A stretch of 63,896 nt of DNA, filler included, from Phoronis australis (GCA_002633005.1; 6 parts of 6 records of this genome joined end to end with filler, not necessarily neighbours in it); one strand, 5' to 3'. Shown: positions 1 through 63,896, numbered from the whole stretch's first letter. Made by a program: numbers and translations. The notes: a model not told the origin generated them from the letters alone.

Positions 1-2445
1 TTAAAATCAAAAGTTAAGTTGCGCGGATAACAGGGTTTATAGCCGCTGAAATTTTTCTGTGAAAATGCAACTCTATTTTCTCTCAATGTAGGTTTCTTAC
101 TGCTTGTTAAAGACGATAATAGTATGACCGGCTGCTGAGTAGCACTTGGGACATAACCATGTTGCCATGAGTTCAATTTCTTGTCTTGGAACTCTAGGAT
201 CCACTTAAACCATAAAGTGCCAATGGCCATCAAAAGTTATCATGATGCGATGAAGATTTGGCAATACGTGCCTTAGTTCTTACACCATCTTTCTAACTTG
301 CAACCTCTCACACTTGTTGATACTAGCATTCGTTGGTGGTATAGATACAGTTATCATTACTTGTACCCAATGGTGGTTTTCTTTGCACTGTATTTTTTGG
401 TTTTAGTGTTTCAGTGCTCAATTATATTGTAACTTTTCACAATATTTTACACTTACAGGCTACATAGGTACTTCAGTGAGAAATCTAAGAGTAGTGCTGT
501 CAAGTATTAAGAAAGGTCTATACTCCAGTGCCACCGGTGTCCATAATTAGCAGATGCTTGAGAGAAAAACAAGGCGTGCACAAACTTGACACATGACTTC
601 CAGGGGCCACTCAGTTCATTGCCTTAACGATCAATGGTTTTGCAATGACAACAAATGTTATTTGATCTATCAAAAGAACTATCACTGCTTCAGTGAACAT
701 TTGATTCTGATTTTAAAGTTACCTTTGCATAGTAGCTTGACGTGGATATAGACTGTTGTCAATACAAAAGGACACGGCTATATTTTTGATCTTACTCGTT
801 TACCGTACAGCATATAAATCTGACATTCTACTTTTTATATATGTAAACCAACAATCGTTGACCACTGTTTGCTTACATTTGACTCCAAAACTGTGATACA
901 GTACCTGCTTTTTAATTGAAGTGCTCATGTAACTTGGTTCATGTTGAGTCTATCAACAGTCATCATCTGCTTTTGTTGGTCCCCGTGGTTGTGCGAATTG
1001 ACTACGTAATTAATATAAATGTGTCCATGACTTCAAACATATTTCGATTAATTACATGTCATGCAGCAACTCTTGTTTGCATTTACATTTCTGTTGTGTT
1101 GAGAATTACTGCAGTGAAATGCATTTGATGTTATACAGTTTAAACTTCGGCAGTGAAAATCCATTTTGTTTGTTAATGTGATTATGTCATTGCTGTTAAA
1201 GCTGCTATGAACCTGCCTTCCTTCAATAGCGGAGTTGCAACGCCGCCATATTGGAAATGGGTCAGAATGTTGCATTGTGGTTAAGCTGGTAAACAAGTAN
1301 NNNNNNNNNNNNNNNNNNNNNNNNNNNNNNNNNNNNNNNNNNNNNNNNNNNNNNNNNNNNNNNNNNNNNNNNNNNNNNNNNNNNNNNNNNNNNNNNNNNN
1401 NNNNNNNNNNNNNNNNNNNNNNNNNNNNNNNNNNNNNNNNNNNNNNNNNNNNNNNNNNNNNNNNNNNNNNNNNNNNNNNNNNNNNNNNNNNNNNNNNNNN
1501 NNNNNNNNNNNNNNNNNNNNNNNNNNNNNNNNNNNNNNNNNNNNNNNNNNNNNNNNNNNNNNNNNNNNNNNNNNNNNNNNNNNNNNNNNNNNNNNNNNNN
1601 NNNNNNNNNNNNNNNNNNNNNNNNNNNNNNNNNNNNNNNNNNNNNNNNNNNNNNNNNNNNNNNNNNNNNNNNNNNNNNNNNNNNNNNNNNNNNNNNNNNN
1701 NNNNNNNNNNNNNNNNNNNNNNNNNNNNNNNNNNNNNNNNNNNNNNNNNNNNNNNNNNNNNNNNNNNNNNNNNNNNNNNNNNNNNNNNNNNNNNNNNNNN
1801 NNNNNNNNNNNNNNNNNNNNNNNNNNNNNNNNNNNNNNNNNNNNNNNNNNNNNNNNNNNNNNNNNNNNNNNNNNNNNNNNNNNNNNNNNNNNNNNNNNNN
1901 NNNNNNNNNNNNNNNNNNNNNNNNNNNNNNNNNNNNNNNNNNNNNNNNNNNNNNNNNNNNNNNNNNNNNNNNNNNNNNNNNNNNNNNNNNNNNNNNNNNN
2001 NNNNNNNNNNNNNNNNNNNNNNNNNNNNNNNNNNNNNNNNNNNNNNNNNNNNNNNNNNNNNNNNNNNNNNNNNNNATTCATATCACAGGCATACTGTCAG
2101 GGCCTTAATAATGTTTTCACTTCACAATTGCCAAGTAAAGGTTTACTCCAGCTATCATTAATACCTAATAGCCTGGAAATAATTTGTTCACATTTTCTCA
2201 ATAAGTAACAATTATGAGCATATTCAGATAATTTATTTATTTGTTAAACTGAGTTTTGGGTATTTGTGTGAAACATTGATGTTGAGTGCAAGACCAAATC
2301 TCTGTAGCCAGAACCTTGGAAGGAAAAATGGTAAAAGGTTATTACAAGTGTCATGTCAGCTGTGTTTTCTTTCACAGAGTCACATGTGTGCATAATGAGG
2401 GTGCTTAACTGGATTTCCAAAACTGTGTTTATAAGAAATACTCAC

Positions 2446-2631
2446 AGGCACAAGCAAAATGCAGGTGACAGGTTGCTTCTTATAGATCTTTTCAGTGTAG
2501 TGGACACTCCTCAGCATCTGCCACATGTACACCCTAATGACAATCACAGCTGGTGATACCCACCACCCCAGTGAGTATGGACACAGCAAGTTGAATACAA
2601 TGCCCTCATCCTCAGATATACTTATGTGAGG
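2446..2631 (-). other. Possible spliced exon of an unidentified transcript
   Basis: On - strand: ttttcag acceptor, 186 bp with one open frame (PHISISEDEGIVFNLLCPYSLGWW...), gtgagt donor. A second exon-like block at 2981-3116 has AG/GT ends but stops in all frames. No family recognised. Confidence 0.25.
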
Positions 2632-3863
2632 CTGAAAAATTCAAACCACATTAATTTTGAGTTGTAGTTTAAACATGACCTCAACATGAAGGGGAATGTT
2701 GTTTTCATAGCTGCAAACTGGTTGTTGTTCTTCAAAAAGCCAGTGGACCATTATTAATGAAGTTTTAATTAATGAAGTTTTAAGACAGTATAATTTTCAG
2801 CATTTTATGTGGCATATTTTAGTGATACATAGCAAATGTATTTTATTACAGGTTTTCAGTTTTGTTACCTATAAAGCTTGTGTGATTACTGATGAAAGAA
2901 AACAATAAGAATGACTTGATAACACATAAGTTATGTAGAATCAGTTCTATTGCGTTAAGAAACAAGAGTTCCAAGCATACCTGCATGTGAAGAGACCGAA
3001 CATCAATTGCCACCTAAGCCTATTCCTCTGCACATGGCTCAGTACTCCAATCATGTTGTCTCTGTTGCTTGAGTATTGTTATTGTTGGTGAACTGGTGAT
3101 GCACATTACGGTGAACCTTTAAAAACATTGTAATCACATAAAATGCCAATCTGAGCAGTACATAGATAACATTGATCAATACATTCCATAGGATACACAT
3201 TTTCGCAAAAGTATGAGTGTACCAGAAATTGAAACTTCAGTGTTCTACCTGTTTCCAGACTAATTAAGTTTATTTCCTTTGTTAACTTGCCAATACCGAT
3301 GCTAGAAGTCTGTAACAGCTGACATTCAAGGAGGATAGATGATTTTCGAAGCACCCTTTAGGCCCTCTGCCATGTAAACTGATGGATTGTGTTCTTGATA
3401 AAGTGAGTCTGCAAGGGCCTAGTTGCACACTCAAAGTCCAAGAAAGAGTATATTAATTAAAAGCAAGCACTGTCATTAACCTTCCCCTGTCCCTAGCCCT
3501 TTATTTACCCAATCGAGACCATACCACTGATAATACAAGATGTAACCTGCTCGACCTTTATTAATGCTACTACTGATCTGCCTTTGGCTTATACCTTTTG
3601 CCTTTGAGGAGGTCCCATACATAGTATATTGTTCTGTAATGATGTGACCACTCCCAGTGTCCTGCAATTTGAGAACCAGATTTCTTCACTGAATAACAGG
3701 CATCAACTTGTTGCATCCCATTCCCAACCATGGTTTTGTATGATCTCACTATTCTCGCAACAAGCTTCAGCCTACCGGCACTTCCCAAGTTTGCTTGCAT
3801 TTAATCCGAGGATTCATCGCTGATCCAGTGGGTTGTGTTCAAGTGGACTAGCTAGCTGACTAG

Positions 3864-4280
3864 TCAGTGGTGGATTTAGAGGGGGGCTATGGCCTCCCTA
3901 AAATTCTCACAGTTCCCATTTGGCAGTTCGGGGGTGCAAATGTTTGGTGAACTAAATCCTGGCCAATACTCTGCCCTGTTCCCCCAACTCAAAATCCTGG
4001 ATCTGCCCCAGGGGCGAATCCAGTATTTTGAGTTAGGGGGGCCAGGGCACAGGAATAACCAGACTTTTGCGACATTCGCGAGCCCAGCCTGATGTAGGAA
4101 TGCGGGGGTGTCGAATTTTTGGGTTTTGTGGATCTTATTACTAAAAAAACATAAACGGTAAACAGGGTTTGTTCAAGGTGCATGTGCTAATCAGCAATTT
4201 GCACCCTGAACTGCCAAATGGTATCTGGGAGAATTTTAGGGGGGCCATGGCCCTCTTGCCCCCCCCTCCTTAAATCCTCC
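3864..4280. mobile_element. Cluster of GC-rich MITE copies (CAGTGGTGGATT type), partly inverted
   Basis: Starts cagtggtggatttagagggggg. The motif catttggcagttcgggggtgcaaat recurs inverted at ~4195-4280 and again near 49850 and 51820-51945. Confidence 0.55.
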
Positions 4281-7185
4281 AATGTGCCCCTACTAGTACA
4301 ATATACAAGTAGAGTGTGTATATAGAGTCTCTGGTGATAGACGATGGTTTTCTTATGGCAATGAAAAACCACGAATAGTTTTGCAATTCAAGTCCAAAGT
4401 CTGAAAACTGCCAGTAGGTAGAAATTCAACTCACGACCATCGAGTGACAAACAGGGTCTATCCAACCACAATGACATTACACTCCATTGATAGGGCTAGG
4501 GCTATCCTTGGTACAAATCTGTATACTAAATATACTACTCTGGCTGTGTGAATTTCGGGCTCTATTGAAGAAAAACACACTGGTATCTAGCTGATACCGC
4601 TAGCTGGCTGGGTACCACTGCAGACTCCCTCGACTCGATCACAACGATTACTATCAAATTGAGTACGTAATTTTCCCACATGTAATGGTTTCATCTAATT
4701 CTAAGAGTAATAGTTAGACTGTTCAGCTCATACAGGGAGCAATATCGTCATCAAAATGTTCAAGAAACGAATAAATTACCTGGTTAAGGCGAACTTCTCT
4801 TCTTCGGAGCAGTACCGGAAACAGCTGATTAGTTGCCGAAAGGTCAAACCGCACAGCATTATGGGCAACATTCGTTTGTTTTGATCACGCAGATTTTAAG
4901 AAAATAAAAAATAAAAGAAAAATATGTACAGGCAGCAGATCGACCCCATACTTACGAAAAGTTCTAATTAAGTGTCAGAGAGTATGTTTCAATGGTTTTT
5001 ATGCAGATTCACGATGTTTTTAAAACGTCTACAAATGGAGCATATGACTTTAACCTAAAGACCGCGTGTGCGTGAGCTTGGAATTAAATACACATTAAAG
5101 AAATCAGGTGATTTTTTGTTCAATTTTTGTAATTATTGGTCCCAGGATCACCCACTTTACCCTTTAACGATTTACAGTAACGTCAACGTGATGAGTTGAG
5201 TGAAGACGCCACGTTTTCTCGGGTATTTAAAGTACGCTCATGTTCGATCTTGAGAGTAAGTGAAATTCCAAGCTACGCAAGACACTCGAACTTCTATTGA
5301 CTCTTCGCCGGGCATCCATCTTTTCTTGGTGTCCCACACCAAAAATATAATTTAAGCTAAACAACATGTATTAAATTCAGTTTGTTTTCAAAAAATTCGA
5401 TGTCAGGATGAAAGAGTATAACTTGGGCTTAGGCTTAGAATATATATGCTTAACGATCCGTTTCATGAAGTGTTTAACAAAAGTGAAACGGAAATAGTAT
5501 CATTAAGGACGAGGATGTGGTACTTGTGTCGTGGTTTTCGTGTCTTCCAGTCTCGCTGCGGCTAGGGGCTTAGATCTCGGCTCTGTGAAAGTTAAAAGCG
5601 CAGCCATGGAATTGTTTCCACCTCCTGATTGCCACTGAGCGGTTGCAAGCTGAGCTTACTTCAACAGCTCGTGTTCTTAGCGAAGGATCACTGGCTGTCA
5701 AAGCTCGCCAAAGGAGTTATTCAGTTTTTGATAGCGACGGTCTGAAATATGTTTTTGCAAACCATTCAGGGCCACTTTACACCCAGTTCTTCACCAAAAC
5801 TTTACATTTGAATGAGATGTGCTACTCAAAAAATATTGTTTGAGAACTAAAGGCATCTAAATAACCACCACATTTAGAATGAGAGCAAGTCAGTATGGAT
5901 CATCCATGGTGGGGCTGGGTGTACACCGGAGTGCCGCTGAAATGGGGTGATTTTAGCCGATATTCGTATCAACTTGTAGGGTAAGGTTTTCGAAATCGCA
6001 AGGCATGTTTTTTCCGAATTTAGTATCTATAAAGGTCTTTTGTTTAACTTTTCATTTGTTTTTACAGTTTTGTAAGAGGACGCTGACGGATAGTGATCTG
6101 CTTTGATTTGTGTGCGGATATTCTTGGTTATTTATTCTATTTTTTATTTTAATCGGGCGAACATTTCAAAAACTTTCATATTAAATAATATGGACGTCAT
6201 TGTCACGTGGTCTCCTGGCGTCAAATTTTCTCCCGGCATGAAATTTTCTCGTGGAAGTTAATTTTCTGTCCTGTCGTGGTGTTGAAATTTGGTCGTTAGG
6301 TTCTGGAGTGATAAATTTTGGTTTTGAGTATATTTTTGGTCCTTCAGACAATTTTTTAATAGAAAGTTTGTGTCCTAGATTCTTTTTCGCTTTAGCTTTC
6401 CAAAGTCCTAGGCACATAAAAGTCTTGATGGCGTCGTCAGGGCTTGAAGTGAGCTAGTTGGTATTCGTGGGCTTGGCTGAACATTCTGGATGAGATAATT
6501 GTGGTCGTAAACCAACTCCTGTTTAGCGTACGGTTTTCAAAGTCAAAAAACGAACAACAAGTAAGGCAAACGACCGACATATATGTTTTTGAAATTCAAA
6601 AGTAAATAGTAGACGTCTTTGAATTTTTAAGATCAATGCAACATAAGAGAAATAGGCGAATTAGTTTTCTTCAGAATTGCGACTAAGCCACGAGCATTAA
6701 TTTGTAAAACGATTAGGACGGGTTAGACTCTTTCTGACTTTTTGCGGTAGCAAAATTCTATATGTTAGCGTAAGATTTGTCTCATTAATAACAAAATTCG
6801 GAAAGACCAATGAAACGTCTCGACCGAACAATCACAACGACGAAAATGATTTGAAAATGGCCGCCAAACGTAGAGTCAAAGAAACCGAAGCGCTCAAAGT
6901 ATATCAATGAACAAACCTTAAAGGCGAAGGCAACCTTTTTCCATGTCATTTTGAGCAAAAATAAGGTTGATTGGTTATCCTAGACATATTTTCCACTTAA
7001 TTACAGCTTTTCGGAATTTTATTATTACTCGTCCGCTACTCCGGAAGTGACGTTTTAGGAGGCAAACATTTCGCGCCAATTTCTTTTTATATAGTCTGAC
7101 TGTGAGAGCTGCCTAGTCAGTCATTGTTCTATCTCGTTTGTGTTGAGTTCCGTCGTCGTTTGCTTTCATTTACTAGTCAGTCAAC

Positions 7186-7992
7186 ATGCCACACTGTTGC
7201 TACGTACCAGGATGTACTAATTATCGGCTCACGCGCGCTTTGGGAGTACCTTTGCATCGCTTTCCGATGGATGACACACTTCGCCGTACTTGGCTCGTTC
7301 GTGTGAAGAACGCAGCGTTACCCGTCCACGCAACGTACAAAGCAGTGGAGAATTACCGTGTGTGTGGCAAGCACTTTCTGCCGTCCGATTACGAAAGGGA
7401 TTTGTACGCTGAACTGATGAAGGTCCCTGCGAAACAACGTCTGAAGAAGGATGCCATTCCGTCTGTGTTGATTCCCGGCAGTGCCCCGTCGCCACCCCCG
7501 AGAAGTGCGTTTTTGAAGCGAGAAGCCTCGCGAGCTGTGGCCAGTACAGTGACTGGAGCCAGCGGAGGCACTTCATCTACTGTCACCCGTGCCTCCGAAC
7601 GTACCCCAGAGCGTGCAATTCCTGGAACCAGTAGTGATTCGCCCTGTGCTGTTTTCTCCAGCCCAGAGCCTCTAAGCAGCCCTGCAGCGATATTGAGTAG
7701 TGGGAGTGATTACAGGCTCAGTTCGACACCCAGTGAAGAGGACAGTTCGTCGTCCAGTGAACAGATCGGTGAGCCAAACTTTGATAAGTTTATGGTGGAC
7801 TTGTCTAAAGTGTTGGAGCTATTTAGAAGGTGCCAGGTGTGAAGCGAGGGAGTCACACGACACGGTGTAAGCAGTTTGGGTGTTCAGGTCACCATCCAGT
7901 GGGAGTGTGTCGCGGGACACTCTGGCAAGTGGGACAGTTGTTCCTCTGTCCGTGGTATGCCGGAGGTCCACTTAACCATATCCAGTAGTGTC
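7186..7992 (+). pseudogene. THAP-domain Kolobok transposase, N-terminal part (premature stop, DDE domain deleted)
   Basis: THAP signature MPHCCYVPGC...LHRFP...W...RVCGKHF...LKKDAIPSV. In-frame TGA at 7840-7842 (likely ex-Cys of CQVC), then continues in frame with WECVAGHSGKWDS until the deletion junction ~7990. Confidence 0.85.
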
Positions 7993-8279
7993 TTGGCCTC
8001 GTCGAACTCTGAACAGCACAAGCATTCCATTGAGGTAGGCATAACAACGCACACAGTGCATTTGCACCAAGATGTGTCACCACGTCTGTCCTCAGTAGTG
8101 GCCTCGTTTCTCTCAACAGCTGCCTGTGCCTGTGCGTACCCTGATTCGTTATACTCGGGCTCAAACATGTACCCACTCACTGAATGTCCGTGAAAAAAAT
8201 CCTCGTCACCACTGTTGTGAACAAGGTCTCCTTCACTCACACTACTGTCACTGTGATACGGGTCACCGACTCCAGCCAT
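7990..8279 (-). pseudogene. KolX accessory protein N-terminus (P2X7 cytoplasmic-tail-like Zn cluster), truncated
   Basis: Acidic N-terminus, GYMFEPE, then RRGDTSWCKCTVCVVMPTSMECLCCSE matching the WCxCxxC..M....ECxCC.E motif of P2X7 C-terminal/KolX proteins. Confidence 0.8.
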
Positions 8280-9428
8280 TTTCAGCTTACAACAGAATAA
8301 ACAATCCCTAAATCCAACGTAGTTGAGTTCTCTACTAACCTATCTTGCCGCAGAATACTCGTCGATGGAAAGTGGTGGCAACAATTGTTGAAAAACAGCA
8401 CAAAACAAAAGTAGAATAGAACAGATTCGCACGGTAAAGTCAACGCAAAACCAAGTGGCGGGAAACGCTTGCCTCCTAAAACGTCACTTCCGGAGTAGCG
8501 GACGAGTAATTTATAAAATAACGAAAAGCTGCAATTAAGTGGAAAATATGGAGGATAACCAACCAACCCACCTTATTTTAGGTCAAAATGACATGGAAAA
8601 AGGTTTCCTTCACCTTTAAGAGTCGGAGCGCTCTAATTAACTACATGAACGCACACTTTTAATAAAACAACTGGTCAGCCATGCGTCTGCAGTAACAACG
8701 ACATTTCACCATTTTAAAAGCAATTAAACTAAAATGACCTTGGCTGAACCCGATAAACAACCTCAAATTGAGCCAAAAATAAAAACTTTCGTAGAAAATG
8801 ATAATGCAGTGGCGTTTTATGAATGCTTTGATGTTTATGTTCATTTATCCTATTTTTAATATTTACATGTATCTAGTGTTTATAAAGTTGTTAACTATTT
8901 TCATTCCAGAAACTAAGACACGACTATAGACCACGAAAACTAAGAAATTCATCGAAGTAAAAATGGCACCATGTTGCACAACTGTTCAGTTAACGTTTCA
9001 ATTATTATAAACCCAGATGGATTGTGTCTAAGTTTCCGACAAACTTTTAATATTACTGGATGGTTAGATGTTTGAGCTTGTATATTTATTATGGAAAAAT
9101 ATTTTACAAGTTCTTCAACACTTACACAGAAAATCTTGTCGGATACCAAGCTTGTCATATATATGACGTCATGTAACACCAAGCTAAAGCGCATGACAAC
9201 AAGCTGTCGCCGCCATGGAAATAAGTTCATCTATATGGGATAAATAAGATATCCTGAAATTTCCTATCTCGAATTGATTTAATCTGAAAATTTCCCAACG
9301 AGATCTTTGACTCTCGATCAGATATGTCCTGTGTATGTGAGATAACCTACATGTACGTAATCAGTAGACATGGTGTACCTAATTATCGGACGGACTCTAC
9401 ATATAGGACATTACATAAAATCTTACTT

Positions 9429-9689
9429 CATGCGCGCACCCAGGGGGGGACTCGGGGGGCTCGAAGCAGCCCCCGCCCCATTTGGCGAAGTGGGCAAAAA
9501 TGTCCGCCTCAGAGAGACAAAATGTCGGAGAAAATGAGTCATAAGTTCATTAAACATGCGCAAACACGTAATTCACAGTGGTGCTGTCGTTTTTTATTTT
9601 TAGTCCGCCCGCTTTTTTGTTACCAAAAGGTCCACAAAGTCAGGAATTCGAGCGCCCCCCCTCCATATTGAAGGCTGGGTGCGCGCATG
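9429..9689. mobile_element. MITE with TIR CATGCGCGCACCCAG
   Basis: 15-bp perfect TIRs. An inverted partial copy lies at 27621-27729. No clean TSD. Confidence 0.75.
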
Positions 9690-11139
9690 GACTTGACGCA
9701 TAATCTGAAATAAACTGACTGCATTTTTTGTTCCGCTGTAATGCATCAAAGTCCGGCACAGTCTCGATTTAAGTAGCGTTGCCTCGTTTTGATTTCACCG
9801 AGAGAGGGTGCAATTTAGACCCCATGTCGGCCTAACATGGACGATCGCATAAATCAGTTATGTAAGTTGAAAACAAAATCTTTTTCCACAGTGAAATCAT
9901 GTCAATGAACTAACAATACGTCACTGTTTCATTTTTATTTGTTTTTTTAAACTTAAGTCGAACCTTTGCCGCACACGTGTCTGCGACATTTCAAGAGGGC
10001 AAAGAGATACTAAAAACTGCAGTGAGGTTTCACGTGCTTTAGTCGTGTGCACGGATTCGTCTACACAACTTGGTGCTGTCAAAAGATTACATTTAATGGA
10101 TAATTTTGTTGCGAACGGAGCTGTATCTTTGGCTGTGTTCTAGCAGCAGTTATATCAAATTTGGCAAAACGGTGCCTGAGGCCTTTACTTGGTTAGTCAG
10201 TGACCTTTACTAGATTGTCGGGCTCAAGCGCATTGCTAAGCGTGTCACTGATGTTCCCAACACAAATTTCATCCCGTCTCGCCGACAGCATATACATGTA
10301 CAGTACAGCCACTGAATTTTTAGTTTTCGTCCGGGCTACCTCACGCCTGGCCAGACCGGAGCGCAACCGGAACGCAGGCCTGACAGAAATTAGTCACGGT
10401 CGCCTAACGCCTACTCTCCGGGTAGTCCTCATGCTTACCTCGGGTTTAGTTAACGCGTTCCTCACGCCTCGTTAACGCTTACCTCACGCTTTCTTCACGC
10501 CTTTGATAGCCGTTGTAACCATGGTCGGGCACCGGGCTAACCAGTAAAAATACATGTAACGTCTTGATTGTCCGTCTTTTCGGTCAAGTTGCAAATACAT
10601 TATAGTATATTATAGAGTATCTTTGCAAGCAGTCATCTATCACACTTGGGTTCCGAATAACCCTGTAATTCCACGTGTTGTTCATACAAACGTCTTCCTT
10701 CAGCTCGTCTTGTGTTACACTTACATGTACATGTTCAATTTACGACTTAAGAGCCAGTCCCATCAACGACATACATGTACATGTACATGTACAGTAACCA
10801 CTGATGTGATTAATACCCCAGTGTTAGTTCCGGTTAATTTGAAAGGTGAGTCTGAGTTGAGTGGTATCTAGTTCCCAGGTTGTTGCTAATTCTGAGTCAT
10901 TAGATTTTGTGCACACCCTGGTTCCGGATCCCATTTCAGGGGGGTCAAAGGTGCCCCACAACCCTGTCGTTTTGCAGGATCCACCTCCTGAGTTTGTAGA
11001 TGCCCCTATGGATACTATTAATATTCAGGAGGCGTCTTCTGGTAACACCCTACACCAACTGGCTGGCCGTCTGCTTCACTGGAGGCAGAAGGTCACTCTT
11101 CCACAAAGGGTGAGGGATACTGGTTCGCCGTAACCTAGG

Positions 11140-12204
11140 ATGTCGTGTGTGGCAAAAGCCCGCCAGCCACCTGGCATGCCCCTAAAAGGTCGACGTTCAT
11201 CTGGGGCTTCGCTGTCCCCGTCCAAAGCTAAATCAGGATCAACTCCTGATTTGGCTATAGATGCCCACTTCCATCTGGATCGCTTGTCGGCATCCTGGGC
11301 TCAGCGTCATATCACTGAGACTAGGATGCTGGCGATCGACCAGATGCTCAGCACCCAGCTGCCACGGGTCTCTCAAAAACCTGTACGGTTGGTTGGTGGG
11401 ATTGCAGTTTTCTGCGATGTGGAAAACTGGAAGTACGTTGAGGCTTCCCGTTTCCCACATGGCTGGAAGGCTGTGGTGGGCATCCATCCCAAACGGGTTG
11501 GAACAACGAATCCTGGTGTTCTGGAGCGTCTACCCCAGCTACTAAAGGCGCCCTTTGTAGCTGGCCTAGGCGAGGTCGGTCTGGAGGCCCGGGAGGACTT
11601 GGCCATCCAAAAAGAAGCTTTGGAGGAGATGGTGCAGATCTTTGCGGAGGTTCGGGCCAGCTCCCCTAGCTTCAAAAACAAAGTCGTGGTGATCCACCTT
11701 CGTGGTTCCCCCGACAATCCACGCTTCTTGGAGGGACAAGACTTTGTCTTTGATCTCCTGAAGCGCCACTGTGATGCAGACTTGGGTTTGCATCTCCGTT
11801 GTTTTGGAGGTGCGCCAGAGGATGTACTCCGGTGGACGGGGTTCTTTAGGAACTGCAACTTCGGCTTCGCCGGTCATGTGCGGCAGTTTCTGAAGTTCCA
11901 AAATAAGGGGTTACAAGAGGTTCCGATGAATCGACTCCTCCTGGAGTCCGATTCACCCCACCTCGCCATTGGGCAAGCCCCAATGGCGCCCCAATACCTG
12001 GGGGAGGTAGCTATGGAGGTGGCGCATCGTTCTCGTCGTACGCTGCGTGACATCCTGGCTGTTTCCACCTGGAATGCCAGGCGGCTTAACCATCTCTTAC
12101 AAATTGTTAGAGGTGGTTCAGCATCCTGGTGTGCCTGGGTCATAACCTATGCCCCAGGTTTTCTCCTAGTCCCTTGGATAATTGCCCGTTATTATGAACT
12201 CTGA
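11140..12204 (+). CDS. tatD: TatD-family (amidohydrolase TIM-barrel) nuclease, intronless, possibly decaying
   Basis: Motifs in correct order: IDAHFHLD, VGIHP, GLGEVGLE, VVIHLR, HLRCFGG (canonical HCF His appears as Arg, CGT), LLLESDSPHL, STWNARRL. ORF 10861-11133 is in the same frame, separated by one TAA. Confidence 0.88.
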   Translation: MSCVAKARQPPGMPLKGRRSSGASLSPSKAKSGSTPDLAIDAHFHLDRLSASWAQRHITETRMLAIDQMLSTQLPRVSQKPVRLVGGIAVFCDVENWKYVEASRFPHGWKAVVGIHPKRVGTTNPGVLERLPQLLKAPFVAGLGEVGLEAREDLAIQKEALEEMVQIFAEVRASSPSFKNKVVVIHLRGSPDNPRFLEGQDFVFDLLKRHCDADLGLHLRCFGGAPEDVLRWTGFFRNCNFGFAGHVRQFLKFQNKGLQEVPMNRLLLESDSPHLAIGQAPMAPQYLGEVAMEVAHRSRRTLRDILAVSTWNARRLNHLLQIVRGGSASWCAWVITYAPGFLLVPWIIARYYEL

Positions 12205-12336
12205 GGCTGACTACGGTCTCTGGGTTTGTGCCTTACTCTTTGTCCTAGGAGAATTGGGATGCCCGTATTAAGCAGTATAAGTAGTTAAGTAGCGTACTGG
12301 TCCATTATTTTTATATAGTAGTGTTTATTCGTTAAA

Positions 12337-12449
12337 GAGGAGGCAGTGTTGCCTGGTTGATAAGTGCCCGCTTTCTTAACTCGAGGTTGTGGGGTTCAAG
12401 TCCCACCAGGTCACACTGCTAAACCCTTGAGCCAGGTTTCTAGCTCCTC
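12337..12449 (+). ncRNA. tRNA-derived/SINE-like structured element with Pol III B box
   Basis: B box GGTTCAAGTCC (~12393-12403) and a degenerate A-box-like TTGCCTGGTTGATAAG. Closing stem GCAGTGTTGCCTGGT/ACCAGGTCACACTGC; outer GAGGAG/CTCCTC. Confidence 0.5.
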
Positions 12450-13220
12450 AGCTCGGTTTTAACCATAAATAACTAAAGCATAATAATATTTCCAGGTGAT
12501 CAGTGCAATGGGCTCACATGCGAGGCCTGCGCACGTCTGGTACAACGTGTATCAGACCGCCTGCAATTATTTTTATTTATTTTTGTTATAAGTTTTCATA
12601 CTATATATATATATAATCTATTTATGTATTCAATACTATACTTTCTATAGTATAATGTATTAGTTGTTACTATATAGTTTATTTTTGTATATTAAGTTAA
12701 GTTTTCTATATAGTCTATGTATGTTATGAAAGACTATATCATTTTATATCTCAGTGCATCTCTACTAAAGTATAATGAATACTCAATTTATGGCCAGTAT
12801 GCTTTTGTTGTTCAGTTTTTTAGTTTTTAAAAAAAAATGTGTATATTCTCTCGCCAGGTCATCACCAACAATCAGAGTGTTGTCATAGCATAGTCCAGGA
12901 ATTCTATGCTCCCTGGTACTGGTATTAGTGGAGCATATTTTCTTTTTTTTTTCTTTTTTAGTCATGTTCGACTACTATAGTGGATATATGCTATGACCGC
13001 GTGTCTAATTAGTAGTTGTTTTTTTGGTAGGGGGGAGAATAGTTAGATTAAATTTTAACCAGTAATTCTTACTTTACAAGGTCACCCCTCATCATGTTAG
13101 TTATAGGGTTTAAGGTCTTGTCACTGTTGTCTTAGGTCAAGGGTTTATGTTTAGATGTTGGGAATGACGTTCGCCATTTGCTATAAGGGCTACACTCCTT
13201 TTCTTTAGGGAAGGGAGGAA

Positions 13221-13513
13221 TGTAGTAAATGTCGACGTCAGTCTCGGCTGTGGCGTCTCTATGTTGTGATGTCCTTTTGTTAACATTGTTGCGCCTGGTG
13301 CGACATCTGACGCCAGAAGAGCCCAGCCGAGGTCACCCTGCTATCATGTGACCGTCACCCTTCAAGACCACGTGACAAGATCGTCTGGGGCTTCTGGAGT
13401 TCGCTGCCGTCCTGTGCGGACGTGAGTATACTCCGGACTTTTTCTCTTGCACCGCGTTAATAGGCCCGAACTTGTGTGTCTGCTTTAGGCAACATACCCT
13501 TTTAAATACAACA
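13221..13513 (+). repeat. Putative 3' LTR (293 bp)
   Basis: Starts TGTAGTA immediately after the PPT and ends TACAACA. No second copy in the window. Confidence 0.65.
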
Positions 13514-16500
13514 GGATTAACAGCTAGGATAGGCTACCAGTAAGGCGCCAGACACAGAACGAATGAGTTTCTACCGAACTAGTACCTACCTACGGTATCG
13601 GGAGGGGTTTGAATTGAACAGTGCGTCATGTCCCGTGGTTCCTGCTCCCTCAACCCCCACAGCTCAGAACTTCTTCGAAATTGGTAGCAGTGCTTTTACA
13701 GTATGTCTCAACTTATGAAATCGCCAATGGCTTTCTCAAGGCTTACTCGGACATGCTTGATTTCATTTTTAAGATTTGATATCGTCCTCAACTACGTTGT
13801 TATAAATTCTTACTCTAGTAGGCTACATAGGATAGCTCTATCAACTTTAGGCTTGCATAGCCCCACGGGATCTGTAATCGTTTCTAATCTAATTAAAGAA
13901 CAGGTTAAGGTACAACACTTGTTGAGTCAATGTTTTATTTTTGGCAAACAAAGAGGAAATATTAATTTCATTTTTAAATATGTAATTTAATGAGTATTAG
14001 GTTTTTATTGTGGGATGTCAGCAGGTCTAAATATTGGTGACACTAGATATGGAGCACATCACTCCAGGGTTCTGTTGACAGCCTTTGAATTGTCTCATAG
14101 GGATGATTAGACTTTGTCTACCACCTATTTTACGTGCCCAAACTAAGTGATTGGTAAGTCTAGGACAAAGTGAAACAAAACTACTCTTTAAATTTTAGGC
14201 AGTGAATAAAAGTTACGTTACAGCCACTGAATTATTAGAGTTCGTCAGGGTTGCCTCACGGCTGGCCAGTCAAGAGCGTAACCGGAACGCAGGCATGAGA
14301 GAAATCAGTCACCGGTCTTCTCCCGCCTGCTCTCCGCGTAGCACTCACGCTTACCTCCGGTTTGGTTAACGCCTTCCTCACGCTTCTTTCGCGCGTACCT
14401 CACGTTTCCCTCACGCCTTCAGTAGCTGTTGTAACATACCGTGATGGTGCGCCGGGTTAACGAAAATATCATCTAGATCTGTGTGTGCAGTCATCCGTTG
14501 TTTTGCCATCTCATACCACTGGTTCCCACATACTCCGCTATTTCTCGTATTTGTCACTCAAACTAAGTCCTTTAACTCGTCTGGTGTTACATTTATGCTG
14601 TATGATTTTTTACTCTAAATCACGTCCCATCAAAAACATTCGTGGTGAGTAAAGACTTAAACCATTTGGTGGTCTGAGGTTAAGACGAACAAACGCGACC
14701 CTCTACACGCGACAGTCATGTTTACATGGCTGCAGGCTCCACAAAACTCATCACATCTGGACATACTTTTAAAATTCGCCCAATAAAATTGTTGTGATGT
14801 TATAGTTTTCTATGACGTCATGTTTTAGTGACGTCATTCTTAATTCCTGTAAATATATTTTACATTTCTTTTATACGTTTCTGCTTCTTTCTATTACAAA
14901 AACATAACAAAAATAGCCCACGCATCTTCACTTACTCTGTGGATTCTTAGACCGCACTCTTGGAACAGAAAATTTCAATCAACTCGCTTCTGCGGGTGAC
15001 GGCATGTACATGTAACATCTCCATCCCCTATTGCGAGCGCATGCTAAGTCCCTAACCCCTAGTACGGGTTTATTTCAACCCCATTCCCTTAGTGTTTCGG
15101 GCTTACGTAGTCCCGCGGAAATTCTTTACTCAAACAGTAATAGCAATCGCCTCTCTGATTCGTCAAATGGTCGTGATCACATTCTCCGCACGATGCTGAA
15201 ATTTGGCCGGATGAATGTGCGCAGAATTCACGCCCTATGCTCTGGCTTATAGTGAAGCCAATTAATTATTCCGTCATGCAAACGTGTGTCAACATTGTTG
15301 ACATGCTTATTTAAAAAACAAATGTATACGAGTGAGAAGTTAAGTCCTGAGGTCTGTTTCATGGAGTAACTTAAAAGATTTGAGAAAGGACTTTGGCCTT
15401 TTGTTCCACGTAAGGATTTCCGAATAATAGTTGAAACTCAGATAAGCAAAAATTTTTGGGAAAATACACATCACTGTTAGTTACATAGACAAATTTTATA
15501 ATTTAGTTCACAAATGTGATGCGCTTATAATTACTTCACTAAATATTTATACAGCAATCGTGGTATGCGTCAGACTGAGTGTCTATCTTTCAGTCATTTT
15601 CATGAAACGGACCAAGAAACTGCATATATCAACAGAAAGAGTTTGTAGTAAAAGACTATGGTGGAATGCTACACAAATGTTTTTTCAACAATTAAACGAT
15701 CTACTAGTATGCACGTAAATGAGAAATTATACACACTTAATAATAAAAGAATAACTGTCAAATGATAAATCCACTAATGTACAATGTTTCATGCAATTTA
15801 TTATATACCTATAATACATTTCTGCTAACTGCGTTGAAATAATACACAGTTTGCAGTTGCTATCTAAGATAACAAGAATAAATGTCAAATAATAAATACA
15901 CTAATCTACAATGTTTTATGCATGCTTTTGGTTTGTATAATGAACTACATTGAGTATTGGTCGTATAGAATATTTGCCCTGAGATAGCTGACGTGTACTA
16001 TATAATTGTCAAAGTTCTTACAGTTGTTAATAATCTAGCACTGGGAAATGTTTCTTGAATTTCGACATAGTACTTCGTTTAAATCGCGCTAAACGAGATA
16101 CAATAGGAATTGTGATTGTCCCGACTGTAGAGAAGGTAGGGAAACTCAAGCATGGCTCACGCCTGGCTTACGCCAGCCTGACGCCTGGCTCATGGTAAGT
16201 TCCGGGCACAGTCACGCTTAGGCTCACGCCAGTTCTCACGGTCAATTCTCGCCTCGCTCTCCAGTCTGGCTCCGGTTACCGTCACGCCTAGCCAGACCGG
16301 AGCCAGCCCGGAAAAAGGCTAATAATTCGGTGGCTAAACTGTACCATAATAAAGGTCAAAAGTCTAGCTATATGATTTCATGCACAGAAATCCCAAGTCA
16401 ATATGTGGTTTTTGGTTGTCAAATGCCAAGTATTTGTTTTAAGTGCTCAGTAATATCAAAATACAAACAGTGACAGTACTCCCTCGACAACCTCCTGCAA

Positions 16501-17637
16501 CTGCGACTTGGAGCTGCCGAAGGTATTCGCCCGCCCATCAGATGTTGGTATTACAGCAAAATACATGTATCTCACTCCTTCGTTTCTAGTTAACAAATCT
16601 CAATAATGAGGGTTTTGTTTAATTAAATTATTTGTAGACTATGACCGGTAAAACAAGCCTCAAACATCTCTCGTGCCTGACGTAGATTCTGTGCTGCGGA
16701 AGAATGCTCATCGTCAAGACTCATCCTTCGAGTGTCTTCTATCAAATTCTATTGTCACAAATTCCATGTAACAATGCATTTTTTCCCACAAGTCTGCGAG
16801 TTTTTCATTGTCTCTACACGTTGCGCCAAGGGCATATTGGCCCCTAAAATTGGTTTTTAAGAGTTGACGGGACGTGTATTGGACGATCTTTTGAAAGAAA
16901 GAGCCGTAACCAAACTTGCCAACAACTCCTACTCTGACGGTCAGACTATCATCTTACAGTTGATTACTGATTGGAAAAAGGTACTGTCTGCATTGTCGAA
17001 TGCCCATCTCTGTCTATCCTGAAAGAACAGCGTCATAGTCCCAGGAAGCACAGAAGTATTCGGTTTCAAGCTGGCTCACATCGTATACATGCCGCCGCTG
17101 TTCGACAGATGAGACTCTTCATCAGAGTCGTGAAAGTACGTCGAGAACCGTGCCTTACTTTGTGTCTTTCGTTGAACTGAATCAGTGTTGTTCAACGCTC
17201 TCATTCTCCAAAACCTAGATCTTGCGGAATAATTTTGATACGCCCTCAGCAGCAGGAACGTCGTTGCAGTTCAAGTCATGAAGTGCGGGCAACAGGTATT
17301 TTGGTGCCCTGAGAGTACGTATCTCTTTACACAGGGGCTTGTATCATTAATACTGAACGCCGCAAGAATCTTCGAAATGGTCTTCTCCACATGTGCCTCG
17401 AAGTGCGGTCGTTGGCTGGCCCTCACGCGGGTGCCCGTACAGATCTGTCTCCATGATTCTATAAGGAAAGACGCATTGTGCACAATCACATGTCAATTGA
17501 GATCGAGCTCGTCAAGACGAACCATAAGATAACATCAACAAATGTACAAAATATCAAATAGATCTGTGTCAAATTGTGCCAGTACTGCCAAATTAGAAGC
17601 ATCAGGTCAAAAAACAAAATACCAAAGGGAAAGTCGC

Positions 17638-17940
17638 TTATTTCTTTGCATGGTCAATGTGGCCTGCATCCTAGTCCACAACTAAACGGAGCCTTTTCTT
17701 CCAGAAATGCTTTTCTGTCTTTCTTCAATCGAGACTTCCCCCAATGACATAATTATTCTGTCTTTTAACTCCTGCTCAGTCAATTTGCCTCTCATTCCCC
17801 GGTAACCTTTCTCCTTCAGAGAGTCCCATATGGCATAATTCATTACATTGCGGTCAGGACTGAGCGGAGGCCACTCATACTTTTTGACAAGTTTTAGTGT
17901 GACGTCCTCCAGATGAGCCTAAGTTATCTTGCTCGTGTGT
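17638..17940 (-). pseudogene. Tc1/mariner transposase C-terminal remnant
   Basis: Manual translation: HTSKIT*AHLEDVTLKLVKKYEWPPLSPDRNVMNYAIWDSLKEK...KRLRLVVD*DAGHIDH. Matches the WPPxSPDLNPxD/E motif and C-terminal GGHIE-like motif. Confidence 0.8.
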
Positions 17941-18217
17941 GAAAAATCTGGAATTCTCATGATAGATTCGAGAAGGCTGAATTTCTGGTTTTTGTTTTAA
18001 ATTGCTCGAATTCAGTTGGTCAATTGCTTGTCAAAAAGTGGCTCACTTTTTGAGACACCACATGAACAGTGCAATACACAACTACCCATACAAGCGCGCG
18101 TATTATTCTATGTAAAAGGAGAACACAGCCCAACAAGAATTGCAAATATACTAGAACATTCTTAGTTGGAGGCGATAATTGCTTTGCACCTCTTCGACAT
18201 AGTCTCGATAGTCAGTG

Positions 18218-18676
18218 ATGGAGACAGAAACCAATAGAACCTTACCTTTCTTGGGTCTATGTGTAGTTGATAATGGCTCCATCAAAGTCAAGGGGCCCGT
18301 TCCAAGAAACTGACTTAAGTTCATTATTGACTTAAGTCTAAGATTTGTCTTAACTTCCAAACTTTGAAACTTCCATATCTGGTAAATTCATCAAAATTAA
18401 GCCAAAACGTACGTCAAACATTTAAATCAAGCTTAACATCTCTTTCTTGAAATAATTTTGAGACAAATTGAACTTTTATTTTAAAAGTTAGTAAGATTTA
18501 GGAATTGTCTTAGCTAAGTCAGTTTTGTTGGAACGGGCCCAAGATCTACAGAAAACCGACACATACGGACCGATACCTCCAATTCATCACCCTTTAAAGC
18601 ACAAACATTCTGTCGTCCGTACCCTCCTGGATAGATGTGATCGTTGCATCTCTGACTACCGAGACTATGTCGAAAT
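18218..18676 (+). pseudogene. Penelope-like element RT C-terminal remnant, split by a MITE
   Basis: METETNRTLPFLGLCVVDNGSIKVK|IYRKPTHTDRYLQF / HHPLKHKHSVVRTLLDRC, the typical LPFLD...YRKPTHT..YL...SHHP..HK region. Confidence 0.8.
18293..18540. mobile_element. PIF/Harbinger-type (Tourist-like) MITE, 248 bp
   Basis: TIR GGGCCCGTTCCAA, 3-bp TSD AAG. Removing it restores the Penelope reading frame. Confidence 0.85.
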
Positions 18677-21600
18677 ATGCAAATTATTTGAGACAACTTC
18701 AAACCTTTGTTACCCATTTTCAAGCCTTTTGATTTTTTAATCAGATGCTTTTAGTAATTATAAACACCGATTACAGATTCATGGGTCTGTCAAGCACATT
18801 TCTGGTCTAAGCCTGAGGGAACCGTTTCTCAGATTTTTTATTTTTCTTCTAATAGAGGATATGAAAACTTGGGTCACTTAAAATATGATGGGTAATCTTT
18901 CTGTTGTTCAAGAGTATTTAAAAATCTTAAGGCACCATTGTTTGCGTATTGGCAATAAGAATATGTTTAAATACGACCTCACTCGTATGTTCACATCAAA
19001 AATGCAATTTACATAAAAATGGCAGTCATATGAATTTATAAACGACTTGCAACATTTCAAGGCATGAGTGAAGACTGTTCAGTTGTTGAGAATTCAAAGA
19101 ATGTATTAGGTGTTTACAGTGGATAGCAACAGTCTCATGAAACGTGAAAGAGCTTCATGAACCCTATGAATTACCTCACCATGCTCTTCCCCCCCCCCCG
19201 GACACTATTACCTGTTATTTGCACACATTCATTTGCACCGAATTTTACAACCCCAACAGCCTATGCCAACCTCCCGCTAAGGACCTTAATAAGTAAATTA
19301 ACAAAACAACTTACATACCTGCATTCCCTTTTCAAAGGCTTTCTTCTTTGTCTCCGATATAGAAAGTAGGCTTTGACAACAGTTCTGCACTAGGTAGGAA
19401 GATGTTGCTGGTTAGCTGCCTGCAGTCAACCGCTTAAAACCAATTTTTGTCCATTCAGGGACGGTTGCAGAAGCGATGCATATCTCCTCTGCAAGGTACT
19501 AGCCCTAAAACCTAAAAACCAAAGGTCAGGTGAAAACAGACATCATATATTTCCATGCCAACGTGCAATAGATTTCCGGACGACATAGGTTAGGAAGTAA
19601 ACAAATAGTCTAATAAATATTTGTCACCTGCCCTTTGATGCTTTGGGCTTGGATTGTAATCTTACCTCACTAACAAATATCGAGTTGACTGCATAAACAT
19701 TCAGCATTGACTGATGTAACTGTCACTGATAAAACTGTTAGAAATCATTCCAGGCATTAATAATACTGCTTTGATATACGAAAAATCCCGAGCGCTTATT
19801 CAAGTATCGTAACACACATCAGTCATCACAACAAACAAGATTAACCGACTGGCGACTTCCGCGAAGTCGACATCGGCCAGTACCTCATTAACAGGTACCG
19901 TATCAGTATTGTAAACATGGAATAATCGTTAAAATAATCACGTTTGTATAAGGTCATGCTTACTTCCTCTTATAGACGCGCACTTTTCATGCAATCTCAG
20001 ATTCAGTTGGCACGGCTGCAAGCCATGTCACCATGTATTTAAAGGGCTTGCGAAATCGAGGCTGCTTAAGTGACCACTAGTACAACCTGTACACGCGCGC
20101 CCTCTAGTTATTGTAAATTTTCCGAATAGTCCCATTCTCACTGTTGTCTGTCAGAAATTCGCTGTAATAAGGGCCGGTGACCTCACAAGTAAAATGCGAC
20201 TAATATACTATACCATTTTGCAAATGAAAACTTCCTCTGACTTTAGAGCATTAGAATGCGATTGCGGAAGTTGTAAATTCAATTGTGCGCCGGGGTGATC
20301 TCAGGAAATCGCCTTTCTCTCCGAGAACGTCCCTTTAAGGCCTGCTTCAGACTGCGACACGTGCAAATTTGATTTTTCAATAGTTTTTGCAGTATAACTC
20401 AAATAATTATAGCTGTTTCACAAAGAAAAATCTGATAATTGCAAGAAACGGTTAGTCTCTGTTGACCCATGTATATTGTGAGCCAAGTACGGCACGTGCC
20501 CGATTTGTTAGGGTGACAACTCTTTAGCCAAGAATTATAACAGTAACTAGCAGCGAGTTGGACGTGGTCGTACTTGGCCAAATGTACACGACCTACGTCA
20601 CCGCGAGGAGATCCACGAGCACGCTGCACTGTAAGCCGTACAATTTAGTTTGTACTGTACGTTGTCTGTGTTGCGAGGCGATTTCTACATTTACAGCTGG
20701 TAACTTCTTTTTTCATGGTTTGGAACTCCCAATAATCATCAATTTGGTTGGTCAAAGAAGTAAAAGTCACGTAGGTAGCATGCGTGCACCTAAGGTTGAA
20801 CTAGGATGAGTACCCAATAGCGGATTTGCAGCGCAAACGAACTACGCATTGCGCATGTGCGAGTTACTTCTTGCGCGAAGGCTCATGGGTTAGCTTGTGG
20901 TCAGGCATGTCTTGAGCAGGCTGGATAGTGTGTGCATTTGGAGTGATTTGCAAACTAAAAACCATGTTTCATTTTTTTGCTTTATAATACCAAGCAAGTC
21001 CTCTCTCTCTCTCGTTCGTAAACACAACGTAGCTATGATCAGTGACCGTGTGACCGAGGGCACGACTGTCGTCATGTTCAGTATTGGGCCTATCGGCGTT
21101 GATTTCGAAATCTCGGCCTCCGATTTCAGACAAGTTGATAGTTCTTGGGTTGCTTAACTTTTGTAGCTTTCGCCGTGGACATGCTAGAGACGTTAATTTT
21201 AAGAGGAAACTCCGTCGGAATGTTGTTCTCATACGTCTTTTNNNNNNNNNNNNNNNNNNNNNNNNNNNNNNNNNNNNNNNNNNNNNNNNNNNNNNNNNNN
21301 NNNNNNNNNNNNNNNNNNNNNNNNNNNNNNNNNNNNNNNNNNNNNNNNNNNNNNNNNNNNNNNNNNNNNNNNNNNNNNNNNNNNNNNNNNNNNNNNNNNN
21401 NNNNNNNNNNNNNNNNNNNNNNNNNNNNNNNNNNNNNNNNNNNNNNNNNNNNNNNNNNNNNNNNNNNNNNNNNNNNNNNNNNNNNNNNNNNNNNNNNNNN
21501 NNNNNNNNNNNNNNNNNNNNNNNNNNNNNNNNNNNNNNNNNNNNNNNNNNNNNNNNNNNNNNNNNNNNNNNNNNNNNNNNNNNNNNNNNNNNNNNNNNNN

Positions 21601-21688
21601 NNNNNNNNNNNNNNNNNNNNNNNNNNNNNNNNNNNNNNNNNNNNNNNNNNNNNNNNNNNNNNNNNNNNNNNNNNNNNNNNNNNNNNNN

Positions 21689-22100
21689 CAGTTTATCGGT
21701 GTCGACCTGATCATATTTCCAGTTGGTTCGAGTGGTGTGTTGCTCTTTAACCGGTTTTTTAAGTGTTAGAGTGGTTTCGATAGTGTGGTGATCAGAATTG
21801 CCAACAGGAGGTAGTACAGAACATGAGTCAATGATACTCAAATTGTTTGTTATACACAGGTCAATACATGAATGAGAAACGTCGGTGATACGGGTTGGCT
21901 CATTAATTAGTTGTATGCAGTCATTAGACAATAAAATATCAAACAATTGTAGTCCGGCCGTATTGTCATGATCATCATTGTACCATGTAGAGTTTCGGGC
22001 ATTGAAATCACCATTTATGATTATACTAACGCTATTGCGGTTAAGTTCCGCTAACTGATCCGCTAGGGCTTTGAAGTAGAGTTTTCTTTCAGAAGAGAAG
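21689..22100 (-). pseudogene. CR1/L2-clade LINE ORF2 APE endonuclease fragment
   Basis: IIINGDFNAR...QLINEPTR....SCIDLCITN...GNSDH motifs; runs into an N gap. Confidence 0.88.
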
Positions 22101-22867
22101 GGTTGAAGACCTTCGGACGGCTCCAACTACAGTGGCTGTGCCTATTGGCAGTTTTGTTTTTGCTTTCATGGCTGTTAGTATCTCCTAAACTCTTCACAGG
22201 GTTTTTGTTAAATTGAATCAAACATATTCATATGGTTATCAATCAACAAATTGTTGTTAAATGTCACTAAATCTAAATACAGGCAATTCTGAAAAAACAA
22301 CGACAAATCAATTCCATACCATTCTATAAGCAGCCAAAACCTAACATTTGTTAAAACATTTGACATTTGACCACGCTATATCCACACGAAATAAGTGTCC
22401 TCATAACCCCTCTTCCCCTCTCCCCGCTCCCTCTCTATAACATGACTTTCTCATCTCTCTTTAACATGACTTTGTCGACTCTCTCTAACATGACTTCGCA
22501 ATCAAACCCTGGAGACCTTTTCGGAAATTCCTGGCAATTTGATTTAAATAAATTTAGGCATTTTCATTACTATTTAATGTACTGTTTAGCTTCAAATTTC
22601 GGCACTTTTCAAAACAGAAAGCTTTGCAGTCGTCTACTTCCTCTGTTTCCTCAACTTGTTAGCAGCCTCATTCCACAAGCAGTGTTTTTCGCACGTGCAA
22701 TCGAGTAACAAAGAATTTCAACATTTTGTCATTTATAACAGCTACAGGAAAATTGCTCAAAACGAGAACAGTATGCATGCATGTAAACAAGGTGGAAAAT
22801 GACATAACAAAATTGCCAGGTCGAAACATTTAGAGGGCCCACTGACTATTGCATTGCACTTGCCGTT

Positions 22868-23623
22868 CGTGTTCTTCTTGATGACGTAAGTTTCATACCC
22901 AGTCGAGACATTATTCCGCGTATCGCCCGAGACCGAAGGTCAAGGTCGATACGAGAAATAATGTCCAGTGGGATATTACTTTATGTACGCCAATCGAGGA
23001 ACGTTTTGTATTTATCCCATACGCTTCGAATTCCTAAGTTTCTTTCAGTTTTTCCGTATTTTTTTTAATGCTTCACTCTGACTGTTCACGTGGCGGATCA
23101 TATCTTTTAAGTATGTACTTGCGCGTTAGGTTGCAAGTCTTCTCTAGTAAAAGAAACAGTTCTAAATATAATGATTTGTTATTTTAATAGAGATAACAAA
23201 GATGAAAACAACGGCATCTTTGCATTGAACTTGTAAAATCTCCTGAAAATAGTTAAATAACAACGTTTGATATTGCCAAGGAATCGGTGCCTGAGTTGCA
23301 GACGCTTTAATACCCTGTATATAGAAAATTGAAAACTGAGACAGAACTGTCATATAATTAATAGTCCTGTTCCAGATGTTACAATTTAAACATGGTTGCA
23401 TGTTGAGTGGTATTTACGCTACTACAATTGTATTGCTTTAAGCTATTTTCCGAAAGTTTGATGATCTACGTGTAACCGGCTAACGATGTCGAGTCGACAT
23501 TGACCTACCTTTTTAACGTTCAATGTCAGAGGTTACTGTTGAAGTAGTGCGGGAGATGGATACGGAATACATTATTGCATGGCCGTATTTCCCTCGACAG
23601 ATTCAACGCGTATGGGATAAATA
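22868..23623 (+). mobile_element. Non-autonomous element with terminal hairpin plus inverted repeats, copy 1
   Basis: Homologous over ~750 bp to 41773-42543. Hairpin centred on CGAGACCGAAGGTC; IRs TATTTATCCCATACGC / GCGTATGGGATAAATA. Confidence 0.75.
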
Positions 23624-23689
23624 TGCGGTGATAAATGCCTGCTTTACTCATTGGTAGATCACAGCATTAGTAGTGTCCGACCGATCATC

Positions 23690-23977
23690 ATGTTTGAACG
23701 CAACTTATTGTTTCTCTTTTTTCTACTAGTGTGTTTTCAATTTAATTCCATGGTGACTCTAGAGATGAGCAGCAGATTTCACACGGAAAAGACATCAGCA
23801 TCAACGTGCCCGGGCAGTGTAACCGTCACAGCATCTTCTCTGATCGAATGTTCTCATCTCTGTTCGGTGGATCGCACTTGTGTGGCCTTCCTGTATGTCG
23901 GTAGAAAGATTTGCTCAACTTGCAATATTGTGGAAAAGATAGTTCCAAAGAACGGCGAAAATATTTTCGGGTGGCGG
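23690..23977 (+). CDS. First coding exon of a secreted PAN/Apple-domain protein
   Basis: ATG plus hydrophobic signal (LLFLFFLLVCF), then SLIECSHLCSVDRTCVAFLY...C (PAN-type CxxxC...C..F.Y...C). Phase-0 donor CGG|gtgagt. Confidence 0.65.
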
Positions 23978-24632
23978 GTGAGTACGTCCAGAATCTGAGG
24001 TCATGACACAAGTACTGCCAATATTAAACTTTTACGAACACGCCACTTGCAAAATGGGTTTATCTAACGCGCATTCTGCTTTTCGTCATCCACTGGGTCT
24101 AATTTCCATAGAAATGAAAATTTCTTTGATGGTACTGAGTCTTACTTACATTTTGCAAAAAGTCACCTGCAACTATCTCAGTAAATATTGAAAGTAGTCT
24201 CAAGTGTGTCTTGTTTGTTTTTGATGAGCCTTCCAATGTAAATATATAAACATAATTAGCCACCCTGATAACACTGAGGCAGCCACATTAGTATGGCAGA
24301 TAAATGGCATAACACTCAAATTTTAAGCATTATAGTACGATCTTCATTGGCCTGTGTGTTGGCGATAAGGCTGAGTGAATTGTTGTCTTGGGAGTAATAA
24401 TGGTTTAATAAATGCCACGAGGATTAAAAACCGACCCAGCAATTTATAATTTTAACATGCAGTTAAGTCACAAAGAAATGCTTCCTGTACGTTCAGTCAA
24501 CCTACCGGAAACAAATATTCCAGAGGCAATAGTTTTCAACGGATTTTCTAGATGGTTTCCAATACGGCGTCGAAGAAGACTACGTGCAACATTCGTTAAG
24601 TACATGGCGTGAGGATTTAAACAATTTAAGCT

Positions 24633-24642
24633 ACACACACGC

Positions 24643-24691
<49 letters not shown>

Positions 24692-24769
24692 NNNNNNNNN
24701 NNNNNNNNNNNNNNNNNNNNNNNNNNNNNNNNNNNNNNNNNNNNNNNNNNNNNGTGGGAGAGGGAGGGA

Positions 24770-24863
<94 letters not shown>

Positions 24864-24878
24864 GAGAGAGAGAGAGAG
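24633..24878. repeat. (CA)n/(TA)n and (GA)n microsatellites around a gap
   Basis: Direct reading. Confidence 0.95.
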
Positions 24879-25726
24879 ATACAGCTATAGCTATAGATAT
24901 ACATAAAGGTGCATGTATAGGTATATAGGTATAGATATTGATATATCATTTGAATGCATTGGGATAATCTTCTGATCCGCGACTAAAAACATTTACTTGC
25001 AATCGTAAATTACTTTTATTGGTCATAATTTGCAAAAAAAACTCCTTAACACTGTAATGATTAAACCTACCTACTCATCCTATAAGAGAAGAGGTAGGCA
25101 AGAATATACAAGGGGTAGTTTTACCTATCGATCAACACAACGACATTCTTCTTGGCTGTGTGTTGTTTTTATCTTACACGAATTTTTTGCAGGAATTCCA
25201 AGACTGTTCCGTTCCAGGTAGGCATGCATGCTTACTAACGCTACTTGAAAGATTAAAAAAAGAATGCATGGCACAGGGACGGAATGACTCGTAATGTGTT
25301 GTATGGTAATGTGAAGCAAGACGCCCAATGCGGGTAAAACGCCTACTGAATTTAAAATAAAACGCAGCCCCTCTCACGGCGTCCTTTTGAATGAAAAACC
25401 AGTGCCACCTAGAGTAACTTTGGACGGGACACCGAAGTAAACAACTGAAACATTTTTCAGGATAATTTAACACTTCTAAATTACGATTTTGGCTCGTCTG
25501 TACGCTCCTGTTAACAAGGTCTCAATCGTGCCTGCTTTGGCCTTTCATTTTACAACGCCTACGGTAGGAGTTTTCCCCCCGAGTAGGCGTTTTGCCCCTT
25601 ACACGAACTCCGGTACATCTGTGAATCTGTCATATAATGCATTATTTGTTTTTTCAACTAAAAGCTTTTTTGATGCTCAAAATTAAAACGATCGATGCAT
25701 TCAAATTATTGTTTTGATTTTGCAAA

Positions 25727-26800
25727 ATGGTCAGCACGTACATGTATAAGAAAAAAACCAACAGGGGCAGTTACGGAGATAATACTTTAAGAAAAGCTCT
25801 GCAAGAAGTTAATGTTAACCGTCAGGACGACGCGAAGACACAGATAAATCTGTCATAATTCCAGGACAACTCAAGCATGGCCGCCACATTCCAGTTTTAC
25901 CGGAACATGTGGAAAATGAACTATGTAGCTACATCAACAAATAGAGAGGTCTCTGTGTAGCTTGACTCACCTATTTATCGAGAGAAACCCAGTGGCTGGC
26001 AAACACTGGCTGTTAGGGTTTATGACACACCACCCAGAATTTTAATTAAAAGTCTTAGAGAGCCACAAGAAGTCAGTGTGTCCAGGATGTCTTAACAGAA
26101 CAGAGGTGGACAAGTTTTTCTCAGCGTACAAGAAATTACTTGACAGTCACAAAATCGATCCAGTAATTATCTGGAATATGGAGGAAACAAGCATAACTAG
26201 TGTTCAAAAACCCTGCAAGATTGTTGCCACGAAGGGAGCACGTCAAGTTAGAAAACTAACAAGGGGCCAAAGAGGCTCTTTGGCTAATGTCATATGTGCG
26301 ATAAACACTGTTGGAGTGTTTTTGCTCCCAATGTTTGTTTTACTGCGGAAGCTAACGCTTTCTCACAAGATGTAAGTTTCTCCCTCTATGCCAATTGATT
26401 ACGCTTGACCAATTAAGTGGTTGTTCTGATTCTGGCCTATTTGTGAAATGGCATTTCGTGACAATAACAAGGTTAGCGACATCAAATGCACACGTCCTTC
26501 TGTTAGATTGTCACCAAAGCCACAAATCATTAGAAGCCATGGATTATGCATAAGCAAACGGAATACATCTATTGACTTTCCCACCCCACAGCACACACAA
26601 ACTGCAGCCAGTGGACAGGTCGTATTTTAATTCGCTAAAAAGCGCATACAACAACGTTACTGATAACTGGATGGTCTCCATTCGTGGTCAAAAAGTCACC
26701 ATTTATCAAATGGCGGAATTACATGTATTTGGCAAGGCTCACGTGCGTACTGCAACACCACTGCAGGCGATTAATGGGTTGCGATCGGGCGATTAGCTAA
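25727..26800 (+). pseudogene. pogo/Fot1-like (DDE_1) transposase pseudogene
   Basis: Fragments in several frames: MVSTYMYKKKTNRGSYG..LRKALQEV; IWNMEETSITSVQKPCKIVATKGARQV...ICAINTVG..LLPMFV; FPPHSTHKLQPVDRSYFNSLKSAY. Confidence 0.85.
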
Positions 26801-27773
26801 GGGTCTTATGACCATGAGGTGTTCACAGCCCACCAGTTTGTGTGTGAGCAAGATGGAATTATCTTGACACGACAGTATCCCAATCTGAAGGTAATTGCAC
26901 CAGCAATCAGCATGTTTAGCTGTTGACGTCGAAGTTCAGTCTACTGATCCGGATGCCATCCCTGATCAACCTATTGGAGAAAGATTCCAAACCGATGGAG
27001 ATGTAAATGTGGACCTCAGTTTCACTACAGCTCCTGAATGTGGTGAAGAGTTGATTGGAGACAGTCCACCAAGCGCAGAGTGTCTTCTGCCAGATGATGT
27101 CAGGGGAAAAATGTGGCATGTGCTAGCGTTGGAAAATCCACTGATGGTGACAATGACCTTGCACGCTCTCGTCCTTTGTTTCTAACCTTTAACCCATTTT
27201 TTAATAAAGGGGTGTACTGTTTTTGTCTCATGTTGATAGTGCATAATCTATGGTTTTACAATGTATTAATCGTGTTAAATGCATATATATGAACTGGTCT
27301 CATTGAGGTGCACAGCAAATAAATTAACTATAACAAATTAAAGTTTTGAAAATATAAAGAGCAGTAACAGACTCCCTAAAAATCAGGCTTGTTTTCGAAA
27401 GGTTTGCGCCATTGGTGATCCGATTGGTTCAATCGCTTGCGGCGGGAAAATGATAGACCCATTTATTGTGCGCGTGTACACTGTATCAATGCTTTGTATC
27501 TTATTCTTATTTGTCTAATCTGTTGATACAGTAAATTTCCTTATTTATGCCCATCCTGATTTAACCCCGACTTGAGCTCCTTGGGTTCTACCATATTGGG
27601 ACTGTCCAGGGACTCACGTGCATGCGCGCACCCAGTCTTCAAAATGGGGGGCTCGAATTCCTGACGTTATGGACCTGTTGTTAACAAGAGAGCGGGCAGA
27701 CCTTTTTGCCCACTTCGCCAAATGGGGGGNNNNNNNNNNNNNNNNNNNNNNNNNNNNNNNNNNNNNNNNNNNN

Positions 27774-27785
27774 TTAATTAATTAA
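27774..27785. other. Artificial contig-join linker TTAATTAATTAA (also 37996, 43424, 57422, 62656)
   Basis: Identical 12-mer giving stops in all six frames, centred in fixed-length N runs. Confidence 0.95.
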
Positions 27786-30700
27786 NNNNNNNNNNNNNNN
27801 NNNNNNNNNNNNNNNNNNNNNNNNNNNNNGGGGGGGGGCAGTTAACCGAACCTGGGCTCTTATTACAACAAATAACCGCCCTGGGCGGTTAATCTTACCT
27901 CATGATCCCAGTCCCCACACGTAGTTGGAACGCGTTGCACTTTTTCGAGCTTTCGCCACGTCACCAAATGACGGTAAAACTGTCATAACTGCGGATGATC
28001 TCAACAAAGGTTCTGTTGCCTCAGATTAATTATTTCAGTTAAATTTACAAAATTACTGAGTAATAGCCCGTGCCGTCCTGCCGTCTTGTTAGATCTGTTC
28101 CTGTAGAGCGCAGACGTGGTGATAGAACAAAGTGCGTGTGTGCAAGCTTCTCGTGCTGCGTTGGTCACAGCAGAGTCACAAGTTAGTTGCCAAGTTCTGA
28201 GTTAGAGAGCATTTTTAAATTATTTGTAATTAAAGTTTGAAAAACTAATTCAGGTGTTTTTTTTCGCGTTTGGGATGTTTGTGTTCGAGACTCCGTGATT
28301 CAATGACATTTTCAACGTAAGGTTCTACAGCTGTTTTATTTTGACCATCCGGTGGAGGTTGGCAGACATAAGCCAATCGTCAATCAAAAGTTACAGCAAA
28401 GGCATTACTCAAAAAAGTGCTTAAGATTTTAATGTTAAAAAATACTAACACTATGAATGGGATGAGTCTAATGAAACTGTATAATAGTCTGAGAAAGAAG
28501 TATTTCATACACAAGTACCTGCGTTGGTAAAAATAATTCGAAGACGAAGCCCTCATTATTCGGGTAACCGGCACCAGTGGTTTGTTCCTATGAGCAAAGC
28601 GTCCTTACTGAGTCGGTGTTGGAAACAGGACTGGACGCTAGGCATAACGAGCTGCAGATCGCATTGGCGACCTGAATTTTGAAAATGCGAGCCGAGATTT
28701 TGGTCATCTTCTATTTAGTTGTAACATATTTGCGACCTGAAATTTCCATTGTACGGGCCACGGCATACATATGTGATAAAACGTCACAAAGCAGCGATGT
28801 TTCTATTCATTATTTAACGATCAACTTACCAAATTTTGTTGTGGAAAAGCATTTTTATTTTACATGCAAGATTTCCAGATTATCCTATTATATAACCTAC
28901 AATATTGTACTGCGACACTGTTTGGTCCCACTGTCTGCGCGCAGTGTCCCCGCAAACAATCGCGACTTGGAAGTGTTGGCAAGTAATCGGCCGGTTCAAT
29001 ATGCGTCTCGTTTTTTATGGCAGAAAACAGCGGCAAACAGATTCTCAAGACCTTCTGTCCGAGGTTGAGCACGCGCATATGAGTCACCTGTCAGTCACAT
29101 GTGCAGTCAAGGTAACTTGCACTCCAGAGCGCTGGAACTCACACGCGCGCACCACACCAAAGTGGCACATCAAAAGAGAATAGCGACAGCGGCTTGACTG
29201 TAGGTTTAAGCTGACCGGGTGTTTATTTGACACTGAACTTGGGCCTCCTGCTCTTTAAAAAAAAAACAACGTACCCCAAAACTGCGACGCGAAGTCACAG
29301 TTCTGATGATTCGCGGCTCCGCCCCTTTGCGTAATGTCAACTAACAAACAATAAGTTTTACCTGGCAACATGTTGTTTGTCGGGTAAAACGGCGGGTTGG
29401 AAACGAAGGTGCGTCAATAATGCTGTGTTCTAAATGGTCAGTTAATCCATCTCTCAAAATCCTGGCAATGGGTAAATTTTCAGTCAGCCTACGTCGTAGA
29501 TATTTCAGACTCGAATGGGAAGGATTTTTTTCCAGTTGAAACTAGCCAATGAAGAAACAAAATTATTCGGTAGGGCTAAAAAGGCAGGTAGAAACAATAT
29601 TCACAAAGTTAAGGGAATTTTTCAAAATCCAAGAGCTTCCCACCTGAAGCGAATTAGGAGTGTTGGCAAGACCACTGTCACGTTTCTCTGGCTTTATTTT
29701 TTCGAATATATGTTTTATCCAGAGCACTGTAGATGGAAACTTAGCGCGGCAGACGTCACCGCTGAAGTTGTAGGTATTGAAGCCGGTGGGGTTCTTAGTT
29801 TTGTGAACATGGGAAGAAAATAAAATGACAAAGCGTTCAAAGAATTACATTTTGAAGGAAATCCATGACCCGGAACAATAATTTGTTACTTGTATTATAA
29901 CTCACATTGCCAAACCACTGTCTTCGACGCTGTTATTGCATTCTTTATTATCATTGATTTTTATCTAAAAATGGGTAATCGTGCGTTTCCTGGGCGTGTA
30001 ATCATCAATCTTCAAAAGTCGGGGATGAATGCTTAACAAAGAGGTGGGCGCTTAACTGGAAATCGCAGAGGGGCGGTTAACCGAGCATTGGGCGGTTAAA
30101 TTGAAAATCCACCTAAAGTAGGGGATGGGTGGTTAAGAGAACATGAGCGTTAACCCGAACGTGTACGATAAGTTCCACATGGCGCTAATTACTGTAGGTC
30201 AAGCCGAAGTTACAAGCATGACCTTGAATTTAATCCAGTCAGCGATGGTAAATCTACCTGTTCAGGCAATCAATGAATTCCATTCAGTCCATGATTTTAT
30301 CATACGTAATTAGGAATTGCTAATGAGGGCTTCCATAACATGAGTCAAAACAATTTTTTCTAAGACCACACTGCATGGGCCTTAGTTTCATCCAAACCTG
30401 TTACAGAAAAGATCATAGCTGCTTTATCAACACAGGCGTTACTGAGTTACAGTAGAAAACGTTCTGGTCTAAATCCTACAGTAACACAGGTTCCCAGAGA
30501 GAAAAATTAAATTAAAATAAGAAGGTGTTGCTAGAACTTAAAATAGCATTTTGCTGCTGTTAAGCTATCAAAGTTGATTTGCTAACTGAAACAATACCGC
30601 TTCAAAACCATGCAATTGATGCAAGGCTAATTCTTTAACAGATAGTTTGGATGGTGCAAAGGTTACTAAATGCCATCCCTTAGATAAGAGAGTTTCAGTT

Positions 30701-33114
30701 CTTGTTTTCCCCAGAACATCACACAAGGAACCTGGTCAACTTATATCCTGAATGAGTCATTAATTAGTTGGCAAGTTGCCAAATTTGGATAAATTGACTA
30801 AATTGAATTTTGATGCAATTTCTTTGTATTTTGCCAGGACTATGTCTCCTTAGGGACCAAAGCAGCTTTTCTTTTCATCAGGTTGAACTTAAAATGTCTT
30901 TAAATTTGTCGAGCACAATATGTGGACCACTACAATTTTATTTTATGAAAATGTTCAACTAGAGTAAACAAGAAAATAATTTTACTGGTTTTTAAAACTT
31001 CGTATAGTACGACTGTCATCAACAAACACCGGACAAAGTTTTAAATGTTTTTGGCAATACAGCGAGCATTTGAAAAATCAAAAAATGACAGTTTTTGCCA
31101 TAATTTTCGTTCGAATTGATGGAAACTTTATGGTACCCGATAAAAGTGAATGCAATACAAAAGTGCGGGTCCTTTGCTGCTGGTTTATGCCGCCATCTAT
31201 TGTTCCATGGATTGCAATGCACGTACATACCAAGAGAACAATAAGTAACACTGGCGAATACCTATCCAAGGTAACCAGAGGTTTGCATTTCNNNNNNNNN
31301 NNNNNNNNNNNNNNNNNNNNNNNNNNNNNNNNNNNNNNNNNNNNNNNNNNNNNNNNNNNNNNNNNNNNNNNNNNNNNNNNNNNNNNNNNNNNNNNNNNNN
31401 NNNNNNNNNNNNNNNNNNNNNNNNNNNNNNNNNNNNNNNNNNNNNNNNNNNNNNNNNNNNNNNNNNNNNNNNNNNNNNNNNNNNNNNNNNNNNNNNNNNN
31501 NNNNNNNNNNNNNNNNNNNNNNNNNNNNNNNNNNNNNNNNNNNNNNNNNNNNNNNNNNNNNNNNNNNNNNNNNNNNNNNNNNNNNNNNNNNNNNNNNNNN
31601 NNNNNNNNNNNNNNNNNNNNNNNNNNNNNNNNNNNNNNNNNNNNNNNNNNNNNNNNNNNNNNNNNNNNNNNNNNNNNNNNNNNNNNNNNNNNNNNNNNNN
31701 NNNNNNNNNNNNNNNNNNNNNNNNNNNNNNNNNNNNNNNNNNNNNNNNNNNNNNNNNNNNNNNNNNNNNNNNNNNNNNNNNNNNNNNNNNNNNNNNNNNN
31801 NNNNNNNNNNNNNNNNNNNNNNNNNNNNNNNNNNNNNNNNNNNNNNNNNNNNNNNNNNNNNNNNNNNNNNNNNNNNNNNNNNNNNNNNNNNNNNNNNNNN
31901 NNNNNNNNNNNNNNNNNNNNNNNNNNNNNNNNNNNNNNNNNNNNNNNNNNNNNNNNNNNNNNNNNNNNNNNNNNNNNNNNNNNNNNNNNNNNNNNNNNNN
32001 NNNNNNNNNNNNNNNNNNNNNNNNNNNNNNNNNNNNNNNNNNNNNNNNNNNNNNNNNNNNNNNNNNNNNNNNNNNNNNNNNNNNNNNNNNNNNNNNNNNN
32101 NNNNTGTTTTTACCATCAGTTTGTTCCTGGTAATAGTTCACTGAGTAATTGGGTTGGTGATGAGATATCTCAGGCCATCCGTGTTGATTAATTTACTGAG
32201 TTTTTACCTTATCAGTTTTACACAGAATAACATAGCCATGCAGGATATCAGGAAGATGTAACCAGCCCATTGGTGCCAGGATTCAATGCTTATCATAATT
32301 TCAACTCTCCAAACTGCGACCTGGCAAAATTCCCAGGTCGGCTCAGGAACTGAGGTCACCAAATCAAGGAACTTTTGTATAACAGGGTGGGGGTGGGGTG
32401 GGTTTGCAAAAATCCAGGCTGTAGTACGCAAGAGCCAGAATTGTAGTAATGAAATAAATGAGGCATCTGAAATGAGAAACAGGTGAACTCAAAAAATGTC
32501 CAATATCCAACGATGCACCCGAGTTCGCCGTATGGCATTTTTTAATGGAATGGAAAATATGAGTGTCTTGCATGCCTGTTAACCATCAGTTTTCCTGCTA
32601 AGGCTCATATACCAAGTCAGAAGGCATGTATTGTGTGTGCATGTTTTAAATGGGCCCTGACGATTGTTAACGTACAGTTCCGACTTCCATCTACGTACTT
32701 CCCGTAGTAGTCTGAGTGCGTGCTCTGATGTGATCGCAGGGACGTATGATTTTTACCAGGCTGCTAAACAATATCTGAGTTTGCATTGGTAACCTTCAGG
32801 TCGTCAAATCGAGCCTATTGTTGTGTAGTCTACTTGTGTCCTATTGAGCCGTGCGCACGTACTACTCTGAAAATGTGCCTGGCGTGCTCAAAGATTTTGG
32901 AGCATATCAGTCCATGCTATCTCCCAGAGCATTTGAATTAAAAACTCAAAAATCAGGAGTACTTATCATTAAGAAGTGACGTTTTAAAAAGTTAATATAG
33001 TTTATTCGTGATAAAGCCAGTTGAGCTGGATTTTGTCACCTTCAGGTGCAACTTTTGCAAGAGTAATAAAGTGTATAATATGAAGGGCAGAATGTGGACA
33101 ATGATGCATAGTTA

Positions 33115-36100
33115 CGGTAAAGTCGCGTGATTTTCGGACGGCCTGCCATTTTCGACCAAGAATAAATATTTCCGAAATGAGTTTTTCATAGTCCACGAAA
33201 TTCGTACAAGGTCCAAAAACTGTTTTTCAATGATCCTCGAATTTCGGACAATGTCATAAACGTCGGATTTTTGTCCCGCGACTTTCGGACAAGGAAAATC
33301 TTAGAAACGCTAATTTGGGATCGACGCAACTCCCGTGTCACTAAAGCGTTCGACGGATGATTACTACTCTATAATGCTTGAATCTGAGAATTGGTGTAAC
33401 GGGCTTTGTAATTTTTACCTTGTCTTGACGATGTCATGACCGTTACTCGATTGTGTTGCGTTTAGCTTGTGTTTGGCGCTTTAGCTATAAAAAAATCACC
33501 GAGTCTCGCATGACGAAAATTTCTGATGAAAATACAAATGGGAAATACACGGAAGGCTGCAGTTTTTCGTTGTAGCGTAACATGTCCTCTGGTTTAATTA
33601 GACCGTGTTGTTCAACTTCCGACTGTGACATTGAACTTGCACGCCTGACATCAACTTGCGTGTTTACGAAACGTTTTTATTTTTAAAACGTCCTGGCCTT
33701 TGCAAATGCCCTTGTTAGTGGCTAAAATCTCCCGACGACGTGTCTGGATTTTATTCTTGACGTGATGAGAATATTTTTTGTTTAGGCCCCCATACACAAT
33801 AGGCCACAGCTAAGTATGTCCGTAGGATATCGCGCGTTCAAAGTAGTGTAGATAGTGAACAGCAGCAGCCGAATGAGACGGAGCCAAAGTAAAGCTGGTT
33901 AAAAATCAAACATAGTGCAAGGCCCAGCACTCAGAAAGGGGCGCGGCGCACACGCAATTGTTACAGAGACATTGCATCCCTGTCCTATGTTGTGTAAGTG
34001 CCGGTGTGCTATAACACATATCAAAAACTAATGTACATCCACGTAACCACGTTTCACTACCCTTACAAATTGTCTGTTGCTCTCTGATAAGCATCGCAGA
34101 TGCAAGAATCTCGCTAAAGAAGATAGTGTGATCGTGTGCTTCGTTTGCAATGCCTCACCATACGTCTCGACGTCTTAAGTCTAGCGTGTTCGTGAGATTC
34201 TCACCCTTGCGCCCCCGATCGCAGACTAGGGTAGAGTTCAGTAGCTGTCTTGGGAAATACAAAAATCTAGCCAAAATCACGCTTTCAATTAAAAAACACA
34301 ATACATCACGTAATTTCATGAATTCGTGCTTTTTAGCGAAGTTCTAGCGTTACGAGCTTAACCCCAGATGTAAACCTAAAAAGATTTAACTTGCGGCGAC
34401 CCAATTTTGCTTGCTCATCCACTGGTCTGTGTACTTGTGGTCTTGTTAATTCACATCCTAGCTGTACCGTCTGAGGTACAACACCCTGAACTCCATGGTG
34501 TCCCGAGATTAAGATGAATCCCGACAAGGACACCGGGACCCTGTGGCACTCTCTGTCTGCGGCGACTAAGAAAATCCTCCACCAATCATTTCGAAAAATG
34601 ACAAGTCAGTTGAATCAGATTTGGTAGTCGTTGCTTCTTGTGGTCCTAGGGGTAGGCTAACAAGAATACAGGACCTGGAGTCCGATGCAACGGGCCTGGA
34701 ACCTGATAGGTGTTTCCGACCGGAGTTCCATATCTACTTTCCACAGGACCTTGTCTTCATGTCTATGTTACCGCCTTCAGTTGATAGTTTTGAGACAAAA
34801 AAGAAACGTGATCTTAAACTACAGACCATGTTTTTTGTATTACTTAATATAGTTTTAGAGGCATTTCAGCTGTAAGTGTGTTTAATTGTGTTGACTGTTA
34901 CATTGCTAATTATTATTGTTCTATTTTTACCCGAGGTGATGCCTTACTTGCAGCAAGGGTAAATAATTTTGGGAAGTATTACTAGCGATTTCCGTATATA
35001 AGTTGGGGAAACCAAACGTCTTATGTAAAAATACACCAGGGCCTATACTCAGCAATGCCGAATACACGAACACAGTATAAATACTGTAGCTCACCCTAAT
35101 TATATCCTAGTGGGAATAGCATTATTTTTAGATTTCAAGCATGCATTTTTATTCTCAGATATGCATCCCAGGTATATTTTAGGGAAAAATTTAAGATACG
35201 CAAATTGGCCATATATTCTCCTGGACTTATATACGGAAATCTACGGTGGATCTTCTTAAACCTGTCAACCATGAAAATTTCATTGAGACAGTTTTGTTCT
35301 ACTAACATGTTCAACTAACATTCCGTTCATGCAAGTCGGTCAGTACGTTCGCATTTAAGGCGTTATTGCAACAGGTAAGTGTTGTTTTGATTTTTGTTTG
35401 GTGTTTCCATATTTTATTTTGTTATGTATTCCTGTCTTCAGATAGTCACTGTTATTCTTCAACAACATTTCTGTACTTATAATGAGACTTCAGTAAACTC
35501 GCGACTGTTCATACTTTAAATGTTAGCAGAAGTGTGTAATGTCCATCAGCAGAGACCTGTGGGAAGAACTATTTTCCGTAACTGTAGCAAATATATGACG
35601 AAATGAAATGAAAACGGTCGACATAGATGAATTGTAATTGGTTAAATATACATTAAGAAAGAAAATTAAGTATATAAATAGTAGAATGGTACTTGAATTG
35701 CCTGGTTTACGTCCTTCATGAGTTCACCTGTCCCAAATTGAGTGCTTTCGTTTTTCTTTTCAGGTCGTCACTAGTCGATTCTTCTAACAGTCGTGATCTG
35801 CCCAGTATCCTATTGTATCAACGTGCGCAACAACGGTCTTGGCAGGGGGTTGCACCTAGTAGACTCCCTTAGAATTAGTGGCGCAAAATCGACATTGGTG
35901 TGCAACAGGAGGCCGAGGGGGGGGGGGCGGCGTAAATTAGTAGTGACTGACGGAGACTGAGCTGCGCGAAATTGGTGACGACCGTGGACGGCGCTAAACT
36001 GGTGACGACCAGAAGAAACGGCCCTGTTATCTTCCACGCAGATTACCAGAAAATGTTAACGATTATCAGTTTCATTTCATCCACAAAAAGATTTCACAAG

Positions 36101-37438
36101 TCAGAGTTTTCACTGTGGTTAAAAACGTAAGCGAACCCAGATGTGTTAGGTCACCTCAGTTGCATGAAGACGCGCCAGTGTATCACTGAGTTAACATCGG
36201 GCGTTTCAAAGGCTGTGGATGAGAAAGGTTTTAATTGTAAAAAAAAACGGTTGGGTGAATTTGATGTTGGTAGCATTTGAAATTGCATTTGCTTTCTAGA
36301 CAACGCCCTTATATATACAATATGTTAGTTAATCGTGTCTTCAGCCGCGCAGCACTGTACTAGTCGACGTATTCCCATCGTTTGCAGTAGGCATAAACAT
36401 ATGTAGAACGACAGCGCTTCTTCAACAATTCAGACGACTACCAGGACGACAAATGGGGATCACGAGTCGATGAGAAACTACTCGTTTTATTATTATGATT
36501 GTCTTTGTTATCTATTTTGGGTAATTGTTCAATCGAAGTTTTCATGTTGAAACTGAGCTTTCAGTTAATATGGAAATAAACGTGTCAGAGTTAACTTGCG
36601 TTTCGGTTTGTAACCAGCAGACAATGCATGGATATGTTAACAAACATAAATATATGCTATGTTCTTGTCATTGTTCGTCACTTTCTTAATTGAACTCGTT
36701 CCCACATCCATTACTGTTACGTTTAATGCAAAATTCGTTAAAATTGAGAAAGCGCATGTTTTGATGGTCAGGAACCCTCTTTGTGCGCCGAATACGCAAG
36801 TCCAGCTTTTTATTGGGAAACCATGCGTTGACAGCGCAAACTCGACATTTTTTTTATTGAGAAAACGCATTTTTACAAAAGAGAATCGGTTGTCTGTAAC
36901 GTTTCATGTGCGTCAACAACACAAACCAGACCCACTCATTGAAAAGCCCATATTTGTCACCAGGAAGACTCTTCACAACGCAGCCCGATATTTCAAGTGG
37001 GATAGCGCAGTTTTGAAAAGATTCCGTCACTTGCCGAGAACGGTTTTTGAGCATCGGCAATGCAAGCCGGATATTTCATATTGAGACAGCACATCTTTGA
37101 AAAGAAGAACCAACGCCTGTTGGGAACGGTCTTTGTGCGTCGACGGCGCACATTTCTTATTGGGAAAGCCAGATTTTCAAAAATTAATCGCTCAGACCAT
37201 TTGAGTCTTATTTACCTGCAATTAAACTGCTATCAAATGACCGAGCCAGCAATGTTGATACTACGACCGCTCATCGAAATAATGTACACCCACGAAATTC
37301 GGACACTAGCGGAAACCCAAATTTGGAAGACCGCCAAATTCGGACACCACAGAAATGATGTTTCGCGAGATTCGTCCAAGAATGAATTTTTTCTATTGGA
37401 ATTAATTTTCAGTGTCCGAAAATCACGCGACTTTACCG
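33115..37438. mobile_element. 4.3-kb non-autonomous TIR DNA transposon with TA TSD
   Basis: Perfect 25-bp TIR CGGTAAAGTCGCGTGATTTTCGGAC, TA on both sides, subterminal TTCGGAC repeats. No recognisable transposase inside. Confidence 0.8.
34980..35247. mobile_element. Nested MITE (pogo/Tc2-like ends)
   Basis: GATTTCCGTATATAAG ... CTTATATACGGAAATCTACGG inverted pair. Confidence 0.6.
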
Positions 37439-39546
37439 TAGTCTATATGGAATGGATGAATAAATCGTCTGCTGCTATGCTGGATAACACCAATCCAACT
37501 GATTTACGTTGGGCAAGAATATAATAAACACTATCTAAACTGAAGTTTCATTATGCAAGTTAGTCAGGTCTAAACAGGTTTAAAGGTTTTTTAAGTTCTG
37601 TGAACGTGTCTAGAGCCGGAGAATATAATTTTAACATGTAGTCTGAATCGAGCCCTGTCCTGGCGTGTCCGCTTCAGAACTTTAATTGGTAATTAAAATA
37701 CGTTAACTTAGAATGACACAAAACTGTTGATACACCGAGGTCAAATAATGACACTTTATTGTGGCGTCGGGCTCGGCATCCGCTGGTACTATGCACCACC
37801 ACGCTTCTTTCAAAACCCAGGAGAAACACTGGAATAGTGCTCCGACCTAATACATATACAAATGTACGAGAAACGCAGTTTCTCTGCACGGACACACAGA
37901 CAGAATGATGTACACAATTACTATAGCCAACAAACAAATGTAAAACTGAATNNNNNNNNNNNNNNNNNNNNNNNNNNNNNNNNNNNNNNNNNNNNTTAAT
38001 TAATTAANNNNNNNNNNNNNNNNNNNNNNNNNNNNNNNNNNNNNNNNNNNNTCCTAAATCAGTTTATTTAAAATGTCTCGTTTTCACACTGGAAGACAGC
38101 GCGGGTGATTTGAATCAAAACATGAATGTCAAAAGTGGATACTATCTACTAAACCATGCTTCACACTTTGTTATAAGAAGATGCTGAAGGCCTCTTACTA
38201 ATACTTTTAAAACATCACCCTTATTACTTACATGGGCATGCATCAGAACCATCATGGGCATGGTCCAGAGAATAATTTTGCACAGGCGTAGGATGAGTTC
38301 TAATTAAAAAAAAACAATTGAAATGTGTTTTTGTAACAGTGATTACTAATGTTTTAAACTTTCTTTCGCATTTGACAGTCTGAGAGTCACATTTACTTAT
38401 TGGTTTTGAACTAGTATTCTATTTAACGCATAAAAACAGGTCTTCCTGACAACTAATAGCTGTCAAATACAAATTGATGATTATCACTCTCATTCCTATC
38501 TATATTGCTTACTATCTGCAAAGGGAAGTCATGATTTTAAAGGCTTGGTATACATCTTTAATAAAATGTATTGAAACGTAAAAATCCTTGAGTATGTTCC
38601 TTAAGCAAAGGTCTACCTGTGATGATTTCGTGTAAAAGGTCAATCGGTACATTTTAATTAAAAAACATTGAATTAGTAGCAAAAGACCAATGTAGCTTAA
38701 ATACTGCAAATGTTTGAATCATTCTGTATTGTTATCTTAACCACAACAAACAATTTAATGCTAGAAATTCACGTCAGTCACACCAACTCAACGTACATCG
38801 AGCTGTCTGAGAAAAATTCTTAGAAGATGTCATCAAAAAATTAGTGTGTTGTACTTTGCAAACATTCCACTAACTTTGCAAACATTCCACTAAATCATCA
38901 CATAGAACAAAGTTTGGTAACTTATTGCAGCTCACAGAAAATTAACGGTAATTTAAAAAAAAAAAAAATTCAAATTCTCTGCGTACATCCGTCACACCCC
39001 TTTAGAGGCATTTTTCTCAGTCAGATTAAAAGATAGGGGAAAAGTTGAAAGGTATCAATCAATGAGACCTATCAATTGATGTATTAACTATTTTCTTAGG
39101 ATGAATTTTTTTCACAACTGATCAAAATGTTCTCTGATTGTACGTCCGTCACAAGTGGAATTGCCCTGCAGTTGTGCCAAACTGGTACGTTTAATTAATG
39201 ATGTCACATGACTGATTATTTGAGCTTGGTCGCCGCTACGACTCATTCTGTCTAATATATCGTTTAGTGACTTACGGAACAGATGCTGTATTTAAAGTCC
39301 TAGGTAAATTTAATGATTGACTTCCATGCTAACAACAGATGTAGACCTTCTACTACCGACTTGAGTTTCCATTCCCATGTACATGTACCGTTCACCGAAT
39401 TCAAGTCAGATACCCCTTCTAAATTCTCCGTTCTTACTTCCGTGATAATGCATCAATTCAAACATACGTGCATGTTCTTAAATGCGGTAGCCGCGCTACG
39501 ATTTGATTTTCTGACATAAAAAAATCCTCTTGTTTACGACACATGT

Positions 39547-40614
39547 CAGTGGCGGATCTAGGATATCACAAGGGGGGGCCAACATTTTGTCCGGCTGGAA
39601 GCATTTGCGCAAACTGAACCACGATTGTAGATGCGCATAGCACCGAATGGGGGGACCCCCCTCCCGCCCAGGAAATTTTTCTGTTTTTACCTCTAAAAAT
39701 CAAGCATTTTCCTTGATTCCTGAAGTATTATCCAAGAAAAAAAGGCAAAAAAAATACGGAGAACGTGTCAAACAGGAAAAAAATGCAAGTGTCAAAGACT
39801 CGAACTCACGNNNNNNNNNNNNNNNNNNNNNNNNNNNNNNNNNNNNNNNNNNNNNNNNNNNNNNNNNNNNNNNNNNNNNNNNNNNNNNNNNNNNNNNNNN
39901 NNNNNNNNNNNNNNNNNNNNNNNNNNNNNNNNNNNNNNNNNNNNNNNNNNNNNNNNNNNNNNNNNNNNNNNNNNNNNNNNNNNNNNNNNNNNNNNNNNNN
40001 NNNNNNNNNNNNNNNNNNNNNNNNNNNNNNNNNNNNNNNNNNNNNNNNNNNNNNNNNNNNNNNNNNNNNNNNNNNNNNNNNNNNNNNNNNNNNNNNNNNN
40101 NNNNNNNNNNNNNNNNNNNNNNNNNNNNNNNNNNNNNNNNNNNNNNNNNNNNNNNNNNNNNNNNNNNNNNNNNNNNNNNNNNNNNNNNNNNNNNNNNNNN
40201 NNNNNNNNNNNNNNNNNNNNNNNNNNNNNNNNNNNNNNNNNNNNNNNNNNNNNNNNNNNNNNNNNNNNNNNNNNNNNNNNNNNNNNNNNNNNNNNNNNNN
40301 NNNNNNNNNNNNNNNNNNNNNNNNNNNNNNNNNNNNNNNNNNNNNNNNNNNNNNNNNNNNNNNNNNNNNNNNNNNNNNNNNNNNNNNNNNNNNNNNNNNN
40401 NNNNNNNNNNNNNNNNNNNNNNNNNNNNNNNNNNNNNNNNNNNNNNNNNNNNNNNNNNNNNNNNNNNNNNNNNNNNNNNNNNNNNNNNNNNNNNNNNNNN
40501 NNNNNNNNNNNNNNNNNNNNNNNNNNNNNNNNNNNNNNNNNNNNNNNNNNNNNNNNNNNNNNNNNNNNNNNNNGGGGGGGCCGGGCCTCCTGGGCCCCCC
40601 CTAAATCCGCCTAT
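39547..40614. mobile_element. CAGTGGCGGAT-type MITE spanning a gap
   Basis: cagtggcggatctagg ... cctaaatccgcctatg ends; interior mostly N. Confidence 0.45.
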
Positions 40615-40747
40615 GCATGTATTTGGAAGAGTTGCACCGTCTCTCACTTCGCCACGTTATTGTAAAGCGTCGGCGCGGGATGGCATTCTCCAACGTAGGT
40701 TAGTCATAACAATCTCAGCTTGCATTCCAACTCCAGATAAAACTTAA

Positions 40748-41382
40748 ACAGTACACACCATGGATTTTTGCACATTTTGATTTACCGGTGGCCACAGACT
40801 AAATGTAAGACGTAAAATTTAGCTAAACCCATGTTTATTTTGTGTCATTAGCTCAAAATTTTGATTTTTCTTTCAATTTTGCCAATTTTCACATTTCTCG
40901 CCATGTGACGTCATGGGTTGAACACAAGAGATCAGTGACTAGCATTGAACAATGGCGGAGACCAGGGAATTTGAAAGTGACGACGATTATGAGCAAGAAT
41001 TGAACGAATACTATGAAGAAACGTATGAGAATGGTGACCAGGATGAGGAAATGGGGTTGCACGAAAGCGAGAACAAGTTTAATGTGCTTCCGGCTGCGTA
41101 CTTTTCTACTTTGAGCCTGATGAACTGGATCCTCCCGCGAGAGAAGCGGCCTCGGGCTCGGCGAGTCAACCCAGTCATCCAACAGACGATCCTGAATTAA
41201 GAGCTGATGTTTCTGAATGATAAATATTGTCCTTTATTGAACCAGGCATTCATCGTCTCCTGTGACTGGAGTCGAAACACGAGTCCTCAAAGTGGGCAGA
41301 ACACAGAGTGGCCCCGGACCGAATCGCTTTGTCCACGATGACGTCCCACACTCTCGTTCGGCGCACGAAGTCATGCCACTTC
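40748..41382. mobile_element. Second Kolobok deletion derivative (KolX N-terminus +, THAP fragment -)
   Basis: Follows TTAA at 40744. + strand: acidic MAETREFESDDD..., frameshifted YFEPDELD...ELRADVSE(W). - strand (41250-41382): KWHDFVRRTRVW...LCSAHFEDSCF (THAP). Right end lost in a gap. Confidence 0.65.
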
Positions 41383-41772
41383 NNNNNNNNNNNNNNNNNN
41401 NNNNNNNNNNNNNNNNNNNNNNNNNNNNNNNNNNNNNNNNNNNNNNNNNNNNNNNTTAGGATTCGAAACAATCCGAGGCGCGTAGCGCCGAGGAGAAGGA
41501 AGGTCGCGAGAGGGTTTCCCTCCTCCCGTGTAAGATTTTTTGGGATTTTTAGTAGCTAATTTCGTTTTTCTGGCGATTTTTTTTCCAGTTTTTATTTTTG
41601 ATCCTGTCCCGAGGGAGGGGGGTTTAAACCCCCTGAACCCCCCCTGTAGATCCGCCTCTGCTTTTCAGGAAATTGTTAATTGTTTACCCTGGATTTGACA
41701 CATCGGCTGGCCCGTTGAGATCTTACTTTGCATCCAAGAGCGAACGCCCATCACTCGCGAGCTGGTGCAAAG

Positions 41773-42543
41773 ATATACACAAAACGTACCGAGAGCGGCG
41801 TACATGAAGTAATATCTCACAAGACATTATCCCGCGTATCGACCGAGACCGAAGGTCGAGCTCGATACGCGGAATAAGGTCGAGTGGGAATGGGATATTA
41901 CTTCATGAACGCCAATTGAGGTACGTTTTGTATTTATCCCATGCGCTTCGAATCCCTAAGTTTCTGGCATTTTTTTCGGCAGATTTTTCAAATACTTCAT
42001 CCAGACATGGCGGATCACATCCTACAGTGTATATGTATGTACGTGCGCGTTAGGTTTCAAGTTTTCTCTTGTAAAAGAAACAGTTTTAGAAGTAACGATT
42101 TATTTCTTGAAAAGAGGTAGCAAAGATGAAAACAACGGCAACTGAGCAGTGAACTCGTAACATCTCCTGGAAATAGTTAAAAAACAACAATATTTGATAT
42201 TTCAATTTCCTAGTAATCGGCGCCTGAGTTGCAGACGAGATACTATTCAGCAATTGAAAACTGAGACACAAGTGTCTTATAATTAACAGTTTTGTTCCAG
42301 ATTTTAGGTTTAGGGCCTGGTTGCATGTCGAGTGTTAGTTACACTGTTGCAACTGTGTTACTTTAAACTATATTCGGAAAGTTTGATGATCGAACCGGCT
42401 CAGAAGACGTCGAGTCTACATTGTCCTACCTTTTGAACTTTCCATGTCAGAGGTCGCTGTTAAAATAGTGCGGGAGCTGAATACGGAAAACTTTAGTTCA
42501 TGGCTGTATTTCCCTCGACAGATTCAACGCGCGTGGGATAAAA
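41773..42543 (+). mobile_element. Non-autonomous element with terminal hairpin plus inverted repeats, copy 2
   Basis: ~165-bp hairpin ACAAAACGTACC...GGTACGTTTTGT, then body homologous to 23009-23623. Confidence 0.75.
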
Positions 42544-43244
42544 ATTTTGTCTAGCTAATCGATAATCTGTTTGCTGAAATAGGTTGAAGTTTGATTATTA
42601 GTTTGCTGTAATGGTTTTAAGAAAATTGCTTCAGCAAATAACCTACGTGTTTTTCAATAGATCTGGCGTCAGTCGGTTGTATTGACGAATCATTTTAATT
42701 GCATAATATGGCGAATTCTTGTATGTGTGAATTGATGAAGAATTTCGATGGAAAAGTTTTGTCATCTAGTGAGGCAAATTTTGACGCGTTCGCGTATCGC
42801 GTGTTCATCGCGCATGTGGGGTGTATGCTGTACGTGTTTCCCTTGTGCCCTACGTAGATGGACGGTTTTGCTTTGGACTCTAGCAGAATGCTGCACCTAA
42901 AGCGTAATACCAAACGTATCTTCTAAGTTTATGTATTGTAAATTGACTTATGGAGTCACTCACCGGCAGAATATTCCAATTAAATTCACCTCTTGTCGTG
43001 AAGGGATTTATCACAAACCTGTTGAGGAGAAATAATGTGTGCGCTCGATTGACTATGCCGGGTTCGCCGTGTCTACCGGCTGGGTCTACTTGTTGATCCT
43101 CGTTGACGTCTTCTGGCTTACAAAACAATCTTATGTCTCAGCCCGATGATTCGGTGGACGAAGTGAATCAAGCGCAGCCCATGAAATACTGACGTGTACA
43201 CTTCCTTCTGAAACGGGTACTGTATACGTGCACTCTTTTTTCAG

Positions 43245-43341
43245 TTTGCAAGACGTGCATCGTCAAGTATTTGAAGACCTGCAAATATTGCCCAATATGT
43301 GAGGTTCTTGTCCATAAGACCAAGCCGCTGCTCAATGTCAG
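43245..43341 (+). CDS. BMI1: Polycomb group RING finger (BMI1/PCGF2-4/Psc type) internal exon
   Basis: ttttcag|97 bp|gtacgg encoding [33 protein letters not shown], closely matching BMI1 [33 protein letters not shown]. Not in the ORF track. Confidence 0.9.
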
Positions 43342-43479
43342 GTACGGAAATGTGTGTTGTGCGCTGCAGTGTGAAATAANNNNNNNNNNNNNNNNNNNNN
43401 NNNNNNNNNNNNNNNNNNNNNNNTTAATTAATTAANNNNNNNNNNNNNNNNNNNNNNNNNNNNNNNNNNNNNNNNNNNN

Positions 43480-43704
43480 TGCCACTAGGGGGCACACCGG
43501 TAGTCGGATCCGTCCGAAAGTTCGCACATGCCGTCCCATTCATGAATGGAACATATGTACCAAATTTCATGAACGTATGTCAAAGGGTTTTGGAGATAGA
43601 GCAGCGGACGCCGGACGCCAGACGCCGGACGGACGGACGGACGGACGAACGGACAGAGATGACGGCATAATGCGTCCACATATAAATATGTGGGCGCATA
43701 AAAA
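43480..43704 (+). mobile_element. Helentron-associated (HINE/DINE-like) element end
   Basis: CCACTAGGGGGC and CCAAATTTCA motifs, (GGAC)n microsatellite, hairpin TGCGTCCACATAT/ATATGTGGGCGCA, terminal A run. Confidence 0.6.
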
Positions 43705-45570
43705 TGCTTGGTCTATACATTTTTTGTAAAAAAATCTGTGTTTGGGGGGGATTGCTGGTGTTGGGGGGTTACGCGTCGGAATCATGGACGCCCTGGACTA
43801 TTGGGAACCCTATTTTGGACACCCTATTTTTGAAATCCTGGATAAAGGCCTGCGCGGACCACGCCGTAAAATTAATTTTCAGACTCCAATAGAGAGAATC
43901 TTGTTCCGGTTGAAGCGAGCAATTAAAACCAAATTATTTCGGTTGGCTAAAAAGGGTTGTTAGAGTATGATCTCATATCCGGGTGATTTAGGATGAGTGC
44001 ATGTGTAAGAGTAGTTCAGAGAATTAAATATTACCGGTATGTCATACACCCCCAACATGAGGAGTTGTAGTAAACATGTTTGTTCAGTATATCCTGTTAT
44101 GATTCGTGTATGTCACTATATAAGTGTACGATCATATGGATTGTAACAGACTCAGAAGTATCAGTAGACGAGTATGTAATAAAACTATATTATCCTCCAT
44201 CAGACTTGTATTATCCTTGGACCGTGTTCTCACACTGCATCGAGCATTCAACGTTCCTAACCGAACAGAATGCCTTTCACTGCTAGCACATCAACAAGGG
44301 TACACGGTAAGAGGTAGTGATAGCCAGAAAGTCACCTCCACTAGATGGCGCTTGCCTCACAAAATCGTATTACAATAACATATCGTACTATTGCAGTCTT
44401 TCAATATCTTATTACTACAAACACTCAGGTTAGCGACTGTGCTGGTGTATGCTGCTACTCCCTACAATTTAAGTGTTTCATCATAAGCGCTCATTGCTCT
44501 ACTAAGCATTACCCCTTAACTTTTGAGAATTTCCAAGTAAGCATGCAAAGCTCAGGCTAGCTCCTAGCCATCATAGCGCACTATAAACAATTGCACGTGG
44601 TTTGAAATTGCCACACAGCCTATAGTGAGTCACTTTAATTTTACACAACAAATTCAGTCAAAGAAAACATCTTTTTACTCCTCTGAAAGAAAGTAAGACA
44701 TGTGTGTCATTTTGTGATTGACTTATTTTTCCCGTACATGGAAGGTACTTGAATTACCCGATGGAAACCTGCACGGATTCAGGAATTATTTTGAGGCTTT
44801 TTATATCATTGAAAACTAATTTGCTGAGTACTTAAACAGCACAAGTCCAGCATTTTTGTTGTGAAATTTGCTCCGATTTGTACCCGCGCATCAGCATACG
44901 CCATTGGGCTACAACAATTAATGTTTCCTGGATTTTTTCGACGTCAAGTTAAGTTGCAAAGTTTGAGTTGCGAATAAAAAATGGTGGGAGTTTGCACTCA
45001 GTGTTAGTTTGGATCTTTAACGACACTGATGACAGTCACATAGCAGGTCAGATCTAGCAAAATCGCTGATACTTTTTCACCGAATATTTTTTCCCTTAAT
45101 CCGCAATGCAAACTATATATATATATATATAGCTACTCGCACGTACCGGCTAGAGAGCACTGATTCATCAGCCTTTGAATGTTGGTTGTGAAGAGCAGTA
45201 GCACCGTACCTGCATGTAGGAACTCACTTTTGAGATCTGGCAGTTTATGAATGCAAGCTGAACTTAGAAAATGCAACCTGGGATTTTGGCTAGATCGCAA
45301 AATGAATAGCCTTGGTACAAAGCTGTATACTAAATAAACAGCTTTACACCGATGTGTGTACAAAAGTGGTGAGATAAAATCTGACACAAAATTAGTGTCA
45401 TTAAAAAGTACAGTCTTCCTTGAGTAAACTAAATTATTTACAGTATTGGAAAAAATGGCGTTCTACCGATATTCTGCTGCTAAAGTTCTGGAGCGATCTT
45501 TAGCAACGGCTTTCGGCACCATGAAATAATGCGTCACCTATTGACCAGTTTCTTTTTTCGCCAATTCTTC

Positions 45571-46079
45571 TGTTGTAGATGTGCTTCCGGTGAATTATAT
45601 GAGCCTCTGTTAGCTACTCACTAATGGGCAATTGCCTATTAGCTGAATGGTTAGCACGCTTGCCGGTTTTATGGGGGTCGCTGGTTCGATTCCCGAGTCG
45701 GGTGATCTCGGCTATTACTACAAATGACGTAGTCGGCAAACGGATGATCTACTGATGAAGCACTGCCAACTAGGGATGACGCGTGTGGAAGGTTCCAGGA
45801 GTCAAGGACCTGTATGAGAGACTACCTTGTGCTCACCTGTGTTGTGGTGGTAAAGGTACCAAGGGACGTTGATGACCTGTATGCGAGACATCCTGGTGTT
45901 CACCTTCCTGGTCGCGTGCCCGTTCCGTAGGGGAAGGGGGGAATGTTGTAGATGTGCTTCTGGTGAGTTAGCTACTCGCTAACGGGCAATTGCCTATTAG
46001 CTGAATGGTTAGCACGCTTGCCGGTATTATGGGGTCGCTGGTTCGATTCCAGAGTCGGGTGATCTCGGCTATTACTACA
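45571..46079 (+). mobile_element. TRIM (509 bp) with tRNA-like Pol III unit in both LTRs
   Basis: LTRs 45571-45722 and 45944-46079 (TGTTGTA...TACTACA), TSD CTTC, PBS TGACGTAGTCGGCA (45725-45738, tRNA-Ser with one mismatch), PPT AGGGGAAGGGGGGAA. Confidence 0.92.
45633..45705 (+). promoter_or_regulatory. tRNA-like A-box/B-box internal Pol III promoter in LTR (second copy ~45991-46062)
   Basis: A box TAGCTGAATGG and B box GGTTCGATTCC at tRNA-like spacing; acceptor stem degenerate. Confidence 0.7.
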
Positions 46080-46402
46080 CTTCAATCAACTGTTGTTCTT
46101 TCACGAGGTTGTGTACACGTCACAACAAATTATTGGAACTGCATGTTTCACTTCATTATAAGTTTTTAGATTTTTGATACTGAAAAACTGAATTTCAGAA
46201 GAATTTTTGGTGCTGCCAAGCTATCATCATCTCCCGAGACATTTCGCAAAAAATTAGGAAATGGCGTGAGCGCGTGTCACGAGCGTACTGTTGGGAAAGG
46301 CGGAGAGTTGCGCAAGAAAATGATGTTCACTTCATTGCATTGTTTTTCAACTTTTTCACATAAACAGTTGTAACGGGCAAGGTGAGTGTCGGTTGATTCA
46401 CA

Positions 46403-48029
46403 TGTTGTAATCGTCAACATTCGCCCTTTATCTTTCTGTGGTGTCTTGTGATTTGTCAGTTTTATGGTTCCCCGGATGCTTGTTTTATTTAAACTGCTGG
46501 CGGGAACCCTGCTGGCAGTCTTTCAACAAGCAATCAGGATGTCAGGGATGGGCACCTGGATTGGGTTTTACTGGAGCTTGAATAGCTGGGTTTTAACTGG
46601 TGAGTACTTCTGGAGGCCTAACTAGTGAACCTGCAGTAATACAACAATTGGCGTAGTCGGCACTGATTAGGTTTTTCTAGGAGTATTCAACCACTTTTCT
46701 TGAAAACCTTTGCCTGACCAGGGCATTTTCCGTAGGTCCGGGGGGGAAGGTTGGATAGGGGAGTGGTATCGTGCTAGCGGGTTGCTGGTACGGTGGCCAA
46801 GTGGCCTCTTGGGGTTGGTGGTTTAACTGGGTTTTTATCCTTTGGGTTTTGGGTATTTATTTATTTATTACGTCCGTATAGTTGGTGAGTTTAGGCTTAG
46901 ACATTGTTTTGGTTGTATCATTGAATTGAACACCATTCCACTGACCTAATACTTTCTCCTTACAACTAAGTCCCTTATTTATTATCATACCCCTGATATT
47001 TATTTATTTATTTATTTATTATGTCCGTGTAGTTGGGGAACTTAGGCTGAGGCAGTGTCTTGGTTATGTCATTGGACACCATTTCATTGACCTAATACTT
47101 TCTCCCTACAACTAATTCCCCTATTTATCATCGTATCCCTAGTGCGTGGTTAACCTGGGTGCGGTACTTTCATGTCCGTCCCAGTTGCCAGGAGGCCTAT
47201 GTTTAGTGGAGGGTCAGTCACATTTCTCTGTGAACCTATCCATTTTAGGTCTGTGTCCAAGGCGTTCCCTTCGGGTTGGAATTTGTCTGCCTGGCCACCA
47301 CCCGAAGCACGTCAAAATGTAATATTCTAGTAGCAATTAAGGGTGGCATGCGTGTATCATGGTAGTGCAGGGTTTATTTTGAGAACTCCACTAGAAATGC
47401 ACGTGTCCTATACCCTTTTGCAACTACAAGTCCGGGGAGTCTCCCTAGCGAGAACTTTTTCCGTTAGGTGACTGCTCTCCCGCCCTGGGGGGGTGGGTTG
47501 GGATCCTGCTAGGTTTTCTCTTTATGAGTTACTTCATGTGTTTGGGATGTGCTCGCATTCTGAACTCTTTTTATTATTGTTGGTACTTCTATATTTAACC
47601 TGTGTACGTTATTCTCTGCTTCTAGGGCAACTGTCCTTGTCATTCTAACACTCTAGGTCTATTTAGGAGTGGCTTTATTTTTGATAAGGGGGGATATGGT
47701 TAAATTTTTGGGAAGTTTTTTGTATCTGGCGAATGATGTTGATTCCCAGGTGGGTCCCACACTTTTTTAGGGAGGAGGGGAATGTTGTAAACGTCAACAT
47801 CATTCGTCCTTTATCTTTCTGTGGTGTCTTGTGATTTGTCAGTTTTATGGTTCCTCGGATGCTTGTTTTATTTAAACTGCTGGCGGGAACCCTGCTGGCA
47901 GTCTTTCAGCAAGCAATCAGGATGTCAAGGATGGGCACCTGGATTGGGTTTTACTGGAGCTTGAATAGCTGGGTTTTAACTGGTGAGTACTTCTAGAGGC
48001 CTAACTAGTGAACCTGCAGTAATACAACA
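46403..48029 (+). mobile_element. Non-coding LTR retroelement (1.6 kb, TRIM/LARD-like)
   Basis: Near-identical LTRs 46403-46646 and 47783-48029 (TGTTGTA...TACAACA), TSD CACA, PBS TGGCGTAGTCGGCA (46649-46662, tRNA-Ser), PPT AGGGAGGAGGGGAA. No ORF; internal ~160-bp tandem duplication ~46855-47140. Confidence 0.93.
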
Positions 48030-49124
48030 CACAGATAGTTGACGAGCAAAACTACCCTGGCTGTGTGCAATTTCGGGGTCAACGGAAGAAATACACACAG
48101 TGGTACCTAGCTCTATTTTGACGACAGTCTTCATACAGCTAGCTGGCTGGCTACATAATTGTCATAATGAAATGCGACCTGGCGATTTTCATAGCGTCGA
48201 GCCCTGCTTGTACATACACATCTCACCATTGCACTTTTAATTTCGTAGCATGCGCCACTTCAGAACCCTCGACTTCGAGAGTGAAGGGTTTCAATGGAGA
48301 TATAGTGAACTGGGCGTTTGAATAACGATTGATACCGTGATCATACCTTTCAGTCGTAGTAAACATCAGCGCCATGATTGCGGAAGTGAGATTGGTTGTT
48401 ATAACAATCTACCAATAGAGGTCTCGCAAGTCTTCACGTGTGACCTTTTTCCTAGAAACTTTGCCTCCTCACACCCTCCAAAGTCCAAAGAGGCGAAAGG
48501 AGCGATAATGTGCTATATTTATCCCATTGGGATAGCCTCTGGAAAATGAAATCTCGCGCGATGTGATTGTTACATGGTGACTTGCCTCGTCCGCAAGGCG
48601 AATCGTGAATCAGCTCTACGGTGCATTATAATATAATATAGGCTAAAAAGTTAAGATACAAATTACAATTCCTTGTATTTTCGCTGAGCGAAAAGTGACT
48701 GTGTCGCAATAGGCCTACCAAAACATGAGGCACCATGCATAGTCGATAATCTATGTCACGAGGAACTTGATCGTCTTGAGCGCGGCGTACTCTCAGCTTA
48801 CATTTTACAACTCACAAGGCATAATGATACAGGTGAGTTAAAAGGACACTGAACCCTGTTTTGGTGACCAGGGTGTGTTGGTGACGAAGGAGTGGGTAAA
48901 ATTGGTGGCGACCCCGGTCAGGGGCGTCACATAGACAGTAGGGCCTTCTCATCTGGCCGTGGGCGTGGTGGGACGCCAGTAGACAGTGCACCGCCTAGGC
49001 TATAGCCTAGGCTAGCTGGCCAGCGACGACGGAAGCTTTTCAGCGAATTAGCTTAACACTGATTAAGATATCAAAGTTATACAGAGTAAGTACCTTTTGC
49101 GCATCGAAGGACACCTTAGCCTTA

Positions 49125-49400
49125 GGAGACCGTCAATTATTTTGTCTTTAATTCCTTCCAACTCGAACAAATACCCCCATTATCAAACTTTTCTTCAAGC
49201 TTTCAGTCCTTCGTTCAGTTCCCAGAATAGGAAACTGGGCATTTTTACACAGCCTGTACCAGGGGATATGACATCAGTGTTAAAAATGGCCAATTGCCTA
49301 TTTGAGCTACTGAACGAAGGACTGCTTGAAGAAAAAGTTTGATTTTACTGGAGTATTATTTGTTCAAGTTGGAAGGATATAAAAGACATCAACGGCCTCC
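49125..49400. mobile_element. Small TWA-flanked MITE
   Basis: TTA|GGAGACCGTCAAT ... ATCAACGGCCTCC|TAA imperfect TIR. Confidence 0.5.
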
Positions 49401-49403
49401 TAA

Positions 49404-50863
49404 GGTAGGGAGGACAACTTTTTAATTTGTTTTGCAATACCCATGTGTTATACATTTTTGAAAAGCCCTTGGTGTGAGAAATGAAATGGTGCAAAAATTG
49501 GGTAGCGGTTACCGAGAAAATGGTCGTTGAAACGCGACGATTATGCGTAAAATATCTGCCTTTTTACATAATTTCATAACAAATAAAAGAATATACATAT
49601 GCTGCATATAAAAAATCGACTCATTGAGACAAACATGGTCACCGGGTGGGTGTGTATTATATAAAATTTGGATCGATTTCTACAGAGATATTGCTGTTTA
49701 AATGTGTTGTTAGCATATGGAACAGGCTTGATGAAAACAATGGATTGCACAGCTTAAAAGGTAAAGAGCAAAAAACAACACATCAGCTCAGATATAAATA
49801 CATCTGAGCTAGGAGGAAATTTCACATCAAACCACAAGACAACATTGGTGGATTTGGGGAGGGGCAAGGGGGCCAGCCTGTGCCCNGAGGGTGCAAATAT
49901 CTTACGGGTAAAATCCTGCGTAATGCTCTTCCCTGGCCCCTCCTATCTAAAAATCCTAGATCTGCCCCTGAATATACTACTACTTGGACAACACATCATG
50001 GCCTGACAGGGGGCTGGGGAAGGCCGGGCTATTGCTCCCCCCCACTTTTTTCTGAGTGCTGGGTGCCACCCATGTACTATTAGATCGTATCATAGCAAAA
50101 AACATCAGAAAGTAGACAAAAGACCATTTGGTAAAACAAATCACTCGATCTTGACATGAAGGATTTCATCATTTACGCAACAAAAAATCTTTGTAACAAC
50201 TTTATTTCGAACGGTGAAATTGCGATGCCATTGAACTTCAACGTAGCCACTCGCGGCGCTGACGTGTGGTGACTTAGTGAACTAACGATTGCTGTTTGAA
50301 AAGTGCCAATGCGCAGCAGTTTGACAGAATTTCTGAAAAAGAATTAATTAATAATTAAAAGAGTGATCAATTCTTCAACTAAAAATCGGGGGGGGGNGGG
50401 CATATTGCGCAACTGGAAAAACATCAATCTCCCGACCGATCAAAATTAGGCCTTCCGGACAATCAAAAACTCGCCATGAAAACTTGGCCTTGACTTCGAG
50501 AAAACAACTTGAGGGGATGCGCACGCAACTAAACTACATCCTGTCCAAATTTCATGTTTGTATTCAAGAGTATAGTGCTATTTTGGGCAGGAGGAACTAG
50601 AGGCACTTTTTCGAAAGTTGATCGCATGGTGGAAAATCGCGTGCTAAATTTAAAAAAAGCTTACAAAAATGATTTATCAGCGATAATTCAGCGACAAAAA
50701 GATTACAAACTTACAAATAAAGACTAAGGTAACAATTTGTAACACAAAATTGTCTTATACTTAACTTTGAAGTCTGAAATCGGGCAATTTACCGACATGG
50801 GTTTTACACGGAGGCAGATATTAATGGAGCACCGTGACCTACTTTTCGATTGTCCTCTCTACC
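49404..50863. mobile_element. Harbinger-type non-autonomous element with TAA TSD, followed by a tandem second copy from 50867
   Basis: TAA|GGTAGGGAGGACAA ... TTGTCCTCTCTACC|TAA. 50867-51945 repeats 49404-49930. Confidence 0.7.
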
Positions 50864-51304
50864 TAAGTTAGCGAGGACAACATTTTTTTAGATTTTTTTT
50901 ACAATGGCCATGTGTCATACATTTTTGGAAAGCCTTTGGTGTCAGAAATGAAATGGTACAAAAATCATAAAAATTGGGTGAGCGGTTACCGAGAAAATGG
51001 CTGTTGAAACGCGGCGATTATATGCGTAAAATTTCTGCCTTTTTACATAATTTCGTAAAAAATAAAAGAATATACATGTACTGCATATCAAAAGATTCAT
51101 CTCATTGAGACAAACATGGTGGTATGTATTATATAAAATTTGAATCGATTTCTTCAGAGATATTGCTGTTTAAGTGTGTGATAACATATGGAACAGGATC
51201 AAGCATCAACCCCATGTTTGATGAAAACAATGGATTACACAGCTTAAAAAGAAAAGTGCAAAGACAACACGTTAGCTTAGAAATAAATACATCTGAGCTA
51301 GGAG

Positions 51305-51785
51305 CAGGCCTTTATCCAGGATTTCGAAAATAAGGTGTCCAAAATGGGGTTCCCAATATTCCAGGGCACCCATGATTCCGACGCGTAACCCCCCACCCCA
51401 AGCAATCCCCCTTAAACACACTGATTTTTTTACAAAAAAATGCGTAGACCAAGGTTTTTACATCTAAGTTTACAAAACCTTCTCTAGTGAGCATTTTTAC
51501 TACCATAAAATGTAGACTTTTACAATGCTATCAACCAAGTGTAAGCATAGCAACATTTTATATACTTTGTATATACATTGTATATTTCTTCCTGCTTTGA
51601 AAAAAGAGCCCCCACTGTGAGCCTTCAGAGGCTTCCTAGTATTCATTACAATGTGTGAGTCCCAACTTGAAAGGTTCCTATTGACAGTGGGCGTCCAAAT
51701 GATATTGGGCGTCCTTGCCAGGGTGTCCAGATTAGTGATAGGGCGTCCATTTGGACGCCCAGGACGTACGCTGCATAAAGGCCTG
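51305..51785. mobile_element. hAT-type MITE with 8-bp TSD
   Basis: TIR CAGGCCTTTAT; TSD GCTAGGAG at 51297-51304 and 51786-51793. Empty site visible in the paralogous copy ~49807-49815. Inverted partial copies at ~43705-43851 and ~52590-52850. Confidence 0.9.
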
Positions 51786-53099
51786 GCTAGGAGGAAATTT
51801 CACATCATACCACAAGATAACATTGGTGGATTTGGGGGGGAAGGGGGCCAGCCCATGGCCCCCCTAAAACTCCCAGATTTCATTTGGCAGTTCGAGGGTG
51901 CAAATATCTTAAGGGTAAAATCCTGCCTAATACTCTGCCCTGCCCCNNNNNNNNNNNNNNNNNNNNNNNNNNNNNNNNNNNNNNNNNNNNNNNNNNNNNN
52001 NNNNNNNNNNNNNNNNNNNNNNNNNNNNNNNNNNNNNNNNNNNNNNNNNNNNNNNNNNNNNNNNNNNNNNNNNNNNNNNNNNNNNNNNNNNNNNNNNNNN
52101 NNNNNNNNNNNNNNNNNNNNNNNNNNNNNNNNNNNNNNNNNNNNNNNNNNNNNNNNNNNNNNNNNNNNNNNNNNNNNNNNNNNNNNNNNNNNNNNNNNNN
52201 NNNNNNNNNNNNNNNNNNNNNNNNNNNNNNNNNNNNNNNNNNNNNNNNNNNNNNNNNNNNNNNNNNNNNNNNNNNNNNNNNNNNNNNNNNNNNNNNNNNN
52301 NNNNNNNNNNNNNNNNNNNNNNNNNNNNNNNNNNNNNNNNNNNNNNNNNNNNNNNNNNNNNNNNNNNNNNNNNNNNNNNNNNNNNNNNNNNNNNNNNNNN
52401 NNNNNNNNNNNNNNNNNNNNNNNNNNNNNNNNNNNNNNNNNNNNNNNNNNNNNNNNNNNNNNNNNNNNNNNNNNNNNNNNNNNNNNNNNNNNNNNNNNNN
52501 NNNNNNNNNNNNNNNNNNNNNNNNNNNNNNNNNNNNNNNNNNNNNNNNNNNNNNNNNNNNNNNNNNNNNNNNNNNNNNNNNNNNGGGGGGGGCATAATGG
52601 ACGCCCCATCACTAATCTGGACACCCTGGCAAGGACGCCCAATATCATTTGGACGCCCACTGTCAATAGGAACCTGTCAAGTTGGGACTCACACATTGTA
52701 ATGAATACTAGGAAGCCTCTGAAAGCTAACAGTGGGGGCTCTTTTTTCAAAGCAGGAAGAAATATACAATGTATATACAAAGTATATACAATGTTGCTAT
52801 GCTTACACTTGGTTGATAGCATTGTAAAAGTCTACAGTTTTTTTAGTAAATACTATTTCCATAACAGGCCTTCGTTCAGTTGCCCAAACAGGCCGTTGCT
52901 TTTGCCAGGGGATATGACATATGTTCTGGCGCAAGCAGTGTAAAAATGGCCATGTATTCTGACTCAATAAAATTGATTTAAAGGAAATACTACAATATCA
53001 TGATAGAATGACTCTATCTTGATGCGCCCAGTCACCCACAGGTATATATATGTGGTTACATATTGTCAGTACTTTGTCCGGCTGTCCGGATGATTTTGG

Positions 53100-54065
53100 C
53101 GCGTACACTGATATGGTAGGACATATCACTGGAATGATTCGTGCCACTTTTCAATCTGCCCCGCTCCCTGGAATGGGGGAGGGTGGATTTTTAGTATTTT
53201 TTGGGAAGAGCATTTATTCCGGATTATATACAGAAGGGCTGTGTTGACTTCATACTAAAAAATTCAAGCAAGTCACGTTTGCAACCACTTTGAAAATTTA
53301 GACTCGTGTGCAGCTCGTGCATATTATAGCAAACATACCAAACAGTTGATATTTTTTCAAAATGAAAAATCTACTGTGTTGCGTGCTCAGAGGCAAAGTC
53401 AAACAGGTCGTGGAAACCTATTAAACCAGGTCATGCAGAACACTGAACGGATTGATGAATTTCAATAAATGGTGACGCAGCATGTTCAGATATCAATGTG
53501 ATGGCACCACTGTATTTTGGGGCAGATTTAACCACATAACAGCACATCCTAGTGGCCATTTAGTTCTCGACAAGGGGATTTCCAAGTGTTGCTTTGGGAA
53601 AGAGCATTTCTAGTAAACCAAATGGAGGATTTTAATGAATCTTGACATGAATTGGGTATATCATGAATGTCACCTTTTGATGTTTGGACAGATTTGACCA
53701 CTGCAGCACTTCCTTATGACCATTTTGTGTGAGAGGGTTTATGGATATTATGTAAGAGAACCCGTGTAAAGATTTCAATGAAGTTTGAGGCAGAGGTACA
53801 TGATGGCAATTCACTAGGACCATAAAATCTTGGTCAAATTCGACTACTTTTTACTTCTTAGTGACCATTTTGTTTTTGATAAGGGGCTAATTTTCATGTG
53901 TTTTGGGGGGAAGAGCGTTTCCGAGGGATCTAGATTGGATGGATTTCATTGAAACTTGACTCAAGAGGTATGCGATGTCAAAATGCGTGTTATGACAATG
54001 TGCCGGCACCATTTGATTTTCTAGTGGCTGATTCGACTACAGTGTAGCACTTCCTAAGTGACCCC
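53100..54065 (+). repeat. Degenerate tandem repeat units (also ~56950-57270)
   Basis: Recurrent motifs GGGAAGAGCATTT, GATTTGACCACTG.AGCACTTCCTAG.GGCCATTTT. Confidence 0.5.
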
Positions 54066-56377
54066 TAGAAAGTAGAAACAGATAGTTTGCGATGCACTGG
54101 TTGCATGTCAACACCCCAGTGTCGCTCTTGTTGAAAAAATGGTTGTAATGGGTGTTTGCCATTTGTTAAACCTAATGGATGAGGATGGTTAGTCATTGTC
54201 TTTTGATGGTTTTTGTAAATAAGTCAGCTCTAATAAGATCTGTTTTTGATTTTTTGTGGACTCCTAGAAGCTGTGTGTATCATAAAATGTAAAAACATAA
54301 ATAGAAACAACTTTTCACATTTTTTGTAAAAGTATTTCTTGTAGATAAAAATTGGACAAAGCATACATTAGTTTTGTGCTTCATTCATATTCTAGTTCCA
54401 GGTCTGAGATGAAATGGTAAACGGAACTTGCTATATACATGTCCTCTTCATAGGTGGAACAATGACTATTATTTGACCTTAATTACACTTGATATGGAGC
54501 TTAATTATTCTGTCAGGATTCAGATATGTTGTCGCATGGAATTATCAGTCTTATCTCATAGTTATTTATATTGAGGTTTAGTAATTAACTCCTCATTGTG
54601 TACAGTGCTTCTCTGCTTTTCCTTTAAAAAAAAAACGTGTTTTGCCCAATCGGCTTGCATAAAAGCAGTGCTGTCAATTGACCCAGTTTTGATCAATCCA
54701 GTGACAGTGTACTGTTTGTGTGCTGACCTACTTTTCTCATGGGAGTTCAAGGAGTGATCACCTGTGGAGGTAGGCTAGGGCTATCAACAGGTGTATACCT
54801 TAATTGTTGTTCTATCGAAACAGGAACGGCTGGTGTAAAACGGATATCCTAGAGTCAAAAACAGACTCACGCACCATCAAAACAGCTATAACCAGTTGGA
54901 AAAACACAAACCCTGACCTAGCTTTAAAACAGGAATCCCAGGGATCGGACAGGAAACTCACATAATTTTTTAATTTCTGAGACCGTTGTCAGTAGCCTCA
55001 AACTTTGAGTTAAAGCAACTTCGAGTGCTCTCCAGGTGTTAATTTCCTTCATTTGTTTGTTAAAAATTGTCAATAAGAAAACATAACTTATATTATCCTA
55101 TACGTTTGTTAGTCATGAAATACGGGTCGTGTTGTGAGGTTTGATATGGAAGAACTACTTTTCTGAACGTTTTCTGTATTCAACGCAACTTGAATATGGA
55201 TGCCTTCTTTCCCGCCAAAAAGCTGTGCACACAATTAATACACTACAATCAGTTGGAACTTGATTATAGCATCACTTTAATGAGTTCAGGTCTGTGCGCA
55301 AAAGTATTTGAAATCGGGCTTCACCCTCATTCAAATGATGCGCGGCTACAAATACATAGTCTACAAAAGAACTGTCATCTGAGCGATCAAAATCTCAAAT
55401 ATCACGGAAACAGTAAGTTGTCGGAAGAAACAGGTTTCATAATGCTGATAGCACTTGAAAAGATCTATCCACATTCCAAATTTCAGACAGATTCGTCACG
55501 GAAACCAAAGATAATGGCACAAAGCCAGTCTTCTGAAAATCTCATATAACATGAAAATGTAGAGAAAAACAATTGCAACACTTGTGATAGCCCTTAGAAT
55601 GATCTATTCACAGGAAAAAAATCCGAGAAATCCCACCGAAAACAGTGGAGCTATGGCTCCGCAAGCGAAAAAGGGAAAAATAACCCTATAGCGCCATCTC
55701 GTGTCCAATTTTGACCAAAGTATAGGCTTCGAGCCTTTCAGGAAACACGTTTTGTGTAAATTTCACGTTGATCTGATAAGAATTGCGATCTGTATCATAG
55801 TCAGTTGAGTCCAAGAAGATCAAGTCGAGAGATCAAGTGAGTTCAAGTAAGTTAATCAGGAGAACTACAATTGAGTTGCAGAATCAGCAGTTACAGCGAT
55901 AGTCAATAGAGAGCCAGCTATAGAGACAGCAGGTTATTGAATTGAGTGTAACAGTTGCTGGAAGTATCTCAAAAGTTCAATACAAGTCGAGGCTTCGCAG
56001 CACTGGCTGGAGCATAAACAGACATTACGTCAGACGTTTTGTTTGAGTAGGCTTGTGAACGTACGGTCCGGATTAATAAAGGATTAACTCGAACCAGTAT
56101 TCAGTCAATCTTCACACCGAAAGCTATTGGCACCTGTCTGTAACAACCTGCGCCCACCCACACACGGGGAAAAACGTGACAATCATGCTACCAAAAAATA
56201 AACAAAAAACTTCATGACAAAGCAGCATCTACTTAGAGAAATTTCATCTCACCTAGTATTAAATACATGCAATGTATAAATAATTTATTGTATTGTTATG
56301 TGTGCTATTACATGTGGAGACGACTGATGGTGATGGTCATCATATCACCCAATTTTAGTTGGGGATGTTTTTTTCAG

Positions 56378-56732
56378 ATTGTGATGTTCTTTGCCACCAT
56401 TGCTGCAACAAGCTCTGAGCAATGCACCGATCCTCGGTGTTCATGTCCACCAGGCGAATATGTGGTACAAAAGTGCAATGCCACCCACGAAAGGGTCTGT
56501 GAGTGTTGCCCATATGGGCAATACACAGACAAACAAAGCTGTATTCGCTATTGTATTCATTGTGATCGTTACTGCACTAAACCGTTTATGGAAGTAGTCT
56601 GGAACTGCACCAGAGAACACAACATTGTGTGTGAGTGTACTGATGGATATTGGGAAAGGGACCCTACTCACGACCCTGCTGGCTGCATACCTCACACCAC
56701 TTGTAAAGAAGGAGAAGGTGTGTTAAGACATG
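56378..56732 (+). CDS. TNF receptor superfamily member, exon with cysteine-rich domains
   Basis: ttttcag|...|gtgagt. Encodes end of a signal peptide then CPPGEYVVQKC...CECCPYGQYTD...CIHCDRYC...NCTREHNIVCECTDGYW...CIPHTTCKEGEGVLRHG. Confidence 0.9.
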
Positions 56733-57315
56733 GTGAGTATCCGTAATGTCATTAATGTAATTATCAAAGTAGTACCAGAATTGGTAATTTCAATTGAGGA
56801 CTTAGCATTTGTTTTTGTGCGTCCACATAATGCTTTATGTGCACATATGATGCACTTTTGCCTGTTGTGCGGGTATCCGGTCATTATCTCAAAAATCCGT
56901 TGTTGGATTTCGCCATATTGTGGCACAAGAGTGCACAGAGGACATCATTAGAACGGTTCATGCCACTTTTCAATCTTCCCCACCCCCTGAGGTCGGGTGT
57001 GACGTGGCTTTTTCAGTAATTTTGAGGGAAAGGGCATTTTCAGGCGATGTCTGAAAACTGAACTCAAAGGTATGTGATATCAATTCACTGCCACAGTTAA
57101 TTTTTGGGCGGATTTGACCACTGTAGCACTTCCTAGCGGCCATTTTGTTTTCGAGATGGGGCTTAATTCCCAAGTGTTTCTTGTGGGAAGAATGTTTCTG
57201 TATGATTATAATCTATGACAGCTAACCAACATAATTTTGACGAAATTTGGCACAGAGGTACATGATGTCTATATGTGTCGACACTGTTTCATTTTTGTGC
57301 TACCCCTGCGAAATG

Positions 57316-57377
57316 TTACCATGGTTGACCATGGTTAAGCACGGTAAAGCACAGTCAACCATGGTTAAACCATGGTT
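57316..57377. repeat. ACCATGGTT ~10-bp minisatellite at a contig end
   Basis: Direct reading. Confidence 0.7.
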
Positions 57378-59663
57378 NNNNNNNNNNNNNNNNNNNNNNN
57401 NNNNNNNNNNNNNNNNNNNNNTTAATTAATTAANNNNNNNNNNNNNNNNNNNNNNNNNNNNNNNNNNNNNNNNNNNNCTGTGAAACTGCTGATATGGTTC
57501 ACAAAAAACTTCCAAAAAGTAAAATAGTTAAGATTGACACACAAAAGCTTCTCTGAAAAAATGAATTGGAGTGCAAACAACAAATAAAGCAACGAGTTAA
57601 AATTACACACTTTTGTTGTGAACAGGTTTCTCTAGTGACTGAAGTATTCAGTGAAAATACAGTGAAATGAACGACAGATTGTAACTAAACATGTAGATAG
57701 TATCTTACTTGTCATTTCCATTCTAGCTACTACAAAAACCAATCAAAATAGGGTAGTCACAAGGTAAAGGGAGAATCACATGCTTGCCTAGGCAAGTCAC
57801 TTACAGGTGCCCCAGATTTTGAGAACCAGTTTTATGCACGTTATTCAGTGGAGAAAACTGGTTCTCAAAATGCGGGACCCCTGTGGGTGACTATTGCCTC
57901 GTTTAGCTATAAATTCTATTATAGTTTAGTACCAAACTGTTCGATGCAACGAACACCTTATGCTCATAGACACAACAACCCAGTCTGAATAAGTTTTACG
58001 AACTCAAAAGTTTGATATTTTCGTCAAACAGCACCCTTTTAAGCTGATATACTCGTGTCATCTGATCCCATGTGACAATTGCCAGAAAATATATGACTGA
58101 TGTTACACACATATTTTACTACGACGAAATTTGACAAGGCAAAATTTGTGCATTGAAACATAAATCTGCTAAGTTTCTGAGTCCCCCCAACTTTGACATT
58201 TGAACAATTAAAATATTAAAAAGTCTAAGTCAGACTGCTTTCCAGAGGCAATATTGCAGTCTATAGATCTATCAGTCTCACAGATGTCTGACAAGGGCAT
58301 TTACAAGAACTGATCATAGGCACTACAGCAGATTAGTGGAAATACTTCCTTCCAAAAGACCCTCCGAAAATTTCAGGTAGTTTGAAATACATAGGAACCC
58401 TAATACTGAAAGCATAAATGATTCGTTTGCTACAAACTCAAAACTATGTAGGACTAGTTGGGGGTCGAATTAAGGACAAGCAACAGATAATTTGTGACAC
58501 TGGCTTTCCACATCAGTTATTTAAACGCCTAAGTAAACAGCTCGTGGAAAAATAACGCCGCGACCGTTGTAAAGAATGTAAAAAACGTTGTAAAATTCCC
58601 CCACCGTAAATCTCCATCTACATGTAGTGTGAACTTCAGGTGGTGCTGTTCACCAAACTGTATTACCATGCAGCAGCTTATTTGAATGGGTGAGTCTCGG
58701 CGTTTGGGAAAATACAACAGATGGGTCTCTAGGCGAAACATACATTACGATCGCAAAAATCAGACGTCATTCAAATTTCCGAACTAACAAATTGCAGTCT
58801 CATGGATTTCTTTCCCCAATACCACTTAAACATTATTAATGTTTTTGACGCAGTTCGTTAATAGTAGTCGCAGTAATCAAAAGCTATGCAATGCAGTTAC
58901 AGAGCCCGGAAACGNGGAGTATGAAAGTCTCAATTGTTTGTCAGGGCTCGACATAAGCAAGGAAAAAGTAAAATACGAGTAGAAAAATGCCCTCACTCGT
59001 AACGGACGCCAAGTCGATGTCAGGCATCTTTTTGGTCGCCACTTTTTATGAGCCGAAATCCGGTAATATGAGTGGAATAAACGCTGTCTCTCGTACTTTC
59101 AAAGGGACATTTTTGCTTGTGTCGAGCACTGTTTATAGATCCCTGAGAACAGGATCCATTATAGAAAGTCAAAGCACGGACTTGACTCCCTATCCTGGAG
59201 GAAATCCGGTCAGCTGAGTCAATCGATAACAACTATTCACTGGTTTGTCGGACTGAAAAGGTCACAACGAATCAATTCAAAGTCCAAGCTCTGCATGACC
59301 TAGCTCACCAGACATACGCCGGGAGAGTGAATCAAGTACTTGTGTAAAAGTCATTTCTGATGAAAATTGCCACAATCAGCCATCAGTGAGCATTAATTTT
59401 CGAACAATGAGTCATATTCATTTTAGCTGAATATTAATTTCTCAACTGGAACATGTTTAATGGTTCTCTTCTGTTGTCTCAAAACAGTTTACACATTCCG
59501 TATTTGTCGTTTTCTGAGTTTAACAACAAATTTAAAGTTATATTGAATGCTACAACGTCAGATCAAAAATGGCCAACTTTAAAACAATATAAGAATGAAA
59601 TGGTTTGGTAAGCACATGAGATCCACTATGACCACAAAATAACTTCAAAAACATGAAAAAAGC

Positions 59664-59770
59664 AAACTTGCATTGTTCTACGGCTCAATTTTTTGTGGCC
59701 ATTGCAAAATTAAAACGAAAACTTGCATTGTTCTACGGCTCAATTTTTTGTGGCCATTGCAAAATTAAAT
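59664..59770. repeat. Near-perfect 55-bp tandem duplication
   Basis: aaacttgcattgttctacggctcaattttttgtggccattgcaaaattaaa occurs twice. Confidence 0.9.
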
Positions 59771-62700
59771 CGAAACATTCGATACTGGCCATCGTCTCAA
59801 GGTAATACTCGTATTTACCTAAACAGCGCTCAACATACCATTAAGAAATGACTTCAATCCAGCAAATTATGAAGACAATAAGCAACATCAAACAAGTAAA
59901 ACAATAACATATGAAACAATTCATCAGTTTGGCATGACATTTTCAAAACGAAGTCTAATAGTACACAACTGGAACAACGTTCTCACCACAGAAACTTTCA
60001 GTCAGAAACAATTTTCCTCTGAGTACAATACATGACAGTAAGAAGTGCGTCAACATAGTTTTCCTGAACTTAAAGCTACACTGTCTAAAAACGAATACTG
60101 AGTAACGCCTTCTACTCTCGTCAGTTTGATCTCGTAATTGACCTATTGGCAGGATTTTGAGTGATAGCTTAACTGACCAATCTGCACAAAGTATTTTCAA
60201 AACAACTTCATTTCCAAGGCGCTATTTTGGCCAGCAAACAACCCGTTGTCAGGTAAAACTTATTGTTTGTTTGTCGGGTGTCACGTGACTTTTTGCAAGA
60301 GGGTGGAGGTTGCGAAAGAATACCAACTCAAGTCACAGGAAATGCGTACAAACGCCATTTTCGAATTCGCAATTTCACCAACACTGGAGTTGGTGATGGT
60401 TTTAGAGTATTATGAGAGAAAAGGGCCCAATTTAATTTTCATTTTAGTAAACTAAAAGGGTTCAAAGCAGCTTTAACTATGCATACTCACGACATTAATG
60501 CTGAGAAAATTATTGTCTGTGGGTGCCAGAAAGTCCTTATGGTGAGAAAGCTCTTCTCTGTTTATTTCTCTGTTAAGTTTTATTTATGCAAGCAACAATT
60601 CAAAATGAGCTTGAAAGCAAGAAATACTTCAGAACAAATGCCAACAACCAGAAACCAGTAAAACTGATCACAAATAAACAAACAGCGTTCTCCACATGTC
60701 TTCCTCGAATGTTGACTAATTTAATTCATTAGAAAATGATTTTCATGCTCTTTCCCTGTCTCTTTGGACAAATATCAAATGAATATCTTTTACTGAAGAT
60801 AAAACCATTACGTAAACTTCACCCATCTCCACGCGCAAAACTTTCAGTCACGACTGGAGAACCCCGAGGTTAAAGTGCAACCCGCCGTTGCATCAAAGAC
60901 TTACCCTCCCTCTCTGGCTGTTCTTGCACCGTTTGCGTTGTCTTGGAGTATGACACCAGTTCCTTGGGAGGGATGTCAGTCTGTGATACCTTTGACATCA
61001 TCAGCTTCCTCTGTGTACGTGGGCTGCAATCACAATAAACACATTCACAGCTTACTACTTCGTAAGGATGTTTGTTAAAGACGAGATACAAACGGCTTCC
61101 ATCAAAAGCCAACTTTTGATTTAGGCAACTTAAGACAGTTCTTCACTTATTTAGCACACAAGATAATTGAGAAGTGAAATTCTGTTTTGTTGAATTTCTC
61201 CACAACATTCAAGATTAAGAACATTTTAGTCAATTACAAGCACGACTTGCAGCGCATAGAGGTCGTAAAACAACATTTAGCACCACTTAATGAATATCGG
61301 GTCAGCCACGGCACCTGCAATCTGCTTAGCCACTACATACCTTGGTGTGACCTGTACCGTGGAGCCTGGCGCTTGCGAGGTTCCCACATGCTGACTGGAC
61401 TGTTGTGCCGGGACTGCCGCAGGGGCGGCGACTGTAGAAGCTGCCTCACCTAGACACAAAGTTGTAAAGGACTCGTATGTCACCCGATGAGCTATGATCA
61501 CGTTTACTATGAAAGTGCACAGCAGAGACAAAATGTTCAGCCCATTCCAGTCCCACATGAAAGTCCACCCTGCTTTCAAATTAACCAAAGATGTAAATCT
61601 AAAGCCAGTACTAAACCAAGCTCCTCTAGGTACCAAAATACCACTGACCTGGCATCCAGCTCATTGACACGTTATCTTTTACTTAAAATTTTAACGTCTG
61701 TAATGGCTCTAGAAATTTACACCCTTGACAATCATATTCATCATTTTAGCTTGAGGGCTCGACGACAACAACAGCCATTTTGTCTTCGGTGACACATAGA
61801 AAGTAATAAGCACAGGTCCTATTAGTATAAACTTTGAAATTACTTATTTTATTCTTATTAGTGACTTAACATCTTTCTGTATAATATACTTGGTATCCTG
61901 TTACTAGTACTAGAAAACTTGAATTTCACTCAGGAATTCTGAGCACAACATGAGTACTCTGGTACAAATGCAGACTATTTTCCTTATCAGGAAAACAAGT
62001 GAAATCAGTTCCACTAGATAAATCAGCAAGAGCACATAGGCAGTGGAAATGCACTACTGCATCAGTTAATAACCAGGGTCAATGCCTGCCTGTGAATCAT
62101 AATTACGCCATTAAGCAATTCGAAGTTCAGACACTGGCTAGGTTTTCCAAGAGGTGAAGTAGACAAAGGTAAATCCTCCCCACCTTGAAACAACTTGAAT
62201 GAGACCCCAGTGTAAATGAAGTTAACACATATTATTGACTGCAGAATCTGAGCACCACTGTGTAAAGCATGTCACAAAACCAGCCACAACTGAGGATGCT
62301 GAACGATATCTTTCAACTACACCATCACCATTTAGCGACAAGGCGTATCTTATGACGTCGCCACCATATCGAACAAGAGCAACGCAGAGCGTTGAAATGC
62401 GCCCACAATTGCACCGCATACGGTATCCTTCTAGGGTTGTTTATTGGTACCACAAAGTGGCCAGTAGAGGGCATATATGTAGTATGTTGTACTTAGCAAA
62501 ATGGAAAGGCATGGTCATTGTCTCCTCAATAGGCTAGGGGCAAAATGTGAGTAATCTTCATAATACAAGCACATCCTATACACCAGTTGCTTAAAGCACC
62601 ACAGAAACATANNNNNNNNNNNNNNNNNNNNNNNNNNNNNNNNNNNNNNNNNNNNTTAATTAATTAANNNNNNNNNNNNNNNNNNNNNNNNNNNNNNNNN

Positions 62701-62826
62701 NNNNNNNNNNNCCCTCCCTTTCTCCCTCCCTTCCTCCCTTTCTCCCTCCCTTCCTTTCTCTCCCCCCCAAGTGAGTGAGACACATTCAGGTTGCCCTTCA
62801 CTGAATTTTCAACACTTTATTTTCAG

Positions 62827-62951
62827 CTGTTGCTGTAGCATCTGGTCCGTACATTTATATTTACAAAAATTTGAGGCCATATTTCAAATTCACCCTGCCG
62901 TCCATGGATATCAACCCAGTGGAGCAAGATTTATGGAATCAAGCTAAAAAT
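62827..62951 (+). CDS. BBS1: BBS1 (BBSome subunit) internal exon
   Basis: tttcag|...|gtaagt encoding [42 protein letters not shown], matching BBS1 [21 protein letters not shown]...[10 protein letters not shown]. Confidence 0.92.
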
Positions 62952-63250
62952 GTAAGTTTTATAATCAAGCAGTGGCTGACAACTAAAATATGATTTATTT
63001 ATTTTGTTTTCCGATTAAAATGCATGAGGGGATCAAGTCGTCAAAGGTTAAGACTCAAAATTTGGTGCAAGAAAACTAACAGACAAGTGTTTTTTCTGAA
63101 TAACAAAATTAGAACATTTTACTGATAAATACCTCCCATTAATGTTACTGGAAATTGTCTTGCACCAATTTTACATTGTTTTTGGGCATTTTAATCAATT
63201 TTTGTTATTGACAGCTTGAGTTTTCAAATTGTCCTTTGCACTCATTCCAG

Positions 63251-63297
63251 GACAAGATTGATGTTGTCGTGCTACGGGAAATGTTGGATGGAATGAG
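63251..63297 (+). CDS. BBS1: BBS1 next exon (47 bp)
   Basis: ccag|...|gtatgt, phase-compatible with the previous exon. Encodes DKIDVVVLREMLDGMR (cf. DRIDPLTLKEMLESIR). Confidence 0.88.
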
Positions 63298-63896
63298 GTA
63301 TGTGTTGAACACTACAGTTTAATTAATGTCAAAAGGCTCATACAATTGCTTGAAGCTGTCATTGGCGGCTAGTAACTGGATTTGGCAAGGATACATATTA
63401 GTTCAAATTCTGCAGTATTGTGAAAGATTTGTGGGTAATGGTTTGGAAAATCTCAAATGCTCAGTAGCTGCTGTTGGGAAAATATATTTGTGCCTGCTTT
63501 CTTATGCTGTGGAATCAATAAGTTACCTACCTGTTTTGTTTTGTTTTGTTTAATATGGCGTGTATTTGTTATTGAACACACAGCTAAATGAAACTGTATG
63601 AAAGAAGGACTCTGATTCCAACTTATTGTTTGGTTATTGTCTGACAAAACAACTGATAAGGATGTGACAGATTTTTTGGCTGTGACACATTGATGCTCTT
63701 GATAACATATTAACCCCTCACTCTTGCTTGAATCTCCTACAGTTCCTGCTTTTTTGTTCTAATGTTGTGAAACCAGGAATAGTATGGATTGCTGATACTT
63801 GGACTTTCTGGGTGTTTTTAGAATTCAAGGTCTACCCGACGTACACTGAATGAATTTTTTTTCTTAGTCTTGAAAGTTTACCATTTGTCCCCCCCC

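Follow-up and report, generated by a model that had tools for sequence, protein, structure and literature searches.

We asked why a TatD nuclease gene lies about 1 kb upstream of an LTR in the phoronid Phoronis australis, whether the two belong to one retroelement, and what such a nuclease might do there. The window, by which we mean the whole analysed stretch of 63,896 nucleotides (GCA_002633005.1; parts of six records joined with filler), had received an initial annotation proposing a retroelement lineage with TatD in the extra-ORF, env-like slot. This proposal is supported by relatives with the order gag, pol, TatD, purine tract and LTR, and by the high copy number of the ORF and the LTR in P. 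australis, and we are highly confident that TatD is cargo of an LTR-element lineage.

A truncated TatD copy in Phoronis australis

The copy consists of the following features, all on the plus strand, with the evidence in brackets.

10800..11133, +: element remnant on the 5' side of TatD, probably low-complexity linker sequence of ORF3, in which stops close the frame; begins where the element is truncated, at about 10800 (deep contig, stops, N-domain profile)
11140..12204, +: ORF forming the 3' part of ORF3, with a complete type II (HxH) TatD domain at about 11257-12087 that carries a substitution at one metal-ligand position (Pfam, alignment)
12205..13206, +: non-coding 3' region of the element (contig depth)
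12337..12577, +: very high-copy SINE-like insertion in the window copy (joint in contigs, bin depth)
13207..13220, +: polypurine tract (same junction after TatD in the related loci L001, L002, L003, L007 and L081)
13221..13513, +: 3' LTR (293 nt, TG..CA), which contains a splice-donor-like site at about 13422 (loose ends, depth fall)

The ORF runs without introns from ATG to TGA and encodes 354 aa. Its GC content is 0.546, compared with 0.409 for the whole window, and it matches the Pfam family TatD_DNase (PF01026) with 84.8 bits (E 8e-24), unbroken over profile positions 1-251 of 253 and above the curated cut-off of 27 bits across the whole domain. The intronless, GC-rich TatD ORF of the initial annotation is therefore borne out, and so are two defects that it had listed: an in-frame stop just 5' of the ORF (11131-11133, with more stops further upstream) and the replacement of a metal-ligand His by Arg. 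The N-terminal HxH, formed by H43 and H45, makes the protein a type II TatD, this motif being the definition of the type (PMC10085689). The protein keeps five of the six metal ligands as well as the substrate His; the Arg stands at the fourth His position, residue 220. The matching His-to-Ala change in TATDN1 has a small effect (PMC10085689), so that the enzyme of the window copy is likely, but not certain, to be dead.

The 14-nt purine tract directly adjoins the 293-nt unit, which starts with TG, ends with CA and has ends that are complementary at 6 of 8 positions. The pattern of at least 8 purines followed by TGT occurs 5 times on the plus strand of the window, and at two of the other four sites (45929 and 47769) it marks the purine tract of a complete element that has two LTRs and a 4-nt target duplication. 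Both of these elements are non-coding and have purine tract and LTR ends similar to those of the TatD copy. The window showed neither a second LTR nor a primer site for the TatD copy, and no target duplication or remnant of gag/pol.

We compared the window with public runs of the same species, of which X1 and X2 come from one sample and X1-X3 from one study. The main contigs of the ORF have depths of 797, 224 and 67-84 in X1, X2 and X3, compared with 23-31, 3-7 and 2 for flank pieces that show no differences. The TatD is thus not single-copy: its contigs lie about 25- to 75-fold above the unique flanks, which can be read roughly as tens of copies, contig depth being no true copy number. High depth begins at about 10800, is continuous up to the LTR and drops sharply past about 13490; in X1 the summed depth over 12205-13206, outside the insert, is about 1350-1800, compared with 90-112 in the two bins after the LTR. 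Directly before 13221 we found unrelated loose ends in 11, 5 and 2 contigs (agreement 0.46-0.63) and in 17 reads. Unrelated flanks that start at the first base of the LTR are what is expected where many 5' or solo LTRs begin. The annotated purine tract and TG..CA unit stand as well. The TatD ORF and the LTR are multicopy in P. australis. The listed differences between the ORF and the deep contigs number 17, the best supported of about 820, and 12 of them fall at third codon positions (p 0.002). Such an excess is suggestive of purifying selection on the ORF during the divergence of the subfamilies.

The 5' side is a different matter. In X1, record 1 is a 514-nt contig of depth 485; 252 of its letters align with 10800-11043, and beyond 10800 it continues unlike the window. 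The copy is therefore cut off near 10800, and the element family is longer than the copy seen here. Position 10795, initially given as the start of the element, is thus a truncation point and not a natural start. Among the contig loose ends listed there was no primer site for the window family, and no gag/pol, 5' LTR or target duplication of the family was seen in the window or among those loose ends. The 3' region is interrupted at 12337-12577 by an insert which we take to be SINE-like, having recognised tRNA-like A and B boxes by eye; Rfam and ARAGORN gave no match for it. Contigs with a joint from 12336 to 12578 skip these 241 nt at depths of 1118, 214 and 23 in X1, X2 and X3, the deepest contig lacks 12337-12577, and bin depth over the insert exceeds 100,000 in X1. 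The initial reading had mentioned neither this insert nor the N-terminal zinc-finger domain of the full-length ORF3 described below, which is absent from the window copy. Since the copy is 5'-truncated, carries the insert, has one metal ligand missing and shows no gag/pol, it is probably a dead relic of an LTR element, in agreement with the earlier suspicion. Its truncation makes a working gene unlikely.

TatD as a third ORF in related elements

Homologue searches yielded 6 proteins, whose alignment led to 8 element-type loci among 80 metagenome loci and to one more among 80 genome loci. The remaining 72 of the 80 metagenome loci were taken as bacterial TatD (ORFs were viewed for 4 and the tree included 24), and L081 is the one locus examined of the 80 genome loci. 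The nine loci represent about four sources, since L001, L002, L004, L006 and L007 come from one assembly, L003 shares another with L029, and L081 matches L006 at the C-terminus. In all five loci with enough upstream DNA (L003, L005, L007, L029 and L081) an integrase with a C-terminal PHD finger directly precedes the TatD ORF. The linked gag, reverse transcriptase and integrase of a retroelement are therefore present in relatives, with gag and pol upstream of TatD in L003 and L005, pol in L007, and only the integrase in L029 and L081; the Ty3_capsid match of L005 (E 2.5e-5) lies below the cut-off. L003 is a circularly collapsed whole element. Its gag contains HHH, PNMA and zinc knuckle matches, its pol comprises protease, RT, RNase H, integrase and PHD, and after pol follow a 907-aa ORF3, a purine tract and a 257-nt LTR; a primer-site-like motif is also found. 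The layout in the relatives is thus gag, pol (PR-RT-RH-INT-PHD), ORF3, purine tract, LTR. TatD also occurs with LTR ends away from P. australis, as a purine tract plus TG is found 331-767 nt 3' of TatD in 5 of the 9 loci, the other 4 contigs ending within 27-584 nt. By their integrase and the order of their domains the relatives are Ty3/Gypsy retrotransposons, and the window family is likely to be of Gypsy type too.

The protein family is large. A profile search returned 846 clusters at E <1e-30, and the best 150 of these were analysed. They comprise 146 new proteins, of which 102 have a characteristic N-terminal domain, including 63 of the 65 proteins of at least 600 aa. The full ORF3 of about 660-910 aa combines a C2H2/helical orphan domain with a type II TatD. 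The two-metal site is conserved in the family: all six metal ligands are kept in 123 of 139 family rows, a count that leaves out 20 partial proteins and the frameshifted L004 and L007. An RT or integrase domain was found in 0 of 47 long ORF3 relatives scanned, so ORF3 is not fused to pol, and fused forms of 1599-4565 aa were likewise not seen among 7967 candidates, a weaker observation. The 72 pattern matches in viral contigs included none that is related, and no envelope family of Pfam matched ORF3, TatD being matched instead. The N-domain has two Cys and two His that are invariant in 68 of 68 rows, and its structure model has a pLDDT of 90. It has no Pfam match, and the model found no structural match either (best E 2.4 in the PDB and 0.8 among viral structures with Foldseek, best Z 3.6 with VIA-align), which does not by itself make the fold novel. 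Judged from its sequence, the window copy has lost this domain. An 'LLHWR' at about 11071 was considered as an N-domain motif and rejected: within a searched stretch of 1 kb the match spans 13 residues at E 0.085, and a search of the whole window does not return it. Named members of the family come from Mactra, Mya and Lingula, with 13 near-identical copies on many chromosomes of Mya arenaria and 4 in one Mactra cluster. Two further members are filed under Sedimenticola MAGs and are probably host DNA.

The position of ORF3 after pol raises the question how it is expressed. In Gypsy elements env is expressed from a spliced message. We found a splice-donor-like site in 4 of 5 LTRs, where the background is 0.07-0.17 per 300 nt, and in 4 of 5 loci the pol stop is followed at 23-58 nt by an acceptor-like site; the background figure applies to donors only. 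These sites make it probable that ORF3 is translated from a spliced message in the manner of env, and we think there is a good chance that the LTR donor is joined to the acceptor just after the pol stop. No such joint was seen in the reads and contigs of the runs compared with the window. Reads of X6 and X7 cover the ORF and the LTR at low depth, on both strands and without a start or end at the ORF, which is neutral on expression.

For the origin of the nuclease we built a quick tree of 99 element and bacterial rows, using every second family protein and every third bacterial row. The window protein groups with 74 family rows, apart from the 24 bacterial rows (SH-aLRT 100), on a long branch (1.31; at most 38% identity), and has no strongly supported placement inside the element group. 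The three loci linked to gag-pol are scattered across the family. The best solved relative of the family profile is YcfH (128.9 bits), followed by TATDN3 (60.8) and TATDN1 (57.5), in a list without a TATDN2 entry. A CDP motif is found in 112 of 139 element rows and in 0 of 72 bacterial rows; the window copy reads FCD but lacks the P. The single occurrence of FCDP in the supplement of PMC10085689 is in the row of human TATDN2, the one human row compared. Because the motif is present in the family, absent from the bacterial rows and found in human TATDN2, we lean towards a capture of the nuclease from a host TATDN2-type gene.

Two other accounts of the P. australis sequences need to be weighed. 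If the ORF were a processed pseudogene derived from a host TATDN gene and lay near a solo LTR by chance, it would be intronless, as is observed, and could have the upstream stop, the substituted ligand and the TATDN2-type motif. This account is very improbable, because the high depth is unbroken from the ORF to the LTR with unrelated flanks at the LTR edge, and because the relatives repeat the order TatD, purine tract, LTR and add an integrase. Moreover, the TATDN2 domains of lancelet, sea urchin, octopus and crayfish are 42-50% identical to the human one (PMC12709183), whereas the closest matches of the window protein are in the element family. The second account, a non-autonomous family that retained ORF3 but lacks gag-pol and relies on related elements for its mobility, would agree with the lack of gag/pol in the window and with the two complete non-coding LTR elements with similar ends in the same window. 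We consider it improbable, though less so than the pseudogene, since the deep contig extends beyond the truncation point, making the family longer than the window copy, and an integrase is found in 5 of 5 relatives with upstream DNA. It is very likely that the P. australis family also has gag and pol.

Possible roles of the nuclease

Our favoured explanation, which we hold tentatively and at a little below an even chance, is that the window contains a truncated copy of a multicopy element, and that in the relatives ORF3 would be an active TATDN2-like nuclease clearing RNA from the RNA-DNA hybrids of the element. The orphan zinc-finger domain might direct the nuclease to nucleic acid of the element itself, and TatD might act on the RNA strand of hybrids or of R-loops, either at element loci or on intermediates of reverse transcription; taken together, these two steps seem to us possible but somewhat short of probable. 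The proposal is made by analogy, because human TATDN2 degrades the RNA strand of R-loops (PMC10711561) and medaka Tatdn2 removes it in germ cells (PMC12709183). Against it, most TatD enzymes with tested activity act as 3' exonucleases on ssDNA and as AP endonucleases (PMC10085689). It is also not obvious why an element would need a second hybrid nuclease, since the elements keep their own RNase H, as seen in L003, L005 and L007.

We rank this hybrid-clearing RNase above a counter-defence role and above a role in the repair of DNA ends and AP sites. In counter-defence, which we regard as unlikely, the nuclease would protect the element from small-RNA silencing, by breaking down either the silencing RNAs of the host or the hybrids that these form with nascent transcripts of the element. 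ORF3 is a separate, probably spliced protein with its own zinc-finger domain and not a domain of pol, TATDN2 cuts hairpin RNA (PMC10711561), a silencing role has been entertained for the DEDDy ORF3s of rotifer elements (PMC5408684), and another TatD, QatD, was co-opted in a conflict system (PMC13434339). TatD also diverges much faster than the integrase of the same loci (32-37% compared with 57-67% identity), as in an arms race; however, fast divergence fits relaxed constraint on an accessory gene too, and the third-position excess points to purifying selection. The DNA role is slightly less probable still. Here ORF3 would act as a 3'-5' exonuclease and AP endonuclease that cleans cDNA ends or damaged bases and aids integration-gap repair, and these are the activities measured for TATDN1, TATDN3, TatD and YcfH (PMC10085689). 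YcfH is moreover the best solved match of the family. But nothing shows ORF3 travelling with the integrase, since it is unfused to pol in the 47 long relatives scanned. Host repair enzymes normally carry out cDNA-end and gap repair for Gypsy elements, which counts against this role as well.

A wider reading would join several of these elements. It would posit an old, widespread invertebrate Gypsy clade that made a single TATDN2-type capture, added a zinc finger of unmatched fold, expresses the product env-style by splicing and uses it to destroy silencing RNA-DNA or small-RNA hybrids, with many 'TatD genes' of bivalves, brachiopods and symbiont MAGs being this cargo. We consider this combination doubtful as a whole.

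Significance and comparison with known systems

Whichever role applies, TatD extends the short list of known non-envelope ORF3s in LTR retrotransposons by a third enzyme type, and its active site is kept across a large family (the best 150 of the 846 clusters). These proteins are natural compact TATDN2-like enzymes, suited to asking if retroelements act on RNA-DNA hybrids of their own or counter silencing. There is also a consequence for annotation: the multicopy genes labelled 'uncharacterized' or 'metal-dependent hydrolase' in Mya, Mactra and Lingula are probably element genes, and so are the TatD genes of Sedimenticola MAGs. The window copy, as a damaged relic, adds little beyond one more host. 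Among the matches listed in the open literature we found no paper on TatD in a retroelement; subscription journals, the repeat databases Repbase and Dfam, Repbase Reports and bioRxiv supplements were outside the scope of this search. A short review names the chromodomain and a DnaQ-like exonuclease as accessory domains and, in the part cited, has 0 mentions of TatD (PMC6338049).

In their layout the elements resemble the env-carrying errantiviruses, which likewise have a third ORF between pol and the 3' LTR (PMC13524379). The donor-like and acceptor-like sites of the TatD elements are placed as for a spliced message. The TatD elements differ in that ORF3 is a nuclease and matches no envelope family; 'TatD' occurs 0 times in the errantivirus paper (PMC13524379). 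As an enzyme, ORF3 shares HxH and the other ligands with bacterial YcfH, its best PDB match, and with QatD, a TatD co-opted for conflict (PMC13434339). In contrast to these, the element proteins lie on the branch set apart from the bacterial rows and carry the CDP motif. Features in common with eukaryotic TATDN2 are a type II HxH TatD at the C-terminus of a long protein, the CDP motif after the first strand pair and both catalytic Glu positions (PMC10711561, PMC10085689, PMC12709183). Unlike TATDN2, the element ORF3 is intronless and multicopy, lies inside LTR elements, has its own N-terminal domain and shows about 30% identity among its members.

The nearest parallel is offered by Juno and Vesta of bdelloid rotifers, which are likewise Ty3/Gypsy-like and carry a non-envelope, enzymatic ORF3, a DEDDy exonuclease or a GDSL esterase, with the catalytic residues kept (PMC5408684). 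For these ORF3s, 3' processing or silencing has been proposed as the function (Rodriguez, Kenefick, Arkhipova 2017, PMC5408684). The TatD family differs from them in being a TIM barrel and not DnaQ-like, and in having the orphan C2H2/helical domain attached. The two also differ in spread, as the ORF3s of the rotifer elements are described as recent gains (PMC5408684), whereas the TatD ORF3 is found in bivalves and a brachiopod and forms hundreds of clusters at 50% identity.

Relatives with integrase and TatD

In all five relative loci in which an integrase-PHD region directly precedes the TatD ORF, a PHD finger ends pol, and the gag of two of them, L003 (235-1776) and L005 (98-547), begins with a helix-hairpin-helix motif. 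Another of the five, L081 (1-11388), is a contig of a Sedimenticola MAG and carries a repeated unit of 7761 nt with integrase-PHD, TatD and PPT/LTR. On the same contig, the integrase is preceded by an ORF that is NXPE4_C-like. This contig is probably host DNA within the MAG bin. Two relatives among the TatD family proteins, P0038 and P0041, are also filed under the genus Sedimenticola.

Surroundings of the TatD element

The 5'-truncated TatD element is flanked on both sides by a dispersed repeat, whose upstream copy ends beside the truncation point (about 10800).

10299-10770, 14214-14640, 16257-16344: dispersed repeat, copies 80-84% alike

RNA from X6, a public read set of the same species, forms a strand-biased peak at 14726-14926 (depth 146 on one strand), with numerous molecule ends at 14839 and 14859.

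Other elements in the window

Further domain matches and a small DNA-transposon-like unit (6917-8620), in which inverted repeats bound two ORFs, were observed:

6917-6976 / 8561-8620: inverted repeats
7177-7842, +: THAP ORF
7884-8339, -: P2RX7_C-like Cys-rich ORF
21700-22126: non-LTR endonuclease fragment
23621-23998: PAN-domain ORF
56237-56746: TNFR cysteine-rich exon

Two non-coding LTR elements are neighbours:

45571-46079: TRIM-like element, about 510 nt, two short LTRs and a 4-nt target duplication
46403-48029: complete non-coding LTR element with two LTRs, target duplication, primer-site-like motif and purine tract

The LTRs of the complete element are about 245 nt long and 97% alike across 232 nt, its target duplication is 4 nt, and its primer-site-like motif resembles that of the TRIM-like neighbour. 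Compared with the TatD element, its PPT/LTR start is 79% alike across 43 nt.
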